Source of the DNA: Carcharhinus longimanus
Taxonomy: Eukaryota
DNA: 64,000 nt
Direction: 5' to 3'
NCBI GenBank assembly: GCA_030264375.1
Contig: JASCQW010000148.1
Location: 18,874,118-18,938,117 of the forward strand
Position 1 is the first letter of the stretch. Each line of letters opens with the position of its first letter. The notes beneath the pieces were generated by a model. The model did no database searches. It was given only the letters and a program-made list of their open reading frames with translations, and had not been told where the DNA came from. Shown in pieces: positions 1 through 64,000 of this stretch. The position numbers were made by a program, and so were the translations under genes.

Positions 1-84
1 TACATGCAGATAAAAAACATTCTTTCGCCAAACTTTAAGTTAGCTATCAACAAAACTGCAGTGCTTCAATTAAAAAAGCCAAAT

Positions 85-265
85 AATGCAAATAACCCAA
101 AATAAAAATAGGAAATGCTGGAAACACTCAGCAAGTCTGGCAGCATGTGGAGAGAGAAAAACAGAGTTAACCTCTAAGGTTATGATCTTTTATCAGAAGG
201 GTCTGAAAACGGAAATGACCTGAAACGATAACTCTCGTTTCACTCTTCACAGATGCTGCTAGATA
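85..265. mobile_element. Inverted-repeat element (family B, Penelope-like)
   Basis: aaatgctggaaacactcagcaagtctggcagcat...acagatgctgc inverted arms; same family as 455-600, 12320-12410, 15185-15380 and 19310-19500. Confidence 0.6.
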
Positions 266-454
266 AGGGTGCCTCAAAATGAAGAACAGAAGTGTTTCTG
301 CATCGCCAAGAACCATAGCCCTAAAACAACTCTATCCTTTCCCTTGAGGACAATTCTGCTCTTTATCTTCTGTGGCTCGCACAACAATCAAGAAGCATAA
401 CAGAATTATCAGGGGTTCAGCAACATTTCCATAAAAAGTATAACAATTAATACA

Positions 455-600
455 AAACAAAGTCCTGGAAAATCTTAGCAGGTCTGACAAGTGATTAGAG
501 CCAACGTTTCATGTCTCTATTCTCTCTCTACAGATTCTGTCAGGCCTGCCAAGATTTTCTGTTTCTGTTTCAGATTCCAGCATTCAAAGCATTTTGCTTT
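455..600. mobile_element. Inverted-repeat element (family B)
   Basis: ctggaaaatcttagcaggtctgaca...tgtcaggcctgccaagattttct...cagattccagcat. Confidence 0.6.
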
Positions 601-665
601 CACGACAATTAATACTCAAGTGCTCTGGTTTTCAAAACTGCACGCAATTATATATTGTTACTTAC

Positions 666-879
666 TGGTCACGGTAAATGTCACCATCCTGATTGGGGTA
701 GAAGGCAAGTTTGAAAATGCGGTTCATAACACTACGCTCGATTGCCATCTGCGCATCCTGGAGCTGCTCTTCACTGGCACTCTGCCAGATAACATCTTGT
801 GCCATAGCTCCGTACAATGACTGCAGGAATTCTTCTACTAAGGCAGTTTTGTCATCTGCTGCAGTGAGATTCTGAAAAT
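666..879 (-). CDS. GAPVD1: GAPVD1 exon, 214 nt, phase 1-2 (helical region leading into VPS9)
   Basis: gtgcag|AT...GACCA|gtaag; DFQNLTAADDKTALVEEFLQSLYGAMAQDVIWQSASEEQLQDAQMAIERSVMNRIFKLAFYPNQDGDIYRD. Confidence 0.96.
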
Positions 880-3411
880 CTGCACAGACAAGAATAGCGA
901 AACTAGTTCAACCAGTCTTCAAAAAGGTTTATTAATTAGAAAACATTAATAAAAAGAATTCATGATGAAATGACTTTCCCCTTCATTTTCACTCTCCCAA
1001 AGATGCTCATTTTTGCTGGGTTCTCATTCTGGAGCCAGAGACTATCCTCCAGTGCTTGCCTCACTCTTGCATGAGGCAAAACAGTGAGGCTATTTTCCAT
1101 GAAGATCCAGATTTTGTTTCAACCCATGGCTGGCAGGGATCAATAGTCAACAATCAAAAATGGTTAATCTTTCTCCTTCATAGCCTGGAGGTCAAATACA
1201 TTATCCCAACTTTTCACAAGCCAGATCAGCTGACAGAGTGGGCACTTTTGATCTGACTGATTAAATGTTACAAGGTGAAATACCTTTACCACAAAAGCTA
1301 GTTAGAGTTATTATCTGGTCATTTTCAGATAGGTGTTTGTGGGAGTTTGCAGTGCTCAAATTGATTACACTTCTTTGGTTGCCAAACATTTCAGCAAATT
1401 CAGAGGTCTTCCTTTAATTGTAGGATCTCATTTCAGCTTTACTCACTTAGTATAGTTATCAAGGCTTCAGGCTCTGCACAGCTTAGCCATTTACTGGAAA
1501 CAAATTTGGTCGCAGGGTGGTGGTGGTAGTTTTGGGCGGGGGGGGGTTCTATAACCTGTCTGAATGTTCAATTTCATTGAGTTAGATCTTGTTAATTCAA
1601 GGAACAGATTAATAGCACATCCATCAACAACAACAAATTTGAAAGCAGAGGTTCATATTGGTGGCCCAACGAAGGCAGTGTATAGTACCTTTAATAAATT
1701 CCAGAATGTGCTTTTCTCTGCTTTCAAGTAATAGCCTTACACAAACTGTGGTGAAATATCTGTTGGCAACCTCTTTGTCTCTCAGCACTCTTTGCAAGAG
1801 TCTTTCAAGGTGGGCTTGTGTCGTCTGAAGTCCCTGACGGCACCGTGTCAAGTAAGCAATATACGGAGCCCGTTTTCTGAGGCAAAGAGAACAAAATCTT
1901 TATACATTTAAAGTTCAACAAATCCTGCCAATTACAAGCTGTATCAGTTCAATGACACTTGTGCTACAATGCATAACAGACATGAAATGTGAGGTGCAGG
2001 AAGCTGATAACTATACTTCCAAGGAAAGGTTGCAAGATTGCCCATCAAGCATCAGGGATTGGAAGCTTCCCAATATAACGGTTGCGAGGTACTTATTGAT
2101 TACCGAGACAGGCTATTAAGTTACTTACTGCATGAAATCCATGGAGAAACTTATTAGTATTTAACACAACAGTCACTCAAGTTTTATTTGAAAATGAAAC
2201 TGGTGTGAACACACTAGGGGCAATCTTACCATCTCGCCCTGCTGGCCAATGGGCAGGGCAAGCTGGTAAGATTGCGAGACATCCAAGAAATCAGGTTTGC
2301 CCCTTCAAGCAGGGCCAGACGTGATGGCCTCGAAGTCAGGGGAAAAGGTGGGGCATGCCCATTGGGAAGTGCACTGTGCAACCGTGATCAGGGTGGAGAG
2401 ACACATGCTGTGCACTCTGCAACTTGCGATCGGCCGTGTGCGCGCGTGGCTGGGGCCATCAGTAGTTGGGGGGAAACAGTGACTGAGATTCCCATGTTCA
2501 TAGAACACAGATCTGAGCATGCGCAATTACATCCTCTGCCATCTTTCAAACTCGCTTAGGCCCTGCCCCCTCCCCCTGCTGGCAGGAAATAGATCTTGCC
2601 TTTTTTCCCCCCCCACAGTGATACAAGATTACTCGCCCAAAAAAAGCACGAGGCTCTCCTGTTTTCAATTAGTTCACACTTCATAGGGGTGATCTTGCCA
2701 AAAAAATTTTGAAGTTTTACTACATTAAAAAGTAACTCTCTTTTGAACACTCTCTGGGAAGAGATTGGAGAATAAATAGCAAAACGTGACAGAGAATTGA
2801 TCTGTTGTTTGTTGTATTATCGTTGGTTGAGGGATAAATGTTGTCAAGGGTGCTGAGACAGGTCCTTGCTCGTTCAATAAAAAGTGCTATGGACATGTTT
2901 AATATTCATGTGAACAGGCAGACAAGTTTTTTAAATTATTCCCATGAAAAATATTAATGCTTAAAGTATCCATTAACTAAACAGCATAGTCATAAAGTTT
3001 TACCTATAATCCTCAGCAATGGCAGCTAGTAACTTGTGACAGGTTCTACTGTCAAATCTGCCAACACAGCGCATGGTTTCCTGAATCTGTGCCATCAGGT
3101 GCTTATCCTGCAAGTTGATGGCTTCAGCCAGCTGAACCTTGAGAAAGCAGACAATCTCATTGTCTAGAAGAGAAATCCAAAATTAGTTTTGTATTTATTA
3201 CAGTTGCGTATTTAATTGACACACAAACATAAAATCAAAAAATATGTCAGCAATCTGATTCAAGTGCCTGTCTTGAGCAATTCAGGGACCGGGGACTAAA
3301 AATAGAACGTCCATTCATTTCTCAGCATAGATAAACACAACACAGAAACATTGAGTTTCTTTTATTGACTAGAATTTAAAATTTAAACATTACAGAAAAC
3401 GAAAAAGACTG

Positions 3412-3448
<37 letters not shown>

Positions 3449-6400
3449 AGATACTAGCAACAGCCAGTCCTATGCTGGTCAAAGATCTCAAAACATACTC
3501 TGGACTGACTAACTCAGCATAGATTCTGACTACAACAAAAGTTAATTCTTATCCGGGTTATTGAATTTCTTTGGTACATGCTGCCTGTAGCCACCAAAAC
3601 AACTTTCAGATACTGTTTATGAAAACTTTGTTTTGGCTTATGAAAAGGCCTATTTCTGCTTGCATTGTAATTTCAAAGAATGCAATCAATTTTTCTAGCT
3701 AATCCCGGTATGTCTGCTGAGTTTAAAATGTGGTCGTTAGCTTTAAAAGCTTAGCATTTAAATGTAATTGCATAGGCAGATATCTCTTAAAATGAAGTCT
3801 TTGCATAAATGAAGCAAACAGAGCTAAGCATACATAGGATACCTTTGAGTAAAATGATATGCAATAGGGGAACAAGGATCGTCTGTATCAAGTTCCTTAC
3901 CTGAACAAACAAAGGTGGAACAATGCAAATCAACATTTGTATCACAACAGCTGAGCCTAAAAACACTTCCGTGGTGTCTAATGGCAAAACTGAAGCAACT
4001 CCGTTTTTTTTTATTAGTTATCCTTGAATAGAAACTACTGAATTCATTGCCAGTTGATACATTGCTGCCAGAAAATTTATTCAAGTTTAAAACCTAAAAG
4101 CTATCTCAAACTACAAATAGTCTTTACCTTCCAATTCTCCTTGATCTGGTCCTCCAGGAGGGCCGTTTCTTGTTGCTGAATGGCTCACTAGGGGGAATGC
4201 AATTGAATCAGCAGAGCACAGAGCCATTCGTAGTTTCTTCTTTGCGTCTCTAATAGGAAGAATAAAATGCAGGTTTTAGAGTATCGCTAAGCTAATGAAA
4301 GATAATAATTGTACAGCGCACTTCTCCTTAAAAAAAGCGAGGGCTCAAGTTTTAGGTGCTTATTCCCAGTAAATACAGTACAAACATTTCATGTTGGCCA
4401 AATTCAAATCTTCACAATTCAATCTGATATAATAGGTTGAAAAGTGGCATAACACACTGCAGTTAATTACTCCATTAAATTCCTGATCCTAGCACACTGC
4501 TGTAAGTGGAACACATTGAAGCAGTCCAGGCAAGTAATGTATCTGAACACCTTTCCACTGGTGACAGAGGCTTGGTAAAAAGTCTGACAACACCAAGTTT
4601 TAGTCCAACCGATTTATTTGATAGTAAACGCACAAGCTTTCGAGGTTTCCCTCTTCGTCAGGTGAATGGAGAGTTCTGGCCTCAGACAGAGCATATAAAG
4701 CAGAGGCTTGGGTCAGGGTGGCTTGATTCTTTCACAGTAGGAAGGAGCAAAGAATGGCAGCAGTCTACAAGTTCATATGGAACAAAAACATATTCATCCC
4801 AATAACCACTTTGCTGCTAACTGTTACTGCAGGCCAAAATAAACATTACCTAAAGGAGAATGTGGAGTCTTGAGTCTGAGCAGTCTGGCTGGCAGAATCT
4901 GGTAGATCATCAGCTGAAAGGTTTTGAAGAGTTTCATCACGTGGTGAATCATGCATGCTATCCTCTCCGATAGCCTCTGTGTAAAAGAAAATATCATACA
5001 TTATACATGGAAACATTTGCCTTTATGAAATTATAATAGAATTGACTAAGTTTTGGCGGTTACCAACAAATACAGATGGGAGATGTGGTACAGATCTGCA
5101 AATAAAACTCTAGTACTTCATGTGATGATTTAGGCATCAATATTTTTTAGGTTTTTGTATGAGTATCTAAATGACCTTTTAAGACAGCAACAGAACAATT
5201 TACAGATAGCAGAGAATTAACAACCTGCACTGACATTCACAAAAGTAGTTAATTATGAACAGTGCTGAGATAAAATCGAAAAGGAGTGGCTTGAATCGCA
5301 TTTCAAACATCGCTCGTTTTCTCCCCCTCCCTCACTGCACAACAATTTCTCCCTTCTACATCTGCTACAAGCATGTGACTCCTTTCTTTGGTAAAATTTC
5401 ACAGTGCTGTCATCATCTAGTAGCTTTTCTTCATCCAACAGCCAGTGGATGTTAGAATGTTGTATTACTGTGAGGAAATCGCAACTGAATCTGACCCTGA
5501 CCTCATCTAGAATCTACGTTACTTTTGGGAAGGGCTGCTGAAAGGCAAACTGCAGGGATAACTTTAGACAATTTTTATTTCCTGTCCAACCTTGTGGTAC
5601 TAAAACCAATTGTGTCAGCTCTGCTATTGCATCAACTGAAATTATCTAAAAGTATAGATGGACAGAACTAGTAACCTTACTGGTCAGTATGCTTTTGTTA
5701 GTATATGTTTTAACTTTCTAAACCAGAGGGGAGCAAGTAATATTGTTTTTTTTTAAATCTTTAATGATCATATTGCCTGAAAAATATTGCCATCTTTTAA
5801 CAAGTTGCATAATTTTCCAATTACTGATCAAAGACAATATATAACAGTTTAAATATAAATAGTTTAAATTAAGATTCTATGTCGAGACTGATTATATAGG
5901 TGCAGAATGGTAAATACAATAAATTATTTTCTGAAGGCATGTCAGTTCTTCAGTCTCTAGGTTATTCCAAGACAGCAGGTTGCTTTGAGCTGCCTGCCAA
6001 TGTCATTCTGAAATTAGCAACTAGGAGGTGGTCATCAAGCACATTTCAGTGCCCACTGTCCCTTTGATGTTTTCTATATTTTTGCAGCAAAACATGAGCT
6101 TCCCCAAGACCATGTCCCCTCCTCCCACGCCCCCTGTCAAGTTCATTTTCACATATTTAGTTTATTTTACATGCAGAGATGCAACTACAAACACTATTGC
6201 TCAAACAGGCAAAGAAAGAAAATCTCTATTTCAACAACGGTACTTTTTCTAGACCAAACTTAACAGGAACATGACCTACCTGTAACCTCATCACTGGCAA
6301 CTGCTTCACTGGGGCTGGCTCGTTTAATAGCACTTCTATATTTATCCAGGATATCCTCGGCGGCCTGAGCCTGTGCATTCAACCTGGGGATTGGCTCATC

Positions 6401-9400
6401 TGGTAACACACAGAAACAGTGTGAACAAGCAATTCTGACTGGTCTTAAAAAAAATAATTTATCATTTTGTTTTTTAAATCTTGTATAATGCTATGTTTTA
6501 AAAACAAAGTCAGCATTGAGGTTTTTAATGATTCCCTGCTGAATATTCTACGCCACAAAAAAAAATGCACAAAAGAATAGATGGTTTTTATTTTAACTCT
6601 CCCGAACTGAGTTCTTAAAATGTGATCAAATTCCAATCATGGCACCAAACAATTATATGTGCATTGTGGTCAGATTTTGCTTAAATAGCCATGCAAAATA
6701 ATCAAATATTTTTTCATTGACTGGATATTAATAATAGCTGTACCAGAACATCAGTTAAACAAACCCGAAAACGCTGGTCAATTTTGCCTGCAAACTATTC
6801 ATGAAAAACACTAGTGGGTTAGTTATTGAGCGGTTAAATTTTATGGATTAACTTTTGGGATCGATAACACCTTTACGCAAATTTAACAGCATACGAGATG
6901 GTCACCTGCGGCTTTGCTCGCAGGCAATCTAGAGCAAGATTAGAAAACACAATTTTGCATGCACAGAAACCAAGAAATTACGCCCACCACACATGCACAA
7001 GTGATCAGCAAAATGCAGCAGTGGGTATGAGCTCCCATGTCATCAAGATATGGAAATATAGAAAATGCTCTCACCCACCGCACAGCTCAAACATCAAAGC
7101 TCTAGGAATACAGCAGAAAGCAAGCGAGAATCCCTGAAAGTGGTGAGGTGAGATCTGTGCAAAGATGAAAAGTGGTTGCAGATACTGGAAAATGAAGAGG
7201 GGTAATACTTGAGATTTGCTTTGCTAGAATTGTTATAGGTATTGGTGGAGCGCATGGGGGAAAAAAAAGATCAAGATAACCAAGGGTCTCAAGTTGCTTT
7301 CCAAGGATTAGACATGCTGCTATGGTGCTCATTCTTTAGAAACTTCCCAGTGTGGGGAAATCTAAAGGTATTGCATTTGTCTTTAAGGATAGGGTTACAA
7401 TATTTACAAGAACAGTTGTGATTCAGTAAATATAAAATGTAAACCAATGTGTTTCACACTGTATGGACCAAGTGCCACATGGCAAAGCTAAAGCTTTTAT
7501 TTTTACAGATAAAAAATTCAAGTAAACATTCAATGCATCATATGAACAGGAATAAGCAATTCAGCCCCTTAAGCTAGTTACACCATTCAATCAAATCATG
7601 TCTAACCTATACCTTAACTCCATGCACTTGCCATTAATTGATATTCCTCAATAATCATGCCAATCAAAAATCTGTAGACCACAGTCTTGAAAGTTTCAAG
7701 TCACCTAGCATCTGCAGCCTAAAGAATGTATGATTTCCATAACAATTGACTGTTTTCTGACTTCACTCCTCAATGTTCAGTTTTCCACATTGTGATGTGG
7801 GAGTGACTGGCAAGGGCAGCATTCAACATCCATCTTGCGTTTGTCCTGAGATGGTAGCAATGGTTTTATCTTTTGAACTGCTGATGGCTGTTTGATATCA
7901 CTGATGAACTTTTTAGCTGTTTCAAAAGGGCAATTAAGAGTCAAAAAGATTGATGTGGGACTAGTGTCAATACGCAGGCCAGACTGGTAAGGGTTTCTTT
8001 CCCTGCAGCAACTTCAGAGTCAGTATTCCAGATACCATTTTTATTTCCGGGCATTAAATATATCCTATCATTTTAAACATCTCAAACTTCATGCAATGGA
8101 TTGTAGGCTGTGTGTACTTTATTATTCCCTCTCCTAGCTTCTAGAACAAGTTAAACTTGTGTGGACTGCCACTGAAATTCAGTCTTGAATTGAGTCAGTT
8201 AATCAGACCCCTTCTTCACAGTATTTCTACTGTGTTCATTTGTAGAATCACAAAATGGTTTGAGCACAGGTGGTGGTTATTTGGGCCAGTGTCTCTGTGC
8301 CAGTTCTCTGCAAGAGTAATTTAACTCATCCCATTCCTCTGCCCTTTCCCCACAGCCCTGCTTTTTTTTCCCCATCATCAGCTGCTTATCCAAATGATTT
8401 GGTTTGTAAAAAGTGAGTATGCGAAATTTGTCCAAATGAGCTGTTTCGTCTGAATATCTTAAGAGCTGCTGGGAACCAAACAATGTGCATTATAAGGAAA
8501 TACTGATCCTAACTGGTTGAACCTCAATTCTTTCAAAGTTACATTAAAGTTCAAGGTCTAATCCGCCCTGCCCTGCCTGCATTCAATGATGGCTGAGTAT
8601 AGTTTCTTGATCAAAAGATTACATTTTAGCACCTTTCTTTTTTAAATTAAATACCTGAACTTTTCACTTTGTTTCTGCTGAGCTACATTTTTAGCTTCCA
8701 AATTCCCTCAAATCAGTAATTGGTCAAGCTTTCCAATATATAAATAGTGTTTCTTTTTAACTTAAACACTGAGTTGTCTTTACAAAATGTTAACCTTTTT
8801 ATTCCTGGTTATTCCTATGATATCCATGCACTTAGGATTTTCATTAATTTTACTTATTAATGTCACAAGTATACTTACATTGACACTGCAATGAAATTGC
8901 TGTGAAAATCCCCTAGTTGCTACACTCCAGTGCCTCTTTGGATACAAGGTGGGAGAATTTTTTTTTAGGATGGCCAATGCACATAACCAGCAGTTCTCTG
9001 GGCTGTGGGAGGAAACCCACACAGACACAGGGAGAATGTGCAGACCCTGTACAGACAGTGGCCCAAGCTGGGAATTGAACCCGGGTCACTAGTGCTGACA
9101 GGCAGCAATACTAACCACTGTGCCACCGTGCTGCCCATGCATCCAGCATTTAGCTTCAAATTGTCACAAAATAAGTAGCACTACTTTCTTTAAATGCGTC
9201 ATGCCTGGTACTACTTGATACTTCTATTTGGCCCAAAAGCAATTTCAGTAAAGTTTTGTTTTAGGGATGGGGTGCAGATGGTGTGGGAATAAAATTATTT
9301 GCAAGTTTAGAGTTTATTAGTCACAAGTAAAGTTTATATTAACACTGCAATGAAGTTACTGTGAAATCCCCCTAGTCACTACACTATGGCACCTGTTTGG

Positions 9401-12400
9401 GTCAATGCACCTAACCAGCATGTTTCTCAGACTGTGGGAGGAAACCAGAGCACCTGGAGGAAACCCACACAGACACAGGGCAAACATACGGCCCCTGCAC
9501 AGACAGTGACCCAAGCTGGGAATCGAACCCGGGTCCCTAGCACTGTGAGGCAGCAGTGCGAACAACTGTGTCATTGTACAACCCACACAAAGGAGTCAAT
9601 CAAATCAGCTATTATTTTTCTGAATGGTGGAACTGGTTCAAAGCTCAACTGGCCTAGTTATGCTCTCTTTTTTTATTTTCTGATTAAATTCACCCTCTTC
9701 TGTTACTGTAGATCCTCTTCCTCCCAGTTGCTAATCAAAATGGCACAGCATGTAAATGCTGCTGTCAATCTGATAAGAAGAAGTTATCCCTTCCACACAA
9801 TACTGGATGTTTCTGACTCCAATTGTGGTTTGTGCCTGGCAAGCATGTGCCCCCTGATGAAGGGGATGCAAATTGTTGTACGATTGGCATGAGGAATTCA
9901 ATTGCAAAGCTTGAGACGTGCGTGGAAAACGTATTGCGTCGTGTATGGAAAACGTGTTGCAGTGAAGAATGTCACATAGCAAATTTCTGCAAACACCAAG
10001 ACTGCCTTAACTCACACATCAAAAACTGTTCAGTCAGTTTGTGCAAGTCTTAATTCCAAGGCACTTAAGAATTTTGATCCCATGCCAAACTAATGTACAA
10101 CCTACATTACCATCAAACTGGTTTTTTCCACATCCAGAGGAAAGTTCAGTACTTTGTACACATTGTGTAAACATAAGAGGTACAGACCCTCAAAAATATC
10201 TACTTCGTATCAGTAAAGCAAAGTACTTAACTTTATGTGTTTTCTATAACACGTCCAAAAATGATCTCATTGTGTGCTAATGTCACTCTTTGGTTGGAAA
10301 ATATTCTCATCTCATTCTTCATATAAATTAATCTTCTGTATCTTTGACAGATGTTTAACCAAGTAAAAATAAATGGATTTAATATACAAAGGAACAACGT
10401 AGAAGTTATTCCTCAGCATGTCTTTGCTCTGTTACTGATTATAGCTAAAAATCATGACTTCAAACATATGGTTAAGATTGACATAATGTCCATCTTATGC
10501 TGTGAATTTTTGTTCGCCCACATTCTAAACACACTTCCTGACTAGAAAATATGAAATAAATAAGAAGATATTTTTCCCTTGTTTACAGAGGAGACCTCCT
10601 TCTGTCAAGCAAAGAATAAAATTATTGTGTGGCGTTGCTAAGGCTACTTCTGCCCAAGTTTCTGTGATTGCAATGAGCTCATCAGTTAGTTGCAAGACCT
10701 TGCACGCTTGGCCTAAGGATGAGACAGTTTTTATGGCAGATACTGGAAGTAACTGCCATGGCTTGGGTGCAATGAACGTCTTAAAGCATTAGGGAAGCAT
10801 ATTGGTTTTCAGTCTGCCGAAAATATTGCCCATGGTACCAGTATAAAATTAGTGACAGAGTATTTACTTTCTTTGGGAATGATTCCCTAGTGGGGCCATA
10901 ATTCGTCACAGGGCTTAGGCCTGTGATCCAGATAGTGACCCTGAACTTCTTTTAAGTGCGATAGATCATTGTTGGTGCTAGTTGTTGGTTGGAAATTCAC
11001 TTTGCTGGAAAATCTTTTTATTTGAACTTTTTGTAGATGGTCAACAGTAACTGTTTAAAAATATACAGACGTGCTTAAAGAGGTTATTAAAATAGTCCAC
11101 TAAATTAAAGTACAAAGGAATTTGACACAAATGTTGATGCTTTGTAAGCTAATATTGCACAGTATAATTTTAACTCAGCGGTAAATCTTATGTACACCAT
11201 AAATGGTTTCCAATAATATTACAGTTTTCTGTCAGCTCCTAATTAGCTATATTGACACTCACCTGTTGAATAAACACTTTTTTGTGGTAAGAGTTACCAT
11301 ATAATTTATTTATGTTTCCACTGCTGTAGGTGTGTTAGAAATTTTCCAAGTTTTTATTTTAGAACAGCTGCAAGCATGTGAAAACCTCAAAGCAAATGTG
11401 TTTCTAAATGAGTGAAAATGCACAAGAAATTTGCCCACATGGACATGGATCAGGCAGGGTAACTCTTCAGAGCTGCTGCTGCTCTTATGTAAAAAGTGCA
11501 TCCATTGCAATCTCAGCCAAGTAATGCTGGTGATCTAGAGGAAGCGTGGAGTAATTACCTGGTCATCCATGATTTACATATTGCTGAAAAGAGAGACAGG
11601 TTGTTGAAGCTTTTTTCACCTTGAACTCATCAGGACAAATGCAAGAGTATCAAATTTCAAACAATCACAACAATTTATATTACAGGCAGAAAAGGCAGCA
11701 TGGGCAAGTTGGCTCCAATTGATTGATGTGGAGATGCAGGCATTGGACTGGGGTGGACACAGTAAGAAGTCTCACAACATCAGGTTAAAGCCCAACCGGT
11801 TTATTTGGAATCATGAGCTTGCGGAGCGATGTTCCTTGCTCAGGTGAGTGGCGTGTTCCACCTGAGTAAGGAGCAGTGTTCCAAAAGCTTGTGATTCCAA
11901 ATAAACTTGTTGGTCTTAAACCTGGTGTTGTGAGACTTCTTACTGCACCAATTGATTGAGATGTTGCCATGGAGAACATAATGGGGTACTAAATCTCGCC
12001 AAGCTTCCAGATAATTCAAAAAAGATACAAAGCTTGAACATATTCCTTTTGCTTACAGATGTTACCCTGGATATGAAAAGTCTAAATGAGCCACATTATG
12101 AGTTCAACTAATGATCTTAAATAGGTTGTTAGCATAGCTGTGAGCAGAGTCAAGATTGTTCAGAAAATACCGCCAATCGCAGAATCACATCTAACCAGTG
12201 CTGGCTGGTTGAATTTTGTCTATTTTATTCATTCGTGGGACATGGGCGTCGCTGGCTATCCAGCATTTATTACCCATCCCTAGTTGCCCTTGCACTGAGT
12301 GGTCTGCAAAGCCATTTCAGAGATAAAAGCAAAATACTGTGGATGCTGGAATCTGAAACAAAAACAGAAAATGCTAGAAAATCTCAACAGGTCTGACAGC

Positions 12401-15400
12401 ATCTGTGGGGTAAGAATACCACCAACGTTGGGAATACTTTGGGCAAAAAGATCAACAACTTGTGATATACCTCTCTCAGAAATTGACCTCAGTAAATTGA
12501 GGGAGACGTGAAACAGGCTACTTTGATTTTACACTGTGGCCCAGTTTCAAAATTACCCGCAATATAATTCCATGCATTCAAACATGTGCAGCCAGCCAAT
12601 TTTAACTTGACATGCCCATGTATGTTCTTGAATTTGTTTGCTTTAGTCCTAGGAATTAAGACTTGACAAATTCTGATGCAAGCGCTAATTATTGCCGTGA
12701 AATGGATTCCTGCTTTGTTTGGACAGGAGTTCAAATAACTGGAGTTATCTGTTATGTGTAAAGCTTACATTAGACTAAATTGTGGCCAATTCCCTCTTTG
12801 TCATTTTCTTTGTATATGTTTCAGTCCTTAGTAGAGATCGTATGGGATTGCCAGTAGAAGCGCTGGGCGAATGGGCCAGGAAATGGCAAATGGAATTTAA
12901 TGTTGACAAGTGCGAGGTGGTCCACTTTGGTAGGAATAATGGTAGGAAGGATTATTACTTACGTGGAGAAAAACTGCAGCAGGCGACGGTGCAGAGGGAC
13001 CTCGGGGTNNNNNNNNNNNNNNNNNNNNNNNNNNNNNNNNNNNNNNNNNNNNNNNNNNNNNNNNNNNNNNNNNNNNNNNNNNNNNNNNNNNNNNNNNNNN
13101 NNNNNNNNTTAGCATGGCCAATCAACCTAACCCCCACACCTTTGGACTGTGGAAGGAAACCAGAGCACCTGGAGGAAACCCACACAGACACGATGAGAAT
13201 GTGCAAACTCCACACAGACAGTAACCAAGCTGGGAATCAAACCCAGGTCCCTGTGCTAACCACCGTGCTACCATGCCAGTAAATTAAAATTTCCGGAACA
13301 TCCTTCTACATTTAATTAAAAAACAATAACTTTTTATTTACAGATTCATAATTTCCCAATCTCAGTGGTCCAAGCTCTCATCTATGATGCTTTTGTGGGG
13401 AATAGAAGACCACCAGGAGTCTGCCAGGCAGTGTTTTTACTTATCACTGTCGATCTGGCTTATTGACAAGATCAGCTGGCACTAGGACAGCTGGCTGGCT
13501 GGCTTACTGGCTCTTTGTTTCCGGTGCAACAAATAAGTACACAGCACACTGAATGTAACAGAGGGACAATAAGCAGACATTATACTTAAACTTCACTCAT
13601 CAGTACAGTAGCACTCCTAATGTTTTAGGCTCTGCGGTGTTTTGTAAGTGGGTAGACCCACAGCACTGACCTATTGGGCAGTGGCTGACAGGATCAATGC
13701 CAATGAGCGCACAAGCCTCACTGTTGCTGGTGAGCCTCTAGTTGATGTTGAGGGAATGCTTTTTGGCAAGCTCTCCCTGGTTCAGCAGCTGGAATTCCAA
13801 TGGATGCGTGCAGAAGCTGTGAACTGACAAATCAGTGAATCCCATATATGAGCAAAGAGAGGAAGAGTGTGCTTCTGGAGAATTTTAATTATCTGCTCAT
13901 TTCCCTTATTCACCCAGAGGAACTTTATAGAGGATGATTGTGATTCCATAATGTTAGGTTTTTGTATTTAGTTGAAAAGGGAAGCCTCCAAACAAATCAA
14001 CTTTGAATTTACATTTTCGGTCATATTCCTTCTTGTGCGATTCCATTTCTTAAAATTTCCATTTTAGTTGTTGAATCATCTCAATGCCTTAAGCCAGTGG
14101 AGAGCTCTCCAAATCAGAGCAAAAAGATCCAGTCACCAAGGCTCTTCTGGACAAAAGATCTACCCCCAACAACTTCTAATATTATCCTGCCTAAAAGGGC
14201 AAAGATGACCTCAAATGAATGCAACAGCAAGTGCAGATCAACCATGATCAAGGAAGACAATAGCATTTGCAGAAAGCATGTGGCTAGACGAATGTAGGAA
14301 AAAGAGACTAGGAGAAAACCCAAAGTCATTGTGGTGAATGGATGAAATAAGGACATTAGCCACACCAATATTCAATTCAGGATTTAGGTCACAAAAATAT
14401 CCAATATAAAGTCCAGATAAAACCAATTTTTTCACGTTTTCTGTTTGAACACTCAAAGACCATATGTACTTCCATATTGACCACAAATTTGAACAAACTG
14501 ATCAGTCTTTGTTGAGTAAAGCATCAGTTCTCAGCTGCCTTAATAGACAAAGCATCCAATGATGCTGGGAAATGAGTGTGTTTGGGGTGGAGGAAGAGAT
14601 AAGAAAAAGAGAAAACAAAAAGAACTGAGAGAAGGAGGAGATAGACTCATAAGTCAGAGTCATAAAGGTTTACAGCATGGAGGTAAGTCAGGAGGGAGAT
14701 GCAGAGTTTCACTATTCCTGTGCATAATTCATGCTGCTTTAACAGGAGTACTTGTTAGAAGGACTCCCTGAGCCCAGGGAGTAAATAAAATTAGAAACAA
14801 GAAAAAAAACGACTACTGGACGATGCCTGGCAGGATTCAGGATTTGTTATATCTATATCAACACCCACTTCTGACATTCAGTCACATCATATGCATCAAC
14901 TCAGACTTATCATCAAGAACTATTACTCATTGTATAAACAGTTAGCAATAACAATTTGCATTAAAAGAAAACTTTAAATGGCCAACAAAGCCTCCCAAAG
15001 CACTTCACAGAAGTGTAACAGACTATTATGAAGTCAAGCAAGATTAAAGATAGATCAAATTAAGATAAACCCATTGAGATTTTAATTACTGCTGAGATCA
15101 CTTCCCCATATTCCAGGAAAAGCTACAGGATGACCAAACTCTCCTAATAGTCTGGAAAAAAGTTACATCCTCTTGTAACCAAAAGAACACTGGGAAATCT
15201 CAGCAGGCCTGGCAGCATCTGTAAGGAGAGAAAAAGAGTCCAGATGACACTTTGACAAAGGGTCATCTGGACTCGAAATGTCAGCTCTTTTCTCTCCTTA
15301 CAGATGCTGCCAGACCTGCTGCAATTTTCCAGCGTTTTCTCTTTTGGTTTCAGGTTCCAGCATCTGCAGTATTTTGCTTACATCCTCTTGTATTTGTGGC

Positions 15401-18400
15401 AATAAATATTTCCTAAAACAGGCTAATCAAAACTGTATACAATATTCTAAATGCGATCTCACCAATGCTAGATATAACCTTAGAATTTCCTCTCTGGATC
15501 AACATTGTGTTACTATTCTAACACTCGAGGCTGACAACCTGTGCATCAACTTCCCCTTCACTTAAAAATCTTCTTCCTGTTGAGATAACAGTAAAAAGTC
15601 TGACAACACCAGGTTTTAGTCCAACTGATTTATTTGATAATAGATCTATTATCAAATAAATCGGTTGGACTAAAACCTGGTGTTGTCAGACTTTTTACTG
15701 TGTTTACTCCAGTCCAACGCCGGCATACCCACATCGAGATAACAGTAAGCAGATTTTACTTTGTAAACCATGCTATATTTTAACTTCACTTCAAAATCCT
15801 TTTAGATTTCTGTATATTAATAATTACTCAAATTGACGAACTCAGACCCCACCTTGGATGAATTCTACTATGCAAGTCAGTATACAAGTAGTTCCTCGAA
15901 ATCCAACTGCTTTCAAGCTGGAAACCTTCCAACAAAACGCAACTCACTATCGTCTATTCATGGATCTAAAATTCGCGTAGTCAATTACATAGTTCATAGA
16001 ATCCCTTTAGACTGTCATTTGTCCCATCAAGTCTGCACCTGACTCTCTGATAAAGCATCTCTCCCAGGCCCTATCCCCGTAACCTCACATAATTACCCCA
16101 GCTAATCCCCCAATCTACACATCTCTGGACACAATTTACGATGGCCAATCCACCTAACCTGTACATCTTTAGACTGTGGGAGGAAACTGGAGCATCTGGA
16201 GGAAGCCCACACAGACAATCATCCAAGGACAGAATTGAATTCAGGTCCCTGGTGCTGTGAGCCAGCAGTGCTCACTACTGTGCCACCATTTAGTTTGAAA
16301 TTCCTTTTCAAAGTTAAAGCTAGTAATGCGACATCCCACTTCTAGTCACTACATTTACAATTCCTCAAAAAAGGAACAATGCATTGGATAAGTATGACTT
16401 GCCATTCCCAAAACTAATGGGAGGCTCTCCCTCAAGCTGCCTTTTTATCCTTCACAATAGAGATAAAGCATGCAAATCAATAATTTGTTGATACTTTGGC
16501 TGCCTTTTAAACACAGGAGCTGCAGTAAGATTCCTTCGCCAATTTGCTCAGAACCCTGTTCAATTGGAGTTCAATTCTAGCCTTGGGTAACTCTTTTTGT
16601 GGATTTTGCATGTTCTCCGTGTTTCCACCAAGTGTTCCAGTTTCCTCCACAGTCCAAAGATGCTCAGCTTAGGTGGATTGGCCATGGTAAATTGCCCCTT
16701 GGTGTTCAAAGATGTGTAGATTAGGAGGATTTGTGGGGTAATTATGTGGGGTTACAGGACAGGGCCTGGGTGGGATGCTTTGAAGTCATAATTTGAGGTC
16801 TGGGGCAGGTGCATTACCACCAATATATCCTCTCATGAGATTTATAAAGATTATAGTCTACATTCACAATTTCTCATTTCATTCACAACAACTGCTGGAA
16901 AATCATGGTTTAATATTTTATTTACTTCCCTGTCCGTAGTCACATTTTTCAGTGACCCAACATCCTATGGCATCCTGCATTTTCTCCTTTGTATTTTCAG
17001 CTACGTGTGCTCCTGGTTTCTCAAATTTTCCTCATCAGTAACTTTGAATTTTTCAGTGTGACTTTATAGGTTGCCCTATCTTACCACGTATCTGAACATG
17101 GTAAATTTGAAAAAAAATTTCTCCTTTGCCCAATGGGTTTCTAAACTTTCAATGCTAGTGGTACACTTGTTTCTGGGATAAACTGTTCACCTGTCAGAAA
17201 GACATCTGTTTTACTTCCTATCTTTTTTCCACATCAGTTTTTCTTAATATTTCCTCCCATGTTAATGCATTTCATTAAACTTATCAGCAAGCTTCCTTTA
17301 GCAATACATCCTCACTAGTAGACTGAAACTGGCATTCTATTCACAAGGTACGAAGTGGCTTATCATCTCATCAGTCAACGTTAAATCCAGAATCGCACTG
17401 GGTGTCTTCCAGGTTCGCTTGTGTGTCATTATAAAGGCTAGTCACACACAACTTGAAGAAATTCCTGCTCACAGACTAAATATCCCCTTTATACAATCAC
17501 TGGTGATGTTGAGAAGACAAAAATTTCCTCAATCACAATTAAGATTTAGCACATAGCTATGATTTCCCACAATAGTCATCTATCTCCTCTATTTGGTGAG
17601 CTAAAGATTAATACTATCACTAAACATTTTTCCGATGTGTTTTATTTTGAACAACAACAAAAGAATGATTTAAAATTATGAAACGTTTTGACAGAAAACG
17701 CAGAGAAAATGTTTCCTCTTGTGGGGAAGAGCATAAGTGGAGGCCATCAAATGAGATAGCTACAAAGAAATCCCATACAGAACTGAGAAGAATCTTCTAT
17801 ACCCAAAGAGTGCTGAGAACATGGAACCAGCTGCCACAGAGAATGGTGGAAATGGATAGTGAATGCATTCAAGGGTAAGCTAGATAAATATGAGGGAGAA
17901 GGCAATAGACGGTTATGATGATAGATTTAGACACAAATATTGGAGAAGGCCTTTTTATGACCTGTTTTATCTGAAATCTCACCTTGTTTTTAAAGGAATT
18001 CTACTGTTCTGCACCCTGGACCTCACTGCTTTCAATATACACCAGCCCTTGATATTACACATTTGACTGAACATAATAGAGAAGTAAAGTATTGTTGAAT
18101 TTGTGAAACTACTGATTAAACAGTTGGAGCATAGAATATCCAGAGATGCACTATCACAGAAACAAAATCTGAAAGGACACAAATATTCACTTTAACTATA
18201 CTAGGAAGAACTATTAATGATAAAATTTAAGGGTTTTTAAAAAATGTGGCTTTTTCCACTGCAGAGAAAATACGAGGGGATCTAATAAGGAGTTTCAAAA
18301 TTATTTTGGGAGGATAAATTATAAAAGATTGCTTACACTGGTTGGTAGGTTAGTAACAAGGAATCAGGGACTCCAAGATAAGAGGACACATTAAATTAAG

Positions 18401-21400
18401 TGTTTTCATACAGCCATAACGTGAATACTAAAGCAAATACATGATTCAAAAGACATCTGGGCAAGAATTGAGCAAGCTGAAATATAACTAATAGAAACAA
18501 TGGACAGAGATGTGTGATTAGTCAGCCATTCCAATTGAAGGGCTCTATTGGCACAATGGACTGACTGGTAACTTGCATTGTAAATTCAACTATTCTCTGA
18601 ATTTAGTCTTAATTAGTTAGCTAGCTAAACCTTAGGCATATGCCAAAAGAGGAAAACTGTGCCTCCTGAAATTGGTTGCTACACCAAGAAACCAAAAAAC
18701 CCATGATTAATTAGCAAGTTTAACCCTTGGCTATGGTTTTGAAAATTCTCCCAGTTGGTAATTCAGGTTTTAAAAAACAGAAGGCTCTTGCTCCAGACTG
18801 AAGTTACAAATTGTCATAGTTTTTGTTACAACCAAGTCCATTAGTAACAAGATTTTAACTGAAAGCTAACAAACATTTGCTTTTACAACACTAAATGCCA
18901 GTCCTAACATGGGCATACTGAATTGTGAAATATAAAGCAGGTATAATATGCTCCAATGGGTCACTGCAACTGGGATACTATTTCAAAAGTTAGTAGCCAA
19001 GAGTAGAAGAGGAAAAGTGCCACTTCCCACGCAATGAAAATTGGTTTGAGGGGAAAGAAAATGAACGCTATTTCCAAACTTAAGTGTAATCCAATAACCC
19101 CAATTGAAAATACAGATTTAAACAACACTCGACTCATCTCTGAAAGTGCCTGAAGGAAACCAATACAACTGTATTTCAGAAACCTGCTGGGGCATATCAC
19201 TATACAGGAACATTAATAGCAAATTGAAAACCTCGCAATAGTGCTCTGCCTGTGACCTAATCACTTGCATAAAATTTGAAATTTCAACTCTGGAGTTTCA
19301 TTTTTAGTTACAAAAACAGAAACTGTTGGAAATACTCAGGTTAGCCAGCAACTGTGGAGAGAAAAACAGGGTTAATGGTTTAAGCCACAGACCTGAGAAA
19401 TAACTCTTACACTCTACAGATGATGCTTGGCCTGCTAAGCAATTCTAGCATTTTCCATTTCATTTCAGATTTCCAGCATCTGCAGTATTTTATTTTTTCC
19501 TTTTGCCATTCATTTTCTTGTCATCCTCTTTAAAAGTGGGCAAGGCACCTCATTCAAAATTTGGTATTTTTTGGAACACTTGATAACTTGAAATGAAGAT
19601 AACATCTTAATTGAAATATCTTCTGCCACAGCTCAGTTGGTCCGATTTTTTTATTGATTGGCAAAGGTTTCAAACTGAAGTAGTGTTCAACCCCAGGGTT
19701 CCTATTCCTCAGTTCTCCATACCAATTTATAGGCAGATGACGACTGGTGACCTAGGCCACAGATTATAGTTTTCAAAGAGACAGATTCTTAAAAAAGACC
19801 AGTTATTGACAATGAATGGACCTACAATAAATAAAATTAAACAATGCAACCCCCAAGACGTTGTACAAATTCCAGGATCCATTAACTGAAAGTGGAATTT
19901 GGCCATTTCAATCACAATAAGGTAAGTTTTGCCAACAATCCACTTTGCTGATACTGGTCTTAAAATTGGTCAGCAGAGGGTGCAAGAGACAGCACTGATT
20001 TTTATTGATATTTTTCTTCCTTCAAACCACGATACATGGTTTTAACTATTATGTGGCTAACTATATCTAGAACTTGACATTTTTTAAATTTATGCTGCAG
20101 TGGCAATCATTTAGAATAGGAATTATAAGTGAAATGTTTCTAGTTAACAGTATTCAGCAGTTCATACATATTACATATATAGGATTACAGCTCAGAAAAA
20201 GGCCTTTCAGCCCAACCAGGCCATACCAACATTTCATTATATAAATCTATCAGCAATTTAGTTTAAAGAGCAAACTACTGCAGATGCTGGAAGTCAAAAA
20301 TAAACAGTTTAATAGCAATTTAATTTTTTCAATTTAATCCCAGGTTCAATTCATATCAAAATTTAGCTTGATTTACCATTTAGATGGGACTTTGACACAG
20401 TGGTTAGCACTGCTGCCTCACAGCACCAGGGACCTGGGTTTACTTCCAGCCTTGGGTTGCTGTCTGTGTGGAGTTCACATATTCTCCCCATGTCTGCATG
20501 GGTTTCCTCCCACAGTGCAAAAATGGGTGGGTTAGGTTGGTTGGCCATGCTAAATTGTCCCTTAGTGTCAGAGGGATTAGCATGATAATTAGTAGGGTTA
20601 CAATGCTAGGACTGGGGTAGGATTGTTGTCAGTGCAGGCTCAATGAGCTGAATGGCCTCCTCCTGCATTGTAGGGATTCTATGATTAAGAAGCACCAGTT
20701 TTATTACTTGCCCCAAGTCTGGTTCCCCTTTATGCTCGACCACAGATCACCAAGAGGAAGTTTCTTACTGTATTTCAGTTCAAACAGAGCACGCAACTAC
20801 TAACCAGTCTGTGAGGCAGTCCAAATGTATGGGATCATGGGTAGGTTGGAATGCAGATACCAAGGACTTTTTTTGGAACCCTATTAACCTCGATGATATG
20901 GCTTTGTATCAATCCAAATTCACTGCCCCCTTGTTTGCAATGGACCTGCTCTGGGATATTCTCCATAACAAAAACAGAGCAAACAAAGCAGGAAGTAAAC
21001 AACTCAAAAACCGAGCAGTTGATAAGATGAACACTTTTGGGGGGAAAAAATAAGCCAAATTATGGTTAAATGTAGTATTTTCTGTTCTCAAATGCCTGAA
21101 GTGTTTTGGAATGACTTATTCCTCTTCGAGTGAATAAACAAAATCAAAAATTGCTTCCTAAATTACTCACTGTATTCACTTCTGTTAACAAAAACATTTT
21201 AAAGTTTATTTATTAGTCACAAGTAAGGCTTACATTAACACTGAAATGAAGTTACTGTGAAATTCCCCTTGTTGCCACACTCCGGTGCCTTTTCAGGTCA
21301 ATGCACCAAACCAACACATCTTTCAGACTGTGGGAGGAAACCACAGCATCCGAGGAAACCCACACAGACACAGGGAGATCGTGCAAACTCCACACAGACA

Positions 21401-24400
21401 GTGACCCAAGCCGGAATGGAACCTGGGTCCCTGGCGCTGTGAGGCAGCAATGCTAACCACTGTACCATGCCACCTGCTTCCTTTTCTTTTCAGTGTTTCA
21501 GATCACTCATTACAAATTACACCTATATGCAATGTGTAAAACTGAGCATCTACGTGCCACTCTGGGCTAGTAGCAGAATTGTTTACTGCCACCACATGTA
21601 ACCTCAGTCCAATACATTCTTCAGTTGGCTATCAAACCAGGCAACTGGGTCAATGAGTATGCCAGGAGTAGCATTAGGTGTATTTGAAAATGAGATGCCA
21701 ATTTGGTGAAGTCACATACATACTAAACAATGGAAGCAGCATGCTATAGACAGCGTCAAGTGCTCTGACGACAGATGAGACCAAAATAGGCTCCTAACAT
21801 CCCTGTCCTGATGAGGGGAAATCATTGGAATTTTCTGTCCTGGCAGATTGTGAATGTCAATCACTGAACACATTTAGGCTCAGATAGACAGATCTTTGGT
21901 CTCTCAGAATAAAGGGAAGTGTGGAAATGAGCAGGGAAATAGAGTTGAAGCCCAAGACTGAATGGCACAACAGGCTTGATGGGCTAAATGGTCTGCTCCT
22001 GCTTCTATCTCTTGTTTCCAGTGATGCTGGAGCCCAGATCTTGAAAAGAAGAGACAAGACTGAAGCAGTTCCTATCAGCTTCAGTCAAGAAAGTGTCAAG
22101 CGGATTATCCTTCTCAGCCTCTTCCTGAGTTCCCCATCAGAGAGAATAGACTTCTACTTATTTGGTTCCTTCCACATGATATCAAAGAATGGCTGAAAGC
22201 ACTGGATACAGCTACAGCTCAGGGCCTTGACATTATCATAGCTACAGTACTAAAAACCTGTAATCCATAACCCACCCTGCACCTCAGCCAAGCAATTCCA
22301 GTACAGTTGTAGCACTGGCAATCTACCCAGAAAAGTGGAAACTTACTTGTGTATGTTCAGCTGAAAAAAAGGAAAATTACTGTCTCTTCAGCCTACTCTC
22401 AAGTAAGAATTGTCAAAAGTGCCATCAAACAGCATTTACTTACTCAATTTGGGCTTTACCAGGACCACGCAGCTCCCGAGCTCATTAAGGTTTGGGCCAA
22501 ACATGGACAAGAGTGCTGAATTCCAGCAACGAGGTGAGAATGATTGCATGTGATATTAAGGCAACACATGTGGTTTCAAGGAGCTCTAACAGAACTGGTA
22601 GGAAGATAGTTACAAGGCCAACTATGCAAGCCCAGGACATGCACTGAGAAATTCCTCAGAGGATTGCCATAGGCTCAACCATCTTTGGCTGCTTCACCAA
22701 TGACCTTCATTATCGCAAGGTCAGAAATGGAGATGTTTGCTAGCAATTTCACAATGTTCAGCACCATTTTCAATTTCTCAGTTATAAAACAAGGTTTGTA
22801 CAACACTCAAGCCTGGGCTGATAAGTTGAATAAAATTTGCACATGATTCAAGTGCCAGGCAATGACCATTTCCAATAAAACAAGTCAACCTCTCTGTGAC
22901 ATTTAACATTATCATCATCATCATCAACGAATCCCCTAGCAGCCTGGTCCATTAAGAGGAAATTTAATTGGATCAACCACATAAACACTGTGGGTGTAAC
23001 AAGTCAAACCTGAGTGATTCACCTCCTGACTCCCAAAAGCCTTTCCACGAGCTGCAAGGCACAAGTCAGTATTGTGATGGAGTGCTCTCCGTTTGCCTGG
23101 ATGGAAGCAGCTTCAACAACATTTGGACACCATCCACAACAAAGCTGCTTACTTAATTTGTGTCACATCCACCACCTTAAATTTTCATTGCCTCCACCAG
23201 CTGCACACTGTATGCATTTTTCCAATGCTTCTTTAAAAACACCTCCCTTATTCACAACCTAATGGCTACTTTTACAATACAAGCAAATTAACAAACAGTC
23301 TAGGGGTGTTCCTCTACTCAACTGATAACGTAGCAAAGATCACTGCAGAATGACTAATGCAAAAACGCTGGTCATTTTTTCCACCCCTCCTTCCCTAGCT
23401 TACAGACAGTGGCAAATGACAGCATTCCCTGCAACAGCTAGTCGAGATGAATGCAAATCAGGGACTGGACATGATGTGCTTGGTCTGTAAGTTTTAGTAT
23501 TAATAAATGTGATCAATTTGCCTAGTGAATCATCAGGGAATCCTGCCACTACTTTGTCCAACTGTCACAGATTTGCAAGCCATTTATCCAAACACCAATT
23601 ATCTGTATCGACTAGTTAATTGGCTAGATATTCCAGCATAATTATTCAATTCTCCTGTGCATCAATGCTATCATTTAACACAAAGGAATTAGTAAATGAT
23701 CAGTATCCAAAGTATCCACTTGTCCAAACACATGTGCTTCTCCAATCATTTGGATCATTGTACTGTAAACGCAACTATCAGGTAGAAACTTCCACGTAAA
23801 GATCTATCTTTCATAGCATTAAAATCTGCTGCTACTAAATGGATCGTTAGACATGCAATTTTTCTTGCCATTGGGGATTCAACTTCCCCGGATTGCAGAT
23901 TTAATGAGTCTGATTCTTCCTTCAGACTCTACCCCTTCCTTGGTCTTGATTGTTTTAATTTCTCAGCCGCCTTCAAGATTTCCTTCTTCTTTTTGGTACA
24001 ATGAAAAATAACTTGTTATTCTTCATTTAATTATAGCTTTAAACTTTCAACAAACCAAATACATCAAAATTAATTTTGCTTTAACAAACAAGACCAGAGA
24101 TTTGTTCATAACAAAGGAATATGCAAAGCAATTATTTGATTATTGCACCCAATGAATCCTCACCTAGAAGGAAATGAAGTGCTAATTATTGCAGCAGGAA
24201 TTGGGGAAAAGTTAGGAACAGGGCGAAGGGAGATCGAGACAGAAGAAAAGCAGAGCAGCAGAAAGGCAGGCTACCAAAGCACTCAAAAATCACTGACAGA
24301 GCAGAGACACAGGCTGGACATCTACACTTTTCTTGCAATTGGATCCTTGGTATTAAAACTATATACTGGGCAATGAGCAACTGGACAGTTGTGATCAATG

Positions 24401-27400
24401 TGGTGGTCCTACAATAATTAACCTTCCAGACTGGAGGTGTATGTTAGCACCAGATTTAGCGATTACTGTGCAAAGTCAGGCACTTTTGAATCACAGATAC
24501 AGATTATATGTTTGTGCTACATGGTTAGTGTAATTTCCATGCATGTGAAGTAAATACTTCTTTAAAAAAGCAACTAAAAAGCTCTGATGTGTAGTTTTTT
24601 TTTAAAGATATTCCTGTTTCATGCGGGTGTTATTTGTCTTTGTAGACCTCATTCACCATTCGTTATGTAAGGTAGGATCAGCCAACCTTGCATGGCCTGA
24701 AACCTTTCCTGTGCACCATCTTCTTTGTCTTTTTCTTGTTTATCTTTCTTCCTGAAGGAAATAGGAGCTAAAGAGAAAATATACCGTATTACAAAAACAA
24801 AATAACTTCATCGCATGCAGGATGAAGAAAATCATGGCTTTAACCAAACTTGTGGTGAAGTGTAATTGACAGCAATGAAGGTTTTAGTGTTAGATAACAT
24901 TATTTACACTATTATACTAGTTAAGCTGATATTCAGCATAAATGTTCAGTTGCATTTCTACCTGATAATTAACTGGATATACACGTCAGTACAGTTATTT
25001 TAGTAAACACTACCTCATTCAAAATTGCAATGTTTTTTTCTAAACTGAAAATTTTAAGTTGTGGATGACAAAGATTTTTAACTAATGCTAAGGATAACTT
25101 GTTTTTGGAAGTAAGCAAAACTGCAGAACATACTAAGTGTGAATTCTTTGTACCTGGACCCTAACAACTGAGAAGGGGCTGCTAACAATGGTATTAGGGG
25201 CATTACTGACTTTAGGTCGGAATAAGCCAAGTTACCGATACGAAAATCCAGTCAGTTGCACCCAAAATTCTTGGGAAAATCCCAGGCTGTTGATTTATAA
25301 ATGTGCCAAAGTAGTTGACAAGCAGTAAAACAAGGAATGCAAACAAGCAGCCTTTTCATTTTTACAGGTGAGAGTGAAACAAATCAAAATGCACTGAGCT
25401 GCCACAGGCAAATGCACAAGAAAGTGATATAGATATAGTTAAGCTAGAAAAAAGATTCTATGTTTCAAGATGCTGATAAATTCTGAAGTAAAAGAACTCT
25501 GGACCAGTTATTTATCTCATGTGCTGTGTCAAAAAATGAGAATAATCCCAAGACTGACCTTTAGGAATAGCAGACACAAATCGTTTCTTCCACCAGGATC
25601 TGCTACGATCTGACTTCTCATCATCGCTGTCCTTCCTATCCTCCCCCTGCACAAAAGGGATGCAAAAAGGTATTTGGGGGAAAATGGATTGAGGGATGTG
25701 AGAAACAAAGCAACACAAGGGATTTTTTGAAATTTGGAACCAGCCAAGACGAATCACAATTTGGTCAACTTATCTGTTTGTGAATGCAAATGTGTGGACT
25801 TACCACCACAGTTTTACATAATACGTACACAATTCTAGTTACATGTTTATAGTGCAGTTTAGTAAAGCTTTAGTTGACTTAATTTTCCACTATACTGCAG
25901 TTAATTCCTGAGTGTCAAGTTGTTTCTTTCCAAGGGTAAATGATTGCATCCAAATTTGAAGTCTTTGAAGTGGTTTTATTCCATATACCCATGTTCGCCA
26001 GCCAACGTCATTTTATGAGCACCCATCAGTGTTTATTGTATTACTTGAGTTTCCAATCAAAATTATGTTGTACAATGTAGAGTGCCTCAAATCCGGCTGT
26101 CCAAAAACTGGAGCTCTCCAGACATTTTTCTAATACTCCATGCATCCATTTTGAAAGTAAAATTTAAAATAACTTACCTAAACAATTTGGCTAGGCGCAT
26201 CACATTGGTGCAGTGTAGTTCCAAACTTGTTTACCAGCTTTGCTGCTTTTATATCCCATACTCCAAGCAATTCTTGACCTCACCCAACCCAGTTCAGCCC
26301 AAACTGCCCATGGTCCAAAGAGCCTGATCCAAAATCCGGCAATATCTGAAATCCAACAGTCTAGGCCCTGAGGTTGTCGGATTAAAGATATTGTCCCCAT
26401 ATTAGTAACATAAGGTGACTGAAAGAGTGTTGCATTTGTATACTGCTTCCTCATGCAATGAATTTCTTTGGTATCTTATAAAGAAGAAATATTCAACATA
26501 TGACATAATTAAATGACAAGTCCCAGTTGGAAAAATATTTGTTTGAAGTATCAAGGAATACTTAAACAGTGAGATTACACCTTACTAGGGAATCTTTGCT
26601 TGGTGATGAAGTTGGTCCAGGGGGTCCAGCTGGCGCTGCTCCAGCTGCAAATATTTCCTCATTCGCCATCCGTCTGATGCCTGGTGCATTCCATCCAGGA
26701 TCACTCATTGGTCGTCGAGATGACGAAACGATATCAGAGCTTCTGCTGCGCACTAGTCTTTCTGGAAAGGAATGTCTCTGTTTGAGCAGCTCAGCTTCAG
26801 TTTGGCAACATATGTGAGACCCAAAAGCTGGTAATCGGGCATCAGTGCCTCCTATTGCACCTTCCAGTATTGGAGGATCTGGTGGTGGGTGTGATGGTCT
26901 TGCATAGTGTACTTTCGGTCTGACTATTGACGGTATGTTTGAAGCTGTGAATTTTGGAAAAACAAAACAAAACATGAATCGCAGCTTACAGGTTGATCCA
27001 TGTAAACTAGGTTTGTCCAAACATCCAGATAAACAAAATGTCCGTTACGCATGAAATCAGAATGTACAAATAATGACATTCCTTGCTGAGGAATAGAGGG
27101 AAAACATTTCAGTATTCTAAATCTCATGTCAGAAACATACAATTTACTGAACATACAAATTTGTTAGGCAAATGTGGTCCACAGAATCACGGATGGATAG
27201 ACAAAGTAGGTGACCATTCAACTCGATTCTTTGAAAGAGCTATCCAACTAGTCTTACTCCCCTACTCTTTCCCCAGAGTTTCATACATATTTCCAAGTAT
27301 TTATCAAATTCTCCAAGTAACTATTCAATCTACCACCACCCTCACTATAGTTATTTTGCAGATTAGTATAATTTGCTGCTTAAAGGTTTCCACATCACTG

Positions 27401-30400
27401 GTTCATTTTTGTCAATGGTTGCACTGTGGTTAGCACTGCTGCCTCACAGCACCAAGGACTCGTGTTCGATTCCTGGCTTGGGTCATTGTGCGTGTGGAGT
27501 TTTTATGTTCTCAGTGGGTTTCCTCTGGGTGCTCCAGTTTCCTCCCACAGTCTCCCAATACTGGTTAGGTGCATTGGCCATTCTAAATTCTCTGTGTACC
27601 TGAAAAAGTACCAGAATGTGCGACAGGGGATTTTCACAGTAACTTCACTGCAGTGTTAATGTAAGCCTATTTGTGACACGAATAAACAAACTTTTAAAAA
27701 GCTTTAAACCCTAAAAACTTATGCTTGTGGGTTTCCTTCTGCCACTGGAAAGAGTTTTTCCCTTAGCTGCCCTTCATAATTGTGAACACTTTTCATCAAA
27801 TCTCCTGTTAAGCTTCTTTGCCTGAAGGGAAACACTACCAATTTTTCTTGCCTGTGTGTAACTTGCACCTTCCATCCTTAGTACCATTCTAGTCGACCTC
27901 TGTTATACCCTAAGGCCTTGACATCCTGAAGTGTCATTTTCATAATGATTTTCCTTTCCTTTCTTTTATATACTGCCTCTATTTATAAAGTGAAGGATCT
28001 TATATGCCTTCTCAACTTGTCCTGCCAGCTTCAAAAATATAGGTACACACACCCTCAGCTCTTTCTGTACCTATACACCTCAAGAATTATACCACTGGGT
28101 TTATTTCTTGCTTATTCATTCATAGGATGTAGGCATTGCTGGCAAGGCTAGCATTTATTGCACATCTCGAACTGTGCCTCAAGAAAGTAGCGGTGAGCCT
28201 TGAATACAATGAATGAGTGGTTTGAAGTTAAGAGTTAACCACATTGCTTTTGGGTCAGGAGTCACATATAGGTCAGACAAGGTAGGGACAGCAGATTTTC
28301 TTTCTTGAAAAGACATTAGTGAATCAGATGGGTTTTTAAACAATCCAATCAAGTCAATGTGACCATTACTTAGACCAGTTTTTATTGCAGATTTATTTAA
28401 TTCACTGAATTTACATTCCCTGCCTGCTGTGGTAAGATTTGAACTCGTGCCTCCAGATTATTAATGCAGGATTACTAGGCTGGTGGCATTACCACTTTTA
28501 TATTTATATTCCCATACTTGATTCTTCTTATCAAAATTTGTTACTTAACATTTCTCTGCGGTAAATTTTATCTGTCATATTCAGACCGTCCTTTTACCAG
28601 TTTATGTCCCTCTGAGGTCTGTTACCATCTCCCTCTGCATCTCTGAGCTCCATGTCATCTGTAAACTCCAAAATTATGCCCTTTATATCCAATGCCAAGT
28701 CATTCATATATATCAAAATGAGCAGTGATTCAAGTACTGAGTCCAGGAATATGGCACTATGCACTTTGCTCTGTTCTGGAAAAAAAACCTTTCACCACTG
28801 CTCTCTACTTATAAATGACCTAGGTGAGGGTGTAGAAGGATGGGTTAGTAAATTTGCAGACGACACTAAAGTCAGAGGAGTTGTCGACAGTGAGGATGGA
28901 CGTTACAGTTTGCAGAGGGACACAGATAAGCTGCAGAGCTGGGCTGAGAGGTGGCAAATGGAGTTTAATGTGGAAAAGTGTGAGGTGATTCACTTTGGAA
29001 NNNNNNNNNNNNNNNNNNNNNNNNNNNNNNNNNNNNNNNNNNNNNNNNNNNNNNNNNNNNNNNNNNNNNNNNNNNNNNNNNNNNNNNNNNNNNNNNNNNN
29101 TGGTGAGTACACTGTATTTCATCAAAGCCTCTGCTCCTAAGGTACAGACAGTAATCGCCATGTTTCCAACAATCAAATACTTTGAGCATTTGATGGTTAA
29201 AATCACTTTGGAAAAAGGAAATAACTGTACCGGAATAGAAACACAAGCTTGTACTAATTTGCTTGGTGTTGTACGGCCAAGGTTCCTCATCAGATCTTGT
29301 GACCAAAGGGTTCAGTTCTGTGAAACATCTAAGTCCAGTCTGCTAGTGATAGGAAGAAGATGTTAGGCATCTATTTCAGCAGATGTTGCCCAGTGAAGGG
29401 TAATGATGCCGTGCATCTGGGCCTAGGCAGCGCCGTAAGTATGAAACATATTTTAATCACCATTTTCAATGTTTTCCCATTATTTACTGAAGTAACAAGT
29501 AAAATGTTCCAACTGTTTCCCTGTTTATGTCGAGGTTGCTGCTAATTTCATTGCTCCTGGGAAAACATTATTAGGGAATTGTTAATAGCGCTGTCATAAC
29601 AGCAATGGCATAATTACCTCACTGTTCTAAAGCTTCAGCTCCTCCGTTTTATCAGACGATTCATTATAACATATTTTGACAGTTTATGGTGCTGAACTGT
29701 TGGAACTAGGACAAATGTGACTATACTTCACTGCGTTTGAGATGCAATCCTCAAAACATTTACAAAGTTGTGGATTATTTAGTGTTCTTTCGCTGCATTA
29801 GCTTAACCCCCTGCCCTTTCTTTTCTATCATAAGAGGAAAAATAAATCAATTCAAGCGAGGAAAGCCTTTTTTTCCCTTTAGGTTCCTTGCTGACCTTCA
29901 AATTCTTTTCCCCAACAAACTATTGGATTGTTTGGAGTGATACCCAACAGTTTAAAAAAAAACGCAAACAAGTTGGTAACTGTGGAGAATGATGAAACAA
30001 AGATACTTAACGTTGTTGAATGAATGACTCTAAGTATAGGAAAGACATTGATTGACAAACTGGAAACAGTACAAAGAAGATTTACGAGGATATTGCCAGG
30101 ACAGTGAGAGCCTTTTTCCTCAGATGGTGATGGCTAACACGAGGGGACATAGCTTTAAATTGAGGGGTGATAATTATAGGACGGATGTCAGAGGTAGGTT
30201 CTTTACTCAGAGGGTAGTAAGGGCGTGGAATGCCCTGCCTGCAGCAGTTGTGAACTCGCCAACTTTAAAGGGCGTTCAAATGGTCAGTGGATAGGCACAT
30301 GGATAACAGTGGAATAGTTTAGGTTAGAGGGTCATTAGATTGGTTCCACTGGTTGGCGCAACATCGAAGGCCGAAGGGCCTGTACTGCGCTGTAATGTTC

Positions 30401-33400
30401 CATGTTCTACTTTGTCCTTCAGCCAAATAAATTTCCATGAAGCTACAGAATATCAACCCTCCTATAATTAACCCTCTCTAATATTTCCATTTAACTTAAT
30501 TCAGTTTACTCAATTTTGCCCAGACAAATCACATCCATTACAAGTGGAATTCAGTACTTCTACTATTGATGAGAACGCTGAAGCCAAATCTATGCTTTAA
30601 TTATCTAAAGTCATGCTTGGTAGCTCATTTGAAAGGAAGTGTTATCAAAAGGAAAGGTTATAAAATGTCTACAGTACACTATTTCATAGTGAAATATCTA
30701 GAAGCAAACAATTATTTGGTTGAGGTCTTCATCAATGTACCAATCTGTATAACCTATTAAACAAGTACTGCCAATTTATATAAATCTTTTAATTATTATC
30801 TGAATAAATCATGTTTATAACACACTTTAATGATTTGCAAGCGGGATCTTAAATAAATATATTTCAACGGTTGTTGGTATGAAAGGGTGGGAGGAACTTT
30901 CGGAGACTTAGAAGTCAAGAAACCAGCAGATTTGGATGGATTGAGAAGGAGAAAATGTTGTTTCATATAAATGAATGCACAGGAAGATTTGGAAAGGAAT
31001 ATAGGGGCAGGGAAAAAAACAAATCACTAATTAGAGCTGTGTGGATTACCAAAGGCAACTCAATCCCCTTTTCAAATTATTAGATTTTGATGAATTGTAG
31101 ATTTCTGTACTTGTTGTTATTGCTGTCTTGTACACTATTGGAGCTATTTCACTAACAAGAGCGTGTCTTGGTTCCAGGAAATGTTATTTACAATTCTGGT
31201 TGCCATGCTACACTGTAGTAAGAAAATTCTAACTTTGAAGGAGGTATGGCAAATTATGACTAATTTGCCTGCGTTTAGGCACTTCAGCCACAAGGCAAAA
31301 TAGGTGAGCATTCAAATCAGAGATCTTATTAATGTATTCAGATCCGCTGCATCAAATGGTTCAAACTGAATTATAACGATGAGTTTATGTCAGCCACAAC
31401 TCTATAAAGGTAACACAAGTGGTGAACAAAACTGATCACCATTAATTATTTTAAAAACAGGGCAGTCAACGCATGAAACAGACTGTTCAAGGAAGTAACT
31501 TGAGCAGATTATATTGGTAAATTGGGAACACAATGGCATCTTGGTGTTGCCACTGGACTAGTAAACCAAAGATTCTGGGGCCCTGGGTTCAAATCCCACT
31601 GTGGCGGATGGTAAAATTTGAATTCAAGGGTAGTATGGTGGCACAATGGTTAACACTGCTGTCTTACAACGTGAGGGGCCCATGTTCGATTCCGGTCTTG
31701 AGTGACCGTGTGGAATTTGCATATTCTCCCTGTGTCTGTGTGGATTTTCTCAGATGTTCCAGTTTCCGCCCAGTGTCCTAAGATGTACAGGTTAGGTATA
31801 TTGGCTATGCTAAATTGTCTTAGTCTCCTAAGATGTCTAGGTTAGGCTAAATAAGTCAAGCGTCAGGTCAAGCCCAAGATGAGGGGCAATGCCTTCCCTT
31901 GTCAGGTAACTTGTATCTCTCTCTTTTGGGAACCATGAATTAGATTCAACTTGAATTTGGTTTTTGGAGCAAGCCAAGGAGATGGATTTAGGTGTGCATT
32001 GGCTTTGTAATTTTAAGAATGGAATAAAAATTAAAATCAGTTTGAAAATTCAATCAGTGCTCCTTTACTCCACATTCAATCAAGCAAAGAAAGGCCTGCC
32101 TTTGGGAAAGGCGCAAGAGATTCTAAAGGAGAAAAAAAAAACTTGAAACAGAAGCTGTACGTAATGAATTACAACTTTTCGCAAAGCATTTTCTATCTTT
32201 TCATTTTTAACGGATATGCTGATTATCCCTTGAAATTTCAAGGAGTTGGTGGAAGAGAAGAAAATTTTTAAAAACATACATTATAGAGGGAGGTGATGGA
32301 GCAATGACATTTTTCACTGGATTGGTAATCCAGAGATCCTGGGTAATGCTCTGGAAATCTGGGTTTGAATCCCACCAAGACAGACGGTGAACTTTGAATT
32401 CAATAAAAATCTGGAATTAAACATTTTATGATCATGAAACCATTGTCGATTGTCATTAAAACCCATCTGGTACGTTAACATCCTTTAATCTTACCTGGTC
32501 GGGCCTAAATGTGAATCTGGGTCCTCTGAAATGGTCACTCAGTTCAAGGGCAATCAGAGATGCACAATAAATGCTGGCCCAGAATTTAAAAAACCTTGTA
32601 ATTTATAGGTAGTTACACCAAGTTGTAGCTAATCTCTTTTCCAATGAAAATAAATTACTTCCAGTAAATCTGTAACTTTACAAGATGCACTGTACATAAT
32701 TTTAACCTACCATCAGAAGACAGTGGGTCAAACATTGCTAGCAACGCATCTGTCTGGGAAAGTGGAGAGGTCATCTGATGTGCACCTGAAAATCCACAAT
32801 GAAATGATGTACTATTATTATTACTACTACAAGTTAGATTACCTATCAAATTTATACAGCCGCTCAAGTTACACATTCTAAAGCATAATGAATGCTTTGA
32901 TAAATTACAGACTACATTGCAGATCAGGCCACTAATTCCATCTACGAACAGTCAATTAAGAACCACACATTCTGGTTTGGGAATTGTGAGGTGTATGTAT
33001 TTGCACTTGCAGTGTGATGTAGCAGGAGTATCCACACATTTCAAAATGCCCATAACTGAAGCTTGCACATCTGAAAAGTAAGTTCTGGTGCTTAGGATCA
33101 GTAAATTAACTTAACTTGAGGTGACACAAACCTTGCAACCTAACTGAACAGATTTTACCCAAAGCAGATAGGAGATTCAACAACGAATACATTTGAAGGT
33201 GTTTGACTGTTCACAATCTGAATATATGAGCAACTGTTAGCTATGTAAAATGTCCTTTTTAAACTCCTCTCCACCCATTCCCCATGAAGTCAGATTTCTA
33301 TTATTTCAATATTTTTACAATAGCTTTATATTTAAAACATACTTACCCTGTACAATTTCCTCCACATCGGGGCTTGTAACAGAATCTTTCCCTCCAAAAT

Positions 33401-36400
33401 CAGAGCTGCATTCTGACCGTATATCCTCCACCTTGTTGGGTATATCCTCTGAAGTTACACTGATGCCTGTTAAATAGTGTAAAAAGCCTAAAAGGCATTA
33501 ATTCTGGAATGTAAGTATTGTGATTGGACTTCATGAAGAAAATGTTACTCTAAACATTGCCACACTTTTTAGGAGGGACCATTTTAAACTTTTGCATAAT
33601 ATTTACTTGCATATCGAGAACAATCAATCACAATGTTCCATTATCCTGTACCTGATACAACACTGAGTCCAGGTGTACTGGGCCGAGAGCTCACTTCCCT
33701 CACATCAGTATCGTCAGATGTGCTCCCCAATCCTGAACAACTTTCCAGCTCCTGCAATCGCTCCTCCTGCTTCAAATCTGTGGCTTCTGAAAAGCAAGAC
33801 ACAATATTTTTATTGCAACTATGATACCATTTATCAGAAAATTATTCCAATAGTCTACAGGTCAGGTGATTCAAAAGGAGACAGTATCATTTTCATAAGG
33901 TCCCCCACCCAATCTGTGAAAAAATGTAGAACTTATTCGAGGAGACAAGTCGATGTAGAAACTTGTGACCTTGGATTTAATAATAATCTGATCAGGATTC
34001 CTTTATATTTGCTTCTGTTAACCGCTAATAGATTCCATAACATCAATACCTATAAGCAAAAGGTTAAGGCATGCGACTTAGCTGCAAATAACAGGCTCCA
34101 AATGCTGTAATGTAATGGTGTCCACAACATTATCCATGATTCCAATGTTTCTCTTCAGTTTAGCCAAATAGAATCTTGTTTAGAACAAGATACTTATTTT
34201 CATAATTGTAAATCAAACTACAGTTTTGAATTTTACATTGTTGTGTTCCTTAAATTCACTGTTTTACATTTTAACCTATACACACCTGGATATAGGAGTC
34301 ACAAACATGTGGTTTGCCACCTTTTAGACATGAGCATCTGTAGTTGTCATTATGCCAGATCTGTCTCTCTCCCAATGCAGTGTACTGAAGCCAATTTAAT
34401 TTAGATTAGGTAAAGGCATACAGCCATCTTATAATATGCTAATAACTAAATCAGTGCAAAATTTTAATTGGAATAAATTGCTTTCACATTTTCACAGCAA
34501 CATACACAGTGCATTGTTACTTCAGACAGTCTTCAACATAGAAACAGCAACCAGAGAAACATAAATCAATTCAAATCCACAATACAAAAAAATTGGCAAT
34601 TACAATTCTCAACCAGCACACACAAACACAGGATGGATAGTAGAAGACATAAATAGAGCTAAATAATCAGAGGTTCAAATCTAAAATCTCACAGCAAATT
34701 AGGATACTGTATCTGGAGTGCATTAATAGCCAGGGGAATGATTGCAATGATTTCTTTGTCTAATAATGGGAGGCTCGAAAAATATTGGGAAAAAAAATTG
34801 TATTATACTCACCCGAGTCACTTGGCAGAACTTCCACACTCCAAGCCTCACTTGTTGTCTCAGAGATTGTTGACCCTGTGCAGGGATCAAGTAATACTGA
34901 AGTCGAGCCTGGTAAACCAAGCAAACTACCCAGCATGTTTTCTGCTGCTGCACCTACAACACAAGGTATTATTTACTTAACCAGCATAATAATCAACAAT
35001 ATCTATCTTATTTAAATATCAGATATTGTGTTGAGGGTGTGTTGAACAACCTTTGAGAACATGAAAAGCTTATAGAAGTGGTTTACTGTTTTTTTCTTCA
35101 TAGTCATTTTATGATTTCTGTGGTCCTCTGAAAATTGCAGTATTGAAATCCCTACAAAGTATTCCCCCCATTTGTCACTTTTATGTATTTCACAAGTCAA
35201 TAGCATCAGCCATGTGAATTCGGAAATCTGCAGTGCTATTTTGTTCTCTTCTGTACACGTTATATTTTTAATTCACTTGGATCATCTGACATCAGCAGTG
35301 TAACTTGGATTAAGCACTGTACATACAAACAACTGCTGTATCATACCCAATATATTACAGTGAAGATAGAAGGGATGTTTCACAATCATTTACAACAGTA
35401 GTTCACTGAACGGGTGGAGGGCTGGGACTTTTCATCCACCACTGAGGTTGAACAATTCTAGAAAACCCCACCAAGTTCTAAAAACAAAATTATGAACAAA
35501 GATAGAAATATTTTAAACCAAAGGTGTGCAGGTTAGGTTGATTTGGCATGCTAAAGTAACCCCTGGCATCCAAAGACATGTAGATTAGGTGGATGTGCAG
35601 GGTTATGGGGATATGGCAGGGAGGTGGGCCTGGAAAAGATACTCTTTCAGCGAGTCACTACAGACTTGATGGACTGAATTGCCTCTTTTTGCACTGTAGG
35701 GATTTTATGACTTTCTTGCTGCAGGAGGAGAGATTAAATAAGCTAGGTCTGTATTCCCTAAAATTTAGAAGGATAAGATGATCTAATTGCAACATGTAAA
35801 ATTCTTATGGGGCTTGACAGGATAGATGCTTGGAGGATGTTTCCTGTGGCTGCAAAGTCTGGAATAAGGGGTTAGAGTTGCAGAATAAGGGGGTAGCTGT
35901 TTAGGAGCAACAGGAAAAATTTCTTCATTTGAGGCTGTGAATTTTTGAAATTCTCTCCTCAGGAGATCTGTGGATGCTCAGCTGTTGAATAAATTCAAGC
36001 CTAAGATTGATAGATATTTAGTCATTACAATAATTCAAATGAAGGACGGTGTAGCTGAGGTAGGTTGAAGATGGGCTTTCATTTCCTTAAATGGCTGTAA
36101 ATGCCTTATTCTTTCTATTACTTATGCTCTTTTATTCATTTTATTTCTGCAAATTTAAAAAAAATCTGTATTTTCTGCGTTCAAAGTTCAAGACATTTAT
36201 TTCACAATCTGACAACTATTATGTTTATAGGATCCTCTGGAAATCAAATGCTTTCGCATTTCTAGCATTCAGTTTTCAAAGGATGGCATATTTTCGATCC
36301 CATGATCCCAGATATCAATTTGGTGAATCTTTGTTGAACTTCCTCAAAGGCAAGTATGTTCTTCCTTAGATAAGGAGACTAAAACCTTTCACAGTACTAC

Positions 36401-39400
36401 AGATGTGGTCTCATCAACACTCTACACAATTGCAGTGTACAACTTGTATAGTCCAATCCCTTTGTAATGAAGGCTGATACACCATTTTATTTCCCCAATT
36501 GATTGCTATACCTGTATGTTGACTTTGTGATTACTCTGCAAAGACACTTCAGTCCCTCTGAATACATTTCCCAGTCGTTCAACATTTTAAAAATACTATT
36601 TTTCCTACCCAAGTAGGTGGCTTCAAGCTTCTTCACATTATATTCAATCTGTCACATTGTTCATTCACTTAACCTGTGTAAATCCTTTTGCAACTTGTTT
36701 CATCCTCACAGCTTGTTTCCCCTCTTAACTGCATCTTCAGCAAACCTGGTTACATTAGGCAAAGTCCCTTCATCTAAATCATTGATGCAGTTTTATCAAT
36801 GAAATACTAATACTTTTGGTACAGGCTTATTACAAGCTACAAATATAAAATTGCCCTGCTTATTACTATGCTGTTTTCTGCCAGTTCTACAATATTCAAT
36901 CCATGCTAATAGATTATGCCCAATCCCAAGAGCCATTATTCTGTCTAATAACCTCAGGCAGCACCTTACTAAAATTTTGAAAATCAAGTACATCACATCC
37001 ACTGGTTGTCCCTATCCACTCAATGACATCCTCAAAATTTTCTTAATAGATGTATCAAACATGATTCCGTTCCATAAATCAAGGGCAACTCTCCCCAGTT
37101 ACATGATTTTAAGACGTTCTAGCACATTTCCTCAAACATAGAAGAGAGATGAGATTGCCTGGCCTGGTTGTAGCATGACCCAATTCCACAGAGAACGCTA
37201 GTTGGTTTGGCCTCACCGTTTAAATTCTGAGTTACCTAAGACTATTCATCGGTTCTAACGCTGTTTTGGATATACAATATTTCAGTGTGCTCAGTCTGAA
37301 CCGGTGCAAATTCCATCTTCGTATCATGGCTCTGAATTGCAGCAGCTGCCAGATTTTTTTGCAACACTATTTACTCATACATTTTCAATAAAAGATCTGC
37401 TTTCAGCATCTTGAGCATTATTTTCAGGTCACCAGGAGCATTCCCAATTTAAAGCTTACTGAAGACAAATACAGGTATATGATTAAATGAGAGGCACAAC
37501 AAGATCTGAAACAATTAGAATTTATGCCTCATTATCATGGTAATCTTATCACTGGGATAATGAGGTATTAATGGAGATTTAATGTGCATCTCATAATGCT
37601 ATCCCTTAGAGAAACACATAAGGAAATTGCTGCAAATTCAGTTAATGATATAAGCATCCCAAAACACAATCTAAAAGCATGAAAAATGCTGGATGCAAAT
37701 GAGGAAGAACCAAGGTCAATCACACTGCAGGGATTTGGCAAATGACAGTTGTATTTTAATATGACGTTTTTAAAAAGTTACATTGAAAACTTTTCGTTAT
37801 TGTTCACGAATAAGATTGTACCAGCAGTAATATCGAGTTTTACGATTTAGAATGCATTAGTTTTCCTCCATTTGGAAGTACTACAGTGGCACAGCTGCAC
37901 AGCATGTCAATGTTTCAATACCGTATGCCACAAGTGGGAAGCTGTGCTGATGCCTGTTATTCCCTATGTAGGGAGTGAGCGGGTTGCAAGTAGGCAGGCA
38001 CTTAGGAGAAAAATAAATCTAAGGCAGTTGATGCATCACCCCCCCAGGCTACTTCCTGCAATCTGCTTGGGGAATTGGTCAAATGGAGTGGAGGGAATTG
38101 AATTTGGGTCATGTGGTACAGGGAAATTCAAACGTTAAGAACTTGTGTGCATACACACATCACACAGCTAACATGCGATATAGCCAATTAAATGCTTAAA
38201 TTTAAAATACGTAGGGAAATGTAGCCACCAATTTGCACATAGTAAACTCCCATAAGCAGCAATGAGATAATAGCCAGTTAATCTGATCAATGATATGAGG
38301 AGGACAAAACAGAACTCCCATCTTTTCCACAGATAGTGTCACAGATCCTTTAGGTCCTCCTGAGGGGGCAGATGAGATAACACTCTCATTTGACAGATGG
38401 CACCACCACAGTAACACTACCTTAGTAGTGATTTGACAAAATTGAGTAGCTTGCTGGGCCATTTTAGAGGGCATTTAGGAATCAACTACATTGTTCTGGT
38501 TCTAGAATCACATGTGGACCAGACCAGGTAAGGACAGCAGATATCCTTCCCTAAAGGACATCAGTAAACCAGATGGATTATTTTAATGTAGTTGACCTTG
38601 GTTTCATGGTTACCATTACTGAGACTAGGCCTTCAATTAAAGATATTCTAAATTTGCTGAGTCATGAATTTGGAACTCCCTCACTAACAGCACTATGGGC
38701 ATACCTACACCACATGAACTGAAGTGATTCAAGGTGGCAGCTCACCACTCTTAAGGGCAATTAGGGATAGGGAATAAAAGCAATCCCCCAAACCCACAGA
38801 AGAATAAATAATAAATAATCTTAGTACAGTCCTAATGTATCACTTCAGATTTTGTGCTCACTTTTTTACTCGAGACAAGACTGCTACTGTTGAACCAAGG
38901 CCGACACTAAACAAAGAACTAAATCACAGTTTAGGAAAATCTCTTCTTCGGCATGCTCTGGGAATGAGAGGTGTAACTGAATCAGATACGCAAGTTAACG
39001 GGGTTATAAAGGTAAGCCCCGCGACTTCAATTGGAAAGCTCCAGAATGATCACGTGGGTGTTGAGATCTCAAAACAAGTGCCTGAGTGCAAGAATCAAAT
39101 GAGCGGTGCCATGGGGAATAGTGCCACACAGCAGTGGGAAGTCGAGACCAGAGTGAGGACAGGTCACCAAGTGAGTTTGACATCTCCAATCAAAAAAACA
39201 GACCTGATCCAAGAACGCCAACCAACAGAGAATTCTGGTGGATGGATAACACAAATTCTACTGAAAACGTAAACAGATAATAAGCATAGATAACATTTAT
39301 ATTTATAATAAATTAAAACTTGGATTACACACTCCTTCCAATTCTGATTCTTGCAATAATGTTAGAATACACCAAATTCAACTTACTGAAAAATAGTATC

Positions 39401-42400
39401 TGGTGATCATATTCAACAACTACTCAAGTTTTAAATAATTTTATCCTGGGTTTCCCAGAGCCGACTGAGCTTTGAATTACAAATTGGGCACAGTACCACT
39501 GACTACCAGATTTATTGTGGCACAGAGCAGCTCTATTATAGGATACATTATTTAACAAAAACAAATTCAAACATGTAACTGGTAAAAAGTGATAACTCTT
39601 GATATTTTGCAATAACTTAAAAATCAGAATGGAACAAAGCAAAAGTATCTTTCCAAGGCCACCCTGTTGATTATAATTGCTTACATTATAAGCACATTTT
39701 TTGGCACACAGCACAACTGTTTGTTAATCACTTGATATTTATCATGCACTAGACTGGAAAATTTACCACGCCTCTTTACTAAGACTACAGAGTTAATTAA
39801 TGTAATTCAGCGTGCTGTTTTTATACAACAAATTGAAAACACATCAATTACCACGGTAAAATGTTTTGTCTACAAGGCTACATATTAACATACCTTAGCG
39901 ATGTCATTATGACCAATTAGGTCACACATTAGAATCCCATTTAAAAACATTTGAAATATAGATTCACTATCAACTGTTAATTAATTACCTGCAATATCTT
40001 GTAGTCGGTCTTCATCAATGTTTGGATCAAAATCGCTTCCTAAGACATCAGTGCTCCAGGTCTCACTCACAGTTTCGGAAATATCCCTGTCATCTGTCAG
40101 CCCCATCATGTCTCGGATTTCAAATTTACGTAGCTTGTCATCTAGATTGTCTTGTGTTGTGGCTAAAGTGGGACCAAAGTGGCATGAATACTCTTTATCC
40201 ACATGAAGTTCAGTTAAAAAGAAAATAATGATTCCTCAGGTTAAAAATGTGTATACAACATTAAAAAATGTAACTGCAGCATTCTCAGAGCATTTCACCA
40301 AGTGCAGGAACAGGATACTAAGATGAATTTGGATTAGAGGTAAGTTTACAAAGACACTGAGAATATTGTTGTGTGCTATAATAATACTTACGTCAAAAAA
40401 TGAAATCATAAAACCATTTTTAAAATGTCACTTACACAAAAATAGCACCCATGCAACTCAAAATAAAGCTATCAGGCCCACACACTGCAAGTGCCAACTT
40501 GTTCGTCATCTGCAAAATGCACTTTTTCCTCCAACCCTAATTTCTTCTGATATATTGCTCCTAAACTATGCAGCACTGATTTCAGAATACTATCATTAAG
40601 TGTATGTCACCTGTGGGTGTCAATTTTAATTATGAAAATAATTTTCCCTAAAGACAAAAATAAAATTTAAGCAGCAAATATCTGTCCACAGAGAATACTG
40701 CAACTCAAATTAAAAGGTAGAAATTATCAAAACTTTTTTTGCATTCTACATAAATCTGTTACTTCAACCTGAGTTTTCTTCTTGTAGTCGCAATATTTTA
40801 TTTTCCTAGACTCATTTTTTAATATTCCAAGACAATTATTTTCTGGTGAATCGAAGTTTAAGACAGACTAGGATTTTCCATTGTTGGACACTGGTAGTTA
40901 TCAAGATGCTTTAATAACAGCATCAGCAGAATTATAATGCTTTGCCTTGAGGCTAGAGGAAGAAGGCAGGGGTTAACAATTGTAATAGGTGCACCAGTTC
41001 CCAAAAACTGCATGCACCAGCCCGAGGAGTATTTCTACTTTTAAAAAAAAACACAAAATTAAGTTCCAATTTTTCACACAAAAGAACTGGGCACAGTTGT
41101 AGGTGGTCACATTTGATCAGTCTCGCAATCACTTAGAGCATGAAAAGAAAACCTTTAATCTTGATGTCATATGGACAGCTCATTATGGTTAGTTTAATAA
41201 ATACTCGGAAAGCAAAAGACCGTACAAGGGAGTAGATTTGAATTCCAAGTCAGACTTTGTGGTTAATGCCTACTATTGCCACTTGACTGCTGAAAAAGGG
41301 CAATGCAGCAATAACAGAAAAAACAGCTCCAATCCAATTTACTAAGCTGCAGGTAGGAAACATCCTACTCGGTTACAATTATCTTTTGCAGACATATACA
41401 AACCATTTATTAAAAGAATATGATATCTTACAATGTGCCAAAGTAATGAATGACCATGCCTAATTGAATATTTTCACTTTACATCCAGGCTCAAAAGCCA
41501 TATTCAATGCAGAGCTCATCCACGTTATCTTTCCCACAGTCAAAGATCCAAACAAGCCTGCCCTATCTCTACACTCAGGACTGAACTACAGTGTAATTTA
41601 TTCTTATTTTGTGATCTTTAGGTTCATGGAATTATGTTTACCTCAACACATATGTTGATAAATTCTCAATGTCAAAGCTGCATGTTCCACCCATATCATC
41701 AATTACAACTAAATGAGACTTAAAACAAGCCTGAAGCACAACTTAGTGAACCATGCACTAATATGTTAAGAAGTTGATATGAACAAACTCTACGATTATC
41801 TTCAGCAGAAAACATGCTGGGCTCTGTGAACTTCACACGACAAACACTTGACTGAATAGCAATGAAGAACAATGGTTGCATTTCACTATAGATGCTAAGA
41901 CACTGTGAAACTAAGAATCTAAGCATCTCACCTCCAGAAGTCAAGGGCAGAAAATGTAAATAACCTCAATTATAGGTTGCTGTGTGCGCGTGCTTGCAAT
42001 ACGTGTTCAGTGTATTGGTTTAAATGGCATGGAAAAAGCAAACATTTAGAAGATCACTCTACACAAGCCCCCTAGATCTTGACAGCCAAAATGGACAAAT
42101 AAAGTGCACTCATCCTGGTTCCCATTTGCCCAGCTTTTCCTACCATGAGGGATCATGTCAAACCAAAAGAGAAGCTGCAACTCCAAGTGTATTTTTTTCT
42201 CTACGAGGTGCAAGATCTTTGACAACATTAAACAACCTTCATATCAAAATAAACACTTCAGTGGAGCACAATCACCCCACAGACCTCTGCAGTCTTTAGG
42301 TCCTTTCACTAAGATAAGGGCATCAGCACAACAGCTAGAAGATGGCAATTCGCAGAAGCAGTGAAGCTCAGTGCACTCTCATCCAACACTAACACACCAA

Positions 42401-45400
42401 AACCATCACAATCACTGAGGCCGTAACACAACCACAGCCAACAATACATAACAAATAAGACTGTCTCAACTAACACCACACCATGGGTCAAATTGACTGT
42501 TAGAAGGATAGTCCTTCCAACTGCATATAACAGGAATTACAATTCCACTCTGCAAATGTTCAAAATCCATTCAAATAACCCTAATGCTGCTGTAAAACAC
42601 ACTGTTGCTCCTAGCACTTTACCATGTCCAAGCAATAACAGTAATGAAAATTAGATGGAAATAACACATGACATGATGTGCTAACAATGCATAAGAGGTG
42701 ACCAGCTGGTGCAGCTTCTTCCACTAAACAGTCTTGCTGACCACTGTTGCCTAAAAGCAAGATTTAAAAGTGGAAATAAAATGACATTCAGCCTTCTACT
42801 TGTAATTGGCAAGCAGAAAAGAATTTATCCTCATCGACCAGAGATGGCTGAGGAGGAAATAAGACATTCAATTTTCAAGCATTTTCTCACCACTGAAGAA
42901 GCAACCCATCAAACCAAATGTGGCAGGGCAGTTCAAGGAATTAGACCACCTAAATCTAGACTCCTCAGCCTAGGGCTCCTTCTCTTTTCCATCACATACA
43001 TACAATCTGCTAAGATACTAAGCTACAGAGCATCAGATCTCCCACGGTATTCCCCACTTCGTCACCATCTTTAATAGTTCCAACCACAATCACCAGAATT
43101 TCTTTCCAATGTCACTGAACAATTTTTTTACACAACAGGCTGCTCACCACCCAAGTAGCAGTGACAAATTCTAGCTTAACTGAACAAGAAATTCAGCTTA
43201 CCTCCACAAATATACTCATTTAAAAGTACAAGAGGGAAATGTTATACTCTAGACAGTGAGGCAGTGAAGGACAGAACTGGAGCCTTGTCCTTATCTATTT
43301 CTAAACTTATTTGCAGACACACACATTATACACGTGGACCTTTAAGCCAACAACAGTTTGTCAACTCCGATATCAATTCCCAGTTAATGCCTACCACCTG
43401 ATTAAACACCAAATTAATATAGAATAAAAGGAAGATTTTCACAACTGCATGTATTCTATTCGTATATATATTTTGTGAGGTACAAGGTGAATCTGAATGA
43501 AGTTAATCCACTCAGTAGCTTGGCTCAATGTCCTTAGAATCCTGCTTTGCTCACTCAATCTTCAAACTGCATTATCACCATTCTGTTTACTTACCTTGTT
43601 CATGCTCCAACAGCTGTAGCGCTTCAACACCATTACTTCCAGACGGTCCTGCTCCGAGTTCAGAGACTGACTCTCCTTCCAAATCCAGTGAGGAAACAGA
43701 ATTTGAGCGGTTTGAAGGCCCTATTTGAAGTAAAAGGGTCAGTTAATTTACTTCCAATAGTAAACGTAATTAAAAGAGACAAGAAAATATGAAAGGGCTG
43801 ATTTCACGCCCTAATACCCCATGGAACACAGTCTGCCAATGATACCTGCAGTTTTTTTTTTGAAAACCTTGTCTCACCATTCAGCAAGTAGAGTAATTCA
43901 ACTAACAGCACTCACAGCTTTAATAGGCAAAGTGAATGATGGTTATGACAAGCAACTTATTCACCCACACAACATAAACAGGGTTAAATACTAACTGGAG
44001 TTTTTAAACAAGTTAGCTTCCAAAATGTCATCAATTGATCAACACACCACATCCTTGAGCGCTCTAATGAACAGGTTAGATATTTCTTTAAGCTAGTGTT
44101 ATATTTATTTTGGATAATGTGGTGGCTTTAGCTGCAAAGGATTGACACCGACATTAAAACTCAAAGATTCAAAGTATATTTTTGCCACCAAATGCTCACA
44201 ATAAATAGTTAATATGGTTTTCAATTCAACATTTTATGGTACAAGTCAAGGCATTCTTATTGTCTCCAATTTGTGCCTCCAATGGTGTTAATACTGGTGT
44301 ACAAGAAGCATCACTCAATCCCATTTGAAAATCATTCAGACACGAAACTATCAAGGCTCAGAACTTTACCTACAGCCATACACAAAATGCACACAAAGAT
44401 AGAAAAGATAGATTTAGAGGGGTTACCAAAAGCTTGATCAAAGAGATGATTTTTTTTAAAGTGTGAAAACAGTGGAATGGGGAAAGGGCTAAGGAGGAAA
44501 TTTGTGAACCTATAAAATCAGTGATAAAAAGCTGCGCCACTAATGGTGAAGCAGAGAGGTTACAGAAAAGAGGCCTATTCAGAATAACAAATATATTGGT
44601 GGATGGCAAGAACGTGAGAATGGAGGGGGTTGTGGTGACATGTTGGAGTGAAACCATGGAGGATTTAAAGACGAGGACAAGGATTTTAAAAATGAAGCAA
44701 AAGGAAACCAGTGGGATCTGGGGGAATTGAAGTCTCACCTTCTGATATTCCCTCCAGATTATCGCTGCAGAGGGAAAAACGCAGAGTTTTATCTGGTTTG
44801 CCATGCAATTTTCCATCCTCTACAGGCACTTCTCCCTGCCCACTCTCAGCAAGCTGCATGTTCAACACCTGATCAAAATAAATACATTACTCAAGAAACA
44901 TGCATATCATCTGTGATTTGGTTATTTATATTGCTAATACAGTCTACTTTTGTTACTATTATTAGATAATGTAAATATTTTAAACACAATTTCCTCTGAT
45001 TTAAGTCACTGATAATTTAACTGTTTGCAAGCATAATACATTCAAATCACAATACTACCAATTAATTTAGTTAAATTGCACTGATCACATTTAAATCAAA
45101 TCCATTGTCGGGTGCAGTTGTATTGGGTTGGGATTGCCAACTGATGAGAGAACACAGTTATACTGCTGTTTAAGCTAATCTTTCTCTGCACCTTAGCTAC
45201 ATTTTGCACCTTCTCCTTTCCTTCTCACTTATGTACTCTATGAACAGCATGTTTTGTCTGTATAGCGTGCAAGAAACAACACTTTTCACGGTATGCTAAT
45301 ACAGGTGACAATAAGAAATCAAATTAAAATTCACTGGCAGAAGCCCAGTGTAAACTGAAAACCAACTGAAGAAACAAATAATTTGACTAAATTGAACAAT

Positions 45401-48400
45401 AAACCTGGGTCAAATCAAATTACTTACTGTTGCAAATGAGCTTTTTTTTGTTGTTACCCATGAAAAACAAATCATTTTATTTTTAAAAGCAGAAAGTGAA
45501 AAGTAATATTTTACATAACAGCAGCAATTCACAACACAAAACTTAAGTAGCTGGGAGAAGTTTTCAGCCCAAACTCTTTTTTAAAAAACTTCTGTGCATC
45601 TTTTTGGTCTTCACAGCAGTTGAGCAAATTCCACAGTATTTAAAAGACAATGTAATAAAATGGCCACTAGGTGGTGCAAATAACTTCTTGCCTCTCCAAA
45701 AGTTACTGGAACTGTTTGCAATTTTTTCTACATAAATTGATGCAAACATGCCAATGTGGGTTGTTTTTGGGTAGATAAAACTCAAGAAACATGCATGAGT
45801 TCAACAGTGAAACACAGAAGTGAAACACAATGTAGAACTACTATGATAGTATTTGAGGGGATGAGAACACAGCACTACAGTTGTAGGCAAAATGCATTAT
45901 ATAATTAACTGTGGTAACAGAAAGCCACTATACTCTGGATCTCACAGGAATGCGCAAAACACAGATTAAATATTAAACGCTACAACAAATTAAACATACA
46001 GAATGAATTTTAAAAACTTAAATTTTTTTTCATTCAGTCACATTCTTGCAGGCGTAACCTTTCCATCACCCCACAACAACTCTACCGAACAAAAAGGATT
46101 GTGTCTCAAGTTGAGGGATAATGGGGACAGAATATAGCAATATACATCTGCAATTTTAGAGTTAACCTGATGCAATTCTGCTCTTTGGTCACAAATATAT
46201 CATTTGTTTTACGAAGTGTTGTCAGAAAGCAATTGGGTTACTACTATTTTTTATTTTAAAAAAATTTTACATTCTTACACCCTTGCAGTTCATGAATATC
46301 AGTCAAAATAATTTTGCCTGTGTATTTTAAAAATATGCATCAATTCTTGGAGCATACTTGATCTTTTTAAAACGGAAGTAAAACAGTGTGGCACGGTGAC
46401 ACGGTGGTCAGCAATGCTGCCTCATAGCACCAGGGACCTGGGTTCGATTCCTAGCTTGGGTCACTGTCTGTGTGGAGTTTGCACATTCTCCCCGTGTCTG
46501 CATGTGTTTCCTCCCACAGTCCAAAGACGTGCAGTTAGGTGCATTGGCCATGCTAAATTGTCCCTTAGTGTCAGGGGGACTAGGTAGAGTAAATTCATGG
46601 GATTATGGGAATAGGGCCTGGGTGGGATTGTGGTTGGTGCAGACTCGATGGGCTGAATGGCCTCCTTCTGCACTGTAGGATTCTATGAAAACCTTTGTGT
46701 GGTGACATATGGAAGTGATAGTGCCTACTTTTCTCTCCCAGTTGCTTGGTTTCCAAGTTATATTAGTTCAAACAATAGACAATCGAACCCCAATCACCCG
46801 CTATTTCCGTGTTCAATGAGCAGCTAGGACATATGAACAATGCCTCAAATGCTCTAATTTTCTCTGCCAGTGCTTAGCTTTCCTGAAAAGCAGATGCAAC
46901 GATCCAGTGGAAAAGGAAACAATCCCAGTCTAATAAAAGGACAGATTTAACTTTATTACTTGCATATTTCTTGAAACTTCATTGCAGTCATTGTAGGTCT
47001 GGTTGATGTACAGCATGTTTGAGACTTAAGCTCACTCAAGCTACTAATCTAGTCTACAGTACCCATGTAATTGACTTGTATTTTAGTAACTCTCCATCAC
47101 ATCCTTCATTCTATCTCTAGTCTCAATGATTCATTCAAGATTCATCACCTTTGGCTGTCAGGTAACGTATCTTATCTCGATGTACCAATAGTTGTTCAAC
47201 AAGCTGTCTTGCACCACAATGTCAAAAAAAGAAATCAACTAACATGTAAATGAAAGAATTGCATTAAAATGATTTTCCTGATTTTGTCAATCATTAACCT
47301 TGAAGCAATCTGCTGTGCCAATTAGATGAAGACACAATACTTCAGAATTAATAATACATTCAAAGTCAATTTCTTGAAACTTCAGAAGCTTGAGATATTT
47401 CTCAATTTTCGAATGGGACATTTTTGCAACCAATTTTCCAAAACATCGGTATGTTTGCCCATACTATAAACTCAGTTTCCCTCTTAAAGTTGATAGGGAA
47501 GTATTTGAAAATGTATTTCAGTCCAACATAAAAGTTTATTTTTGAAGGATATTTCAATCCCCCCTTTCATAATTTTTAGCACTGTAATTCTGCCAAAGCA
47601 TGATGTGGAGATGCTGGCGTTGGACTGGGGTGGGCACAACAAGAAATCTCACAACACCAGGTTAAAGTCCAACAGGTTTATTTGGAATCACGAGCTTTCT
47701 GAGTGCTGCTCCATCATCAAACGAGTCACCTGATGAAGGAGCAACGCTCCGAAAACTCGTGATTCCAAATAAACTTGTTGGACTTTAACCTGGTGTTGTG
47801 AGACTTCTTGCTGTCAAAGCATGGCTGAGAAAGAGATGATATGATCTAACTTATTTGCTGCAGCAACTTTCTGTAGTAACTTGCACCTTTAAAATGCCTT
47901 TAACACAGAAAACATCCCAAACCACTTGAGATGTGAAACTTATGGAAATGTTAGTGTACAGTTAAATAAAAGTGACTAAAAAACAGTAGAGAACTGTTTT
48001 GGGGAAGCTTTGGAAGAAGGATGAGACTTAACAGAGGGATTCAGTAAAAGAAATAAAGCTGGAGGACAAGACAGGGTATAGGTTCTAAATGTACCTAAGA
48101 ATTTGAGCAGCTCTGTCCTTCTTTATGATTCTTCCCTCATTAATGCTCATAACCCAAGTCATCTGTATCCATTAAACTGATTAGCTGGGGCAGGGAGACA
48201 TTCCCTCAAATGTTTAGAAAGAGGTTTATTTCAGAATAATTGGTCAAGATCCATCTACTTAATTCCCCAAAAATACTGGGTTCTTAGAACACAAAAATGA
48301 GCAAATCTGTATCATTTGGGATTATACCTCATTTTCTGACATCATGCCTGGTGACATCTGTGATGTAATGCCCAGTGAAATGACCAAAACTTCTTCAGGC

Positions 48401-51400
48401 TGCACCTCCTGTAAGGGCTCTTGAGTTGAACTTTCATGTTCAAAGTGTTGTTCTTTTGCTTCATTTGTCCTGTTTCTGTTCCTTCCAGCTGCAAATGATA
48501 AAGTAATGATAAAATCAGCTCAAGTCTCAGTTTATTGAAATTACTAAGAACACAGATGGATTTAACAGATCTAAACTCAACTAAAAAATCTCAGCATTGT
48601 TCACAATGGAAAGCAAACATGTTACCCAACTGGGCACATTACACACTGATAAACTGTTTATGTTAGTAGTGGATTGAGTGTCATCAGGAAGATGACTGTG
48701 GTGATTCTACAAGAAGATTCAGCATCCTGAGATTTGCAGGTCAACTGGCTATGATAAATTGCCCCTTTATATTCAGGGGGTTAACAGGGTAAATAGGTGG
48801 GGTTATGGGGATAGGGCCTCAGTGGGATTGCTGTCAGTACAGGCTCAATGGGCCAAATGGCCTCATTCTGTGCTGTTGGGATTCTAATGACCATTCCCTG
48901 GGAGAACTTGGATGGGCAATAAATTTCCAATGTTGCCCACATCACAAAAAAACTGATCCAAGCAGCATTTACTCACATTTAAAAAGGCATTATCTTTGTG
49001 AGAAAGGGTATGGCAAAAGTTTTGTTTTGTGTAAGGAGGACTTAAAGAATAATTAGGAGCAGGATAGGCAATTCAACCCCTTGAGTCTGCTCCCCCATTT
49101 AACATGAACATGGCTGATCTAATCTCAGCCTCAACTCCACTTTCCTGCCGCTCACTATAGACCTTCAAGTCCTTAATAAATAAAAACCTTCCACCTCTTT
49201 CTTAAATTTATTCAAAGTCTCTGCACCCACCATGCTCTGAAGTTGTAAACTTCAGATTCACACCCCTTGAGAGAAGCAATTTCTCCTTGTGTCTGTTTTA
49301 AATCTGCTATGCTACCCCTCACTCAAACAATGAGCTCTTGTTCTAGATTGCCNNNNNNNNNNNNNNNNNNNNNNNNNNNNNNNNNNNNNNNNNNNNNNNN
49401 NNNNNNNNNNNNNNNNNNNNNNNNNNNNNNNNNNNNNNNNNNNNNNNNNNNNACCCCTCACTCAACCACTGAGCTCTTGGTCTAGAGTGCCCCACAAGAG
49501 GAAACATCCTCTCCATTTCGCGTGTGCATATTGGAAGCGTCTCCAGCTACTCCAGTTTTAGCTCAAGGTTTCTAAGCTTGAGAGGCAGCTGGAGTCACTG
49601 AATCAGAGCATCATGGAGGAAGAGTATCCTGGATCACACTTTCCAGGTGGTAGTCATCTCATAGACAGTGAGATTTCAGGATAGTAAGCAAGTGGTCAAA
49701 AAGAGTAGGAAGAGGCAGATGGAGTCTTCAAGGTGCGCCAATTGCAAACAAATACTCAACATGAGACACTGCTGGGAGTGATGATGCCCTGAAGGAATGC
49801 AGCCCAGAACGTGCCAGCAATGGGTAAGGGATTGTACAAAAAGTAACAGTTTAGAAATGCTGCTGTTATAGGAAATCCCATTTTTTTAGGGGGCAGATAG
49901 ACATTTCTGTAACTATCATTTTGAGTCCCACATTATGTGTTGCCTCCCTGGAATAAAATTTGGACCAAGTCCAGAACCAGAATGGGTCCGAGCAGAACAC
50001 AGTCAGAACGTCAGTGAGTAGGCCATCAATGAGTAAATGTTTTTTGATAACACTTGTTGATTCCTTGCTGGTTACTCTGTTGGTGATCCAAAATAGGCAA
50101 AGAGTACAATAATTGCCAGAGTTGATTTGCCCTGATTTTTGGGCAGGTATACTTGGGCATTTTTCCACATTGTCAAATAATTGACAATATTGTAACTGTA
50201 GTGGAGCAGCTTGGCTTGTTTGGAGGCACAGTTTGTACAAGTTTTCAGCTCTGCAGCAAGGAATCTGTCAGGAGTTATAGCTTTTCCACTGCTCTCAACC
50301 ATTGCTTGATACTGCACGGAGTGAATCAAATTCGTTGAAGACTGGCATCTACAAAGGCCAAAAGGATCATGTAGTTGACATTTCTGATTAAGATGGTTGT
50401 GAATGCTTCAGCTTTCTCTTCTGCATCCATGCACTGGCACTGCCATAATTGACAATGATACATTTACGGAACCTCCTCTCCCATTCTGTTGCCTTCAACA
50501 TACTACTTTGAATGCAAGAAAACCCAGTTGGTTTAGTTGCACCAGGTTGGCACCAAATTTTCAGATACCCCTAGTGCTGCGCCCAACATACTCTTGTACA
50601 TTTTTCATTGAGCAAGAGTTATCTGGCTTGATGGTAAAGGAGGTGAGGAATATGCCAGGCATACAATTATGCTGCTGCCCAGAGTAACCTGTGCACTCAA
50701 TTTTGGGATATTAGATCTGAAAGGAAGTTTCTGCCACTAAATTGCAACTGAGGACTTGAGACCGTTGAAGCAGTTTTTCTTAGAAAACCTTTACCTCATG
50801 TGAGAAGAGAATCACTCAAGTCTGAGCCAATCTGAATCCATATTTCCTTGACCCAAGAACTATAGTTTAACCCATAGTACATAAGTAACTGCTCATGAGT
50901 ATTCAGATTTTTATTTAAATGCAGGATATGAAATAGTTAATGTAATTTCATAGAAATTCAAACATGTTGCTTCAAAGCCTGCTTAGTAACATTTGAAAAT
51001 AAAATGAATATCAACAAAAAGCATCTTGATCTGCCAATTTAAATAAGTTCCATTATTTGACAGAATTGAAGAAAGTTCGCCAATTTTCTTAAACTGTTCT
51101 ATTTTTCCGTTGCATTTAGAAAACAGCAAGTGTTTTTTTAAGCAGCAGTCACAACTGAAAAGAATCAGAATAAAAGACATTGAACATGCATTTTAGCAAT
51201 TCCAACAGAGTAGTTTTAAATTATCCCAGGGTTCTTGGCATAAATCTAGCATTTCTGGAACCTTCAAGGCACAAAGAAGGGTTACCCACCAAATGGAGTT
51301 ACAAGGGGAATATGAGCGGTCAGATTTGTAGCTGAGGTATCCCAGGCGGTAATGGCTGCTAATTGTTGTCCTGGGTATAGGCAGCATTAAAAAGGGAAAT

Positions 51401-54400
51401 CAAATGCATGTTAATCACTTCAAGTAAAATTGAAAATCACTGCCAAATTATGCCTATACTTTCATTTTTCATCCAAACAGAATCAAAAGTCAAGTATTAA
51501 TATTACAGTCCTTGCTTAAATGAACAAAAACTCTGAACATTTCCTGATTGGAGTATTTTTTTAAAATCGTCTTTGAAGGCTTATCTGTCACATCAAGGCT
51601 AACTTGCATTGATTTGAGAGGGTTCCAAGTCAAAATGTGGTAGATAATTAGTGCTCAGGCAGTTTGCCAAGTCAAAGAAAAAGAAAAAGGAAGCTTTTCC
51701 TTCAGATTATTAAAAATGGTATGGCGCAGTTGCCAAAATTGGCAGTGTGTATTCAACTTATAAACACACTGATCATGCAAAAAATGTTAGAAAACCAGCT
51801 GCAATTTATGAATGTTGGAATCAGCCAACAACTCAGCATGCATAACATGCACAGGCAAGGAATGTTATTCCACCAAACGAATATCAAGTGAATGACATTG
51901 TTCCCAACAAGTTAATGCAATTCTGACAACTGTCTCTAAGGGGGGAAAAAAACAAGAGAATTGGGTATGTTTGATTAGATGTAAAACATGTGACTATTTT
52001 GTCTGGATACACATCAATTTTGGCTGTAATGCTGCCAAGAAATATTCTACTTGTGCTCAAGTCATGGAGTGGATATTTTGCACATTTGAAAAAGAAACAT
52101 AATGGAAAACTTTTTTCTTAATACTGATTTCAGTTTCCTGCGTACCATGACAGAAAAATAACTATTAGTACATTAACTTACAACTGATTAAAAATATATT
52201 TCTATATTTATGGCAACATGATTAAGGCAATGTAAATTCAGATACTTTATTTTAATTTGATGTGCCAATGGANNNNNNNNNNNNNNNNNNNNNNNNNNNN
52301 NNNNNNNNNNNNNNNNNNNNNNNNNNNNNNNNNNNNNNNNNNNNNNNNNNNNNNNNNNNNNNNNNNNNNNNNTATTACATTGCACAAAATGTACGTGTGG
52401 GGAACTTGGATTGTAAACATGGCAAATGGATAATTAGACCAGACAACAAAAATACTTAGTTCCAGCTGACAACTGCCAAGCTTCAAAACAGTTACAGCTG
52501 CTCAAAAATTTTTTTTTTTAAAAATAACAATATCTAATTGCAAACTATTCACATTCATCAATAAAATGAGAGTAGGCCTGTGCTGAATTAACTCTTGACC
52601 TGATCTTCATGCCACTAGATGAGAAAATCAGGTTGTGTTGCTACACCTCAGTTATAACCAATGACTCTTGCTGGAAACTAATGAGATGGTTGTGTGGTGA
52701 TTATATTGAGACACCAGCACTCCAGGAACGAGTTTAAAATTGGTCAGGCTAATTGTCACGAAGACAAATCAAAAATATTCCAAGAAATTAACTTCATTAA
52801 GTGTAAAAAAGTTTAATAAAAACTGAATCTATGAAAGAAACCTGCTTGGCTTATGTGAGGCACCAATCCACATAAACATGGTTGACTCTTAACTACTTTC
52901 TAAAGTGACTACCAGGAAAATGAAAGACAGGCAATAAATGCTGCCATCGCCAGCAATGCCCAAATCCTGAATGAATTACCAATGAATCAAAATTCAGGCT
53001 CAGCTGGGATACCCTCACTAAAGAAATAAGCCTGCCAACAGTCGCTACCTATGCTAATACATGATGAATAGTCACTTGGGTAAGGAACTGGAGAGCGCTC
53101 ATGGAACTACACCCCAGTGCAAATCACAGCTGTCAAAAGGAGAGCAGAATCCTGTTAACAGAAAGCAGCTGTTAAAAAACAACAGTGACCAAGAAATCTT
53201 GTTTACTAACATGTACATTGAATGGCCCGGTGCGCCATAAATAGAAAAGTCCTTAAGGGCAGGAAAGGCAAAATAACTTTAGGGTGAGGAGAATGAATAT
53301 TAACAGCAATTTTGCTATGATAAACTGCTTACAGTGCTTGGTAGCATGGAAAAAAAAGTTTACAAAATGAAGGCAATGCTCCAGCCTAACAGCATTAATT
53401 TGTCTGCCCTCAGCACATCTTAGGATAAGCGAATGCAGAATGGATTCAATAATGATGTATTTCTTATGGTAGACATGCTACACACTTATTGGCTCAGGTG
53501 AAACTATTCTGCAGCAAATTACCCACATTGGGAATTAGTCAGAACACATTTGTTTACGAGTATTAGCTACAAGATAGATCTAGCAAGTCTTGTACAGAAG
53601 ATTACTGTATACAAGGGAACTATGCCAAAAGGATCATGCAGTTCTGTTTCAATTGCCAAAATGTAACCTGAGATGGAGGTTTCAAGTACAATGTGGGATT
53701 GGTCAAAATCCAGATGCGAGTACCAAATACAAAAACATACAAGATCTGTCTTTTCAAGACAGACTCTGAAATCATAAAGCAGCTTCCGGTTGAAGTGCTT
53801 GGTTTTCTCTCCCTACAGGTACTGCCGGATCTGCTGAGCTTTTCCAGTACTCTTGGTTTTCAGTTGAAGAGCATTGTGTGTCCCAATTACATAATTAAAG
53901 ACACAGAAAATCTTATGGCGCAGGAGACAAGACATTCAGCCCATCGTGTCCATGCCAGCCAAAAGAAAGATATCCAGCCTAATCCCACCTTCTAACTCTT
54001 CCTCCATATCCTATGTTTATATGTTTGATGCCACTCCTAGAGGAGATTCCATAAAAATGGAAGGAGGGCATCTACTTTCTTCGGGCAATGAATTTCAGGC
54101 TCCATATTCTAAGTGAAAAGATTATTTAAAACTCTATTACCCTCTACCAATTATTTTAAGTATGTGCACCCTGATCCGTCAGCTAATGAAATTGGGTCCT
54201 TGTTGTCTACCCCATCTAAGCCCCTCAATTTTATACACTTGAGCCAAATCTCGCCCTGGTCTCCTCTAGTGCAAAGATAAGCCTAGTCTATGCAGTACTT
54301 CCGGATAGGTAAAACACTCCATTCCTGCCAACATTCTCATAAATCTCCATTGCATCCTCCCCAGTTTTATTTTTCTTCAGAAGTCTGAGTCTCCAACTTT

Positions 54401-57400
54401 TGAGGAGCTTGATGTCCACTGCACTTTCATAATAAACCCTTCCAATCTTAACAGAAAAAATATTTTACAAAATTTTAAAATAACAAAATTCTAAAATAAG
54501 GGGTGGCATGGTGGCTAGCACTGTTGCCTCCTAGCACCAGGGACCCAGGTTCAATTCTAGCCTTGGGTAACTCTCCATGTGGAATTTGCATGCTCTCCCT
54601 GTGTCTGCATGGGTTTCCTCCAGGTGCTCTATTTTCCTTCCGTAGTCCAAAGATGCACAGGTTAGGTGGACTGGCCATGGGAAATGTATAGGGTTAAGGG
54701 GATATGGTGAGGTAGAGGGCCTGGGTAAGATACTCATAAAAAGTCTGACAACACCAGGTTTTAGTCCAACCGATTTATTTGNNNNNNNNNNNNNNNNNNN
54801 NNNNNNNNNNNNNNNNNNNNNNNNNNNNNNNNNNNNNNNNNNNNNNNNNNNNNNNNNNNNNNNNNNNNNNNNNNNNNNNNNTTGGACTAAAACCTGGTGT
54901 TGTCAGACTTTTTACTGTGTTTACCCCAGTCCAACGCCGGCACATCCACATCATAAGATACTCATGTCAGGGAGTTCGTGCAGACTTGATGGGCCGAATG
55001 GTCTTTTCTGCAATGTAGGGATTTTATGAGTCAATGTCAAGTACAACAAATACAAATATCCAGGGCACTTGATTCATATCAAAACAATTTGTAATATTCT
55101 ATATTTGCAGAATAACTCTTGTACAGTTAAGTAAAACAGCCCTGTCTCCTACCTATTTGCAGTCGATTCTTTTTGTTGGCTGGGGTGGTTGCAGGAGACA
55201 GCTGGGGTGTGCTGGAGGGAGTCAGCTCAAGGCTATTGCTCTTCCCTGTTCTGGGCTGAGGAACATTAATGATAAGGTTCTCCAAAGCCATCTTGTCCTC
55301 CTCTCTTAACAGCTCCCCTGACCTTACATGTCGTGCAAAAGTCACCTAGATAAAAAAGGTAATGTTTAATTTTAGTCAATAAAAAAATCTATTACACCTA
55401 CTACAGACCTATTAGAATGCAACAAAGTGAAATAAACGTCAATAGTGGTTGTTGACTGTTCAAAAAAAATTAGAAGTTTGCAAGCAAAATATTTTTTCTA
55501 TTCTTTCACTGAAGACAAACTGTTTTTAAGGTTTCTTTGCCACATTATGTTCAGGCTGAGATTAAGGGTGAAAGACAAAAATCCATTCTAAGCTTCTGCC
55601 AATCTAAGATGGCAATAGGATGAATTTACAAGCAACTCCAGTTGTCATTCCCTCGTAACACCCGCCTTCGGGAGAGTGACTAGCTGTGGCTTGGCACAAA
55701 TGGTCCAGATAAGATTAAATGAAACAGCTGACTGGTGAGGCACAACTATAATGATGACAATACATAACCCATTACGTGAATGGACAAATTGATGACAAAC
55801 GGATTTCAACATAGTCAAGACACAGGTCATACACTTCAGGCCTAAAAAAATCAGAGAAACTTTCTAAATTATGAAAATTTAGAGGCAGTAGAGGTTCAAA
55901 AACATTTAGAAGTCCACATACGTTGATCATTAAAATGACTGGAATGTTGACCTTGATATTTGGAAGATTTAAATTCCAGAGATTAGAAGTCATGCTACAG
56001 CTGCACAAAGTCCTAGTTTGCCCACACCTGAAGTACAATGTTCAATTCTGGACATCACATCTTAAGAAGAATGTATTGGTTTTGAAGAGTGTGCAGAAAA
56101 GAATTGGTAGAATGATAGCTGGACTTCAAGGATTGAATGACAAGGAGACAAAGTACACAAATTTCCTTGGAAATTAGAAGATTATAGGGTAATTTGATCA
56201 AAGTTTTCAAGACATTAAGGAGAACAGTGGTTAGGTAGCAACTAAATTAGGAAAAACTTCTAACTTTACAAAAATGTTGCATGCCCAGACTTCAGGCACC
56301 CTCATATCAGCATTCAGAGTTTCTTGTGTGGTGATTTGCTTTACCCAACTTCAATGTGTATCAGGAGGCAGTATTAACAATAGCTGCCTGCATTCCTTCT
56401 CTCTGAACTTCACTGGATATCAATCTGCTTAATTTGGTACATCATTTGTGGGGACTGTTGCTTACTGTTGGGACAGCCAGATTAAGTTTTCATCTGCTGG
56501 TTTAGCGTTCAATTTCTTGCACACTGAAGCAATGAGAATGGAGACTTTAACGTGGGGCATAAACAAAACCATTTGGAGCAGAAAATGAGGAATTTTTGAA
56601 GTTTGTTGTAAATAATAAATAAGGTCACCCAAGGAGCTTCATGTGAACATTAAAGCTATTAAAATATAGTTTGTGGTGCAAAAGCTTGTTATCAACGCTT
56701 GAGCAACTGTCTTTCCTGTTCCGTGAGAGGGGAAAAAAGCCTTTTGAAAAAAATCAAGGACAGTGGCTACTATAACCTACTCAGATGACAAAACAAACAC
56801 GGATGGAAACATGCATTCTTCTGGTAAGTGATCAACCGCATGTGAAACCATGTTTTATGGAAAAAAGTCTAGGAATTTACTGGCTGGAAATTACTAATTG
56901 AATTTTTAGAAAGACTAAAGCCACATTCAGAATGGGTGTGCGCATGCACATGCATGCGGTGGTAGAAATCTGAAGCACTCAAGTTTTACTTGTACCAGGA
57001 CAATAAATCTTCTTTCTTTTTAAAAACTCAAGGAAACCCAATCATTTGTGTCTTTTATGGTTGCAGCGCAGAATTAGTTGAACATTCATTTTTTTTTTAA
57101 AAAGTTCTGTTGTGGCCATATGAGGAGTAGGGCCATTTGACTCCCCCTCCTCATCCAATGTAACACTAAATATGGGACTGGAATGCCTTCAGCACATGGC
57201 AATAAAGTGGAGACATGTGCCTGGATCAAACTCTGTCACCGCCTTGTCAAGAGTTAAAAGATGTACTGTTTGCAGGAAACCTGGTATGCATCTACCTTCT
57301 TAACTCAGAAGCAATCAGGCTCAGCATAAAGCATAAAGGAGTGGGAAATAACAAACATTACACAAGAAAGGTAATGTGAAGATAGAACAACACCTACATG

Positions 57401-60400
57401 GAAACATTCAAAATAAAATAAATATTACCAAATTTGAGTGTCCTTTGATGGACAAAAACGTCTCTAAATATTAATTCAATAGGCTACATACTCTGATCAT
57501 CTAAGAAATCAATTTACCACATGAACTGAGCACAACCATGAAATCAAAGTGGTTGAGACAAATCAATGGAACAAAATCTAGTGTGTGTGAAAGATTACAT
57601 GTTAGCATCATGATCTTGCACACCTCATCTGCAAAAATGCCAGCCTGTCTTGTCCATGTAGTTATGTCTACAAATGTATGAAACAAATGGGAGGGGAGAG
57701 GTGTCTGAATGCCTACTGAAACTGATGTGCAATGGACACAGACTGAAATTCCACAAACTGGGAGAGGGGAAAATCACTATCACAAGAAAGTGCAAAAGGG
57801 CTAGGATTCTGTGGCAAAGTTAAGGGATTTTTCTATGGGAACACCAACACTATGATCACATGAGAGAAACCAGTTTTTGATAAGAAACAAGTTATTAACA
57901 GCAATCAAGAGCAGACCAGGTCAGCTAGCCTGGCAGAGAACACAGAAGAGAGCGTGCACAGCAAAACAAACAACCCTGCTCAGCTTCCTTTCCCAGCCAA
58001 GTGGGGACTACTTTTTTCTACTATTTGCAGAGCCAATCCAGAAACCTACTGTTACCAGGACAAAGCCACTGAATTAAATGGTCATAAACTACCAAGCTTT
58101 ATTATCTTTCGTGAATCAAAAGCAAATCAGCCTGTAATGTTTCCAGTTATCATCTTGAAAGCTAAAAGTGACTTTTTGGATTCTTTAAAGTCAAACTGTA
58201 TTCTCCGGCTTTTGTAATAACCTTCTCGTGTGTTTTGTGGGTGTTATTGCAATTACATTTCAGGTTTGTGAAATAATGTTCATTTTTTATAAAAAAAAGC
58301 TAAAGCTTGTCTTGCATCTGTTCTTGTCAAAAGCACTAAAACGCTTCTTTAAAAACACATTTTGTTGTGGCTCATTGAGGGGGATGGGGAGAACCCATCT
58401 TACCATCTCTCCCGTGTAACAAGCCAAAAAGAAATGAATGAGGAAATTACATGCTTACCAAGTTTGTAAGTTGATTATGGGTCATGTAAACCACAGTCCT
58501 ACTAAGTCCTTCCAACAGGTTCACTGAGGACATAGGAGGGGTTTCTACTGTACGCCCACCAATGATGACATCCAAGAAAGCTGCAACACAACTCTGCAAA
58601 AAGTTCATTGAACAAAATCTATTATGTTTTGTATGTTGTAAAAGTTAGTCATCTATCTCCATTGATCAGCATTACACATTTCAGTGACGCCCGAGTAGAA
58701 TTTTGTGCATCCCAACAAAGATTGGCACAATGGGAGCCGGGTTTGTTTGTAGTGTGTTGCCCTTTAAATTTTCAGAAGGCAAGCAGCAGAAGCATTTGTT
58801 GTGATCTGGGATTCAGGGGCCCATTCGTCGCTATGTTGCCGGCCTCTCCAGCAGGAATAGGCCCTGCCCCCTGATATTTCACGAGATTCACGCTAGAGCA
58901 CTCTGCACTGCACAGAGTGTGGGAGATTCATTTTGAAAACCCCGCTGAAAAAAAGCAGGATTTACTCCAGTTTCTACACAAATTCAACACTTCGAATTTT
59001 GTGGGAGAATTCCACCAATGGAGTATTGTCTGTTAGCAGAACAAGGAATTGTTTCTGACTGGACTCCTGCACGATATATTACTTCAGTTAAATAATAGAT
59101 TTGTGACATTCAACTCAAACAGCCTTGTTGGTGGATAGCTTTCAGACCTTTTATTACAACCGTGACTTGAAGCACAAATTCACTGGAACAGTGAAACAGT
59201 TTTGCTTTACTTTCAGCTGTTTATGAGGGAAATCTCATGCCTAACCATGCAGATTTCACAGCAGGATTTTCATGCAAAAACATCAGATGAAGTCGGCCTC
59301 AATCAGGCTCTTTTACGATGTTTGGTGCACCTTGAAGGAGAGGTTATTTACTTCTTTGTTCTTGCAAACAATGTATTTATCAGTTCACACTTCAGGTATG
59401 AAGAAGTTAGTACAACTGTTTCTATCCAAATAAAAACAGCACTTAACAGCCACAACAAATCGGCAACTTAGTATCTTTGAACCCCCACAATGCAGAAAGA
59501 GGCCATCCAGCCCATGGACTCTGCGCTGACTCTCCAAAACAGCATCCCACACACGCCCTTTCCTCTGCCCTATTCCTGTAACTCTACCATGGCTATTCCA
59601 TCTAACCTGCACATCTTTGTACAGTGAGAGGAAACCCAGGTAGACATGAGGACAAATGTGCAAACTCCACACAGAAAGTGACCCAAGGCTGGAATTGAAC
59701 CCAGGTCCCTGGCGCTGTGAGGCTAACCACTGTGCCATAGGACAGCCCGAACTTGGAGAATGATGGACATGAAATGTATCAAATATAATCTAAGTGTATT
59801 GAGACACCTCAGAATGCCACAAACTGTTAGGTAATGTACCTTCACAAATGCTATAAAATATTTTCAGAAAAAATTGCATGAATGAAACTTTTGCTGATAT
59901 TAAGTGCACATTTGAATGTTTATTTGTTTTGTGGCAGGTAAGGGATTTACCCCAGTTATTTTAGATTTAAATTGAACGAGCCAATCTCACACAAGACCAG
60001 AACAGCCAACACATAGAAGAAACATTCATCCAAAATCAGTCTTGACTGAATTTGAATCCACTCAAAGATAAAATTTCAATGTCTAAACTATGCCACTCTA
60101 AAACAGGACAGTGTTACCTTACTAATAGGTTAATGCAAAACATTCAAACAACATACTTGCATAACCCTTTTCAGTTTAACAGTCAAGAATTGAGTCTCAA
60201 AGTTTGCTTTCATACAAATTAATTGTGACATCTGGACCTTAATTTTACTGGTTGAAGAGATCAGTAGCAGAAATAGTTTGCCTTGAGAACAGAATTAGGG
60301 AATTGGGTGTCATATTACACAGGGAAACATTGAAGTAGGATTTTATCACTGTTGGTAAAGGCTTTTGACCAATGGTATATGATACTCAAATGTTAAACAT

Positions 60401-61217
60401 AATCCTTGACACAACCAATGATCTGGAATATAAATGCATTGAAATAAGAAACTGATGAAGTCTGCACTTAACAAATTCAACTGAGCAAATAGAAGTCTCC
60501 ATGTGATTCTTCAGACACATCGCAAGATACTCAATTTGAAAATCTGCTAAAATGGTGTTTCTATATTTTTTTTGAATTCAAAGCCAGCCTTCTGTAACAA
60601 AATACATTGATATTTTGACTGACAACCAAAAGATCATAATAAATCAGTTTATACATTTAAGCATTAATCTCATGGTTGGGAAGAAAAGGTTTTTATGTAC
60701 TATGGAAAGGAGAGAAAATTCCCCACCCCACCAAACTTATGTTGGGTTGCCACCATATTTGGTTGCCAGAGATGATCACTAATGATAGGAATCCAAGCAG
60801 ATTTCTTCCTTTCATTGCTCAAGGATGCATATTTTTAGCAATTCCTCTCATGAACATGATACAAATATTCAAAACCCTATTTTGTAACATCAGAATTTGC
60901 AAGGATTCCTTTCCAACCAGATTAATACTTGAGTATATGCAGTATTTCATACAGAATACTGAAAACGTACAAAAGGGAACCACTTAGGTAAAAAAAATCT
61001 AAAATTGATCTTTTGGCCAAGCTTACCATTAAGTTCAATATTCCTGACAAGTGCACTAAAGGAAGTTAGAATACAATCAGGCAACATTCACTTGCAACCT
61101 TTTACACCAGTAGAGTTCTGATTAACTTACTTTGTCAAATTTGGAAAGACTGTTCTTCAATCGTGGATCTGCTTCCTCACTGCCCGTCATTGCCAACTGC
61201 TGCAAGAGCTGGCCAAC
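666..61217 (-). CDS. GAPVD1: GAPVD1 (GTPase-activating protein and VPS9 domain-containing protein 1), partial multi-exon CDS; span of the exons in this window
   Basis: 20 core exons join in frame (2936 nt) with GT-AG sites; peptides such as TTQDNLDDKLRKFEIRDMMGLTDDRDISETVSETWSTDVLGSDFDPNIDEDRLQ and YLTRCRQGLQTTQAHLERLLQRVLRDKEVANRYFTTVCVRLLLES match vertebrate GAPVD1 as I recall it. No start or stop codon in the window. Confidence 0.97.
1689..1876 (-). CDS. GAPVD1: GAPVD1 exon, 188 nt, phase 2-1
   Basis: cctcag|A...AAAG|gtact; RKRAPYIAYLTRCRQGLQTTQAHLERLLQRVLRDKEVANRYFTTVCVRLLLESREKHILEFIK. Confidence 0.96.
2215..2715. mobile_element. GC-rich non-autonomous DNA-transposon/MITE-like element; related element at about 58690-59020
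   Basis: CpG-rich island in an AT-rich intron; terminal motif ggggcaatcttacc / ggtaagattgc with a variant ggggtgatcttgcc near 2686. Confidence 0.5.
2760..2930 (-). mobile_element. DeuSINE-like (SacSINE1/AmnSINE1-type) fragment; related pieces at about 38210-38420 and 1230-1370
   Basis: ttggttgagggataaatgttg...agtgctatgg...tgaacaggcagac resembles the reverse complement of the Deu domain as I recall it. Confidence 0.5.
3004..3163 (-). CDS. GAPVD1: GAPVD1 exon, 160 nt, phase 1-2
   Basis: ttctag|AC...TATAG|gtaaa; DNEIVCFLKVQLAEAINLQDKHLMAQIQETMRCVGRFDSRTCHKLLAAIAEDY. Confidence 0.96.
3417..3445 (+). repeat. (GA)n microsatellite
   Basis: About 14 uninterrupted GA units. Confidence 0.95.
4128..4249 (-). 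CDS. GAPVD1: GAPVD1 exon, 122 nt, phase 2-1
   Basis: tattag|A...GAAG|gtaaa; RDAKKKLRMALCSADSIAFPLVSHSATRNGPPGGPDQGELE. Confidence 0.95.
4631..4664 (-). ncRNA. Minimal type I hammerhead ribozyme motif (Penelope-type) within a Penelope-like terminal fragment at about 4575-4670
   Basis: Minus strand reads CAC-CUGACGA-A-GAGG(GAAA)CCUC-GAAA-GC-UU-GUG: conserved core boxes, perfect stem II with GNRA loop, palindromic AGCU stem III. Confidence 0.7.
4850..4976 (-). CDS. GAPVD1: GAPVD1 exon, 127 nt, phase 1-2
   Basis: acacag|AG...TTTAG|gtaat; EAIGEDSMHDSPRDETLQNLSADDLPDSASQTAQTQDSTFSF. Confidence 0.95.
6280..6399 (-). CDS. GAPVD1: GAPVD1 exon, 120 nt, phase 1-1
   Basis: taccag|AT...ACAG|gtagg; DEPIPRLNAQAQAAEDILDKYRSAIKRASPSEAVASDEVT. 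Confidence 0.95.
8845..9137 (-). mobile_element. HE1-like V-SINE (tRNA head)
   Basis: Minus strand gggcagcacggtggcacagtggttag...cccgggttcaattcc (A and B boxes), V-domain, tail ...cttgtgacattaataag. Confidence 0.85.
9305..9590 (-). mobile_element. HE1-like V-SINE
   Basis: B box gggttcgattccc, V-domain gggtttcctccaggtgctctggtttcctcccacagtc, tail cttgtgactaataaa. Confidence 0.85.
11590..12200 (-). mobile_element. Penelope-like retroelement 3' fragment (GIY-YIG endonuclease C-terminus plus terminal repeat), interrupted by a family A palindrome
   Basis: Minus-strand remnants RCDSAIG...LNN...YANNLFKII...HNVAHL and ICKQKEYVQALYLF; degenerate CUGAUGA hammerhead-like motif near 11600-11640. Confidence 0.65.
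11727..11947. mobile_element. Palindromic Penelope-derived element (family A) with 12-bp TSD
   Basis: Inverted arms agtaagaagtctcacaaca...tgttgtgagacttcttact; direct repeat ccaattgattga at 11715-11726 and 11948-11959. Confidence 0.75.
12860..13008 (+). mobile_element. CR1-type LINE reverse transcriptase fragment, running into a gap
   Basis: LGEWARKWQMEFNVDKCEVVHFGRNN...VQRDLG. Confidence 0.9.
13009..13108. other. Assembly gap (100 N)
   Basis: N run between a CR1 fragment and a SINE. Confidence 0.99.
13109..13280 (-). mobile_element. HE1-like V-SINE, partial, next to a gap
   Basis: V-domain ctgtgtggagtttgcacattctc on the minus strand. Confidence 0.8.
15185..15380. mobile_element. Inverted-repeat element (family B) with degenerate hammerhead-like core
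   Basis: Arms cagcaggcctggcagcatctgtaaggagagaaaa / ttttctctccttacagatgctgccagacctgctg; central tgacaaa-gggtc-atctg-gactc-gaaa-tg-tc. Confidence 0.65.
15588..15735. mobile_element. Palindromic Penelope-derived element (family A) with a 114-bp spacerless palindrome and 13-bp TSD
   Basis: 15588-15701 is self-complementary with one mismatch, centred on agatct; gagataacagtaa at 15582-15594 and 15736-15748. Confidence 0.8.
15995..16290 (-). mobile_element. HE1-like V-SINE with CR1-type tail
   Basis: Minus strand ggtggcacagtagtgagcactgctggctcacagcaccagggacc...gggattctatga. Confidence 0.8.
16555..16780 (+). mobile_element. HE1-like V-SINE, 5'-truncated
   Basis: gttcaattctagccttgggt...tttcctccacagtccaaagatg...ggattggccatggtaaattgcccctt. 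Confidence 0.8.
17670..17940 (+). mobile_element. CR1 LINE 3' fragment, degenerate
   Basis: ELRRIFYTQRVLRTWNQLP. Confidence 0.75.
19310..19500. mobile_element. Inverted-repeat element (family B), degenerate
   Basis: ctgttggaaatactcagg...ctgtggagaga and tctacagatgatgct...cctgctaagc...tttcagatttccagcatctgcagtatttt. Confidence 0.55.
20393..20685 (+). mobile_element. HE1-like V-SINE with CR1-type tail
   Basis: cacagtggttagcactgctgcctcacagcaccagggacc...gaatggcctcctcctgcattgtagggattctatga. Confidence 0.85.
21200..21475 (-). mobile_element. HE1-like V-SINE with alternative tail
   Basis: Head, V-domain and tail cttgtgactaataaataaac on the minus strand. Confidence 0.85.
22090..23240 (+). mobile_element. 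Degenerate CR1/L2-clade LINE ORF2 fragment
   Basis: Remnants ctcagccaagcaattccagtacag (LAKxFQY), caatttgggcttt (QFG), tgtgatattaaggca (DIKA), atgtttgct, AQVSIVMECSPFAW. Confidence 0.7.
24164..24181 (-). CDS. GAPVD1: Candidate GAPVD1 microexon, 18 nt, phase 1-1 (ALHFLL)
   Basis: Minus strand: long pyrimidine tract, CTAAC branch point about 30 nt upstream, ctgctgcaataattag|CACTTCATTTCCTTCTAG|gtgagg; frame-preserving between the flanking phase-1 exons. Confidence 0.7.
   Translation of the reverse strand, partial: HFISF
24687..24767 (-). CDS. GAPVD1: GAPVD1 exon, 81 nt, phase 1-1
   Basis: tctttag|CT...CAAG|gttgg; APISFRKKDKQEKDKEDGAQERFQAMQ. Confidence 0.9.
25559..25646 (-). CDS. GAPVD1: GAPVD1 exon, 88 nt, phase 0-1
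   Basis: gtgcag|GGG...AAAG|gtcag; GEDRKDSDDEKSDRSRSWWKKRFVSAIPK. Confidence 0.95.
26586..26944 (-). CDS. GAPVD1: GAPVD1 exon, 359 nt, phase 1-0
   Basis: tcacag|CT...CTA|gtaagg; ASNIPSIVRPKVHYARPSHPPPDPPILEG...KQRHSFPERLVRSRSSDIVSS...SPSKDSL. Confidence 0.93.
27415..27695 (+). mobile_element. HE1-like V-SINE with alternative tail
   Basis: gtggttagcactgctgcctcacagcacc...ggggattttcacagtaacttcactgcagtgttaatgtaagcc...aataaac. Confidence 0.85.
28115..28500 (-). mobile_element. Second-family SINE, minus-strand copy
   Basis: gcatttattg...aagagttaaccacattgc...gacattagtgaatcagatgggttttt...gatttgaactcgtgcctccagattatt. Confidence 0.7.
28810..29000 (+). mobile_element. CR1-type LINE reverse transcriptase fragment, running into a gap
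   Basis: INDLGEGVEGWVSKFADDTKV...LQSWAERWQMEFNVEKCEVIHFG (FADD catalytic motif). Confidence 0.92.
29001..29100. other. Assembly gap (100 N)
   Basis: N run after a CR1 RT fragment. Confidence 0.99.
30100..30410 (+). mobile_element. CR1-type LINE 3' end
   Basis: NTRGHSFKLRG...RGRFFTQRVVRAWNALP followed by 3' UTR ggccgaagggcctgtactgcgctgtaatgttc. Confidence 0.9.
31625..31850 (+). mobile_element. HE1-like V-SINE, preceded by the head of a second SINE family (about 31530-31625)
   Basis: ggtggcacaatggttaacactgctgtc...tgtggaatttgcatattctccc. Confidence 0.75.
32290..32582 (+). mobile_element. Second tRNA-headed SINE family (related copies at about 7790-8100, 12225-12320, 28115-28500, 38440-38640, 52830-52980)
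   Basis: actggattggtaatccagag...gggtttgaatcccacc...aaaacccatctgg...caagggcaatcagagatgcacaataaatgctggccc; reverse-complement copies at other sites. Confidence 0.7.
32711..32785 (-). CDS. GAPVD1: GAPVD1 exon, 75 nt, phase 1-1
   Basis: ttttcag|GT...GATG|gtagg; GAHQMTSPLSQTDALLAMFDPLSSD. Confidence 0.93.
33347..33466 (-). CDS. GAPVD1: GAPVD1 exon, 120 nt, phase 1-1
   Basis: taacag|GC...CAGG|gtaag; GISVTSEDIPNKVEDIRSECSSDFGGKDSVTSPDVEEIVQ. Confidence 0.95.
33652..33786 (-). CDS. GAPVD1: GAPVD1 exon, 135 nt, phase 1-1
   Basis: ttttcag|AA...TCAG|gtaca; EATDLKQEERLQELESCSGLGSTSDDTDVREVSSRPSTPGLSVVS. Confidence 0.95.
34813..34953 (-). CDS. GAPVD1: GAPVD1 exon, 141 nt, phase 1-1
   Basis: ttgtag|GT...TCGG|gtgag; GAAAENMLGSLLGLPGSTSVLLDPCTGSTISETTSEAWSVEVLPSDS. 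Confidence 0.95.
35520..35710 (+). mobile_element. HE1-like SINE 3' half
   Basis: gtgcaggttaggttgatttggcatgctaaa...gcactgtagggattttatga. Confidence 0.7.
35720..37080. mobile_element. CR1 LINE fragments: + strand 3' end (about 35720-36030) then a minus-strand RT remnant (about 36200-37080)
   Basis: EERLNKLGLYSLKFRRIR on +; GIGHNLLAWIEY on -. Confidence 0.7.
39989..40162 (-). CDS. GAPVD1: GAPVD1 exon, 174 nt, phase 1-1
   Basis: ctttag|CC...GCAG|gtaat; ATTQDNLDDKLRKFEIRDMMGL...DEDRLQDIA. Confidence 0.95.
43595..43720 (-). CDS. GAPVD1: GAPVD1 exon, 126 nt, phase 1-1
   Basis: aaatag|GG...CAAG|gtaag; GPSNRSNSVSSLDLEGESVSELGAGPSGSNGVEALQLLEHEQ. Confidence 0.95.
44739..44868 (-). CDS. GAPVD1: GAPVD1 exon, 130 nt, phase 0-1
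   Basis: atcag|GTG...GAAG|gtgag; VLNMQLAESGQGEVPVEDGKLHGKPDKTLRFSLCSDNLEGISE. Confidence 0.95.
45661..45679 (+). promoter_or_regulatory. CTCF-like binding motif
   Basis: TGGCCACTAGGTGGTGCAA closely matches the CTCF consensus TGGCCACCAGGGGGCGCTA; lies in apparently non-repetitive intron. Confidence 0.5.
46388..46690 (+). mobile_element. HE1-like V-SINE, near full length
   Basis: ggcacggtgacacggtggtcagc...gggttcgattcc...gactcgatgggctgaatggcctccttctgcactgtaggattctatga. Confidence 0.88.
47601..47812. mobile_element. Palindromic Penelope-derived element (family A)
   Basis: Same arms as the other copies; flanking direct repeat ctg(c/t)caaagcatg at 47590-47602 and 47811-47823. Confidence 0.8.
47725..47763 (+). 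ncRNA. Minimal hammerhead ribozyme motif in a palindromic Penelope-derived insertion
   Basis: GUCAC-CUGAUGA-A-GGAGC(AAC)GCUCC-GAAA-AC-UC-GUGAU; stem III palindrome broken (AC where other copies have GC). Confidence 0.6.
48328..48488 (-). CDS. GAPVD1: GAPVD1 exon, 161 nt, phase 1-0
   Basis: tttgcag|CT...GAG|gtata; AGRNRNRTNEAKEQHFEHESSTQEPLQEVQPEEVLVISLGITSQMSPGMMSENE. Confidence 0.94.
48730..48890 (+). mobile_element. HE1-like SINE 3' fragment
   Basis: aaattgcccc...ggggatagggcc...gggccaaatggcctc...gggattctaatga. Confidence 0.65.
49060..50720. mobile_element. Cluster of LINE remnants: CR1 3' end (-), CR1 ORF1-like piece (+, about 49520-49950), RT remnant (-, about 50000-50720)
   Basis: RVSKLERQLESL-like ORF1 remnant; minus-strand AKLLHYSYN..YLTMWKNAQV; inverted CR1 tail at 49060-49350. 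Confidence 0.6.
49353..49452. other. Assembly gap (100 N)
   Basis: N run with near-duplicated flanks. Confidence 0.99.
51290..51370 (-). CDS. GAPVD1: GAPVD1 alternative cassette exon, 81 nt, phase 1-1
   Basis: acccag|GA...TTTG|gtgggt; in-frame GQQLAAITAWDTSATNLTAHIPLVTPF, resembling a 27-aa insert I recall from vertebrate GAPVD1 isoforms. Confidence 0.85.
52273..52372. other. Assembly gap (100 N)
   Basis: N run. Confidence 0.99.
53910..54360 (-). mobile_element. CR1 LINE 3' end, minus strand, degenerate (similar pieces at about 7540-7770, 27200-28100, 61330-61650)
   Basis: Inverted-CR1 pattern gacattcagcccatcgtgtccatgcc...aattttatacactt...cctgccaacattctcataaatctc. Confidence 0.65.
54738..54953. 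mobile_element. Palindromic Penelope-derived element (family A) inserted into an HE1-like SINE; centre is an assembly gap
   Basis: Arms near-identical to the 15588 copy; TSD taagatactcat at 54726-54737 and 54954-54965. Confidence 0.8.
54782..54881. other. Assembly gap (100 N)
   Basis: N run at the centre of a palindrome. Confidence 0.99.
55153..55345 (-). CDS. GAPVD1: GAPVD1 exon, 193 nt, phase 0-1
   Basis: tctag|GTG...ATAG|gtagg; VTFARHVRSGELLREEDKMALENL...TPQLSPATTPANKKNRLQI. Confidence 0.95.
55900..56220 (+). mobile_element. CR1 LINE ORF2 C-terminal fragment
   Basis: VMLQLHKVLVCPHLKYNVQFWTSHLKKNVLVLKSVQKRIGRMIAGLQGL. Confidence 0.85.
58459..58593 (-). CDS. GAPVD1: GAPVD1 exon, 135 nt, phase 0-0
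   Basis: tttgcag|AGT...TTG|gtaag; SCVAAFLDVIIGGRTVETPPMSSVNLLEGLSRTVVYMTHNQLTNL. Confidence 0.95.
59480..59740 (-). mobile_element. HE1-like V-SINE
   Basis: Minus strand ggcacagtggttagcctcacagcgccagggacctgggttcaattcc...tgtgtggagtttgcac. Confidence 0.82.
61131..61217 (-). CDS. GAPVD1: GAPVD1 exon, 87 nt, phase 0-0 (end of RasGAP domain)
   Basis: tttttag|GTT...AAA|gtaag; VGQLLQQLAMTGSEEADPRLKNSLSKFDK. Confidence 0.95.
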
Positions 61218-62749
61218 CTAAAAAAAAGTTTTTAAAAAACCTTCTCTAAGTAATATTATCTCTATATTCAAATGCTAAACATACGCTGCAATTTTGCACC
61301 GAAGAACTGCAGAAAAATTATAATATGGAAACAGGTAGTCTATCTTTGCTGATGTCCATTTACCAGTTTAGGTGGCAAATCATTCCAATCTCATGTCCTC
61401 CTTGTTTCCATATCTTCATGGGCCTTTCTTCAACCACCAATCTAACCCTTTTTGAAGTGTTCACGTTATTTCTACTTTGGTTGCCAACTCTAGTGCATTC
61501 CATAAACTTATCATTCTATTTTTAAAAGCCCCGTTCTGCATCCTGTATCTCTTGCATGTACACTGTCTTATTTTAGAACCTTCAATTACTGGAAGTATTT
61601 GTTCTCATCTACCCAGTAACATCCTTTTATAATTTTGAAACATCTTTATAAAATCCTCAAATACCAAGTCCACGTTTTGAATCTGGTAGAATTCCAGAGA
61701 ATCTGCACTCAACCTCTGCGGTGTCTCAACACCCTCTCCAATGATGATTAAACATATTGAAATATTTGGCATGTATTAAATGCATTCCATTTTATTCAAG
61801 GGTTATAGTAGTGATCAGACCCAATTTCAGACTTGGCCCACTGAGAACATGTCAAATATTTAATAAAAAGTTTGATTAATCATTCATATTAATATAATGG
61901 TCATCAACTTCAAGTGGTAAAAACAAAATAAATATTTGTACTTAATTGGACAGTGAGTGCATGGCTCTCAATCAATGGTGTGCGTAATCAGCATGCTCCT
62001 CACTTCACTTGCCCTTGTTTTATGTGCAAATCACTGCAATCATACTGGTAGGAAGAAAAAGCTACATGGATAGAAACTAGCAAAACGTGGCAGGCAACAA
62101 AATATCCCGTGAACCACATTCAGAACCCAAATTGGCTGCATGTAGCTTCTGGGCCACAAGTTGCCCATCACTGCCCTAGAATAAACAATGAGAAATTATT
62201 TGCACTTTACATTCTTAGTCTCATTGCAAAAATCTTGAAAAAGTTCTACCTAGTTGAATGACATGGAATTGGGTTTTTAAAACATATTTAGTTCATAATT
62301 ACTGAATAGCCTCACTGATCTTGAGGAATGATACATTCTAATGAGAAATTGTGTATTAATATATTTTTAAAGATGTTGATATGTTAGCTTCCAACTTAAT
62401 CCCATGTGCAAGTTCCAATCATTTAACTCATGAATTGTAGAATTTAAAATCCCAAGTGAATGAAATCAATGATTGTTACTTTCTGGTTTGCTGCCTGTGA
62501 GAATACTTCAATGTGATTGCAGCTACCACTGGCTGCTGGATGCCTGGAGAAACCAGAGGTTTAGTTTTGGTTCCAGATTCGAAATTACATTGTGAAAGGG
62601 AAAAACACATGCCACATTAGGTCTCCAGACCTTTATGGATAAGCTTTGAGGTCAAGGCTAACATTATTGATTCACTGCTGGGATCAAAACCCAACCCAGC
62701 CTGAATTGACGAAGTCAACATCGTTTTATAAAGTCAAAATTGTGTTCGA

Positions 62750-63700
62750 CATATTTTATACAGTTTTTGATCTGTAACTAGTAGGCTAGACAAATTTTTA
62801 AAAGTATTCAGTAAGGTATGTCGGACAGAAGGCTGTTACACTAGGACTGGGGTAATACACTTGCCCAGGTCAGGGCAAGAGTAGAAATAAATGGATCATT
62901 TTTGTGTTAGTAGGCTGTAACTAGTAGAAAACAACAAAGATCAGCATTTTAGCCTTAGCTTTAACAATCTACAAGTTCCCTCATCTGTGTTTGCTAATAA
63001 AACAATGCTAGGTGGAAAAGCATACTGCAAATAAGATGCAAAAAGGTTGCAAAGTCATATAGACTGAATAAGTGATTGACAGACTGAGTATAATGTGGGA
63101 AAGTTTAAAATTATCTATTTTGGTCAGAAGAATGGAAAAGCACAATATTTTTTAAAAAGGTGAGACTGGTAAATATTGGGATTTAAAGGGGTTCTTGTAC
63201 ACATTACAATAAGCTGCAATTATAGAGTGTACGGTTTCAGTGATCCGACCCAAGGAAGGATACACTTGCCTTAGACTTGGTGCAAAGATTCACTAGATTG
63301 ATTCCTGGGATGATGGGGATGTCCAGTGAGAAAAGACAGTAGAATGAACCTATATTTTCTATTGTTTAGAAGAATGAGGAGTGATCACATTGAAAGATGT
63401 AAATTCTTCTAAGACCTAATAGTGTAAATGCTGAGGTTGTTTTCCTGACTGTGGAGTCTTGAATTCAGGTTCACAATCTCAGAATAAAGGGTCAGTGTGA
63501 GGTGAGGAGTAATTTCTTCATTCATATAGTTGGGTACCTGGAATTCTCTATTTCAGAGGGCTGTGGGTATTGATGAGCACATTGATTGATTTTTGGATGC
63601 TAAGAGAATCAAGTGACAGAGACAGGGCAGAAAAAAAAACAATGGACCTTCTTGAATGCAGCCATCTGGCCTACTCTTATTTAAGTCCTTAATGTTCTAG
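62750..63700 (+). mobile_element. Degenerate CR1 LINE ORF2/3' fragment
   Basis: Remnants aaatggatcattttt...gtttgctaataaaacaatgctaggtggaaaagc...tataatgtgggaaag...tttagaagaatgaggagtgatcacattgaa...ggaattctcta. Confidence 0.75.
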
Positions 63701-64000
63701 ATTTCCGTCATATTTGAGTCATCCAAAGTGCATCGTCAATGAGTCTCCAATCAAGAGTTTGGGAACAAAATAAATCTGATTCATCATTACTTTGAATAGA
63801 TTACAATTCTAAACGCAAGCATGAACACAAAGGAACTAAATCACAATTCTATGACTACAGTATTGCACTTCCTCTTTTTGCACTTCATTCCTTTTTACTG
63901 TAAAATGTTTGAGATAATGCTGTTAACCTTTAGCATTGCAAATAAATGCGACTTTTCTGTTGAGAGTTAAAGCTGCATTCTCTACTTCAGCTCATGCTCA

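Follow-up and report, generated by a model that had tools for sequence, protein, structure and literature searches.

Whether an 18-kb intron of GAPVD1 once harbored a second gene is the question raised by this locus. Its flanking exons are at about 24.7 kb and 6.4 kb of the window, the whole 64,000-nucleotide stretch of DNA analyzed here. GAPVD1 occupies the minus strand; the stretch of interest lies antisense to it, on the + strand within that one intron, and no GAPVD1 exon was recognized in the minus-strand frames over it. Both flanking exons were recognized by motifs that we take to be those of GAPVD1. A preliminary description of this DNA proposed a dead, intron-bearing transposon or gene of the KDZ/HMGXB3 type. 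With profiles of naturally occurring Zisupton proteins and of the HMGXB3 gene in the host genome, we find modest support for the view that the stretch is a real relic of this type. The family assignment is probably right; its best support comes from an exon at 10138–10222 that the description had not included, and the central and C-terminal motifs that it had listed score within decoys. The stretch is single copy by the searches run, is present in related species, and is disrupted both in this genome and in those relatives whose copy was seen in full.

Table 1. Features of the relic block and its surroundings (positions in the window).
Feature	Position	Strand	Remarks
GAPVD1 exon downstream of host intron	6263..6399	-	Acceptor side 6399; lower bound set by where the open frame stops; presumed GAPVD1 motifs
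Candidate N-terminal cysteine-cluster segment (weak)	8394..8590	+	CxxC at 8420; second Cys pair near 8570
SINE-like insertion, later than relic	8836..9149	.	Repeat evidence
Second SINE-like insertion, same family as 8836..9149	9288..9587	.	Repeat evidence
Putative exon relic ending in CGxC motif	9712..9838	+	Alternative acceptor 9727; motif closes CxC4-type domain
GC-rich stretch, reading uncertain	9839..10137	+	Contains 23-nt tandem duplication 9911-9956
Putative core exon relic, C-x-H...S-K-Y-L-x-R register	10138..10222	+	Frame broken by extra base at 10192
Likely intron	10223..10588	+	Weak donor; region's strongest acceptor; includes the 10351 "exon"; unusually few interspecies changes
Putative exon relic, D-L-L-x-S motif	10589..10748	+	Phase fits upstream exon; candidate donor 10749
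Candidate exon, D-x-H...H motif	11236..11286	+	Not above decoys
Candidate last exon, GC 0.43	11363..11559	+	Not above decoys; ends at repeat block
Open frame containing GAPVD1 exon upstream of host intron	24652..24807	-	Presumed GAPVD1 motif

The strongest evidence for the likely family comes from the core exon. Three profiles picked a path through acceptors 10137 and 10588 before ortholog data were applied. The base at 10192 is missing in species E and F, which brings both halves of the exon into one frame. In this E/F frame the exon scores 21.5 bits ungapped, a value reached by 1 of 6534 background blocks, and 29.5 bits when spliced on a 52-position core profile that was chosen post hoc, after the match had been seen (0 of 70 decoys; Gumbel p about 8e-4). 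With the whole profile, the score of the E/F state was reached by 3 of 75 and 2 of 75 decoys. The core shares 11 of 23 residues with host HMGXB3, its best identity, versus 4–8 of 23 for 60 Zisupton-type cores. It has the C, H, and K found in all or nearly all of 64 family members; the Glu that never varies in the family has disappeared, and the R-D that follows it is unrecognizable. The core had previously been placed at 10628–10700 by stitching over two frameshifts, a reading that fails to score. Three unedited single-frame pieces match residues 44–67, 174–187, and 362–367 of the 586-residue HMGXB3 profile, in that order. When the pieces are chained colinearly with the shared indel applied, 1–3 of 229 decoys score as high; the unedited region falls only within the top 5–7% of decoys (8 of 152 and 11 of 152) and is ordinary against a pure Zisupton profile.

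Outside the core exon, the peptides quoted in the preliminary description all exist in the order given there, spread over three frames, and their scores differ widely. The CGxC piece at 9797–9835 stands out from decoys (2 of 300; hhalign E 0.011) and has no Pfam CxC match. The piece at 8420 is marginal: the segment that contains it, which begins where a dispersed repeat ends, has its best local match at HMGXB3 profile positions 15–39, reached by 28 of 300 decoys, and hhalign places it in the same profile region with an E of 0.36. The pieces at 10628–10744, at 11251–11277, and from 11363 onward do not rise above decoys. The downstream motifs of KDZ/Zisupton transposases, a list read in part from the family alignment, include D-x-x-H and N...E; with three profiles, neither was found above decoys in 11236–11286 or from 11363 onward. 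Between the two SINEs, a further candidate exon (about 9180–9250) looks in register by eye, but 191 of 300 decoys reached its score.

The likely exon model is consistent with base composition, as GC alternates along the block between 0.43–0.44 in exon-like parts and 0.27–0.31 between them. The putative intron at 10223–10588 joins two halves of one motif in the right phase. A segment at 10351 formerly called an exon sits between these halves and has an intron-like GC of 0.29; it is therefore more likely intron than exon. An early match of this piece to the HMGXB3 linker was set aside because it is out of order relative to the core exon. After D-L-L-x-S, the frame shifts into the open frame noted in the preliminary description. 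Upstream of the core, the GC-rich stretch is too short for the family's linker of 160–170 residues, which suggests that the linker is deleted or that the stretch is partly intron; one 23-nt copy of its duplication is missing in species B and F. The splice words reported earlier are in the sequence, with acceptors ending at 9711, 10350, 10588, 11235, and 11362 and a donor at 11287. They do not amount to the claimed regular series of strong acceptors: on a simple purpose-built splice matrix, the interval 9600–11500 has 4 acceptors with scores above 8 versus 2.6 expected, and two of the five named score just 5.9 and 5.3.

The genuine HMGXB3 of the host is intact at another site in the genome (G000:C109), where nine exons read 624 codons without a stop, and its kinship with Zisupton is shown by a Pfam CxC4 match and by tblastn (E 6e-8 to Zisupton proteins). 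Bohne et al. reportedly concluded in 2012 that HMGXB3 originated from Zisupton. The relic resembles HMGXB3 in the order CxxC, CGxC, C-x-H...S-K-Y-L-x-R, D-L-L-x-S, in being single copy, and, in the putative exon model, in being spliced. Unlike HMGXB3, it is broken, lies antisense in GAPVD1, has a much shorter linker, has lost the invariant Glu, and has no HMG box that we could see; at least two intron positions differ, with one near-coincidence. Zisupton DNA transposons (KDZ group, CxC4 type) share with the relic the core C, H, and K, in the E/F frame, and putatively a CxC segment upstream of the core. Published reports describe the Zisupton transposase gene as multi-exon (PMC9297572), attribute a TIR and an 8-bp TSD to Zisupton/KDZ elements (PMC12730594, PMC11343200), and place fungal Kyakuja and Dileera elements in the same transposase group (PMC12730594). 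In contrast to Zisupton, the relic has no TIR, 8-bp TSD, or second copy that was found, and its score against a 49-sequence Zisupton profile lies within decoys. The relic has no match to Pfam KDZ (PF18758), the model for Kyakuja and Dileera elements; this negative is weak because PF18758 missed 5 of 5 natural Zisupton proteins.

Searches of the host genome for a second copy returned the stretch itself only, with a sensitivity so low that they miss even HMGXB3 by family. Two side matches (L022 and L023) share 55–75 nt only and lack coding signal. No inverted pair bounds the block among the matches listed (25 of 83 pairs), and no 8-bp TSD was found at it. Transposon status is thus not demonstrated. 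Both ends of the block adjoin later repeats, so decay or truncation can conceal a TIR or TSD. Blind database searches were also negative, and none with Pfam, phmmer, or Atlas identified the stretch. Twelve single-frame pieces gave 0 KDZ/CxC matches in Pfam and two faint unrelated ones, taken as chance. A phmmer search with one frame against 1.84 billion proteins returned an NRPS (P0001) whose repeated modules summed a chance match. A word search with the 10589 frame yielded 0 of 15 candidates, an Atlas search with two pieces nothing at 0.9 or above, and a Zisupton-only HMM and tblastn no match in the relic region. Family searches of the host genome gave 0 (KDZ), 3 (CxC5), 4 (CxC6), and 2 (CxC4) matches; the CxC matches are noise, except one HMGXB3 exon. 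Pattern scans of viral contigs and the host genome for other KDZ lineages produced no usable member, and a related-locus search with HMGXB3 found none. The homolog search yielded just 6 HMGXB3 orthologs, and the nearest family is absent from the comparison. In the accessible (non-subscription) literature, we found nothing on HMGXB3 with Zisupton/KDZ or on GAPVD1 introns in sharks.

The same stretch occurs in six related species (B–G) at 95–99% identity. It is broken in the relatives seen whole (n = 5), four of which carry frame-breaking indels of their own. In five homology-defined frames, third codon positions account for 13 of 21 interspecies changes among those listed (2 are at second positions; 11 are silent), an excess with p 0.005–0.013 under three matched nulls (0.013 when matched for CpG). 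For species F alone, 12 of 16 changes among those listed are at third positions. Uncertainty about the frame kept three changes in 9856–9885 and four after 10732 out of this count; when these are added back, third positions make up 14 of 24 (p 0.010) and 16 of 28 (p 0.008) of the changes listed. This bias hints at past selection on a protein. Several interspecies changes represent CpG-type decay, and among the changes listed the rate is higher in the exon-like blocks (4.8%) than in the intron that separates them (1.1%). Two frame breaks (about 9836–9855 and 10610–10622) remain in species E after all 36 of its gap bases have been taken into account, which suggests that the gene died before the species split; such an early death sits badly with the third-position excess. 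Single copy, the same site in six species, and that excess would fit a domesticated gene; the frame breaks common to species argue against one.

We tentatively favor a reading in which the block is the decayed, single-copy remnant of an intron-containing KDZ-family gene, nearer HMGXB3 than fish Zisupton, which probably served the host for some time before being lost. A somewhat less probable alternative is a KDZ-family transposon copy never useful to the host, inserted once before the species split and decaying neutrally while its ends and sister copies eroded. The homology evidence is the same for both; the frame breaks shared with species E, the intron positions (at least two) that differ from those of HMGXB3, the multi-exonic nature of Zisuptons (PMC9297572), and the CpG-type changes all suit a dead copy. 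It is opposed by the survival of the third-position excess under the CpG-matched null, by the missing second copy, TIR, and TSD, and by a core that is nearer to a domesticated gene than to 60 transposon-type cores. We consider a gene retained and later lost by the host slightly likelier than a simple dead copy.

That the block is ordinary old intron sequence or the relic of another gene, with motifs arising by chance from six frames, free frameshifts, and free introns, is unlikely. The negative blind searches, the lack of splice-site enrichment, unedited scores inside the decoy tail, and the number of profiles and penalty sets tried would all be expected by chance. However, an indel in two other species brings together, exactly in register, the halves of the motif that the family conserves best; the codon-position bias does not depend on the protein match; three pieces keep their order; and GC alternates. 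An old HMGXB3 duplicate turned pseudogene is very improbable. HMGXB3 is the best match, and with the Tyr that precedes CGxC as anchor, acceptor 9727 is about one base or less from an HMGXB3 intron position, which could be chance; against this, the similarity is much too low for tblastn with the host's own HMGXB3 (the region reached a best E of 11 in one search and was missed in another), the relic lacks the intron that HMGXB3 has directly behind C-x-H-Q, and two relic introns lack an HMGXB3 counterpart.

Under the favored reading of a gene kept by the host and then lost, a Zisupton-type element would have settled antisense in the GAPVD1 intron before the sampled species split, with a cysteine-cluster part for DNA binding upstream of a cut-and-paste catalytic core. 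Its transcript would have been spliced on the + strand, and selection would have maintained its protein, probably a chromatin- or DNA-binding factor, the role ascribed to HMGXB3. Death may have come through small indels, a larger internal deletion, and two SINE insertions; today the relic would give no protein and would be removed by splicing with the host intron. It is tempting to speculate, although this is rather unlikely, that a second domesticated Zisupton/HMGXB3-clade gene of cartilaginous fishes lay antisense in GAPVD1, remained under selection as a protein after the sampled species began splitting, was lost in parallel in several lineages, and perhaps survives intact in distant sharks, rays, or chimaeras. 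One survey (PMC4350176) names teleosts as the only vertebrates with Zisupton transposons and records none in cartilaginous fishes, to which the host belongs by the best match of its HMGXB3; a true relic would extend KDZ/Zisupton traces there beyond HMGXB3 and offer an uncommon glimpse of the lineage linking mobile Zisuptons with HMGXB3. If host-kept and then lost, it would be a datable case of transposase domestication followed by loss; a merely dead copy would be a paleogenomic footnote.

An Rfam match to MIR841 at 11777–11927 is far under the cut-off and coincides with two head-to-head repeats. The relic block makes up about 17% of the host GAPVD1 intron.

The proposed + strand relic lies at about 8394-11560, within an intron of ~18 kb bounded by the 24.7-kb and 6.4-kb exons of a minus-strand gene that we take, from familiar motifs, to be GAPVD1. 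It makes up ~17% of that intron; the preliminary description held that it accounts for part of the intron's size. The window contains five 100-N gaps.

Features of the window and reference loci (window coordinates unless prefixed; G000, host genome assembly; C, its contigs; L, loci from searches; interspecies counts are among changes listed)
Feature	Position	Strand	Remarks
GAPVD1 exons (presumed)	~26.6-27.0, 25.5-25.8, 24.7, 6.3-6.4, 5.0, 3.1, 1.8, 0.8 kb	minus	open frames with recognised motifs
Dispersed repeats flanking the relic	8233-8393 and 11560-12429
SINE-like copies (two) interrupting the relic	8836-9149 and 9288-9587
Tandem duplication of 23 nt	9911-9956		one copy absent in species B and F
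AT-rich segment	10223-10588		few interspecies changes (species F, 4 vs 16 expected; D, 3 vs 9); 66-codon open frame after 10350 acceptor
AT-rich piece, 55-75 nt	11101-11173		79-85% to L022 and L023; also in extra contigs of related species
87-nt inverted repeat (84%)	11760-11945		from two head-to-head repeat copies
Open frames	12800-13008, 28616-29140, 55875-56177		presumably resembling LINE reverse-transcriptase tails
Host HMGXB3 (L049-L053)	G000:C109:59240974-59269172	minus	intact; nine 3' exons, 624 codons without a stop
Second HMGXB3-like piece (L078)	G000:C43:67418238-67418459	minus	intron-less; covers two HMGXB3 exons
Zisupton-type frame in a metagenome contig	L043:407-4996		intron-less; 1530 residues; CxC4, Ulp1 protease, PHD and SprT-like domains

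Published accounts describe the groups of KDZ elements and their 8-bp target-site duplications (TSDs)(PMC12730594), a CxC plus KDZ architecture with terminal inverted repeats (TIRs), TSDs and relic genes without ends (PMC11343200), multi-exonic Zisuptons (PMC9297572), their restriction among vertebrates to teleosts (PMC4350176), and vertebrate genes derived from them (PMC3424704). The available text of PMC12062965, PMC7325037, and PMC5753468 holds nothing relevant to the GAPVD1-intron locus. A motif scan of metagenome contigs yielded 14 loci, five with usable Zisupton-type frames; these retrieved at least 120 relatives and gave a 49-sequence profile. A CxC4 search of the host genome (2.68 Gb) located an exon of HMGXB3 whose best match, a skate protein (85%), places the host among cartilaginous fishes, and one exon of this gene matches Zisupton cores with an E of 6e-8. 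The host gene and four of six retrieved orthologs formed the HMGXB3 profile. Our custom frameshift- and intron-aware aligner was calibrated on decoy stretches from the same genome and gave 438 bits for a split natural locus used as positive control. The second HMGXB3-like piece scored 36 bits on the custom profile and only E 0.25 genome-wide, with no further colinear piece in 19.5 kb; it is possibly a processed fragment, or a chance match.

The best path in three profiles runs through acceptor 10137 and then acceptor 10588. The exon at 10138-10222, which the preliminary description had missed, encodes L-Y-x-L-C-x-H, followed by K-Y-L-L-R in a frame shifted by a single base. At 10192, species E and F are one base shorter; in this E/F state the two halves share a frame and match the HMGXB3 core ungapped, scoring 21.5 bits (equalled by 1 of 6534 background blocks). 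Identities number 11/23 to host HMGXB3, 9 to three orthologs, and 4-8 to 60 Zisupton-type cores. In this state the core exon keeps the C and H invariant in 64/64 members and the K found in 63/64, but lacks the family's invariant E. Downstream of acceptor 10588, the next exon begins with D-L-L-x-S, whose phase is the one that the core exon requires. Detailed KDZ/Zisupton motif names follow common usage or our own alignment.

With a core sub-profile chosen post hoc, the spliced E/F-state path scored 29.5 over 52 positions (0/70 decoys; Gumbel p 8e-4) and 30.4 on the mixed profile (0/70); on the Zisupton-only profile it scored 20.6, reached by 11/70. Whole profiles gave 3/75 and 2/75 decoys. Of 229 decoys, 1-3 equalled the E/F-state colinear chains on the HMGXB3 profile and 4-12 on the mixed profile; for unedited chains the figures were 7-84 and 8-95, respectively. 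The unedited sequence scored 23.8 on the Zisupton profile vs 21.2 ± 3.2 for decoys (n=60), and its HMGXB3 score was reached by 8/152 and 11/152 decoys. By hhalign, three unedited pieces lie on HMGXB3 in the expected order.

All splice words and peptides quoted in the preliminary description occur in the sequence. Among its KDZ motifs, the CGxC piece alone stood out (2/300 decoys; hhalign E 0.011); the 8420 piece was marginal (28/300), and those at 10628-10744, at 11251-11277, and from 11363 onward did no better than decoys. Its regular series of strong acceptors proved unremarkable, because a simple custom matrix placed 4 above a score of 8 in 9600-11500 vs 2.6 expected. Its 10351 exon falls between two halves of a single motif and is more likely intron. 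GC is 0.43-0.44 in exon-like blocks vs 0.27-0.31 in spacers.

Six related species (B-G) have contigs that span the relic and are 95-99% identical to it; species H matches it in short pieces. No species has an intact frame under any model tried. Within the proposed exons, frame-breaking indels private to the species occur in each of D, E, F, and G; in D, the 10223 donor is also without its G. By the gap totals, F would have all eight species-E indels, and G would share only 9850. Two frame breaks remain in E, near 9836-9855 and 10610-10622.

In five frames set by homology or by the preliminary description, 13 of 21 interspecies changes are at third, 6 at first, and 2 at second codon positions, and 11/21 are silent, among changes listed (40/133 and 40/138 in the variant tables). 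Three base- or CpG-matched nulls give p 0.005-0.013 for the third-position excess and 0.016-0.023 for silence. Species F alone has 12/16 third-position changes, and adding seven uncertain-frame changes gives 16/28 (p 0.008), likewise among changes listed; GC3 is not raised. The excess supports the proposed frames independently of the protein match. It is at odds with the shared frame breaks, and the sample is small.

Twelve single-frame pieces matched no KDZ or CxC Pfam domain; these negatives are weak because the KDZ model missed 5/5 natural Zisupton proteins and the CxC4 model detected only 2/5. Neither a word search of proteins nor two Atlas queries found a match, and one frame of 9712-11520 hit, among 1.84 billion protein representatives, only an NRPS artefact. 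DNA and protein searches found a single copy in the host genome; two side matches of 55-75 nt (L022, L023) lack coding similarity. None of the inverted pairs listed (25 of 83) bounds the relic as a TIR, and no joint was seen.

We tentatively favor, as the likeliest history, one in which a Zisupton-type element belonging to the HMGXB3 lineage would have settled in the intron, been kept for a time as a spliced + strand gene, and then decayed. A KDZ-family copy never used by the host is nearly as likely; the shared frame breaks suit it, but a copy dead since insertion should show no third-position excess. Chance, to which the unedited scores lie close and the E/F-state core does not, is rather unlikely. 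Least probable is a duplicate of HMGXB3, the gene with which the core shares most identities. Because most tests for an active Zisupton (TIR, TSD, copies, catalytic residues) gave a negative or uncertain result, we classify the locus as a probable relic of the Zisupton kind, not a defined element.

A miRNA-family match at 11760-11945 was spurious, its source being the head-to-head repeat copies. The segment 10223-10588 could represent non-coding sequence under conservation, or else a patch where mutation is slow.
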